Shown: positions 1 through 64,000 of the stretch, piece by piece | Layout: every line of letters begins with the position of its first letter | How positions within the stretch are numbered: the stretch's first letter is position 1 | Origin: Anolis carolinensis | Lineage: Eukaryota | Assembly (NCBI RefSeq): GCF_035594765.1 | Contig: NW_026943818.1 | Coordinates: 2,523,757 to 2,587,756 of the forward strand | Length of the DNA stretch: 64,000 nt | Reading direction: 5' to 3' | The notes under the pieces: model-generated | The model's input: the letters and a program-made list of their open reading frames with translations, nothing else | Database searches by the model: none | Told to the model about the DNA's origin: nothing | Position numbers and translations under genes: made by a program

Positions 1-111
1 TCAACCTAGAGGCATGGATGAGGGGTTGTGCTATCAATTTCCAAGGTTGTGGGGTGTTTACTTTTGTTGTTTTGTCCGCTGCCGTGATGCCATCACTCTT
101 TTATATATAGA
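1..111 (-). mobile_element. Non-autonomous Helitron, 5' end only (cut by window edge)
   Basis: Ends gatgccatcactcttttatatataga, the family 5' terminus. Confidence 0.75.
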
Positions 112-845
112 GATAGTGTCCCTACTTCGTGGATTTTCACTTATTGCGGGTGGTCCTGGAACCTAACCCCAGAGATAATAATAATGATAATAGAGGGGTA
201 AAGGTTTTCCCCTGACGTTAAGTCCAGTCATGTCTGACTCTGGGGGTTGGTGCTCATCTCCATTTCTAAGCCGAAGAGCCGGTGTTGTCCATAGACACCT
301 CCAAGGTCATGTAGCCGGCATGACTGCATGGAGCGCCGTTACCTTCCCGCTAGGGCGGTACCTACTGATCTACTCACATTGGCATGTTTTCAAACTGCTA
401 GGTTGGCAGGAGAATAATACGGCTAGGGTTATTAATATTATAATAATCATTTTATTTTTATACCCCGCCCCATCTCCCCGAAGGGACTCGGGGCGGCTTA
501 CATGGGGCCAAGCCCAGGTCACAAACAATATAAAAACATAACAATAAAACAATCAATCAACAATAAAACGAGTCATAGGTCAAGATACAGTAAATATACT
601 ATGATAAAATCCTGGGTCAGGTCTAAAAAAAAAAACTGGGCCAAAAAAGTGCAATTAGTGTCAGATTCAATCAAGGTGAGGTAGACCCCAGAACTATTGT
701 CCCGTTAACTGAGGGAACACTGTATTGTTGTGTTTTATATTGCTATTGTTTTTATTCGGGCTTGGCCCCATGTAAACCGCTTTGAGTCCCCTTTGGGGAG
801 ATAGAGGCAGGGTATAAAAATAAAATTATTATTATATTATTATTA

Positions 846-1849
846 CTAGCTGTGCCCGGCCATGCGTTGCTGTGGAGAAGTATGGTGGTATGGGAAATAA
901 AGTATCTTATATTATCTGCTTAGAACTGGATTATATGAGGCCCCTTCTATACAGCTGTATAAAATGCACACTGAAGTGGATTATATGGCAGTGTGGACTC
1001 AAGATAATCCAGTTTAAAGCAGATAATATAAGATTATAAATGGTTTATATAGCTGAATCTGCACTGCCATATATCCAGTGAAGATCAGATAATCTGTATC
1101 TTATAGGAAGTGTGGAAGAGGCCTGAGGCCTAACTCTGCCTGTCCCCTGGGCTGAGTGGGTTGCTAGGAGACCAAGTGGCGGAGCTTAGCCTTCTAACTG
1201 GCAGCAATTGGATAAAAAACAATTATTTCTTTCCCTCTAATTAGGACTTTGTTTTCTTTTTTTATTGTTTTATGAACGTAGAGGCATGAATGAGAGGTTG
1301 TGTTGCCAAGTTTAGTGTTTCTGGGATGTGTAGTTTTGTTGTTTTGTCCTAGGCCGAAATTTCATTACCCTTTATATATATAGACTAGCTGTGCCCGGCC
1401 ACGCGTTGCTGTGGCAAAGTGGTGGTGGTATTGGTTAAAAATTGTTGTGTAATTTTTATTTGACATTATTTGCATTTTTAAATTAATTTTATTGTAAGTT
1501 ATATTTTTATTTATTATATTTTATTATTTTCTTGTATTATTTTTAGTTATTTTCTGTTATTATAGTATTTTATTGTATTAATCTTTTAATGTTTTTAATT
1601 ATTTTTTAGTGTTTTTTATTGGGTTGCTAGGAGACCAAGTTGGAGGAGCTTAGCCTTCTAACTGGCAGCAATTGGATAAAAGCAATTATTGCTCTCCCTC
1701 TAATTAGGACTTTATTTTTCTTTTCTTTTTGTTGTATCAACCTAGAGGCGTGGATGATGGGTTGTGTTGTCAAATTTCGAGGTTGGGGGGGCCTGTAGTT
1801 TTGTTGTTTTGTCGGTCGCCGTGATGCCATCACTCTTTTATATATATAG
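846..1849 (-). mobile_element. Two head-to-tail non-autonomous Helitrons (846-1384 and 1385-1849)
   Basis: Each has the 3' GCCAC..GTGGC hairpin plus CTAG and a 5' (TC)TATATATA terminus. The minus-strand junction reads CTAG|TC. Confidence 0.85.
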
Positions 1850-1949
1850 TTTTTATTCGGGCTTGTCCCCATGTAAACCGCCTTGAGTCCCCTTTGGGGA
1901 GATAGAGGCAGGGTATAAAATAAAGTTATTATTATATTATTATTATTTA

Positions 1950-2170
1950 ATGATAATCAAGGTGGCCAATTGCACCATTTACATTTGCCTCAACCAGACA
2001 AGAGTTCTTTCTCCCATCTTGGACACTCCACAGCTATATAAACCCCACTTGCCTAGTTTCCAACACACCTCCCAACCTCTGTGGATGCCTGCCATAGATG
2101 TGGGAGAAACGTCAGGAGTGAATGCTTCAACAACATGGTCATACGGCCCGGAAAATTCGCAGCAACCCAC
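1950..2170 (+). mobile_element. Penelope-like element terminal fragment
   Basis: tatataaaccccacttgcctagtttccaac...gatgcctgccatagatgtggg.gaaacgtcaggag. Related pieces at 2955-3072 (-), 3724-3841 (-), 10846-10950 (+) and 20100-20205 (-). Confidence 0.7.
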
Positions 2171-2257
2171 ATGAAAGAAGCTGCCATTCCCGGCCCGGCC
2201 TGTAGCGGGCGCCGCTCCCCCCTCCCTCGCTCGGGCCCAATGGCGCCTCCAACTCAC

Positions 2258-2389
2258 CCTCCAGCAGGAGCGCCTCCGCCAGGCCTTGCCGTTGTTGTAC
2301 CCGCCGAGGGTGACCGCAGTGAAGTCCCGCCGAGGGGGCGGCGGGAGCGGCGGAGGCAGCGACGTCGAGGGCGAGGCCGCCGCGTACAT
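2258..2389 (-). CDS. MAN1B1: ER alpha-1,2-mannosidase, first coding exon (rest of gene lies left of the window)
   Basis: ATG at 2389 (GCCATG). 44 codons [44 protein letters not shown] match vertebrate MAN1B1 MYPPPPPPPHRDFISVTL...[12 protein letters not shown]. Phase-0 donor GTGAGT at 2257. CpG island. Adjacent to UAP1L1 as in human. Confidence 0.93.
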
Positions 2390-2640
2390 GGCTCCCTTCC
2401 TTCCCTCAGGAGGCCGCGGCCTCTCCGCTTCCTTCTCCGCCGGCCGCCATGATTCCTCCCCGGGCACACAGAGAGCCGCGCCTAGAGCGGACTACACACG
2501 CGCACTTCCTCCACTTCCCCTTAGCAACGGGACCTACTAGGCCTTCCATAGCAACGGGACCTACTAGGCCTTCCATAGCAACGGGGCCTACTAGGCCTTC
2601 CATAGCAACGGGGCCTAGGAACGTCCAGAAATCCGCATTT
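2390..2640 (-). promoter_or_regulatory. MAN1B1 CpG-island promoter/5' UTR with a 27-bp tandem repeat (about 4 copies)
   Basis: GC/CpG-rich. ETS-like CACTTCC at about 2503 and 2512. Repeat unit tagcaacgggacctactaggccttcca at 2522-2620. Confidence 0.7.
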
Positions 2641-2970
2641 CAGCAGGTATTGCCGAGCCTGTAGCCAAAGGGGCTATTGGATGAACGGATTTGAACCATG
2701 TTTTATATTTTTATATTGTATTAATTGTTTGTAATGGGTTTTATTTACTGTTATGTTTAATTATGTGTCGGCATCGAATTGTTGCCAATTGTGTACGCCA
2801 ACCTGAGTCCCTTCAGGTGAGAAGGGCAGGATTTAAATATTGGAAATAAATAAATAGGGGTTCAAACCACCCCCAAAATCTTTCAGGTCAAAATAAAAAA
2901 CCTGGTTTACTCATGGATTTTCACTGCATAGCCAAATCTATGAGAAAAATTAGGGTTCCAGAAGCATTCT

Positions 2971-3013
2971 CTCCTGACGTTTCGCCCACATCCATGACAG
3001 GCATCTTCAGAAG
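2971..3013 (-). ncRNA. Minimal hammerhead ribozyme motif (Penelope-derived)
   Basis: Minus strand reads ctt-CTGAAGA-tgcctgtcatggatgtgggc-GAAA-C-GTC|aggag. Confidence 0.55.
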
Positions 3014-3088
3014 TTGTGAGGTCTGTTGGAAACTAGGCAAGTGTGGTTTATATATCTGTGGACTGTCCAAGATGCTAATTTTATGCTA

Positions 3089-3126
<38 letters not shown>

Positions 3127-3862
3127 TAGAGTCTCACTTATCCAACATAAACGGGCTGGCAGAAGCTTGGATAAGCGAATATATTGGATAATGAGGGATT
3201 AAGGAAAAGCCTATTAAATATCAAAATAGGTTATGATTTTACAAATTAAACACCAAAATATCATATTATACAACAAATTTGACAGAAAAAGTAGTTCAAT
3301 ACGTGGTAATGTTATGTTGTAATTACTGTATTTATGAATTTAGCACCAAAATATCATGATATATTGAAAACATTGACTACAAAAATGCGTTGGATAATTC
3401 AGAAGCTTGGATAAGTGAGACTCTACTGTATCATATTATACAACAAATTTGACAGAAAAAGTAGTTCAATATGCAGTAATGCTATGTAGTAATTACTGTA
3501 TTTACTAATTTCGCACCAAAATATCATGATGTATTGAAAACATTGACTACAAAAATGCTTTGGATAATCCAGAACGTTGGATAAGCGAGACTCTACTGTT
3601 TTGGAAATAAATAAATAAATAGGGGTTCAAACCACCTCCAAAATCTTTCAGGTCAAAATAAAAAACCTGGTTTACTCATGGATTTTCACTGCATAGCCAA
3701 ATCTATGAGAAGCAAAAATTAGGGTTCCAGAAGCATTCTCTCCTGACGTTTTACCCACATCCATGGCAGGCATCTTCAGAAGTTGTGAGGTCTGTTGGAA
3801 ACTAGGCAAGTGGGGTTTATATATCTGTGGAGTGTCCAAGATGCTAATTTTATGCTAATTTT

Positions 3863-3893
<31 letters not shown>

Positions 3894-4342
3894 ATATAAA
3901 TAATTTATAAATATGTAACATATTGTATATAATTATAATATTGATAATAATATTATAATGGAATACAATATTATACTACTAATCATATATTAATATTAAT
4001 TATATATTATATATTAAATGTAATATTATTATTAATATTACCATATATTGATATAGTGCAATATAGTAATTTATTGCCAGTATTGTACTATGCTAATAAT
4101 ATAATATTATATGTAAATTTAATTTGTAAGCCACTCTGAGTCCCCTTCGGGAAGAAATAACTATTATTATCATTATTATTATTATTATTATACTATTTAT
4201 TCCCATTTAATTTGACATAACATTCATACTTTGTGGGGCTTATATAGTTCCAAATTTACCGTCCTTTGGGATCCCATGCAGAGAGGAAGACAGGATGTAA
4301 ACAAAATATGAATTAAGAAAAATCTGAGTATTTAGAAAGTAC

Positions 4343-4348
4343 TTTAAT
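4343..4348 (-). terminator. Probable UAP1L1 polyadenylation signal (ATTAAA)
   Basis: About 380 nt after the stop codon, followed by U-rich sequence on the minus strand. Confidence 0.45.
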
Positions 4349-4485
4349 GTGTTGAAGTTGTAAAGACATTGTAGAAACTTCCCATATTTAGAACATGCAA
4401 ATATAGATAGATAGATAGAACAGCGAAAGGCACTTTGAAGAGAAAAGAAAGAAATTATGACTTTGGTTTTGTATTGCTATAAAAC

Positions 4486-4619
4486 CAGGCCTGGGCCAAC
4501 TTCGGCCCTCCGGGTGTTTTGGACTTCAACTCCCACAATTCCTAACAGCCTACCGGCTGTTAGGAATTGTGGGAGTTGAAGTCCAAAACACCCGGAGGGC
4601 CGAAGTTGGCCCAGGCCTG
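4486..4619. mobile_element. Palindromic hAT-type MITE (perfect 65-bp arms)
   Basis: 4486-4550 is the exact reverse complement of 4555-4619. Partial copies at about 43428-43497, 50030-50082 and 61598-61684. Confidence 0.85.
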
Positions 4620-4729
4620 CTGTAAACACAAATCAACTCCCTTCCATTTATCATCCTTCATTATTTCCCTTTTTAAAAATTGCTGGCAGCGTCTTCCCAA
4701 ATGTTGGAGTCTCGCTGTAAATCCTTCAT

Positions 4730-5129
4730 TCAAGCTTCTTTTAGTAGCGCGTCTGCTTTGGTTTCGTCCAGGAGGAAAGGTGACCGGAGCTCTTTGGATT
4801 TCAAGCATTTTTCCAGGCCCTGAAGGAAGACAAATCATTTCCATAATGCGTCAGTCATGACCAGTTAATGGAAAAAGCTCTATCTAGATCAAGGGTGTCA
4901 AATAGGTATATATACACACATACATGTATACATATATACAATACTAGCTGTGCCCGGCCACGCGTTGCTGTGGCTTTTTTTTAGTGATGTTGGTCAATCT
5001 ACATTGGGTTTTATTTTTGTTGTGACCGTCAACAAAAATTATACAGTATTATTTATTCATTTATTACATTAAAGACATATGATAGGATATTACGCTATAA
5101 CATATACGACTATTTCACAATATTAGTAG

Positions 5130-5179
<50 letters not shown>

Positions 5180-7598
5180 TTGTTTTGTTATTAGTATTAT
5201 ATTGTAGTGTATTATAATATTATTAGCAGTATTATATGTATATACAATGTATTGTATTATATATGTATTGTATTATTATATATATTAATATATTGCAAAT
5301 TGGCCCCAGAATACGGAATGGCCTTGTAGTTTCAAAGCTTGGGTGGTTCCGTGTGTTAGAGGGGGGGAATGCTTTGTTGGGAGGTGCTAGGTGGTCCTGA
5401 TTGTTTCCTGGATGGAATTTGTGTGTTTTCAGACTGTTGTTGTTTATTTACTGTGCTGAGATGAGAGAGTGATGAGTACGGAATGGCCTTGTAGGTTCAA
5501 AGTGTGGGTGGTTTCCTGTGTGAAGGTGGGAATCCTTTGGTGGGAGGTGTTAGATGGCCCTGATTGTTTCCTGGATGGAATAGCTGTGTTTTTAGAGTGT
5601 TGATCTTTATTTACTGTCCTGAGATGATATTGTTGTGTATTATTGTACCACAGTAATTATTTCATATTACAGTAGAATCTCACCCAACATTCGTTTATGC
5701 AATGTTCTGGATTATGCAATGGAGTCTGCCTTTTAATAGTCAATGTTTTTGGAGTGAGTGTTTTTAATGTATTGTGATATTTTGGTGGTAAATTTGCAAA
5801 TACAGTAATTACTACATAGCATTACTGCGCATGGAACTACTTTTTGTGTCAAATTTGTTGTATAACATGATGTTTTGGTGTTTAATTTGTATAATGATGA
5901 CCTAATTCGATGTGTAATTGGTTTTCCTGAATCCCTTCTTATTATCCAACATATTTATTTATGCAACGTTCTGCCGGCTTGTTTATGTTGGATAAGTGAG
6001 ATTCTAGTGTATATTTATAATGTGATATTATTTGTTTAGAAGTGGATTATATGAGGCGCCTTCTGTTATAACAATAATAATTATTATAGTCTTGAATGAT
6101 TATCATTGTGATAAAAATAATAACTACTTATTATTAGTTGTTATTATATTGTTGAATGATTATCAATGTTATAATAATAATTATTAATTTGTGAATGATT
6201 ATTACTATAATAATAATAATAATTTTCTATTATTACGATTTGTTAATACATTGTTGAATGATTGTCAGTGTTATAATAATAAGAACTGACTATTATTATG
6301 AATTATTATGTTCTCGAATGATTATCAGTATTATACTAATAATAAATTAGTATTATTATTGGTGATTATTACATTCTTAACTGATGATCAGTTATTATAT
6401 TAATAATTATTACAGGGAAGGGAAAGGTGAGGGCGATAGGGTTTGAGAGGGGAAAAAGGGGGGCTTCTGAGGCATTGGAGGGGTTGTAATTTGTGGGTGA
6501 GAACAACAACAACAATAACAACAACAGAAAAGGGGGAAGCTCAGCCTGGGCCAACTTGGGCCTTCCCTTGACTTGTTTTGGGCGCCAACTTCCACCCTTC
6601 CTGGCCTGAGGCTCTTTCCTTTTCCCCATCATCCGTTTAACCGGGTGAGGGGGAAAAGGAAGGGCCCTGAGGCCGGGAAGGGCGGGGGTTGGCGCCCCAA
6701 ACAACTCGAGGGGAGGTCCAGGCCTGCTCGAGGGCCGTGCCCTCCTCTTCCCCCCTCACCTTGAAGAGCTTGAAGACCTCCGAGAAGAACCGAGAAGGGA
6801 GGAGGAGGAGAGAGGGTGAGGCGGGGGGGGCTCCGCGGGGCCTTCCTCGCATTGGGGGGAGGGGAGAGGGGCGGGAGGAGGGGGCCTGAACGGCAACCGG
6901 GGCCCTCCATGGGCCCTGAGGGGGGAGGACATTGAGGGGGAGAGGGCAGAGAGCGACGTGAGGCCCGCACGCCTCCCAGCGCGGCCTCCTCCATCCCGCG
7001 CCCAGCAAGGAATCGGCCTTCCTGCCTTCCTTCCTTCAGCTCTGAGGCGAGGTGTGTGTGTGCGCGCGCGGGAAGGGATGGGGGGGTGCGCGCAGGCGCA
7101 CATCGCCTGTTGCAGTTTTTGGCCGTTTGTGGCCCTGTGATTGTGTTTGTCATATAAATCTTACTGGAGCCGCGCGAGCGCCATAAAGGTTTGAAGCATG
7201 GTGTTTTTGCGCATGCGTACTTAGTTTTGGCATTTTTTGGTGTTGTGATAGTGTTTTATGTGTAAATTTGTTGTATCTTACTGGAGGCGGGGATGATGGA
7301 TTGCGTTGCCAATTTTCGAGTTTGGGGGGGCTGTAGATTTGTTGTTTTGTCCATCGCCGTGATGCCATCACTCTTTTATATATATAGATAATTTACAATA
7401 ATATATAATATTATAACATATTGTATATGCATATAATATTAATATTATTTTGAAAAACAGTACTGTATAATGCTAACAATACAATATAATAATATTAATT
7501 ATATATTCTATAGTACATGTAATATTACAATATATTGATATAGTACAATATAGTAATTTATTGCCAGTATTGTGCTATGCTAATAATATATTATTGTA

Positions 7599-7653
<55 letters not shown>

Positions 7654-10600
7654 TTTATTTTTATACCCCACCCCATCTCCCTGAAGGGACTCAGGGTGGC
7701 TTACATGGGGCATAGCCCAATAAAACAATCAAATATCAATGATACAACAATAAAACAATTATACCAATAAAACCTCAATTATCAGTAAAACAATCAATAA
7801 AATCGACATGAAGCATACAATATTAAAACAGGAGACTAATCAATAAAACCCAGTACAGAATGTGCCAGAATGGGAAAGGTATTTCACGGTTGAAATGGAC
7901 AATAAAGTGCAAAATAACTTTGGCAACACCTCAAGAATGGGGCTATTATAATCTGTCCATATAATATATTGTACATGCATATAATATTATTATTTTGTAA
8001 AACAATATAATGCTAATAATACAATATAATAATATTAATTATATATTACATAGTACATGTAATATTACTAATAATATTACAATATATTGATATAGTACAA
8101 TATAGTAATTTATTGCCAGTATTGTACTATGCTAATAATATATTATTGTATGTAAACTTAATTTGTAAGCCGCTTTGAGTCCCCTTCGGTGTGAGATATT
8201 AATAATATTATTTTGTAATACAATATAATGCTAATAATACAATATAATAATATTAATTATATATTACATAGTACATGTAATATTACTAATAACATTACAA
8301 TATATTGATATAGTACAATATAGTAATTTATTGCCAGTATTGTACTATGCTAATAATATATTATTGTATGTAAACTTAATTTGTAAGCCGCTTTGAGTCC
8401 CCTTCGGTGTGAGATATTAATAATATTATTTTGTAATACAATATAATGCTAATAATACAATATAATAATATTAATTATATATTACATAGTACATGTAATA
8501 TTACTAATAATATTACAATATATTGATATAGTACAATATAGTAATTTACTGCCAGTATTGTACTATGCTAATAATATATTATTGTATGTAAACTTAATTT
8601 GTAAGCCGCTTTGAGTCCCCTTCGGTGTGAGATATTAATAATATTATTTTGTAATACAATATAATGCTAATAATACAATATAATAATATTAATTATATAT
8701 TACGTAGTACATGTAATATTACTAATAACATTACAATATATTGATATAGTACAATATAGTAATTTATTGCCAGTATTGTACTATGCTAATAATATATTAT
8801 TGTATGTAAACTTAATTTGTAAGCCGCTCTGAGTCCCCTTCGGTGTGAGATATTAATAATATTATTTTGTAATACAATATAATGCTAATAATACAATATA
8901 ATAATATTAATTATATATTACATAGTACATGTAATATTACTAATAATATTACAATAGATTGATATAGTACAATATAGTAATTTATTGCCAGTATTATGCT
9001 AATAACATATTATTTTATGTAAATTTAATTTGTAAGTCGCTCTGAGTCCCCTTTGGGGTGAGAAGGGCAGGATATAAATGTATTAAATAAATAAATAAAA
9101 TAAATTTCCACAGAGGACCAAACATAATTTATTTTTTTCCATACTAGTCGGTGCTCAAATTTTGATCTAATTTGGATACCCAAATGTTATTGAATAGCAA
9201 CTCCTTGAATAGCAGAATGGGCCGAGACTCACCTCTCCAAAATAAGAGACCAGTGGCGAAATCTCACAAATAGCCGGCGGTTCTTCATCCTCTGTCAAAC
9301 TAGAAAAAAGAAAGATGCATTTAGTCCCTTTCAGCAGCCATTATCTGTGTACAGGCTGCACCAGAGCATGTGCAGAGTGTTTTCCCTCCCTAATCATTAC
9401 TACCTGAGCTGAAAGGAACCCTGGAACAATGGAGGCTATATTACTCATATTATTTTTAAATATTTTTGGTTCCTACTGTTTTGTTTACAATGCTACTTTT
9501 TGGATCAAGCTTTAGAACTTGGTGACTGCATTTATTTATTTATGTATTTATTTACATCACTTTTGCCCCGCCCTTCTCATCTAAAGAGACTCAGGGCGGC
9601 TTACAAGAGTCTTTTTTAAAAACAGTTTATTTCCATAATATTCAAAAATATAATGATATTTTAATACAGATTTTAAATGGGTATTTCTTAAAAGACAAAA
9701 ACATAAATATGCATATATTTTAAAGTCACTTTGAACTTTAAAAAAATGAAATGCAGAAAACTGATAACTCAACAGCCAATCTTAAAGAGTAGATCCCTGG
9801 AATCGGTACTTCATTGCCGATTTACCATTCAAATATTGACTGGAGCAGTCTGCAGAGCATGTGCAAAGTGTTTGAATGAATAGGCCCGGTAGAGTTGTCA
9901 TCAGAATAATTCTTTTATGTTTATAAAACTGTACGGCACTTTATTGCTGTTACTTATTTCCATGATATAGCAATTTATGAAACCTGTCCCCGCTGGTTTG
10001 CTTTTAATTACTCTGATTTTATCTGCTTGGATTTTAATGTATTGTTCATTACAGTACAGTCTCACTTATCCAACGTTCTGGATTATCCAACGCATTTTTG
10101 TAGTCAATGTTTTCAATGCATTGTGATATTTTGGTGCTAAATTCGTAAATACAGTAATTACTACACAGCATTACTGCGTATTGAACTACTTTTTCTGTCA
10201 AATTTGTTGTATAACATGATGTTTTGGTGCTTAATTTGTAAAATCATCACCTAATTTGATGTTTAATAGGCTTTTCCTTAATCCCTCCTTATTATCCAAC
10301 ATATTCGCTTATCCAACGTTCTGCCGGCCCGTTTATGTTGGATAAGTGAGACTCTATATATTATTTTGTTTATTGTTGAAATGTTTTCAGTTTTTGTCAA
10401 ATATGTTGTCGTTGTTGGGCTTGTTCCTATTGTGAGCCACCCCAAGTCCCTTTGGAGAGATGGGGCGGGATATAAAAATAAAGTTTATTATTACAGTAGA
10501 GTCTCACTTATCCAACATAAACGGGCCGGCAGAACGTTGGATAAACGAATATGTTGGATAATAAGGAGTGATTAAGGAAAAGCCCATTAAACATCAAATT

Positions 10601-12227
10601 AGGTTATGATTTTACAAATTAAGCACCAAAACATCATGTTATACAACAAATTTGACAGAAAAAGTAGTTCAATATGCAGTAATGCTATGTAGTAATTACT
10701 GTATTTACGAATTTAGCACCAAAATATCACGATGTATTGAAAACATTGACTACAAAAATGTGTTGGATAATCCAGAATGTTGGCTAAGCGAGTGTTGGAT
10801 AAGTGAGACTCTACTGTATTATTATTACATGTAATAATAATAAGGTTGCCTCGCAACCTCTGAGGATGCCTGCCATAGATGTGGGCGAAACGTCAGGAGA
10901 GAATACTTCTGGAACATGGCCACACAGCCCGAAAGACATACAACAACCCTATTATTATTACACTCTCTAGGTCTATTAATTTTATTAATTTTAATATTAG
11001 GACTATAAAAATTTATAAATTTTATAATTTTATAATATTATAATTAATTAATGTTAATTTTATAGAGACCAAACTTTGGAACTCGACCACGTCCTGCCCA
11101 AGTTTATAGTCCTCATCAAGGAAATAGATAGGCAGGTGAGTTAGCTGACAGGGAAAGGCTTTCTGACATTGCCCTCTGTGTCTGCCGGTCTGTTTTTCTC
11201 CTTCTCTGCTGTTCATTAGTCTGACGCTTCTCAAGTCCACACCTCTTTCTATTCAAACTGCATAGCGAGCCCTTGAGTCTCCTGTGAGCATGGAGAGAGA
11301 CGAGATGTCTCCAGGCAGATCGCTAAGTCTAGACTTCTCCTATACAGAAATGTCATTCAGACCTGCAAACCCACCTGTGCCTCTCAGGTATCCTTTCCCC
11401 GTTGTTGTCAACAAACGTGGCTCCTGCCTTGAGGGCCCAGCGGTAATGCTGGGAGAGCAGCGCCCGCCGGGCCGTAACGGGGGTGTCCTTCTCGGCCGTG
11501 TCTGCATTCTTGAGCGGAGAAAATTCCTCCTCTCGTTGGACCTCAAAGGCCACAAAGTTCCTACGGAAAGGAGAAGAAAAACTAAGCTGAAAAATGGATT
11601 GGATGCAAAAAAAATTGGCATGTTTGGGAGATGATGGGAGTTGGATTGGAAAATAACATGGGAGGCTACAAGTATCTTCTCCCTGGTGTAAAGGCCAGGG
11701 TCTTGATATTATTACCGCTGTATTAATTCCTGTTTTATGTTCTTACTGTGTTTTATTTTTTGCATATTGTGCAATGTATTTATGCTGTTGTTTTTGTAAA
11801 TTATGCTGGTTGGGCCTTGTGCCATGTGAGACGCCCCGGGTCTCCGTAGGGAGATGTTAGCGGGGTATAAATAAAGTTTTATTATTATTATTATTATCAA
11901 CACAAAGACAGAGTATGACGCAGCAAACGAGATCTATATGCTATATTTCGTATCACAAAATCACAAGTCGAACACTTCCCAAGCGTTTAGGATTGTGTGA
12001 TATTATTATTATTATTATTGACACAAAGACAGAGTATGACGCAGCAAACAAGGTCTATATGCTGGATTTTGTATCACAAAATCACAAGTCGAACACTTCC
12101 CAAGCCTTTAGGACTGTGTGATGTATTATTGTTGTTGTTGATATTGTTGTTGTTATTGTCATTATTATTATTATGAATAGTCCACTTTATCTCTCCCGCA
12201 GGAGATCCAAAGTGGCTATGTATCTTC

Positions 12228-12282
<55 letters not shown>

Positions 12283-12488
12283 GTATGACACAGCAAACAA
12301 GATACATATGCTGGATTTCATTATTATTATTATTATTATTATCAACACAAAGATAGAGTATGACACAGCAAACGAGATCTATATGCTGGATTTCGTATCA
12401 CAAAATCACAAGTCGAACACTTCCCAAGTGCTTAGGACTGTGTGATGTATTCTTGTTGTTGTTGATATTGTTGTTGTTGTTCTTATTG

Positions 12489-12522
<34 letters not shown>

Positions 12523-15500
12523 GAATACCCCGCTTTATCTCTCCCACAGGAGATCCAAAGTGGCTATGTATCTTCTATTATTATTATTATTATTATTGTA
12601 TGACACAGCAAACAAGATACATATGCTGGATTTCATTATTATTATTATTTCCGCAAAGGATGCAGAAATACAGAGAAAAGATGGGCAAAGACACGCATCC
12701 ACTACTAACTTCGAAAACTGGAACACATCGAAGACAAACTTCTCCAGCTTTATCCCGTTGGGTTTGAGCGGCTTTATCAAATTCCCTTCTTTGTCGACAA
12801 AAGGGACCTTCTTAATGGCCACGTGGGGTCTCAGCTGAGGCTCGTATTTCCTAGCAGGAGGGAATAACAGAATCACAGAGCTGCAAGGGATCCTCAAAGG
12901 CCATCCAGTCCAACCCTGAAAAGCAAAAAAGGAGGAGAACTGCAAACATACTCGGCCACATCCCGCAGGAAGTCCCGGGTGAAGAAATGGTTGCAGATAT
13001 TCCCGGCGCTGTAGGTCAAGCGTCCGTCCGGGTTCCGGCTCTGGGCCAATTCGAGGGGCAGCTCGCTGTACTCCACAACCTGGTAGGCTCCTTCCACGCA
13101 ACACACCACGCCCACCGGCTCCTCAGGGCAGGTTTTTTCCACCACCTGCACAATAACAACAACAACAACAACAAAACCACTACAATTAGGAAGCGGATGG
13201 ACCTCTAAGGCGGAAGTAAACCACAAGGTAATAATCTATCCTGTATTTATTATGATTTTACCATTTATGTGTTTTAAATGCAATTTTTTATCCTGTATTT
13301 TTGTTTTAATTGATATATTGTATTACTGTTTTATCTTTTTATAGTGTGATTTGTATTACGTTGCATATATTTTGTCCTGTGTTGTTTGGGCCTCTGCCCC
13401 CTGTAAGCCGCCCCGAGTCCCCGCGGGGAGATGGTGGCGGGGGATAAATAAAGTTTTATTATTATTAAGGTAACCATAAGCAATTCATGAGTAAGCAAAT
13501 ACTGACACAGTCTGAATTAAGGTCTATGTACAAGGTTCTTGGAAGAATGGAATTAAGTAATTTATATGTTTTTTATGCTTTTTATTTATTTATTACAATA
13601 TTTATATCCCGCCCTTCTCACCCAGCAGGGGACTCAGGGTGGCTTTTTAATGTTTGTATAATGCATCTTTACTGATTACTGTTAATGGTTTTAAATGTGT
13701 TGTTCATTTCATTGATTGTTTGGCATTGAATGGGTGTTGTAAGCCGCCTTGAATCCCTTCGGGTGAGAAAGGCGGGGTAAAAATGTTGTAAATAAATAAA
13801 TAAGCCAACAGTGCAGTGCAGCTGCTAAAAAGGCCAATGCGGTTCTAGGCTGCATCAATAGAAGTATAGCAGTCCTAGTTCCTCTCTTCTGTTTTAATCA
13901 GACTTCTTTACCCCTTGTCTCCACTTCTGGGAGTCCAGTGGAGTTGTTTTCCTTCTCTGGAGGTCTTAAGCAGAGGCTGGATGGCCGTCTGTTGGGAGGG
14001 CTTGGATTGTGCCTTCCTGCCGGATAGAAAGGAGTTGGACTGGAAGGCCCTTGGGATTTCCGCTAAGGGATGAAGGCTGAGACTTTCAAGGAATAAATGA
14101 TAAACACGGATGGACCTATGGATACAGTATGAGGTTGTATGGACGAACGGATCTGATCGAATGTTTTAAATTTATATATTGTAATTTTATATTGCATTTA
14201 ATAGTCTTAATTGATTTTATGTATTGTTCGATATTGTTTTTGTGTGGGCATCGAATTGTGGCCATTGTTGTAGACCGCCCTGAGTCCCTTTGGGTGAGAA
14301 AGGCGGGATGCAAATGTTGGAAATAAATAAATAAGACTGCCTCCTCTTAGTTTGGACCCAAACCAGGCTGGGCTGTGGCGCAGGCTGGTCAGCAGCCAGC
14401 TGCAACAAATCACTCTGACCAAGAGGTCATGAGTTCGAGGCCTGCCCATGCCTCTGTCTCTGTCTCTGTTCTATGTTATGGCATTGAATGTTTGCCTTAT
14501 ATGTGCAATGTGATCCGCCCTGAGTCCCCTTTGAGGTGAGAAGGACGGAATATAAATACTGTAAAGAAATAAATAAATAAACCACGACAAGGGAGAGAAC
14601 GGGAAGCCCGGCTGCTTCCTGGCAGGACGTCACCTTTGCTCCGCAATCGGCCCCCTTGCAGACGGCAAACCCGACGAAGACGGGGTCGGCCATTTTGATC
14701 AGGATGTTGTCCACGCAGTAGACGTGGACGTACCGGACGCCACGCCGCTCCATGTCCTCCAGGATCTTGTGGTCCGCCAGGGCACGGTAGAGGCCCCCGT
14801 TGCCATCTGGGGCACAGAGAGCAAGGCCTGAAGCACCTGGACTAGGACTCCCACCATCCCCCCTGGCCTGGCCGGGAAACAGGGCGTACCTGGAGCCAGG
14901 GCCACCTTCCCCTTCGCCTCCAAGATGACCTTGCCTTCGAAGTCCACGGCCGGCAGCATCCGCTGCTCAAACAAGACCACGTCCGACTTCTCCAGGCCGA
15001 AATAGCCGTGGCGCTGGAAGAACTCCTCCGTCGGGCCCAAGGTGAACTCGCTGGTCATGATGTACCTGCGAGGAAATGCCCAGGTGAGCTACGGCTCCTG
15101 ATACAGATGCCTCCTGTCCTGATAGATCAGTGGCTCCCAAACTTATTTGGCCTGCTGCCGCCTTTCCAGAAAAAATATGACTCAGCGCCCCTGGAAAAGG
15201 GGGCGTGGCTTAGAGGGGTGGGCGTGGCTCCTGCTCAAGGGGGCGGGACTGAGCCTCTCCCCTAGTCAAGAGGGCGGGGCCACAAATGGGCAGCCAGGAA
15301 TGGGATGGGCGGAGTTACGAGCTCTGAGGCAGGGCTGAGCATCTATCCCTGTCCTAAGGTGCCTGCCAGGACACAGAGGAGGGGGCGGGGCCTCTATACC
15401 CCACCCCCGTGTTCTAACAAGCGCCTCAGGGGAGATATACAGAGGCTCAGCCCTGTCTCGGGCTCTTGGGAAAAGGCCCCGCCCCCACCCCTAGCCCCAC

Positions 15501-17228
15501 CCTTTAGTCAGGCCTCTCAGGAGAAATATAGAGGCTCAGCCCTGTCTCGGGCTCTTGGAAGGAGGCCCCGCCCCCATCCCTAGCCCCACCCTTTAGTCAG
15601 GCCTCTCAGGAGAAATATAGAGGCTCAGCCCTGTCTCGGGCTCTTGGGAAGAGGCCCCGCCCCCACCCCTAGCCCCACCCTTTAGTCAGGCCTCTCAGGA
15701 GAGGTATAGAGGCTCAGCCCTGTCTCGGGCTCTTGGAAGGAGGCCCTGCCCCCATCCCTAGCCCCACCCTTTAGTCAAGCCTCTCAGGAGAAATATAGAG
15801 GCTCAGCCCTGTCTCAGGCTCTTGGGAAGAGGCCCCGCCCCCACCCCTAGCCCCACCCTTTAGTCAGGCCTCTCAGGAGAAATATAGAGGCTCAGCCCTG
15901 TCTCAGGCACTTGGAAGGAGGCCCCGCCCCTAGCCCCACCCCCACCCTTTAGTCCTAAAAGGCCTCTCAGGAGAGGTATAGAGGCTCAGCCCTGTCTCGG
16001 GCTCTTGGAAGGAGGCCCCGCCCCCACCCCTAGCCCCACCCTTTAGTCAGGCCTCTCAAGAGAGGTATAGAGGCTCAGCCCTGTCTCAGGCTCTTGGAAG
16101 GAGGCCCCGCCCCTAGCCCCACCCCCACCCTTTAGTCCTAAAAGGCCTCTCAGGAGAGGTATAGAGGCTCAGCCCTGTCTCGGGCTCTTGGAAGGAGGCC
16201 CCGCCCCCACCCCTAGCCCCACCCTTTAGTCAGGCCTCTCAAGAGAGGTATAGAGGCTCAGCCCTGTCTCAGGCTCTTGGAAGGAGGCCCCGCCCCTAGC
16301 CCCACCCCCACCCTTTAGTCCTAAAAGGCCTCTCAGGAGAGGTATAGAGGCTCAGCCCTGTCTCAGGCTCTTGGAAGGAGGCCCCGCCCCCGCCCCCACC
16401 CCTAGCCCCACCCTTTAGTCAGGCCTCTCAAGAGAGGTATAGAGGCTCAGCCCTGTCTCAGGCTCTTGGAAGGAGGCCCCGCCCCCTTCCCTAGCTCCGC
16501 CCTCTGTGTTCCAACAAGCGCCTCGGGAGAGGTATAGATTCTCAGCCCTGTCTCGGGCTCTTGGGAAGACGCCACGCCCACTCTAGCTCTGCCCCCTGTG
16601 TCCTAACAGGCGCCTCGGGTGCTCAGCCCTGTTTCCAGCACTTGGGATAGAAGCTCAGCCCTGCCTCAGAGCTCGTAACTCCAGCGCCCACTTTGGGAAT
16701 CACTGTGATAAGAGGATGCATTCTATCAATCTGTTAACATTATATGTTGACTTTGCACCCTGGGTGCACAATTCCCCCCCCCCCCAAGAGTATGGGGCTG
16801 GGGTTGCCATGGCACCCACCACGGGACGGTGCAGCGCCCTCCGAAGCGCTCTCCCGCCAGATGCTGCACCCGTCGAAGGCGCTCGGCCTGGATCTGGTAG
16901 AGGGTCTTGCGGCTGGGCAGCCCCACGTCGTACATGCCCTTGGGGTAGGGCACCCCCAGGCGCGTCCCTTGCCCCCCGGCCAGCAGCAGCGCCGCCACCT
17001 CGTTCTGGGAGATCCGGCGGAGACCTTCGAAAGAAAAGGAGGACACACTCTGCACATGCTCAGAGGCAGCAGGGCCTGGGGCACAGAAGCCTTTGGGCTC
17101 CTGTATGGCGTGGAATCAGAGAATCCTAGATGGGAAGAGACCCCAAAGGCCATCCAGTCCAGTGACATTTCTGCCAGGCAGGAAGGCACAATCCAAGCCC
17201 TCCTGACAGATGGCCATACATTTATTTC

Positions 17229-17281
<53 letters not shown>

Positions 17282-18864
17282 GAGCTGGAAGGGATCCCAA
17301 GGGCCCCCTTCTGCTAAGTTGTAAGATATAATTACTATTACTATTACTACTACAGTAGAGTCTCACTTATTCTAACACTCGCTTATCCAACATTCTGGAT
17401 TATCCAACACATTTTTGTAGTCAATGTTTTCAATATATCGTGATATTTTGGTGCTAAATTTGTAAATACAGTAATTACTACATAGCATTACTGCATATTG
17501 AACTACTTTTTCTGTCAAATTTGTTGTATAACATGATGTTTTAGTGCTTAAAAGGTAAAATCATAACCTAATTTGATGTTTCATAGGCTTCTCCTTAATC
17601 TCTCCTTATTATCCAACGTATTCGCTTATCTAATGTTCTGCTGGCCCGTTTACGTTGGATAAGCGAAACTCTACTGTATTATTATTATGCCAAGTAGGAA
17701 TGAATATGTGATTATAATATTGTAATTTATTATATTACATAGCATCATATTATACTTTATTATATTATTATATATTATTATATATGATATTACATATTAT
17801 CATATTTAATTTATTACATTATATATTATTATATATTATATAATATAATACATTATAATATTATATTATAATGCATATTATTATATATTACAATAATACA
17901 ATTTATTATATTACATATTATCATATTATAATTATTATATAATACATTATCACAATTGATTATGTTACATATTATGTAATTATATTATTATATATTATAC
18001 TATATTTTATATTACTGTATTATATATTATATTACATATTATTATATTATTGATATTGTTATATATTATAATATTATCATATAATTGATTATATTACATA
18101 TTATATTATAACTTATTATTATATATTATAAATTTTATATTACATATTGTTCTATTATTATTTATTATATATTATTATTATCTTATAATACATTATTATT
18201 ATTATTATACATTATTATTGTTATTATTGCTAGACTCCTAGAGTTGGGAGGAACCCCAGGGGTCATCGAGTCCATATTATAATTTATTATATTACATATA
18301 TTATATTATATTATATAGTATTTTAATATATTACACATTATTATAAGTTATCATATTATATTATCAATTATTATATATTATTCATATATTACACATTATT
18401 ATTATTTATATATTATTATACATTATTATTATTATTGCTGGACTCCTACAGTTGGGAGGGACCCCAAGGGCCATCGAGTCCATATTATAAATTATATTAT
18501 ATTATTGATTATTATATATTATTCATATATTATACATTATTATTATTAATATATTATTATACATTCTTATTATTATTATTATTGCTAGACTCCTAGAGTT
18601 GGGAGGGACCCCACGGGCCATCGAGTCCAGCCCCCTCCTGCCTTCCCGACAGGCACAAGTGAACCCCTCCCGGCAGAGGCCCAGCCGGAGCTCACCTTCC
18701 TCCTCCCAGCGCGCCCGCTCCCCGGGGGGGCTCCTGGCGGCGCTGCCGAAGAAGGCGGGCGGGACGGGCTGCATGGGGCCGCGGGGGAGCCCCGCCCGGC
18801 TCTGCTCTTCCCGGTAGGCCCGGACTGCCCTCCGGCCGTGCTCTTCCAGGCCCGCCTCCTCCAT
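4730..18864 (-). CDS. UAP1L1: UDP-N-acetylhexosamine pyrophosphorylase-like 1, 9 exons, 466 aa as modelled
   Basis: Exons 18864-18696, 17024-16820, 15065-14890, 14806-14634, 13145-12952, 12850-12710, 11560-11375, 9299-9233, 4819-4730 (TGA). All introns are GT-AG with consistent phases (1401 nt). Motifs [60 protein letters not shown]. Lies between MAN1B1 and SAPCD2. The start codon is less certain than the rest. Confidence 0.95.
4944..7388 (-). mobile_element. 2.4-kb non-autonomous Helitron with GC-rich cargo in UAP1L1 intron 8
   Basis: Minus strand reads A|TCTATATATATAAAAGAGTGATGGCATC ... GCCACAGCAACGCGTGGCCGGGCACAGCTAG|T, with no TSD. Confidence 0.88.
7960..9100. repeat. 218-bp tandem repeat x5 (AT-rich sequence plus LINE/SINE tail)
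   Basis: gtaagccgct.tgagtcccc recurs at about 8165, 8383, 8601, 8819 and 9032. Confidence 0.85.
10494..10816. mobile_element. Tc1/mariner-type MITE (about 320 bp), representative of a family with more than 12 copies
   Basis: TA-flanked TIR cagtagagtctcacttatccaa. Other copies at 3124-3428, 10052-10358, 17353-17676, 21364-21686, 22481-22802, 23298-23620, 26745-27056, 29443-29733, 29856-30163, 46714-47036, 59106-59427 and inside Helitrons. Confidence 0.88.
10857..10899 (+). ncRNA. Minimal hammerhead ribozyme motif (Penelope-derived)
   Basis: cct-CTGAGGA-t-gcctgc-catagat-gtgggc-GAAA-C-GTC|agg. Intact core, stem II, palindromic ACGT stem III. Predicted cleavage after 10894. Confidence 0.65.
11895..12640 (-). 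mobile_element. Cluster of short Dong/R4 3' ends within (TTA)n microsatellites
   Basis: Repeated tatgacacagcaaac..gatatgctggatttcgtatcacaaaatcacaagtcgaacac, matching the 3' end at about 43540-43630. Confidence 0.75.
15128..16705. mobile_element. hAT-like non-autonomous element with an internal ~90-bp GC-rich minisatellite (about 13 units)
   Basis: Termini cagtggctcccaaa / tttgggaatcactg. Partial TSD tgatagat/tgataaga. Confidence 0.7.
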
Positions 18865-19710
18865 CGCCGTCTCTTCCCTTTGCTTAGCCAAGCAGGAAGG
18901 GGGCGTGGCCCTGTAGAAGAAGGGGCGTGGTTATGGAGAATCCAAGAGGATTTATTAAGTTAGCAAACCTGCTCCTCAGCCAATGGCCAGTCAGAACTCC
19001 CCCTGCTCTGTCCAATGAGCGCGGAGGGACGTGGCGTGGCTGACGTCGTCCCATTGTGACGTCCCAGCGGCGGCCCATTCAAATCCAACCTGCTCCTCAG
19101 CCAAGTGGGCAGTCTGTCCAATGAGCGCAGAGGGGCGTGGCGTCCTAGCGGCGGCCCATTCAAATCCAACCTGCTCCTCAGCCAAGTGGGCAGTCTGTCC
19201 AATGAGCGCGGAGGGGCGTGGCGTGGCTGACGTCCCATTGTGACGTCCCAGTGGCGGCCCATTCAAATCCAACCTGCTCCTCAGCCAAGGGGGCAGTCTG
19301 TCCAATGAGCGCGGAGGGGCGTGGCGTGGCTGACGTCCCAGTGGCGGCCCATTCAAATCCAACCTGCTCCTCAGCCAATGGCCAGTCAGAACTCCCCCTG
19401 CTCTGTCCAATGAGCGTAGAGGGGCGTGGCGTGGCTGACGTCCCATTGTGACGTCCCAGTGGCGGCCCATTCAAATCCAACCTGCTCCTCAGCCAAGTGG
19501 GCAGTCTGTCCAATGAGCGCGGAGGGGCGTGGCGTGGCTGACGTCCCAGTGGCGGCCCATTCAAATCCAACCTGCTCCTCAGCCAAGTGGGCAGTCTGTC
19601 CAATGAGCGCGAAGGGGCGTGGCGTGCCTGGCGCCGTCCCATTGAGGAGCGCGGAACGTTGTGACGTCAGAGCGGCGGCCCATTCAAGCCGGGGGACGGT
19701 TGGCCCATTG
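18865..19710. promoter_or_regulatory. UAP1L1/SAPCD2 bidirectional promoter composed of about 7 tandem 80-120 bp modules
   Basis: 846 nt between divergent ATGs. Repeated CCAAT, GGGGCGTGGC, TGACGTC and TTCAAA (CHR) elements. Confidence 0.85.
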
Positions 19711-20599
19711 ATGGCTCCGGGTGAGGCGCTCCCGCCGGCCTTCCTGCGCAGCCTGCGCACCCTCTTCGACCTGCTGGACGAGCGCGGGCGGGGCTTCGTG
19801 CACCTGCGGGAGATCGAGTCTCGCTGGCTGCTGCCCGGGGACGGGGTGCGCGAGGGCCTGCGCGGCGCCGCCTCCCCCGACGGGACCCTCACCTTCGAGC
19901 GCCTCCTCCTCGGCCTCCGCGCCTCCCTCCCCGCCCACAGGCCGACGCAGGGTCCTAATGCCCCACCTCTACCCTCCAAACAGGACGTCCCGCGGCGGAC
20001 GGGAAGAAACCGGAGGCACACCATCACCAGCGGAGTCGACTACGGCATGGTACCCTCACTTCTGTCCATCATACTAACCTTTGGGTTGCTTTGAGTTTCC
20101 CCAGAAGCACTCTCTCCTGACGTTTCGCCCACATCTATAGTCAGAGGTTGAGAGATCTGTTGGAAACTAAGTCAGTGAGGTCTCTATCTCTCTGGAATGT
20201 CCAGTTTGGGGAAATCCCACAATCAGGGCCAGCTAACACCTCCCGGGAGGGGAGAGGAATCCAATTTATTTATTTATGTATTTATTTACTACATTTATAT
20301 CCACTCAGAGTGGCTTACAAATCCAATGAACATACAATATATCAGGGGTCCCCAAACTTTTTAAGCAGAGGGCCGGTCCACAACCCTTCAGACTGTGGAG
20401 GGGCCGAATTATCATTTGAAAAAAAATACAAACAAATTCCTATGCACACTGCACATGTCTTATTTGTAGTGCAACAACAACAACAACGAAAGAATACAAT
20501 ATTTTAAAATGAAAACAATTTTAACCAACACAAACCTATTAGGATTTCAATGGAATGTGTGGGCCTGCTACTGGCCAATGATAGTCAAGTTAATTAGGG

Positions 20600-20630
<31 letters not shown>

Positions 20631-23600
20631 GTGCCTTTAAGTCATGTCAGACTTTGGCTGAGCCTAAGTCTAAAATTATTTATTTACTGCGTTTATTTAT
20701 TACATTTATATCCCACCCTTCTCACCCCGAAGGGGACTCAGAGCAGCTGTATGTACATACAGTATATTGTATTATTAGCATAACACAATATTAGCATTAT
20801 ATATTACTGTATTGAACTATACCACTATACTATTATATAATATGTAATATATAACATATAATTAATATTATTATATAGTATTACTATTAGTATTATATTG
20901 TATAACATAAGATTATTATCAATATTATATGTATATACAATATATTATATTATTAAAACTGATATAAAAATATTATATTATAAAACTGAGGATGGGGGCC
21001 AGGTAAATGACCTTGGAGGGCCGCATCCGGCCCCCGGGCCTTAGTTTGGGGACCCCTGCAATATATCATTAGCATAGCATAATATAAGCATGAAATTACT
21101 ATATTGTACTATATCATTGTATGGTAATATTATTAGTAATATTACATTTAATCTATAATATATTATTAATAATATTATATAATAATATATTATTATTAGT
21201 ATAATATTGTATTTATTACATTTATATCCCGCTCTTCTCACCCCGAAGGGGACTCAGAGCGGCGTACAAATCCAATGTACATACAATATATTATTAGCAT
21301 AGTACAATGTAAGCATTAAATTACTATATTGTACTATATCATTATATGGTAATATTATTAGTACAGTAGAGTCTCACTTATCCAACACTCACTTATACAA
21401 CGGTCTGGATTATCCAACGCATTTTTGTAGTCAGCGTTTTCAATTCATCATGATATTTTGGTGCTAAATTCGTAAATACAGTAATTACTACATAGCATTA
21501 CTGCGTATTGAACTACTTCTTCTGTCAAATTTATTGTATAACATGATGTTTTGGTGCTTAATTTGTAAAATCATAACCTAATTTGATGTTTAATAGGCGT
21601 TTCCTTAATCTCTCCTTATTATCCAACATATTCGCTTATCCAACGTTCTGTTGGCCCGTTTAGCTTGGATAAGTGAGACTCTACTGTATATTGTACTATA
21701 TCATTATATGGTAATATTATTAGTAATATTACATTTAATATATAATATATTATTAATATTATTATATTGTATTATTAGTAGTATAATGTATTCCATTGTA
21801 ATATTATTATCAATATTATATGTATATTTTATTTATTTATTTACTACATTTATAGTCAATGTTTTCAATATATCGTGATATTTTGGTGCTAAATTTTGGT
21901 GCTCCTCACTGAGGTTCTCATTGCTCCTTGGATGTGGGTGGACTACAACTCCCATCGTCCAGGGTCAATTCCCCTCTGACCCCACCAATATTTTAGGATG
22001 TTCATGATGGGACTGTGTGCCAAGTTTGGTCCAGACCTATCATTGGTGGGATTCCTTGTGCTGTTTGATTATGGGTGTACTACAACTCCCATCATTCTGA
22101 ATCAATCCACACACCCCCAACCCACCAGTATTCAAAGTTCACCATGTCAGCTAGGTGTGCCCGGTTTGGTCCAGGTCCATCATCATTGAGGTTCACATTG
22201 CTCTATGGATGTGGGTGGACTACAACTCCCATCGTCCAGGGTCAATTCCCCTCACAAAGTGAGCAAGGCCTAAAGGGGGTGGGGCCTACCCTTCTGACTG
22301 GCAGCCAGGGAAGAACGGCTCTTCCTCGTCCTCTGTAATTTATTTTTATAGGGTTTTTTTTATTGAAAGGCATAGATTGGATGACTATGTCTTTTGTGGC
22401 CAGATTTGTTGTGATTTGGTTCAGTGGTTTTGTTGTTTACATTTGCACATTACATGTTGCACATTACATTTTTATATATACAGTAGAGTCTCACTAATCC
22501 AAGCCTCGCTTATCCAAGCCTCTGGATAATCCAAGCCATTTTGTAGTCAATGTTTTCAATACATCATGATATTTTGGTGCTAAATTCGTAAATACAGTAA
22601 TTACAACATAACATTACTGCGTATTGAACTACTTTTTCTGTCAAATTTGTTGTATAACATGAAGTTTTGGTGCTTAATTTGTAAAATCATAACCTAATTT
22701 GATGTTTAATAGGCTTTTCCTTAATCCCTCCTTATTATCCAAGTTATTCGCTTATCCAAGCTTCTGCCGGCCCGTTTATGTTGGATAAGTGAGACTCTAG
22801 TGTAGATACTAGCTGTGCCCAGCCACGCGTTGCTGTGGCGAAGTCTGGTGTTCTGGGAAATAAAGTATTGAGGAATTGGTGGTAGTTAAGGTAAAGGGTA
22901 AAGGTTTTCCCCTGACATTAAGTCCAGTCGTGTCTGACTCTTGGGGTTGGTGCTCATCTTGAGTCTACACTGCCATATAATCCAGTTGAAATCAGATAAT
23001 CTGTAGTTTATAGGCAGTGTGGAAGAGGCCTAACTATGCCTGTCCCCTAGGCTGAGCAGGTTGCTAAGAGACCAAGTGGGTGGAGCTTAGCCTTCTAACT
23101 GGCAGCAATTGGATACAAACAATTATTCCTCTCCCTCTAATCAGGACTTAATTTTTCTTTTCCTTTTGTTGTATGAACGTAAAGGCATGGATGAGGGGTT
23201 TTGCTACCAAGTTTAGTGTTTCTGGGATGTGTAGTTTTGTTGTTTTGTCCTAGGCTGAAATTTCATTACCCTTTTTATATATATATGTTTGTATGTACAG
23301 TAGAGTCTCACTTATCCAACACTCGCTTATCCAACGTTCTGGATTATCCAATGCATTTTTGTAGTCAATGTTTTCAATACATCGTGATATTTTGGTGCCA
23401 AGTTTGTAAATACAGTAATTCCTACATAGCATTACTGTGTATTGAACTAGTTTTTCTGCCAAATTTATTGTACAACATGATGTTTTGGTGCTTAATTTGT
23501 AAAATCATAACCTCATTTGATGTTTAATAGGCTTTTCCTTAATCCCTCCTTACTATCCAACATATTCACTTATCCAACGTTCTGCCGACCCGTTTATGTT

Positions 23601-36194: not shown

Positions 36195-38860
36195 GAAAAG
36201 CTCAGTTTGCTGCAACTAAATTGAAAATGGGAGCGTCTTACACTCAATGGTGTCTTATAGATGAAGAAATATGGTACTTTTGCATTTTGAAGCTCAGTTT
36301 GCAGTGGTGTCTTATAGATGAAGAAATATGGTACTTTTGCATTTTGAAGCTCAGTTTGCAGTGGTGTCTTATAGATGAAAAAATACGGTACTTTTGCACC
36401 TTGACACTCGGTTTGCAGCAACTAAATTGAAATTGAGGTGCGTCTTATAATGAATGGTGTCTTATAGATGAAGAAATACGGTACTTTTGCACCTTGACGC
36501 TCGGTTTGCAGCAACTAAATTGAAATTGGGGTGCGTCTTATAATGAATGGTGTCTTATAGATGAAGAAATACGGTACTTTCGCATTTTGAAGCTCAGTTT
36601 GAAGTGGTGTCTTATAGATGAAGAAATATGGTACTTTTGCATTTTGAAGCTCAGTTTGCAGTGGTGTCTAATAGATGAATAAATACGGTACTTTTGCATT
36701 TTGAAGCTCAGTTTGCAGTGGTGTCTTATAGATGAAGAAATATGGTACTTTTGCATTTTGAAGCTCAGTTTGCAGTGGTGTCTTATAGATGAAGAAATAC
36801 GGTACTTTTGCACCTTGACGCTCGGTTTGCAGCAACTAAATTGAAATTGAGGTGCGTCTTATAATGAATGGTGTCTTATAGATGAAGAAATACGGTACTT
36901 TTGCACCTTGACGCTCGGTTTCCAGCAACTAAATTGAAATTGGGGTGCGTCTTATAATGAATGGTGTCTTATAGATGAAGAAATACGGTACTTTTGCACC
37001 TTGACGCTCGGTTTGCAGCAACTAAATTGAAATTGGGGTGCGTCTTATAATGAATGGTGTCTTATAGATGAAGAAATACGGTACTTTTGCACCTTGACGC
37101 TCGGTTTGCAGCAACTAAATTGAAATTGGGGTGCGTCTTATAATGAATGGTGTCTTATAGATGAAGAAATACGGTACTTTCGCATTTTGAAGCTCAGTTT
37201 GAAGTGGTGTCTTATAGATGAAGAAATATGGTACTTTTGCATTTTGAAGCTCAGTTTGCAGTGGTGTCTAATAGATGAATAAATACGGTACTTTTGCATT
37301 TTGAAGCTCAGTTTGCAGTGGTGTCTTATAGATGAAGAAATATGGTACTTTTGCATTTTGAAGCTCAGTTTGCAGTGGTGTCTTATAGATGAAGAAATAC
37401 GGTACTTTTGCACCTTGACGCTCGGTTTGCAGCAACTAAATTGAAATTGAGGTGCGTCTTATAATGAATGGTGTCTTATAGATGAAGAAATACGGTACTT
37501 TTGCACCTTGACGCTCGGTTTCCAGCAACTAAATTGAAATTGGGGTGCGTCTTATAATGAATGGTGTCTTATAGATGAAGAAATACGGTACTTTTGCACC
37601 TTGACGCTCGGTTTGCAGCAACTAAATTGAAATTGGGGTGCGTCTTATAATGAATGGTGTCTTATAGATGAAGAAATACGGTACTTTTGCACCTTGACGC
37701 TCGGTTTCCAGCAACTAAATTGAAATTGGGGTGCGTCTTATAATGAATGGTGTCTTATAGATGAAGAAATACGGTACTTTCGCATTTTGAAGCTCAGTTT
37801 GAAGTGGTGTCTTATAGATGAAGAAATATGGTACTTTTGCATTTTGAAGCTCAGTTTGCAGTTGTGTCTTATAGATGAAGAAATATGGTACTTTTGCATT
37901 TTGAAGCTCAGTTTGCAGTTGTGTCTTATAGATGAAGAAATATGGTACTTTTGCATTTTGAAGCTCGGTTTGCGCTGGTGTCTTATAGCTGAAGTAATAC
38001 GGTACTTTTGCATTTAAAAGCTCATTTTGCAGTGGTGTCTTATAGATGAAGAAATATGGTACTTTCGCATTTTGAAGCTCGGTTTGCAGCAACTAAATTG
38101 AAATTGGGGTGCATCTTATAATGAATGGTGTCTTATAGATGAAGAAATATGGTACTTTCGCATTTTGAAGCTCTGAAGTGGTGTCTTATAGATGAAGAAA
38201 TATGGTACTTTTGCATTTTGAAGCTCAGTTTGCAGCAACTCAACTGAAATTTGGACGCGTCTTACAATCGGTGTCTTATAGATGAAGAAATATGGTACTT
38301 TCACATTTTGAAGCTCAGTTTGCAGACACTTAACTGAAATTGGGAAGTGTCTTATAATGAATGGTGCCTTATAGATGAAGAAATACGGTACGTTTTCACT
38401 TTGAAGCTCAGTTTGCAGACACGTAACTGAAACTGGGACACGTCTTACAATCAATGGTGTCTTATAGATGAAGAAATATAGTACTTTTGCACTTTGAAGC
38501 TCAGTTTGCAGCAACTCAACTGAAATTGGGACGTGTCTTACAATCAACGGTGTCTTATAGATGAAGAAATACAGTACTTTTGCATTTAGAAGCTCAGTTT
38601 GCAGCCACTAAACTGAAATTGGGATGCGTCTTACAATCAATGGTGTCTTATAGATGAAGAAATACAGTACTTTTGCATTTTGAAGCTCAGTTTGCAGCAA
38701 CTCAACTGAAATTGGAATGCGCCTTGCAATCAATGGTGTCTTATAGATGAAGAAATACGGTACTTTTGCATTTAGAAGCTCAGTTTGCAGCAACTAAACT
38801 GAAATTGGAATGCGCCTTGCAATCAATGGTGTCTTATAGATGAAGAAATACGGTACTTTT
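36195..38860. repeat. Satellite of ~58/~93 bp units with a 600-bp higher-order period
   Basis: Recurring gtgtcttatagatgaagaaata(c/t)ggtacttttgca. Identical ORFs at 36538 and 37138. Confidence 0.92.
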
Positions 38861-39559
38861 ATTTATTTATTTATTTATTTATTTACTATATTTATATCCC
38901 GCTCTTCTCACCCCGAAGGGGACTCAGAGCAGCTTACAAATCAAATGAACATACAATATGTTATTAGTATAGCACAATATAAGCATTAAATCACTATATC
39001 ATTATATGGTAATAGAATTAGTAATATTACATTTAATCTATAATATATCATTAATATTATTATATTGTATTATTAGTAGTATAAATACTACTATTAGGAT
39101 TATATTTATATTATATTTATATAAATACTATAAATAGCATTTTGAAGCTCAGTTTGCAGCCACTAAACTGAGCTGATGACCCAAGGGGAGGAGGAGTGAG
39201 AAACCGGGACGTTGTAAACACGGCTGAGACAGTGGGAAGGCGGAGGATTAATTGGAATTGTTGTTGCCAAAATAGGAAAACCAAAAGGACGGTTCTTGCG
39301 TCAAGTCTTTGGACACAATGGGTTATATTGTGACACCCTGTTTATCCCCTTGCGCCCCGCAACAATAGAAGGCAGGGAGCCAAAGTTGTGAGCGTGTTTT
39401 CAGCTTTGTATTTAGTAAATACAGTAAATACTATTTACTGTACGGATAACAAGGTGAACTGAACAGAACATACTGGACAAGTTTGGGGGAAAGGGAGTTA
39501 TAGTTCACCTGCATCCAGAGAAACTGTGACCCCCACGGACAATGGACCGGGATCACGCT

Positions 39560-41400
39560 TCCCACAGAGACGCCTGCATGGGGGTGGCAGTGGTCACTAG
39601 AAGTGAGGGAAGGTACTATAAATCCCATCATCCATGGTCCATCTTCCTCCAAACTTTACCAGGACGTAGAGTGGGTCATGGGGCATCTGTGTGCCAAGTT
39701 AGGTCCAGGTCTGTCATTGGTGGGGGTCACAATGGTCTCTAGAAGTGAGGGAAGGTACTATAAATCCCATCATCCATGGCCCTTCTTCATCCAAACTTCA
39801 CCAGGACATAGAGTGGGTCATGGGGGTCTGTGTGCCAAGTTAGGTCCAGGTCCATCATACGTGGGGGTCACAGTGGTCTCTGGAAGTGAGTGAAGGTACT
39901 ATAAATCCCATCATCCATGGCCCTTCTTCATCCAAACTTGACCAGGACGTAGAGTAGGTCATGGGGGGGTCTGTGTGCCAAGTTAGGCCCAGGTCCATCA
40001 TACGTGGGGGTCACAGTGGTCTCTGGAAGTGAGTGAAGGTACTATAAATCCCATCATCCATGGTCCATCTTCCTCCAAACTTCACCAGGACATAAAGTGG
40101 GTTATGGGGGGTCTGTGTGCCAAGTTTGGTCCCGGTCTGTCAGTCATGGGGGTCGCAATGGTCTCTAGAAGTGAGGGAAGGTACTATAAATCCCATCATC
40201 CATGGTCCATCTTCCTCCAAACTTCACCAGGACGTAGAGTGGGTCATGGGGCATCTGTGTGCCAAGTTAGGCCCAGATCCGTCATGCGTGGAGGTCACAG
40301 TGGTCTCTGGAAGTGAGTGAAGGTACTGCAAATCCCATCATCCATGGTCCATCTTCCTCCAAACTTCACCAGGACGTAGAGTGGGTCATGGGGCATCTGT
40401 GTGCCAAGTTTGGTCCAGGTCCGTCATTCGTGAGGGTTGCCGTGGTCTCTAGAAGTGAGTGAAGGTACTGTAAATCCCATCATCCATGGTCCATCTTCCT
40501 CCAAACTTCACCAGGACGTAGAGTGGGTCATGTGAGGTCTGTGTGCCAAGTTTGGTCCCAGTCTGTCATTCATGGGGGTTGCAGTGGTCTCTAGAAGTGA
40601 GGGAAGGTACTATAAATCCCATCATCCACTGTCCATCTTCCTCCAAACCTCACCAGGACGTAGAGTGGGTCATGGGGCATCTGTGTGCCAAGTTAGGCCC
40701 AGATCTGTCATGCGTGGAGGTCACAGTGGTCTCTGGAAGTGAGTGAAGGTACTGCAAATCCCATCATCCATGGTCCATCTTCCTCCAAACTTCACCAGGC
40801 CATAGAGTGGGTCATGGGGGGTCTGTGTGCCAAGTTTGGTCCAGGTCCGTCATTTGTGGGGGTTGCAGTGGTCTCTAGAAGTGAGGGAAGGTACTATAAA
40901 TCCCATCATCCACGGTCCATCTTCCTCCAAACCACACCAGGATGTAAAGTGGGTCATGGGGCATCTGTGTGCCAAGTTTGGTCCAGGTCCGTCATGCATG
41001 GGGGTCACAGTGGTCTCTAGAAGTGAGGGAAGGTACTATAAATCCCATCATCCATGGCCCTTCTTCATCCAAACTTCACCAGGACATAGAGTGGGTCATG
41101 GGGGTCTGTGTGCCAAGTTAGGTCCAGGTCCATCATACGTGGGGGGTCACTGTGGTCTCTGGAAGTGAGTGAAGGTACTATAAATCCCATCATCCATGGT
41201 CCATCTTCCTCCAAACTTGACCAGGACATAGAGTGGATCATGGGGCATCTGTGTGCCAAATTAGGCCCAGGTTCGTCATGCGTGGGGGTCACAGTGGTCT
41301 CTATAAGTGAGGGAAGGTACTATAAATCCCATCATCCATGGTCCATCCTCCCCCAAACCACACCAGCACGTAAAGTGGCTCATGGGGGGGTCCAGGTCCG
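39560..41400. repeat. ~142-bp satellite (about 13 units)
   Basis: Recurring gaagtgag.gaaggtactataaatcccatcatccatgg...gtgtgccaagtt. Diverged relatives at about 21900-22250. Confidence 0.92.
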
Positions 41401-42794
41401 TGAGGGTTGCATGGAAAGCAAGACACATACACTGTCATAGAAAAACATACAAATGCTGTCTTCTTTTGGACTGCAGCACCCATCATCCCCAGTTTACCCC
41501 AATGGGGATTTTGGGAACTGTAGTCCCTCGGAGATTGGTTCCCTTTGGAGCTCTGGGAGTTGCAGCTTTGTAAGGTCCTTAGAGCCCCCTCTCCGACCAC
41601 ACCAACGCCCAGGTCTCCATGGAACCAAAGTGGTGTAACTCCCCAGTGCGGAAGGGATCCCCGCCGTGAAGGGTTAACCCTCCCTGGCTCCTTGCAGAGG
41701 CTCTGTTTGCTTTGGATCCCTCCTTGTACCTGCTTTGTTTTCTCCTCAAACAAGGCCGGGGTAGGCAGCCCTGTTTGCTCGGGATACAAATAAAGGATAA
41801 TAATCTCTTCGAGGCAGAACTTTGGGTCGCAAAGGACAAAGGAACGTTCTGCGCCAGTGGGGCGGAGGTTGTGCGAGAGAGGTTTTGGGAGGCGAAGCCG
41901 GTTTGGCCTGGGGAGGATCTGGGAGGGGAGCCACATCGTAAATCTTGGGAGTGGGACTTCCTGGCCTGGATGGGATCTGACTCAAAATATCAGAAAGGGA
42001 ACGAGGAAACTATGACTTCCTGCAAGGCAGGGCTGGACTACATGGGTCCCCAAGTGTTAACGAAGAAAATTTTAGAAGAATGAGGTCAAATTATTGAGTG
42101 GAGGGCCCTCCTGCAGCCGTTCTTCTCCCCGATCTGTCCCAGAATACCTGGACCAAGGTTGCCGCTTGGAATTTGGTCTAAAATTTTCTTTGGACCTCCC
42201 CAAGCAGAGTGTCCCTTTGTGGTCGCCAAATTGTTATCGACCGTGATTCAGCTTGGATCAGCCCCGTGAGGGAGATCCAATCCGTCTCCCAGAAGAGGGA
42301 ACGAACCTTGGCGAGCCGACCGAAAAGTAGAAAATAAACCGGAATATAATTTACCTGAGACCGAAAGGAAAAGCTCTGCCAAGTTGAAGGAAAAACCGTC
42401 AAAGTGTTTATTAAAGCGATTCAGCTGAAAAGGACATCACGTCACAAGCCTTTCATTATGTATTTGTTAATGTATATATTTGCTAACCTGTATGTTGATT
42501 TGCCAGTTTGATTTACCTCTTTGGTGCAGGAGGGGTTATAGATAAATAATTGTACTGAGCATGTTCGGATACAGGACTCCCTTTTGTATTCTATCTGCTT
42601 GATACCTCAGTGGAGGTGGATGCATGTTACTGTTAGGACTTCAGATAATCTGTGGATTTGCCAGTTTGATTTACCTCTTTGGTGCAGGAGGGGTTATAGA
42701 TAAATAATTGTACTGAGCATGTTCAGACACAAGACTCCCTTTTGTGTTCTGTCTGCTTTACACCCCAGTAGAGGTGGATGCATGTTACTGTTAA

Positions 42795-43107
42795 AAGGTA
42801 AAGGTTTCCCCTGACGTTAAGTCCAGTCATGTCTGACTCTGTGGGTTGGTGCACATCTCCATTTCTAAGCCGAAGAGCCGGCGTTGTCTGTAGACACTTC
42901 CAAGGTCATGTGGCCACTGGCATGACTGCATGGAGCGCCGTTACCTTCCCGCCGGAGCGGTACCTATTGATCTACTCACATTGGCAAGTTTTCGAACTGC
43001 TAGGTTGGCAGGAGCTGGGGCTAACAGCGGACGCTCATTCTGCTCCCGGGATTTGAACCTGGGACCTTTCAGTCTCCAGCTCAGTGCTTTAATGCACTTC
43101 GCCACCG
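42795..43107 (-). mobile_element. Sauria SINE, near full length
   Basis: ACCTTT-type tail and conserved core gcggtacctattgatctactcacatt. Partial copies at about 197-411, 55258-55590 (+) and 62525-62722. Confidence 0.88.
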
Positions 43108-43531
43108 GACTTCAGATAACCTGTCTTTGCTAACCTGTATGTTGATTTGCCAGTTCGATTTACCTGTTTGGTGTGGGAGGGGTTATAGACATGTGATTAT
43201 ACTGAGCATGTTCAGACACAAGACTCCCTTTTGTATTCTGTCTGCTTTACACCTCAGTGGAGGTGGATGCATGTTACCGTTAGGACTTCAGATAAGCGCC
43301 CAGAGACTGGGCGCAGTTATTTCCAATGCCTTCCCATTTTAGTGGATTCTGGGCTTCCTTAGAAGGAGATGGGAACAGAGCTTCTCTTTGGGAGGTCGAA
43401 AAACCTTTCCTTTCCTTCTTTCCTCCCTACCGGTTGTTAGGAATTGTGGGAGTTGGGGTCCAAAACACCTGGAGGGCCGAAGTTGGCCCATGCCTGCTCT
43501 GTATGGTCCCTGTGGCTTATACTATATTATT

Positions 43532-44428
43532 ATTTTATTGTATGACACAGCAAACAAGATAGATATGCTGGATTTCGTATCACAAAATCACAAGTCGAAC
43601 ACTTCCCAAGTGTCTAGGACTGTGTGATGTATTTTCGGATGATGCGTGCAGATCCCAGTCGGGTGGCCTTTTGCAGTTGGCAGATCGTAATTTTGTCAAT
43701 GTCTATTGTTTCCAAATGCCAGCTGAGATCTTTCAGCACGGCACCCAATGTGCCCATCACCACCGGGACCACCTGCACTGGTTTCTGCCAGAGTCTTTGA
43801 AGTTCAATCTTGAGGTCCTGATAGCGGCTGAGTTTTTCCTGTTGTTTTTCGTCAATGCGACTGTCACCTGGGATGGCGACATCAATGATCCAAACCTTTT
43901 TCTTTTCCACAACTGTGATGTCTGGTGTGTTGTGTTCCAGAACTTTGTCAGTCTGGATTTGGAAGTCCCACAGTATCTTTGCGTGCTCATTTTCCAATAC
44001 TTTTGCAGGTTTGTGATCCCACTGCTTCTTTCCTGCTGGCAGGTGGTACTTGAGGGATAAGTTCCAATGGATCATTTGGGCCACATGGTTGTGCCTCTGT
44101 TTGTAGTCTGTCTGTGCGATTTTCTTACAGCAGCTGAGGATATGATCAATGCTTTCATCAGCTTCCTTGCACAGTCTGCATTTTGGGTCATCAGCTGATT
44201 TTTCGATCTTGGCCTGAATTGCCTTTGTCCTGATGGCTTGCTCCTGGGCTGCAAGGATCAGGCCTTCGGTCTCCTTCTTCAGGGTCCCATTCGTGAGCCA
44301 GAGCCAGGTCTTCTCCTTATCAGCTTTTCCTTCAATTTTGTCAAGGAACTTTCCTTGCAATGTTTTGTTGTGCCAGCTGTCAGCTCTAGTTTGTAGTGCG
44401 GTTTTCTTGTACTGATTTTTTTGTCTGC
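43532..44428 (-). mobile_element. Dong/R4-clade non-LTR retrotransposon 3' fragment (CCHC + restriction-like endonuclease)
   Basis: CRLC..E.IDHILSCC, RHN, PDITVV...IIDVAIP, EKLSRY. Flanked by (TAA)n. Confidence 0.85.
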
Positions 44429-44439
44429 TTATTATTATT

Positions 44440-44484
<45 letters not shown>

Positions 44485-44966
44485 TCTCCCAATCTCTTTG
44501 CCCAAAATGGGACTGCGCTCTCCATGGTGCTGAAGGCATCCTCCATCCCTTGGAATAGGCACGCTTCTGCCAGTCTAAGATCGAACCAGAACCACTGGCT
44601 GGAAGCTACAAAGAAATCATAGTCCTTCTGCCTTCTTTGTACGTAGCAGGGATTAAAAGGGGAGCATTTTGCACGGCTGAACGCTTTCACACCCAGATGA
44701 GCCACAAGGACTTTAATTCCACTTTTTTCCTGCTGGACCTGATCTTCTGGTTCTCAGGATGCCCTTCGGCGGTGTCTGCAAAGGGCAGGGCCACCGTGGT
44801 CCGTCTCTCGCGAAATCGAGGTGCGGCGCGGAAAAATGTCCCCGAACCCAGGCCACCCAAATGTGGGCTTGACCTCGAACTCAGAGCACTGTCCTTCCAG
44901 TGGCTTCCTGTCGTCCGCAGCTCATGTCTTGCAAAGCCAAGGCAGGTCCCGTTGCCATCCACATAC

Positions 44967-45016
<50 letters not shown>

Positions 45017-45529
45017 CTTTATTAATGTCCCTCTCTATCGCCAATTGAGTTGCCACCTGCTCGGAGATGGATTTGTTTGTTTTTGAGATCCGTAAAACTC
45101 TCATCCCTCTCACTCTCCTTTTTCTTTCTCTCTTTCTTTTTTTCCCCTTCCTCCTAAGAGAAATGAGTTGGAGCCCAAAACACCCGCCTGCTCTATATGG
45201 TCCCTATATTATTATTATTTTATTATTTATTTATTTATTATTTAAACTTATATGCCGCCACTCCCCTAGGGTGCAAACAAGATAGACATGCTGGATTTTG
45301 TATTATTATTTTATTGTATGACACAGCAAACAAAATAGATATGCTGGATTTCGTATCACAAAATTACAAGTCGAACTCTTCCCAAGTGTCTAGGACTGTG
45401 TGATGTATTTTCGGATGATGCGTGCAGATCCCAGTTATAATAATAATAATAATAATTAATATCCTGTCTTTCTCCCCATGAGGACTCATGTATCTGTTTG
45501 AAGTGTTCTTTCTCTTGTTCATGTGTAAA

Positions 45530-45571
<42 letters not shown>

Positions 45572-45575
<4 letters not shown>

Positions 45576-46224
45576 CCCAAAATGCAGACTGTGCAAGGAA
45601 ACCGATGAAACCATGGATCATCTCCTCAGCTGCTGTAAGAAAATCGCACAGACAGACTACACACAGAGGCACAACTGTGTGGCCCAAATGATTCATTGGA
45701 ACTTATGCCTCAAGTACCACCTCCCAGCAGCAAAGAACTGGTGGGATCACAAACCTGCAAAGGTATTGGAAAATGAGCACGCAAAGATACTGTGGGACTT
45801 CCGAATCCAGACTGACAAAGTTCTGGAACACAACACACCAGACATCACAGTTGTGGAAAAGAAAAAGGTTTGGATCATTGATGTCGCCATCCCAGGTGAC
45901 AGTTGCATTGACGAAAAACAACAGGAAAAACTCAGCCGCTATCAGGACCTCAAGATTGAACTGCAAAGACTCTGGCAGAAACCAGTGCAGGTGGTCCTGG
46001 TGGTGATGGGCACACTGGGTGTCGTGCCGAAAGATCTCAGCCTTTGGAAACAATAGACATTGACAAAATCACAATCTGCCAACTGCAAAAGGCCACCCGA
46101 CTGGGATCTGTGCGCATCATCCGAAAATACACCACACAGTCTTAGACACTTGGGAAGTGTTCGACTTGTGATTTTGTGAAACGAAATCCAGCATATCTAT
46201 CTTGTTTGCTGTGTCATGCAATAA

Positions 46225-46225
<1 letters not shown>
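45572..46225 (+). mobile_element. Dong/R4-clade 3' fragment, inverted relative to 43532-44428
   Basis: Same peptide. Embedded in (TAA)n. Further small pieces at 45275-45435 and 46307-46597. Confidence 0.85.
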
Positions 46226-46283
<58 letters not shown>

Positions 46284-46377
46284 GAAGAAGAAGAAGAAGA
46301 AGAAGATTGAACTTCAAAGACTCTGGCAGAAACCAGTGCAGGTGGTCCCGGTGGTGATTGGCACAATGGGTGTCATA

Positions 46378-46420
<43 letters not shown>

Positions 46421-46597
46421 CCTAGACACTTGGGAAGTGTTCGACTTGTGATTTTGTGATACGAAATCCAGCATACCTATCTTGTTTGCTGTGTCATACA
46501 ACGTCGTTGTGTCAATAATAATAATAAGATTGAACTTCAAAGACTCTGGCAGAAACCAGTGCAGGTGGCCCCAGTGGTGATTGGCACAATGGGTGTC

Positions 46598-46654
<57 letters not shown>

Positions 46655-47244
46655 TTGCCGGCATATCTGCATATCTGCACTGGGTGCCCTTTCAACTTCC
46701 TGCCAATGCAGTACAGTAGAGTCTCACTAATCCAAGCCTCGCTTATCCAAGCCTCTGGATTATCCAAGCCATTTTTGTAGTCAATGTTTTCAATATATCG
46801 TGATATTTTGGTGCTAAATTTGTAAATACAGTGATTACAACATAACATTACTGCATATTGAACTACTTTTTCTGTCAAATTTGTTGTATAACATGATGTT
46901 TTGGTGCTTCATTTGTAAAATCATAACCTAATTTGATGTTTAATAGGCTTTTCCTTAATCCCTCCTTATTATCCAATATATCCGCTTATCCAAGCTTCTG
47001 CCAGCCTGTTTAGCTTGGATAAGTGAGACTCTACTGTACCTATTGATCTACTCGCATTGCATGGTTTCAAACTGCTAGGGTGGGCGAGAAAGGGGTCGGG
47101 GTTTGATAAGCGATAATTGTACGGTCATCAATATTTTGTGTTGTCGAAGATCCCGAAAGCGGGGCTGGCTGTGTGACGCTGTGGCTGTTTGGCCGGAAAC
47201 CGTGGGCTGACCACGTCTGCTTCTCTCTTTCTTCCAGGGTCAGG

Positions 47245-48363
47245 ATGGTCCGGGGCTGGCCCTACAAGCTGGAGGCCATCGCCCTGACCTTGGTGGGCTT
47301 CACCGGCTTCTTCTTCCTCCTCCAAAGCGGTCAAGGCCCGTCCGTCCCGAAGGAGGTGACCATAGAGACCTGGACGCTGGGCCCCGAAACCACGACGCGA
47401 GCCCCTCGACCCGCTTGCCGTGCCAACACCTCGGCGGCCAACGTCCCCGGCTTTGCCGACCTTCCGGCCCACATCCAGGACTTCCTCCGCTACAAACACT
47501 GCCGGGATTTCCCCCTTTTGCTGGACGCGCCCCACAAGTGTGTCCGGACGGAGGTCTTCCTCCTGCTGGCCATCAAATCCTCGCCGGGGAACTACGAGCG
47601 CCGGGCCGCCATCCGGCAGACGTGGGGCCAGGAGCGGACCTTCGAAGGGGCCCCCATCCGGAGGGTCTTCCTCTTTGGGGTGGCCCCCGACCCCCGCGAG
47701 TCGGGGAAGCTCAACCGCCTGCTGGCGATGGAGGCCTCGGACTTTGGGGACGTCCTGCAGTGGGGCTTCTGGGACACCTTCTTCAACCTGACCCTCAAGC
47801 AGACCCTCTTCCACGGCTGGCTGGCGGAGCGTTGTCCGGCGGCCAAGTTCGTCTTCAACGGCGACGACGACGTCTTCGCCAACACGGACAACATGGTGCG
47901 CTACCTCTCGGGGGTCCCTCCGGGCCACCTCTTCACGGGGCACCTCATCGCCCGCGTGGGCCCCATCCGGGAGAAGTGGAGCAAGTACTACATCCCGGAG
48001 CAGGTTACCACCGCCAAGGATTATCCTCCCTACTGTGGCGGAGGGGGGCTCCTGATGTCCGGGCACACGGCCCACGCGATCCACGAGGCCTCACGGGCCC
48101 TGGATCTCTTCCCCATCGACGACGTCTTCCTCGGGATGTGCCTCCAACGGGCCGGCCTGGCACCCGCCTCACACTTGGCCATGCGGACCGTGGGACTGAG
48201 GGTCCCCTCCTCCAACCCCTCTCCTTCCTTTGACCCATGCCACTACCGGGAGCTGCTCCTGAGCCACCGCTTCCGGCCCTACGAGATGCAGCTCATGTGG
48301 AGGGAGCTCCACTCGAAAAGACTCCGGTGTGGGAAGAAGGTGGCCGTCTACCCCAAAATCTGA
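47245..48363 (+). CDS. B3GNT3: beta-1,3-N-acetylglucosaminyltransferase 3-like (GT31), 372 aa, single coding exon
   Basis: Acceptor ttctctctttcttccag ends at 47237 and ATG is at 47245. N-terminal TM, then IKSSPGNYERR, FFNLTLKQ, NGDDDVF, VGPIR..WSKYY, YPPYCGGGG, PIDDVFLGMCL, SFDPCHYRELLLSHRF. Closest recalled match is B3GNT3. Ortholog versus paralog status is unresolved. Confidence 0.85.
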   Translation: MVRGWPYKLEAIALTLVGFTGFFFLLQSGQGPSVPKEVTIETWTLGPETTTRAPRPACRANTSAANVPGFADLPAHIQDFLRYKHCRDFPLLLDAPHKCVRTEVFLLLAIKSSPGNYERRAAIRQTWGQERTFEGAPIRRVFLFGVAPDPRESGKLNRLLAMEASDFGDVLQWGFWDTFFNLTLKQTLFHGWLAERCPAAKFVFNGDDDVFANTDNMVRYLSGVPPGHLFTGHLIARVGPIREKWSKYYIPEQVTTAKDYPPYCGGGGLLMSGHTAHAIHEASRALDLFPIDDVFLGMCLQRAGLAPASHLAMRTVGLRVPSSNPSPSFDPCHYRELLLSHRFRPYEMQLMWRELHSKRLRCGKKVAVYPKI

Positions 48364-48494
48364 GGGAGGAAAGAAGGAAAGATTTCACAACCTCCCAAAG
48401 AGAATCTCGACTCCCATCTCCTTCTAAGGAAGCCCAGGATCCACTAAAATGGGGGGGGGGGAGGGTATTGGAAATAACTGCATCCAGTCTCTGG

Positions 48495-61525: not shown

Positions 61526-61767
61526 GTGAGCCGGACTCACGTGGGAACGAGCCTCAGCTGACACGTGAAGGACTCGGGGAGCAGAGGGGGGGGGGGCGGG
61601 GGCAAACTTCGGTCCTGCAGGTTGTTTGGACTACAACTCCCACAATTCCTAACAGCTGGAGGGCCGAAGTTTGCCCATGCCTGATCTAGACTATACTATA
61701 GTATTATCTATTTTATTATATAGTATAGAATATATTGTTGAATTGTTCTTCTGTGGTATAGAATATA

Positions 61768-62243
61768 CTAGCTGTGCCCGGCCACGCGTTGCTGTGGCAA
61801 AGTGGTGGTGGTATTGGTTAAAAATTGTTGTGTAATTTTTATTTGACGTTATTTGTATTTTTTAAATTAATTTTATTGTAACTTATCTTTTCATTTATTA
61901 TATTTTATTATTTTCTTGTATTATTTTTAGTTATTTTCAGTTATTATAGTATTTTATTGTATTAATTTTTTAGTGATTTTAATTATTTTTTAGTGTTTTT
62001 TATTATTTTTTATTGGGTTGCTAGGAGACCAAGTTGGAGGAGTTTAGCCTTCTAACTGGCAGCAATTGGATAAAAGCAATTATTCCTCTCTCTCTAATTA
62101 GGGCTTTATTTTTCTTTTCTTTTTGTTGTATCAACCTAGAGCCGTGGATGTTGGTTTGTGTTGTCAAATTTCGAGGTTGGGGGGCCTGTAGTTTTGTTGT
62201 TTTGTGGGTCACCGTTATGCCATCACTCTTTTATATATATAGA
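61768..62243 (-). mobile_element. Non-autonomous Helitron in ANAPC2 intron 1
   Basis: Both termini present. Same subtype as 1385-1849 and 57051-57503. Confidence 0.85.
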
Positions 62244-62732
62244 TTATTGTGTTGTATTTTAATATATAGGTTATGTACTATAGTGTTATATATAGTGAGA
62301 TAGCTTTATACCTTTCTCTCTCTCTATATATATATATATACTATTTATTTACTACATTTATATCCCACCCTTCTCACCCCAAAGGGGACTAAGAGAGGCT
62401 TACAAACTAAATTTACATACAATATTATATTATTAGCATAGCACAATACTGGCAATAAATTACCGTATTGTACTATATCAATATATTGTAATATTATTAG
62501 TAATATAACATGTAATATATAATAGGTAAGGGTAAAGGTGCTCATCTCCATTTCTAAGCCAAAGAGCCGGCGTTGTCTGTAGACACCTCCAAGGTCATGT
62601 GGCCACTGGCATGACTGCATGGAGCGCCATTACCTTCCCGCCGGAGCGGTACCTATTGATCTACTCACATTGGCATGTTTTCGAACTGCTAGGTTGGCAG
62701 GAGCTGGGGCTGACAGCTCAGTGCATATATCT

Positions 62733-64000
62733 TCTATATATATAAAAGAGTGATGGCATCACGGCGATTCACAAAACAACAAAAGTACAGGCCCCCCAAC
62801 CTCAAAATTTGACAACACAACCCATCATCCACGCCTCAAGGTTGATACAACAAAAAGAAAAGAAAAATAAAGTCCTAATTAGAGGGAGAGCAATAATTTT
62901 TTTTATCCAATTGCTGCCAGTTTAGAGGGCTAATCTCTGCCCACTTGGTTGCCTAGCAACCAAGGGACAGCCAGGTTTCAGTTAGGGGACAGGGTTAGGG
63001 TTAGGGTTTAGATTTAGGCCTCACTTAGACTTCTTCCACAGATTATCTAATTTGCACTGGATTATATGGCAGTGTAGACTCAGCTATATAACCCATTTAT
63101 AATCTTATATTATCTGCTTTGCACTGGATTATCTCCACACTACCATATAATCCACTTCAGTGTGCATTTTATACAGCTGTGAAGAAGGAGCCTCATATAA
63201 TCCAGTTCTGAGCAGATAATATAATATTAGAAATATACAGTAGAGTCTCACTTATCCAACGTAAACAGGCCGGCAGGATAAGTGAATATGTTGGATAATA
63301 AGAAGGGATTCAGGAAAAGCCAATTAAACATCAAATTAGGTAATCGTTATACAAATTAAGCACCAAAACGTCATATTATACAACAAATTTGACAGAAAAA
63401 GTAGTTCCTTGCGCAGTAATGCTATGTAGTATTTACAGTAGAGTCTCACTTATCCAACACTCGCTTATCCAACGTTCTGGATTATTCAACGCATCTTTGT
63501 AGTCAATGCTTTCAATATATCGTGATATTTTGGTGCTAAATTCATAAATACAGTAATTACTATATAGCATTACTGTGTACTGACCTACTTTTTCTGACAA
63601 ATTTGTTGTCTAACATGATGTTTTGGTGCTTAATTTGTAAAATCATAACTTAATTTGATGTTTAATAGGGTTATCCTTAATTCCTCATTATCCAACATAT
63701 TCGCTTATCCAACGTTCTGCCGGCCCGTTTATGTTGGATAAGTGAGACTCTACTGTACTGTATTTACAAATTTACCACTAAAATATCACAATGAATTTAA
63801 AACACTGACTACAAAAACATTGATTATGAAAAGGCAGACTGCGTTGGATAATCCAGAACATTGTATAAGCGAATGATGGATAAGTGAGATTCTTCTTTAA
63901 TATGAAATAATTACTGGGATAGAATAATGCAGAACAATATAATCTCTAAAACCAGGACAGGAAATAAACAGGGGAATTCCACACAGGAAACAATCAGGGC
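62733..64000 (+). mobile_element. Non-autonomous Helitron running off the window, close paralog of 53666-55669
   Basis: 5' terminus and near-colinear internal sequence. Confidence 0.85.

What the first reader, a model, noticed from the sequence alone, without database searches (positions are those of the whole stretch)
4944..7388. Helitron carrying a CpG-island promoter/exon-like cassette inside UAP1L1 intron 8
Seen: canonical Helitron ends (A|TC...hairpin-CTAG|T, no TSD) enclose about 700 nt (6540-7230) of CpG-rich sequence that none of the other 13 copies has. It includes NRF1-like GCGCATGCG (about 7209) and GCGCAGGCGCA (about 7090), a pyrimidine-rich exon-like tract and a strong donor AAG|GTGAGG at 6760/6759. 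The donor is on the same strand as UAP1L1 and MAN1B1. An ATG at 6852 gives 31 codons ([31 protein letters not shown]) ending in phase 0, the phase required by both UAP1L1 exon 9 and MAN1B1 exon 2. Known: Helitrons capture host promoters and exons in maize and vespertilionid bats. Inference: this is a lizard case of promoter/first-exon capture that could act as an internal promoter giving chimeric transcripts. I cannot name the donor gene.
Basis: partly seen in the sequence, partly recalled or inferred. Interest (0 to 1): 0.8.

Follow-up and report, generated by a model that had tools for sequence, protein, structure and literature searches.

The report
Lizard Helitron carrying a gene-start-like fragment
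A 2.4-kb rolling-circle transposon (Helitron) in the last intron of a lizard UAP1-type gene carries about 0.5 kb of CpG-rich DNA that looks like the decayed promoter, first exon and splice donor of some host gene; this is a known kind of event, and I found no evidence that it works as a promoter.

Summary
Window 4944-7388 (minus strand) is a real non-autonomous Helitron: 5' TC, 3' hairpin plus CTAG, inserted A|T, one of 14 copies in the window. It alone carries GC-rich DNA at 6540-7264.

- About 530 nt (6734-7264) looks like a gene 5' end. It has a near-consensus donor at 6760, expected 0.004-0.04 times by chance.
- 190 nt of the "island" is a nested fold-back repeat.
- The two NRF1-like motifs are copies of each other. 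They lie in a 117-bp tandem duplication that starts inside the Helitron backbone.
- All three sense frames are open, so the 31-codon ORF and its phase carry no weight.
- CpG o/e (0.62) barely exceeds the window average (0.57).

No protein, Pfam or PDB search named a donor gene. The exon end FFSEVFK|gt resembles the TESK1/2-type cargo that this scan reported before in other Helitrons of the same genome. I could not verify that link.

The interior of this copy also shows the strand-specific G loss noted before by this scan (16/43 G versus 1/39 C lost in a nested MITE). That would blur any donor signal.

Promoter activity therefore remains untested.

The parts
4944..7388 (-). Non-autonomous Helitron copy X (2,445 bp), sense to the host gene
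   Evidence: Termini, A|T insertion and family membership.
7265..7388 (-). 5' terminal backbone (LTS) shared with all copies. Similarity to the family ends at about position 124.
   Evidence: Alignment of 13 copies. The first 35 nt are identical to the subfamily majority.
7089..7289 (-). Two units of a ~117-bp tandem duplication (7289-7173 and 7172-7089). The first 25 nt of the unit are Helitron backbone.
   Evidence: Local alignment of X:100-181 with X:217-300. Short direct repeat D3.
7209..7217 (.). GCGCATGCG, NRF1-like palindromic motif, in duplication unit 1
   Evidence: One match in the window, 0.12 expected.
7090..7100 (.). GCGCAGGCGCA, the diverged copy of the same motif in duplication unit 2
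   Evidence: It aligns with the motif at 7209-7217.
6760..7088 (-). GC-rich exon-like segment (70% GC; top strand C 44%, G 25%). Kozak-type ATG at 6994-6992 (frame 0). ATG at 6852-6850 (frame 1). Ends [10 protein letters not shown]|gt.
   Evidence: No Pfam, PDB or protein hit in any frame.
6760..6777 (-). 9-bp tandem duplication GTCTTCAAG/CTCTTCAAG just before the donor. Without it the exon end reads FFSEVFK|gt.
   Evidence: Read directly from the sequence.
6751..6762 (-). Splice-donor-like site AAG|GTGAGG (exon side ends at 6760)
   Evidence: Score 7.28 against 7.5 for the true exon-8 donor. Chance expectation 0.004-0.04.
6544..6733 (.). Nested or co-captured fold-back repeat (arms 6557-6638 and 6639-6720, 80% complementary, no spacer)
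   Evidence: Its arm is 81% identical over 64 nt to the fold-back at 4469-4636, and there is a half copy at 43439-43493. Rfam gives only sub-threshold hairpin hits.
6413..6543 (-). Segment that is pyrimidine-rich on the Helitron top strand, with a (GTT)n run at 6502-6526. Origin unknown.
6065..6412 (.). AT-rich tandem repeats (periods 39-102 nt), unique to this copy
6025..6064 (-). Point where the family backbone resumes (shared with copies A, I and L)
5651..6020 (.). Nested TIR MITE (TIRs 5668-5683 and 5996-6011), about 18 copies in the window. In X it has lost 16 of 43 top-strand G.
5312..5627 (-). 163-bp unit, 1.9 copies, shared with long copy I
4944..4974 (-). 3' terminus: hairpin GCCAC..GTGGC, then CGGGCACAG-CTAG. 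It is 100% identical to most copies.
4730..4819 (-). Last coding exon of the host UAP1-type gene (acceptor at 4819, stop at 4732-4730)
   Evidence: Read. The frame continues from exon 8.
9233..9299 (-). Preceding host exon (donor GAG|GTGAGT at 9233, phase 0)

Best explanation
Copy X is a fixed or common non-autonomous Helitron. About 310 nt of its family backbone (position ~125 to ~436) have been replaced by ~1.2 kb of foreign DNA.

The distal ~530 nt of that cargo (6734-7264) is most likely a decayed DNA copy of a host gene's 5' end. It would comprise CpG-island promoter or 5'UTR, a first coding exon of about 76 codons, the splice donor and the first 27 nt of intron 1. A fold-back repeat interrupts it or was co-captured with it.

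I infer that the cargo was picked up while the element's lineage was still mobile. The likely route is transposase read-through, or template switching, from a 5' Helitron stub through host DNA to the 3' part of another Helitron. That composite then transposed into this intron.

The interior then or earlier suffered strand-specific loss of G (G>A, G>C, plus A>C) on the Helitron top strand. This has erased any protein-level trace of the donor gene and made the exon-like tract pyrimidine-rich.

The donor may be the TESK1/2-type first exon that other Helitrons of this genome are reported to carry. The exon end FFSEVFK|gt fits my recollection of TESK1/2 (from memory, not checked against a sequence). 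This is unverified.

The cassette is most likely an inert passenger today. Promoter or first-exon use is possible but untested.

Shown: Helitron identity, uniqueness of the cargo, donor strength, nested repeats, motif duplication, G-loss footprint.
Inferred: host-gene origin, time of capture, lack of function.
For: Helitron identity and single-element structure:
- Canonical ends and 13 relatives.
- The interior at 6064-5317 is collinear with copies I and L, so the cargo lies inside one element.

Gene-5'-end appearance:
- 64-70% GC, with CpG o/e 0.67-0.82 in 6760-7250.
- ATG in Kozak context at 6994, about 78 codons upstream of the donor.
- Donor score equal to the real host donor and rare by chance.

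Mobility of the mutated lineage:
- The termini are unmutated (first 35 and last 31 nt equal the majority).
- The 5' backbone (first ~124 nt as a whole) is 12% diverged and the nested MITE 11%.
- This fits a mutated lineage that still had to transpose.

G loss on the top strand:
- MITE: 16/43 G lost against 1/39 C, p=7.7e-5.
- X against I: G lost 40 against gained 17; C gained 48 against lost 12.
- Cargo GC skew -0.28, like the rest of the element.

Presence in the species and precedent:
- The locus is held by 20 runs of one organism from 8 studies.
- Bat Helitrons preferentially carry promoter, 5'UTR, exon 1 and intron 1 fragments (PMC4224331; NUBPL case in PMC2997563).
- The read-through capture model is in PMC4778049.
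- Scan notes s1-517346, s1-517391 and s1-558062 report TESK-like exon-end cassettes in other Helitrons of this genome. These are leads only.
Against: - No donor locus was seen, because no lizard genome could be searched.
- No protein relative was found: the 92-aa frame against 1.84 billion representatives gave only a spurious repeat protein; the word search gave nothing; Pfam gave no hits and PDB none with E below 0.05.
- The best PDB hit (ITPKA N-terminal peptide, E=0.052) points to a different gene and is probably chance.
- The TESK link rests on 7 residues recalled from memory.
- The first ~175 nt after the backbone, with both NRF1-like motifs, is A/C-rich like Helitron backbone and is duplicated together with backbone. 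It may not be host promoter.
- CpG o/e is close to the window mean.
- The Kozak ATG is out of frame with the exon end.
Confidence: 0.58

Rival explanations
1. The cassette is a working internal promoter and first exon. Transcription starts in it and splices from the donor at 6760 to the last UAP1-type exon (acceptor 4819), or on into the downstream gene, giving chimeric transcripts.
For: - Sense orientation and a donor as strong as the host's own.
- Phase 0 matches the phase-0 acceptor.
- One intact NRF1-type motif about 350 nt upstream of the ATG.
- CpG o/e of 0.82 is retained in 6901-7250 despite top-strand G loss, which could mean germline hypomethylation.
- Captured promoters in bat Helitrons correspond to active promoters in human (PMC4224331).
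Against: - No RNA evidence.
- The product would be a 31+29-residue peptide with no relatives.
- The ORF is not special.
- The cargo is hypermutated.
- The window-wide CpG o/e is already 0.57.
Confidence: 0.1
2. The GC-rich segment is not host-gene DNA. It is ordinary transposon sequence: the 5' region of an autonomous Helitron, or a piece of another element such as a LINE 5'UTR or an LTR. The donor and ATG would be that element's own, or chance.
For: - Novick et al. report that all anole non-autonomous Helitron families are deletion derivatives of autonomous ones, and that capture of extraneous DNA is rare (PMC3014272).
- The sequence next to the backbone is backbone-like in composition and duplicated with it.
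- 190 nt of the segment is demonstrably a repeat.
- No host protein match was found.
Against: - Eleven of the 12 comparable copies continue with a different, shared backbone after position 124 (copy H also diverges there, with its own GC-rich cargo), so X is a rare departure from the shared backbone.
- No RepHel or other TE protein similarity in any frame.
- No second copy in a window that holds 14 Helitrons and many other repeats.
- The G and CpG content is far above the rest of the element.
Confidence: 0.2
3. The cargo never travelled. It entered the resident Helitron after insertion, as filler DNA at a repaired break or by gene conversion. Alternatively, 4944 and 7388 are ends of two different truncated Helitrons around native intron DNA.
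For: - The cargo is unique in the window.
- Helitrons here cluster and abut one another, so chance juxtaposition of ends is conceivable.
Against: - The interior downstream of the cargo is collinear with copies I and L up to the 3' end.
- The nested MITE and shared segments carry the Helitron-top-strand G loss. Thirteen MITE copies outside Helitrons, including two in the same gene's introns, do not show X's extreme (16/43 G against 1/39 C); the largest skews among them are 7/39 against 3/43 and 8/36 against 4/43.
- The termini are spared.
- Other Helitrons in the genome are reported with similar cassettes.
Confidence: 0.07

Closest known systems
HelibatN3 carrying the NUBPL promoter, 5'UTR, exon 1 and partial intron 1 in Myotis lucifugus (Pritham & Feschotte 2007, as cited in PMC2997563 and PMC4224331)
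   Same: A non-autonomous Helitron whose cargo looks like a CpG-rich gene start with first exon, donor and a stub of intron 1. The cargo is in the same orientation as the element.
   Different: For NUBPL the parental single-copy gene is known and the cargo is amplified more than 1,000-fold. Here the parent gene is unidentified, the copy number is unknown, and the cargo is heavily mutated and interrupted by a fold-back repeat.
Bat Helitron 'protogenes' and Helitron-supplied promoters or exons (Thomas et al. 2014, PMC4224331)
   Same: Preference for 5' gene ends, intronic sense insertions that could donate promoters or splice sites, and nested TEs inside the cargo.
   Different: The bat cases were backed by cross-species homology and transcript data. 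Neither is available here.
Anole Helitron families Helitron-1/2_AC and 2N1-2N5 (Novick et al. 2011, PMC3014272)
   Same: Lizard host, non-autonomous elements of 0.5-2 kb, TA target, composite structure with other TEs reported for Helitron-2N3.
   Different: That survey reports only Poseidon and SINE fragments as cargo and calls capture rare. A gene-start-like cassette is not described.
Helraiser read-through ('end bypass') transduction (Grabundzija et al. 2016, PMC4778049)
   Same: It explains a composite of a 5' terminus, foreign DNA and a 3' hairpin terminator. The 5' end and the hairpin are the parts that must stay intact, as they do in X.
   Different: Read-through adds DNA beyond the 3' end. 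In X the cargo sits 124 nt from the 5' end, so a second Helitron's 3' part or an internal replacement has to be assumed.

Membership tests
Helitron (eukaryotic rolling-circle transposon) | 5' end TC and 3' end CTRR | tested here: met
   TCTATATA... at 7388 and ...CTAG at 4944 on the minus strand.
Helitron (eukaryotic rolling-circle transposon) | Short GC-rich hairpin about 10 nt upstream of the 3' end | tested here: met
   GCCAC-agcaacgc-GTGGC, followed by CGGGCACAG and CTAG. It is identical in most copies.
Helitron (eukaryotic rolling-circle transposon) | Insertion between A and T without a target-site duplication | tested here: met
   Flanks are ...aatta| and |tattg. Twelve of 13 copies show the same pattern or abut another Helitron.
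Helitron (eukaryotic rolling-circle transposon) | Multiple dispersed copies sharing both termini | tested here: met
   14 copies or fragments in 64 kb.
Helitron (eukaryotic rolling-circle transposon) | RepHel protein (autonomous elements only) | tested here: not met
   No long ORF and no Pfam hit on the cargo ORFs, the only part of X scanned. X is non-autonomous, which does not exclude membership.
Helitron gene capture of a promoter and first exon (NUBPL/HelibatN3 type) | Cargo homologous to a non-TE parental gene locus elsewhere in the genome or in other species | not testable with these tools
   No squamate genome search was available. Protein-level searches of all sense frames found nothing.
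Helitron gene capture of a promoter and first exon (NUBPL/HelibatN3 type) | Cargo contains exon features: start codon, open frame, donor, intron stub | tested here: inconclusive
   The donor is clearly non-random. The open frames are uninformative at 70% GC. The Kozak ATG at 6994 is out of frame with the exon end.
Helitron gene capture of a promoter and first exon (NUBPL/HelibatN3 type) | Same cargo in several transposed copies (it travelled with the element) | not tested
   Not present in the other 13 window copies. Only unverified scan notes point to similar cassettes elsewhere. Spared termini and Helitron-strand G loss are indirect support.
CpG island (Gardiner-Garden type: >200 nt, GC >50%, o/e >0.6) | Composition thresholds | tested here: met
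   6540-7230: GC 64%, o/e 0.62. 6901-7250: GC 60%, o/e 0.82. But the whole window has o/e 0.57 and 21 such segments (20 besides this one), so the criterion discriminates poorly here.
TESK1/TESK2 first coding exon | Protein similarity to the TESK N-terminus and glycine-loop region ending at the exon 1 donor | tested here: inconclusive
   Only FFSEVFK|gt resembles the TESK loop, and that is recalled from memory. The big HMMER search returned no kinase. No TESK sequence could be obtained from a tool for a direct comparison.
Fold-back (palindromic) MITE-like repeat | Two long, near-complementary arms, with related copies elsewhere | tested here: met
   82-nt arms, 80% complementary. The arm is 81% identical to the 4469-4636 fold-back, whose own 82-nt arms are 90% complementary. 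Target-site duplication was not resolved.

The most novel reading that the evidence does not exclude
The cargo of this Helitron, including the gene-start cassette, records a transposition-linked mutational process that acts on one strand only. It shows loss of G (to A or C) and gain of C on the Helitron top strand, while the termini needed for mobility are spared. That would be a molecular footprint of the single-stranded or rolling-circle stage of Helitron transposition in a vertebrate. An earlier follow-up in this scan (s1-517356) found no paper describing it. If so, captured promoters and exons are scrambled as they are amplified, which limits their use as raw material for new genes.
Probability: 0.3. 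Interest if true: 0.7.

Novelty: new member of a known kind. Interest (0 to 1): 0.35.

Why it matters
Helitron capture of gene starts is well documented in maize and vesper bats, but not in squamates. The published anole survey calls capture of extraneous DNA rare.

A confirmed lizard case would extend the phenomenon to another vertebrate lineage. That holds especially if it belongs to an amplified family of gene-start cassettes, as other notes of this scan suggest. It would also offer candidate alternative promoters inside genes.

On present evidence this copy is a decayed passenger of unknown parentage. Its main value is as one more data point for two genome-wide questions:
- How often do anole Helitrons carry gene 5' ends?
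- What causes the strand-specific G loss in their cargo?

Tried and rejected
1. Pfam on four sense-strand and two antisense translations of the cassette: no family.
2. PDB by sequence:
   - The only hit below E=0.1 in the FFSEVFK frame is a 43-aa ITPKA N-terminal peptide (E=0.052, 14/32 identities in a low-complexity stretch).
   - The match runs past the donor into intron-side residues.
   - I treat it as chance.
   - The other frames gave nothing meaningful.
3. Word-index protein search of the 132-aa frame: 223 candidates, none with E<=1.
4. Full HMMER search of the 92-aa exon-limited frame against 1.84 billion representatives: one hit, a repetitive 805-aa protein with 10 short stretches, which is spurious.
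5. Exact-ORF look-ups of the three longest sense ORFs in public assemblies: not on record.
6. Rfam:
   - There are 21 matches with E<=1, all to microRNA-precursor families and all far below gathering scores.
   - All but two lie entirely within the fold-back 6544-6733; those two (6734-6822 and 6638-6766) extend into the exon-like segment.
   - It is not a known RNA.
7. RNA test of the donor:
   - The look-up of sequencing runs listed no certain RNA run.
8. APOBEC-type TpC context for the G loss: weak in the MITE (9/16 against 6/27, p=0.045) and absent in the X-I comparison (p=0.8). Not claimed.
9. Literature:
   - No paper holds both 'Helitron' and 'TESK1'.
   - No paper holds the peptide FFSEVYK.
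10. Scan-notes search by sequence: blank.Full report
**Observation**

Window 4944-7388 read on the minus strand begins a|TCTATATATATAAAAGAGTG. It ends GCCACAGCAACGCGTGGCCGGGCACAGCTAG|t. That gives 5' TC, a subterminal hairpin, 3' CTAG and insertion between A and T with no duplication.

A self-comparison of the window finds the 5' 122 nt thirteen more times at 71-89% identity. It finds the 3' 31 nt eleven more times at 97-100%. Paired ends define copies of 329-2,004 bp, one more cut by the window end, and a partial 5' end at 6-113.

None of them holds anything like 6540-7264.

**Host context**

Minus-strand exons at 16.7-17.1, 14.4-15.1 and 12.9-13.2 kb hit Pfam UDPGP in collinear order.
- Exon 9233-9299 reads ...[11 protein letters not shown]|gtgagt.
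- The last coding exon is 4819-4730, with acceptor cttccttcag|G and a stop at 4732-4730.
- Together they bound a 4.4-kb phase-0 intron that contains the element in sense orientation.

I did not verify that the gene is UAP1L1 rather than UAP1. I also did not verify the intron number, or anything about MAN1B1.

**Anatomy of copy X**

Positions below are on the Helitron strand; window coordinate = 7389 minus position.
- **1-124:** family backbone. Eleven of the 12 other aligned copies continue with a shared backbone to about position 230, but X departs at ~124. So does copy H (52425-53559), which has a different GC-rich piece at the same place.
- **100-216 and 217-300:** two units of a 117-bp tandem duplication whose first 25 nt are backbone. 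GCGCATGCG (7209-7217) and GCGCAGGCGCA (7090-7100) occupy the same position in the two units. They lie in A/C-rich sequence that was already joined to the backbone when it duplicated.
- **~300-630 (7088-6760):** 70% GC, ending in AAG|GTGAGG.
- **Next 26 nt (6759-6734):** G-rich.
- **6733-6544:** a fold-back with 82-nt arms and no spacer. Its arm is 81% identical over 64 nt to the arms of another fold-back at 4469-4636, and a half copy lies at 43439-43493. It is a repeat family member, not a feature of a host intron.
- **6543-6413:** pyrimidine-rich on the top strand.
- **6412-6065:** AT-rich tandem repeats.
- **From 6064 on:** backbone and cargo shared with copies A, I and L resume. They include a TIR MITE (5651-6020, about 18 copies in the window) and a 163-bp duplicated unit, down to the 3' terminus.

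This collinearity shows that X is one element with replaced interior. It is not two Helitron stubs around native intron DNA.

**Is the cassette more than chance?**

The donor is. With a standard donor weight matrix it scores 7.28. The true exon-8 donor scores 7.5, and the next best of 160 sense-strand GT sites in the scanned interval (4945-9240) scores 3.57. Composition-preserving block shuffles give 0.03-0.04 such sites per Helitron or intron and 0.004 per cassette.

The ORF is not. All three sense frames are open for 115-174 codons in this GC-rich stretch, and a phase-0 ending has a one-in-three prior.

A better start is the ATG at 6994 in the context CGCGGGATGG. It lies 235 nt upstream of the donor but in another frame.

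A 9-bp tandem duplication (GTCTTCAAG/CTCTTCAAG) precedes the donor. Without it the exon end reads FFSEVFK|gt.

The CpG criterion is met (GC 64%, o/e 0.62; 6901-7250 has o/e 0.82). But the whole window has o/e 0.57 and 21 segments pass the same lenient thresholds (20 besides this one). "CpG island" is therefore weak evidence here.

**Who is the donor gene?**

I could not tell.
- Pfam had no hits and PDB none with E below 0.05 in any frame.
- The word-index protein search found nothing.
- A full HMMER scan of the 92-aa exon-limited frame against 1.84 billion representatives gave one spurious repeat protein.
- Three exact-ORF look-ups found nothing.
- The only sub-0.1 hit in the FFSEVFK frame is an ITPKA N-terminal peptide (E=0.052). 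It is low-complexity and runs across the donor, so I regard it as chance.

Earlier notes of this scan report Helitrons elsewhere in the same genome with a "TESK1/TESK2-like exon end and splice donor". They are s1-517391 (711 letters) and s1-558062 (801 letters). One follow-up, s1-517346, concluded that a 3.1-kb Helitron carries a decayed TESK1 first coding exon and intron stub.

FFSEVFK|gt fits my recollection of the TESK glycine-loop at the end of exon 1. A first coding exon of about 76 codons also fits. Both points rest on memory and on unverified notes, and I had no TESK sequence from a tool to compare with. I put the same-cargo reading at roughly even odds.

**A reason why the parent is unrecognisable**

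The TIR MITE nested in X can be polarised against the majority of 18 window copies.
- It is 10.9% diverged, against 2-7% for the 13 copies outside Helitrons.
- On the Helitron top strand it has lost 16 of 43 G (10 G>A, 6 G>C) but only 1 of 39 C (Fisher p=7.7e-5).
- The copies outside Helitrons, including two in other introns of the same gene, show no comparable asymmetry; the largest skews among them are 7/39 G against 3/43 C and 8/36 against 4/43.

In the segment shared with copy I, X lacks 40 G that I has, against 17 the other way. X has 48 C that I lacks, against 12 the other way. The main classes are G>A 17, G>C 16 and A>C 21.

All 13 Helitron copies have a G-poor, A-rich top strand (mean GC skew -0.21, AT skew +0.18). 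The rest of the window is at -0.02 and -0.04. The exon-like cargo has GC skew -0.28.

This is the footprint another follow-up of this scan described on other DNA (s1-517356). It also explains the one-sided G-U bias noted for the fold-back (s1-528558): 11 of 16 arm mismatches can be read as top-strand G loss.

A TpC context was weak in the MITE (p=0.045) and absent in the X-I comparison (p=0.8). I make no APOBEC claim.

Two consequences follow for this finding.
- The "pyrimidine-rich exon-like tract" is at least partly a mutational product.
- Because G loss destroys CpG, the captured DNA was probably a stronger CpG island than it is now.

The first 35 and last 31 nt of X are unchanged, while the 5' backbone as a whole (first ~124 nt) is 12% and the nested MITE 11% diverged. 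This suggests the changes arose in a lineage that still had to transpose. By that reading the cargo travelled with the element. This is an inference.

**Mechanism**

The best reading is a composite formed by read-through or template switching. A 124-nt 5' stub was joined to host DNA and then to the 3' part of another Helitron, as in the Helraiser model. In that model the 5' end is essential and the 3' hairpin is the terminator (PMC4778049). The composite then transposed into this intron.

The preference of Helitrons for gene 5' ends is documented in bats (PMC4224331), with NUBPL in HelibatN3 as the classic case (cited in PMC2997563). For anoles, the published survey lists only Poseidon and SINE fragments as Helitron cargo and calls capture rare (PMC3014272). 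I found no paper linking Helitrons with TESK1.

**Function**

Nothing here shows promoter activity.
- Twenty runs of one organism from eight studies hold the stretch, so it is common or fixed. None is certainly RNA.
- I worked beside those places afterwards and sent none of their letters to any search tool.
- If used, the splice would give a 31+29-residue peptide without relatives.

I rate an active internal promoter at about 0.1.

**Verdict**

It is a new member of a known kind. The scan has already met similar cassettes and the same G-loss footprint elsewhere in this genome.

Noticed in passing
window 5746-6015 (MITE inside Helitron X), compared with 17 other MITE copies in the window: Strand-specific hypermutation. 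On the Helitron top strand 16/43 G are lost (G>A 10, G>C 6) against 1/39 C (p=7.7e-5). Thirteen copies outside Helitrons show no such extreme bias. The X-I comparison adds A>C and overall C gain. The termini of X are spared.
   Followed up: partly
all 13 Helitron copies (e.g. 846-1849, 22809-23285, 52425-56154, 57051-58934, 61768-64000): Every copy has a G-poor, A-rich top strand (GC skew -0.04 to -0.32, AT skew +0.08 to +0.40). The rest of the window is near zero.
   Followed up: partly
window 52425-53559 (copy H): A second Helitron leaves the family backbone at the same position (~125) as X. There it carries a different GC-rich piece of about 160 nt, followed by a MITE. This may mark a hotspot for cargo acquisition at an A-rich tract.
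   Followed up: no
window 1384/1385 and 55669/55670: Exact head-to-tail junctions (CTAG|TCTATA and CTAG|TATATA) between Helitrons of two different 5' subfamilies.
   Followed up: no
window 53666-55200 and 62733-64000: Copies I and L are nearly identical over more than 1.2 kb, including two overlapping inverted MITE copies. This suggests a recent local segmental duplication rather than two insertions.
   Followed up: no
window 4469-4636: A fold-back repeat (82-nt arms, 90% complementary, 4-nt spacer) lies about 100 nt downstream of the host gene's stop codon. It is the closest relative in the window of the fold-back inside the cargo.
   Followed up: partly
window 22539-22807 and 23296-23625: Two full copies of the TIR MITE, in the same orientation, directly flank Helitron C (22809-23285).
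   Followed up: no
window 7400-9000: The intron upstream of the Helitron is about 80% AT and contains a periodic repeat recurring roughly every 200-440 bp (hits near 8084, 8314, 8520, 8700, 8956).
   Followed up: no

Follow-up and report, generated by a model that had tools for sequence, protein, structure and literature searches.

A tandem array of a candidate G2/M core promoter module between UAP1L1 and SAPCD2 in Anolis carolinensis

In the Anolis carolinensis DNA analysed here (64 kb in total, referred to below as the window), UAP1L1 and SAPCD2 lie head to head, with their ATGs 846 bp apart and a tandem array between them. SAPCD2 exon 1 (19711–20049, + strand) starts with the ATG at 19711 and ends at a splice donor after 20049. 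It is 100% identical to A. carolinensis XP_008123014 and matches the Pfam domain SAPC2_N with an E value of 5.6e-18. The first coding exon of UAP1L1, located with tblastn, occupies 18694–18864 on the minus strand, with its ATG at 18864–18862 and a splice donor after 18694. Both genes are represented by spliced contigs, which depart from the genomic sequence at 18694 and 20049, in both of the RNA-like runs examined (X19 and X20, from two studies), which were judged to be RNA from the loose ends of contigs at splice junctions. A sequence-only reading of this DNA had named UAP1L1 and SAPCD2 as the genes beside the array, and protein identity, Pfam, tblastn and the spliced contigs all confirm this.

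Alignment revealed that the UAP1L1 proteins (P0245 and P0243) of A. carolinensis (466 aa) and A. sagrei (478 aa) lack approximately 45 conserved N-terminal residues, including a GQxHLLRFW motif, that Pogona, two birds, a mammal and Xenopus all possess. The UAP1L1 RNA contigs continue unspliced from 18694 up to 18913 in X19 and 18995 in X20, and an in-frame TAA is present upstream of the ATG at 18931–18933 (minus strand). As an RNA contig crosses this in-frame stop, the truncation looks real. We rejected the possibility that the array, or an exon further upstream, conceals the missing N-terminus, on the strength of the unspliced contigs, the stop codon and a tblastn search: among the matches listed, there was no credible one in the window to the first 50 residues of Pogona UAP1L1. 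The comparison suggests that a deletion in Anolis had already placed UAP1L1 beside the promoter of SAPCD2 when the array formed.

Further variation and repeats were seen in the two genes. Polymorphisms P27L and P35L in UAP1L1 (window positions 18785 and 18761) were found in run X7 and in protein P0247. A UAP1L1 intron contains, at 15425–16579, a GC-rich 89/183-bp minisatellite of approximately 13 units, each with a CCCCGCCCC GC-box-like run. In SAPCD2 intron 1, Tandem Repeats Finder (TRF) rows recur at 811-bp spacing over approximately 23700–25900 (23730/24541 and 24168/24979), suggesting a recent local duplication.

The array consists of seven head-to-tail units that together span 18966–19691. 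Unit boundaries were set by cutting at an invariant 18-base head, which gives unit starts at 18966, 19087, 19168, 19271, 19361, 19479 and 19569, and lengths of 121, 81, 103, 90, 118, 90 and about 121–123 bp for units 1 to 7. TRF returned periods of 81, 90 and 208 over the same region. About seven units of 80–120 bp filling the gap had been described previously; the tandem structure stands, with seven units of 81–123 bp, and the array takes up most of the gap (approximately 725 of the 846 bp) and not all of it. The array is 64% GC with a CpG observed/expected ratio of 0.70, and lies within a CpG island immediately 5' of the SAPCD2 ATG. No TATAAA is present in 18801–19720. On the UAP1L1 side, the array is flanked by unique sequence that forms the UAP1L1 5' leader (18865–18965) and includes two GGGGCGTGG boxes (18900 and 18922) and the heptamer AATCCAA at 18939. 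Units 1–6 differ from one another by 0–4 substitutions plus block indels, and unit 7 is the most diverged, with 3–10 substitutions relative to the others. Long and short units alternate over 18966–19568, forming pairs of 202, 193 and 208 bp. These pairs constitute a higher-order repeat close in length to the nucleosome repeat, which may be a coincidence.

All seven units are described here on the + strand. Unit 1 (18966–19086, long type) contains two CCAAT boxes 32 bp apart (18980 and 19012), a variant GC box, two copies of TGACGTC, and GGCGG followed after 4 bp by TTCAAA at 19078. Unit 2 (19087–19167, 81 bp) has a single CCAAT at 19118, a GC box and TTCAAA at 19159, and lacks TGACGTC. Unit 3 (19168–19270, 103 bp) has CCAAT at 19199, a GC box, two copies of TGACGTC and TTCAAA at 19262, and unit 4 (19271–19360, 90 bp) has CCAAT at 19302, a GC box, TGACGTC and TTCAAA at 19352. 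Unit 5 (19361–19478, 118 bp) is again of the long type, with CCAAT boxes 32 bp apart at 19375 and 19407, a GC box, two copies of TGACGTC and TTCAAA at 19470. Unit 6 (19479–19568, 90 bp) carries CCAAT at 19510, overlapped by an in-frame upstream ATG at 19513, a GC box, TGACGTC and TTCAAA at 19560. The terminal unit 7 (19569–19691) carries CCAAT at 19600 with an in-frame upstream ATG at 19603, a GC box, the only full cAMP response element (CRE) of the array at 19662, and GGCGG followed after 4 bp by TTCAAG at 19683.

The hexamer TTCAAA, which is an inverse CHR (homology region of cell-cycle genes), is therefore found in six of the seven units and the variant TTCAAG in the seventh. Seven CCAAT boxes, one per unit, lie within a gtCCAATgagcg box and two (18980 and 19375) lie outside one. 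When the motifs were re-scanned, every coordinate previously given for CHR, CCAAT and CRE proved exact. The repeated TGACGTC (nine copies in the array) and GC box were generally present as claimed, with the exceptions of unit 2, which has no TGACGTC, and unit 1, where the first GC box is a variant. CCAAT lies upstream of the CHR in 7/7 units, as a 32-bp pair in 2/7 (units 1 and 5), and each CHR is preceded by (C/T)GGCGG at −10 to −5, a CDE-like element separated from it by a 4 bp gap, which the sequence-only reading had overlooked. CCAAT, GGCGG and CHR are intact in every unit; the short units lack the CCAAT pair and the full CRE. One report considered as support for the CRE (PMC12896413) was dropped, as it concerns CREB acting on PLAGL2 and not the SAPCD2 promoter.

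The six copies of TTCAAA are one event that has been copied, and not six independent occurrences. When each of three units was subjected to 20,000 dinucleotide shuffles, with patterns that had been picked after viewing the sequence, CCAAT together with a canonical CHR arose within one unit in 0.1–0.3% of shuffles, and GGCGG-4bp-CHR in at most 0.015%. A control array in the window (36248–38860), a 57/93-bp minisatellite outside any CpG island, contains TTTGAA 24 times and ATTGG 13 times. As this non-promoter array repeats both motifs too, motifs alone are weak proof, and the argument that the units are promoters depends instead on where they lie and on orthology.

The array was sought in public sequencing runs. 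At least half of the sampled words were found in 20 of 24 listed runs, from 10 studies. Six of the 24 were compared with the window, all as contigs, and DNA support comes from four of these (X1, X7, X11 and X13, from four studies). No contig in the six runs spanned the whole array. The depths of X1 contigs (12.3, 12.6, 14.7, 24.6 and 42.5) fit window copy classes of 1, 1, 1, 2 and 3–4; X1 is identical to the window in the compared stretch and is possibly not independent of it. X7 differs from the window by three letters at the end of UAP1L1, two of which change codons 27 and 35 to leucine, and this run with two other UAP1L1 alleles nonetheless contains a unit-to-unit junction and new unit variants. 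Its depths (517 on the flank and thousands on the units) are non-uniform and were left out of copy estimates.

A 36-bp unit junction, present in six copies in the window, was used for X11 and X13, which are only 3–6x deep and in which, as elsewhere, contig depth is not equal to copy number. The junction depth in X11 is 19.3 compared with 3–4.1 for unique DNA, a ratio of 4.7–6.4. In X13 it is 14.4 compared with 4.85–6.2; when two unlisted records were fitted so that a reconstruction matched the binned depths, the value was 13–18, or a ratio of 2.1–3.7. The X13 depth has a Poisson P of 0.011 or less under six junction copies, and its junction contig is unbroken where the unit mix of the window would break it. 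Thus, of the previous suggestion that the module forms a VNTR, the amplification stands, and copy-number variation is weakly supported by the different ratios in X11 and X13 and by differing unit variants. We consider it likely that unit number varies between animals. There is a hint that some animals have shorter alleles, and as coverage is low and depth is no copy number, the X13 depth is a hint of this and not a genotype. The sequence-only reading had allowed that raw reads might reveal a single unit misassembled into an array, and we give this virtually no credence since, although the units are near-identical and no contig crosses them all, the junction contigs in X11 and X13 are several times deeper than the flanks (P for one copy 6e-10 to 5e-3), X7 has the tandem junction, X1 has copy-proportional depths, and the four runs are from four studies.

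X11 and X13 (two studies) also include a contig whose match is confined to the CRE-GGCGG-CHR tail of unit 7 (19662–19696), the DNA that precedes the match being dissimilar. In X13, this contig (395 bp, depth 8.35) has 3 differences and leads into a start codon with surroundings like those of SAPCD2. The contig resembles a second, diverged promoter copy located elsewhere in the genome. No such copy is present in the window, and none of 65 matches was a second SAPCD2-like Anolis protein of 81–261 aa.

Human SAPCD2, for which C9orf140 is an alias (PMC9066194), provides a comparison. Table S3 of PMC4176359 records C9orf140 with a G2/M peak and a TTTGAA with a conservation score of 0.974, strand '-', at −5. 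In that paper, the CHRs of UBE2C and PLK4 are called inverse and are coded '-' like that of C9orf140, and Table S3 assigns '+' to CDC25C, AURKB and CCNA2, which lie on the minus strand and have forward CHRs. From this coding it follows that the human SAPCD2 CHR is inverse to its gene, as in the anole units. Binding by DREAM is given as a four-digit code, which we take to represent four data sets, with 0010 presumably meaning one of the four. The code for C9orf140 is 0010, compared with 1111 for all six reference genes, including CCNB2, PLK4 and UBE2C, and C9orf140 is not in the 148-gene CHR list in Table 1 of the same paper (PMC4176359). Human SAPCD2 is, accordingly, a weak DREAM call. The supplements of PMC4994865 other than file 1 contained no matching row.

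The anole units share several features with published CHR-class G2/M promoters (CCNB2, CDC25C, UBE2C, PLK4 and MKI67): the absence of TATAAA, CCAAT boxes 32 bp apart 5' of the CHR, and a GC-rich CDE-like hexamer 4 bp 5' of the CHR. The CCAAT spacing in units 1 and 5 falls within the 31–33 nt stated for this class in section 16 of PMC3874167, and the GGCGG lies at the same offset from the CHR as the CDE of CDC25C in Table S3 of PMC4176359. Like the PLK4 promoter, which unites a CRE, a CDE and an inverse CHR (PMC4176359, PMC3874167), the anole units carry a CRE, and like human SAPCD2 they have an inverse CHR. Unit 7 carries the non-canonical TTCAAG, which in inverse orientation reads CTTGAA, the CHR of CCNA2 and one that PMC4176359 lists as functional; a validated CHR hexamer in one or other orientation is thus present in 7/7 units (TTCAAA in six, TTCAAG in one). 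It had been stated that such promoters normally have one CHR. As a strict rule this fails, as the text available from PMC8629999 describes two in MKI67. Where the anole array departs from the CHR-class promoters, each of which in the portions of PMC3287175, PMC4176359 and PMC3874167 consulted has a single module containing one CHR or two, is that its candidate module is repeated seven times. The proposal that a whole CCAAT/GC-box/CRE/CHR promoter module has been amplified is supported by the human G2/M peak, the conserved inverse CHR at −5 and the array's presence in independent runs.

A second line of orthology comes from A. sagrei. The predicted SAPCD2 protein of this species has an N-terminal extension that reads through upstream DNA and, within the window, aligns best to 19655–19699 (11/15 residues, E value 6.5e-4) and less well to unit 1; the match is at the protein level only and is silent on the number of units in A. 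sagrei. It covers the CRE-GGCGG stretch of the unit 7 tail and differs at the CHR position itself. Judging from the sequences, the ancestral promoter would survive in two parts, unit 1 retaining its head and unit 7 its tail. With six extra units removed, the two ATGs would be 243 bp apart, and the single ancestral promoter, in the approximately 240 bp between them, would have comprised CCAAT-32bp-CCAAT, a GC box, a CRE, GGCGG-4bp-inverse CHR and the start. AATCCAA, found at 18939 in the left flank, is found again at every unit junction, which points to an initial duplication that fused the CHR with this point. The TTCAAA of units 1–6 may have been created at the duplication junction, or unit 7 may equally have drifted to TTCAAG. 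After the first duplication had joined the CHR to the left flank, unequal exchange would have copied pairs of long and short units.

The array very probably originated by amplification of the core promoter of SAPCD2 itself. A generic or transposon-derived minisatellite with motifs that arose by chance would find a parallel in the TTTGAA- and ATTGG-rich array at 36248–38860; however, the unit sequence had no blastn match elsewhere in the 64-kb window, Rfam returned no match for the array, and its location in a CpG island right before the ATG and its agreement both with the CHR of human SAPCD2 and with the protein model from A. sagrei make this origin most improbable.

Read towards SAPCD2, the order of elements is CCAAT, GC box, CRE, CDE-like hexamer, CHR and start, and towards UAP1L1 it is reversed. 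The layout is that of a bidirectional promoter, with head-to-head ATGs <1 kb apart and both genes transcribed in X19 and X20. The sequence-only reading suggested that UAP1L1 could have come under cell-cycle control, and a fully bidirectional promoter would entail that UAP1L1 in Anolis, having lost its first codons along with the promoter it once had, now depends on the SAPCD2 module for both its transcription and its cell-cycle regulation. Several observations are compatible with this: the ATGs are 846 bp apart, whereas in human 6.9 kb separates the start sites; the conserved N-terminus is missing from both Anolis UAP1L1 models; the X20 UAP1L1 contig extends into unit 1, to 18995; and the CHRs read forward (TTTGAA) for UAP1L1. 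However, position 18995 is where the 31-mers of unit 1 and unit 5 merge, so the contig end may be a graph break, and GC boxes belonging to UAP1L1 itself are present at 18900 and 18922. For UAP1L1 the CHR would also come first and CCAAT last, the reverse of the usual order, and element order is suggested to set the direction of CHR promoters (PMC4176359 section 30). In the head-to-head cases described in that section, only one partner is ever a late cell-cycle gene. Table S3 of the same paper gives human UAP1L1 a DREAM code of 0000 and no cell-cycle peak, with its start 6.9 kb from that of SAPCD2. As the published pairs are not co-regulated, human UAP1L1 lacks a peak in this source and the order favours SAPCD2, cell-cycle control of UAP1L1 is not supported and its capture by the module is unlikely.

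The RNA contigs also bear on where SAPCD2 transcription starts. SAPCD2 contigs begin, with no loose end, at 19677 in X20 and 19578 in X19, beside the CHRs at 19683 (unit 7) and 19560 (unit 6). As contigs reveal neither strand nor true start, their ends are a weak guide, and give a weak hint of several start sites near the CHRs of units 6 and 7. Word shares computed from the two spliced contigs alone were 0.55 and 0.54, compared with listed values of 0.53 and 0.51 (X19 and X20, respectively), and judged by these word shares there was no sign of RNA from units 2–5 in either run, an absence that carries no weight as evidence. An ATG in poor context is embedded in every gtCCAATg box. In units 1–5 these ATGs open ORFs of 13–48 codons that end inside the array, and the ones at 19513 and 19603 share the SAPCD2 reading frame. 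SAPCD2 models P0248 and P0003 start exactly at these two ATGs, adding 66 or 36 residues of translated repeat, and the extended starts are probably annotation artefacts rather than real use.

At its most elaborate, the locus could be a copy-number-polymorphic cell-cycle promoter with multiple starts, in which any unit can fire, distal starts are damped by upstream ORFs, starts in the last units extend SAPCD2 at its N-terminus, the number of units sets the dose of a spindle-orientation regulator in anole progenitors, and UAP1L1 has been moved onto the module by an Anolis-lineage deletion of its promoter and first codons. We regard this combination as rather unlikely.

The array may instead be a neutral by-product of a high local rate of minisatellite formation, in which unit 7, perhaps with unit 6, is the only functional part and adding or removing units makes no measurable difference. 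Thirteen arrays with a period of at least 50 and at least three copies make up 19% of the window, and TRF arrays in total 30%. Given this density of long-period arrays, selection need not be invoked to explain the amplification. According to the part of PMC10702118 consulted, interspersed DNA is known to undergo tandem amplification in A. carolinensis, a species rich in satellites derived from SINEs. The loss of the CCAAT pair and the full CRE from the short units fits a neutral array, as do RNA-run word shares that need no array interior and the youth of units 1–6, which are 0–4 substitutions apart. Against it, CCAAT, GGCGG and CHR are intact in all seven units, although youth accounts for that too, human promoter VNTRs are reported by Garg et al. 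to be enriched for expression effects, and the promoter VNTR of TRIB3 shows a copy-number effect (PMC7425993). Neutrality is a possible explanation that we consider less than probable.

We favour, at somewhat better than even odds, a recent amplification of the TATA-less G2/M core promoter of SAPCD2, with the extra NF-Y and MuvB (DREAM/MMB) sites acting on SAPCD2 and not on UAP1L1. At each unit, NF-Y, Sp/KLF and CREB/ATF would act as activators, and LIN54-MuvB as a repressor in G0/G1 and an activator in G2/M. Most SAPCD2 transcripts would begin at the unit 7 CHR, and some at the unit 6 CHR. Starts further 5' would include the ATG of a gtCCAATg box, and hence either the short upstream ORFs of units 1–5 or extensions of 36 (unit 7) or 66 (unit 6) residues. 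Unit number, which probably varies, would modestly change the amplitude of SAPCD2 expression; that this effect is measurable has, in our estimate, a chance that approaches one in two.

The closest parallel is the 33-bp VNTR in the TRIB3 promoter, where, according to the available text of PMC7425993, a conserved regulatory element that is single in other species is in tandem in one lineage. Like it, the anole array is a tandem repeat over regulatory elements that is present in real DNA. In TRIB3, copy number is variable with a proven effect, whereas in the anole array both variation and effect are only hinted at, and TRIB3 repeats one C/EBP-ATF site, whereas the anole unit is an 80–120 bp multi-site core promoter with a predicted repressor/activator switch. 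The MSY2 minisatellite of primate DDX3Y, with a unit of about 100 bp, is also similar. There, an upstream unit amplified in tandem is associated with an added start site (PMC3039753, in the part consulted). MSY2 is a distal testis promoter, whereas the anole unit is the proximal core promoter itself. In Aspergillus cyp51A, the TR34, TR46 and TR120 alleles are tandem promoter copies that add sites for a different set of factors, and not a cell-cycle CHR module. The spacer promoters of rDNA are tandem promoter copies for a different polymerase, and do not contain the CHR module of a single-copy vertebrate gene. A literature search, which covered few subscription journals, found no paper on a VNTR built of a CHR module, nor on this locus.

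Functional promoter VNTRs are well known, and the documented cases considered here mostly repeat a single factor site. In the anole array it is a mitotic gene's entire NF-Y/CRE/CDE-CHR module that is repeated. Should the copies prove inert, the array is a curiosity of a repeat-prone genome. If unit number varies, it would provide a natural allelic series for the additivity of MuvB repression and activation with site number, and could show if start sites are set by individual CHRs and how a CHR promoter lying between head-to-head genes acquires its direction.
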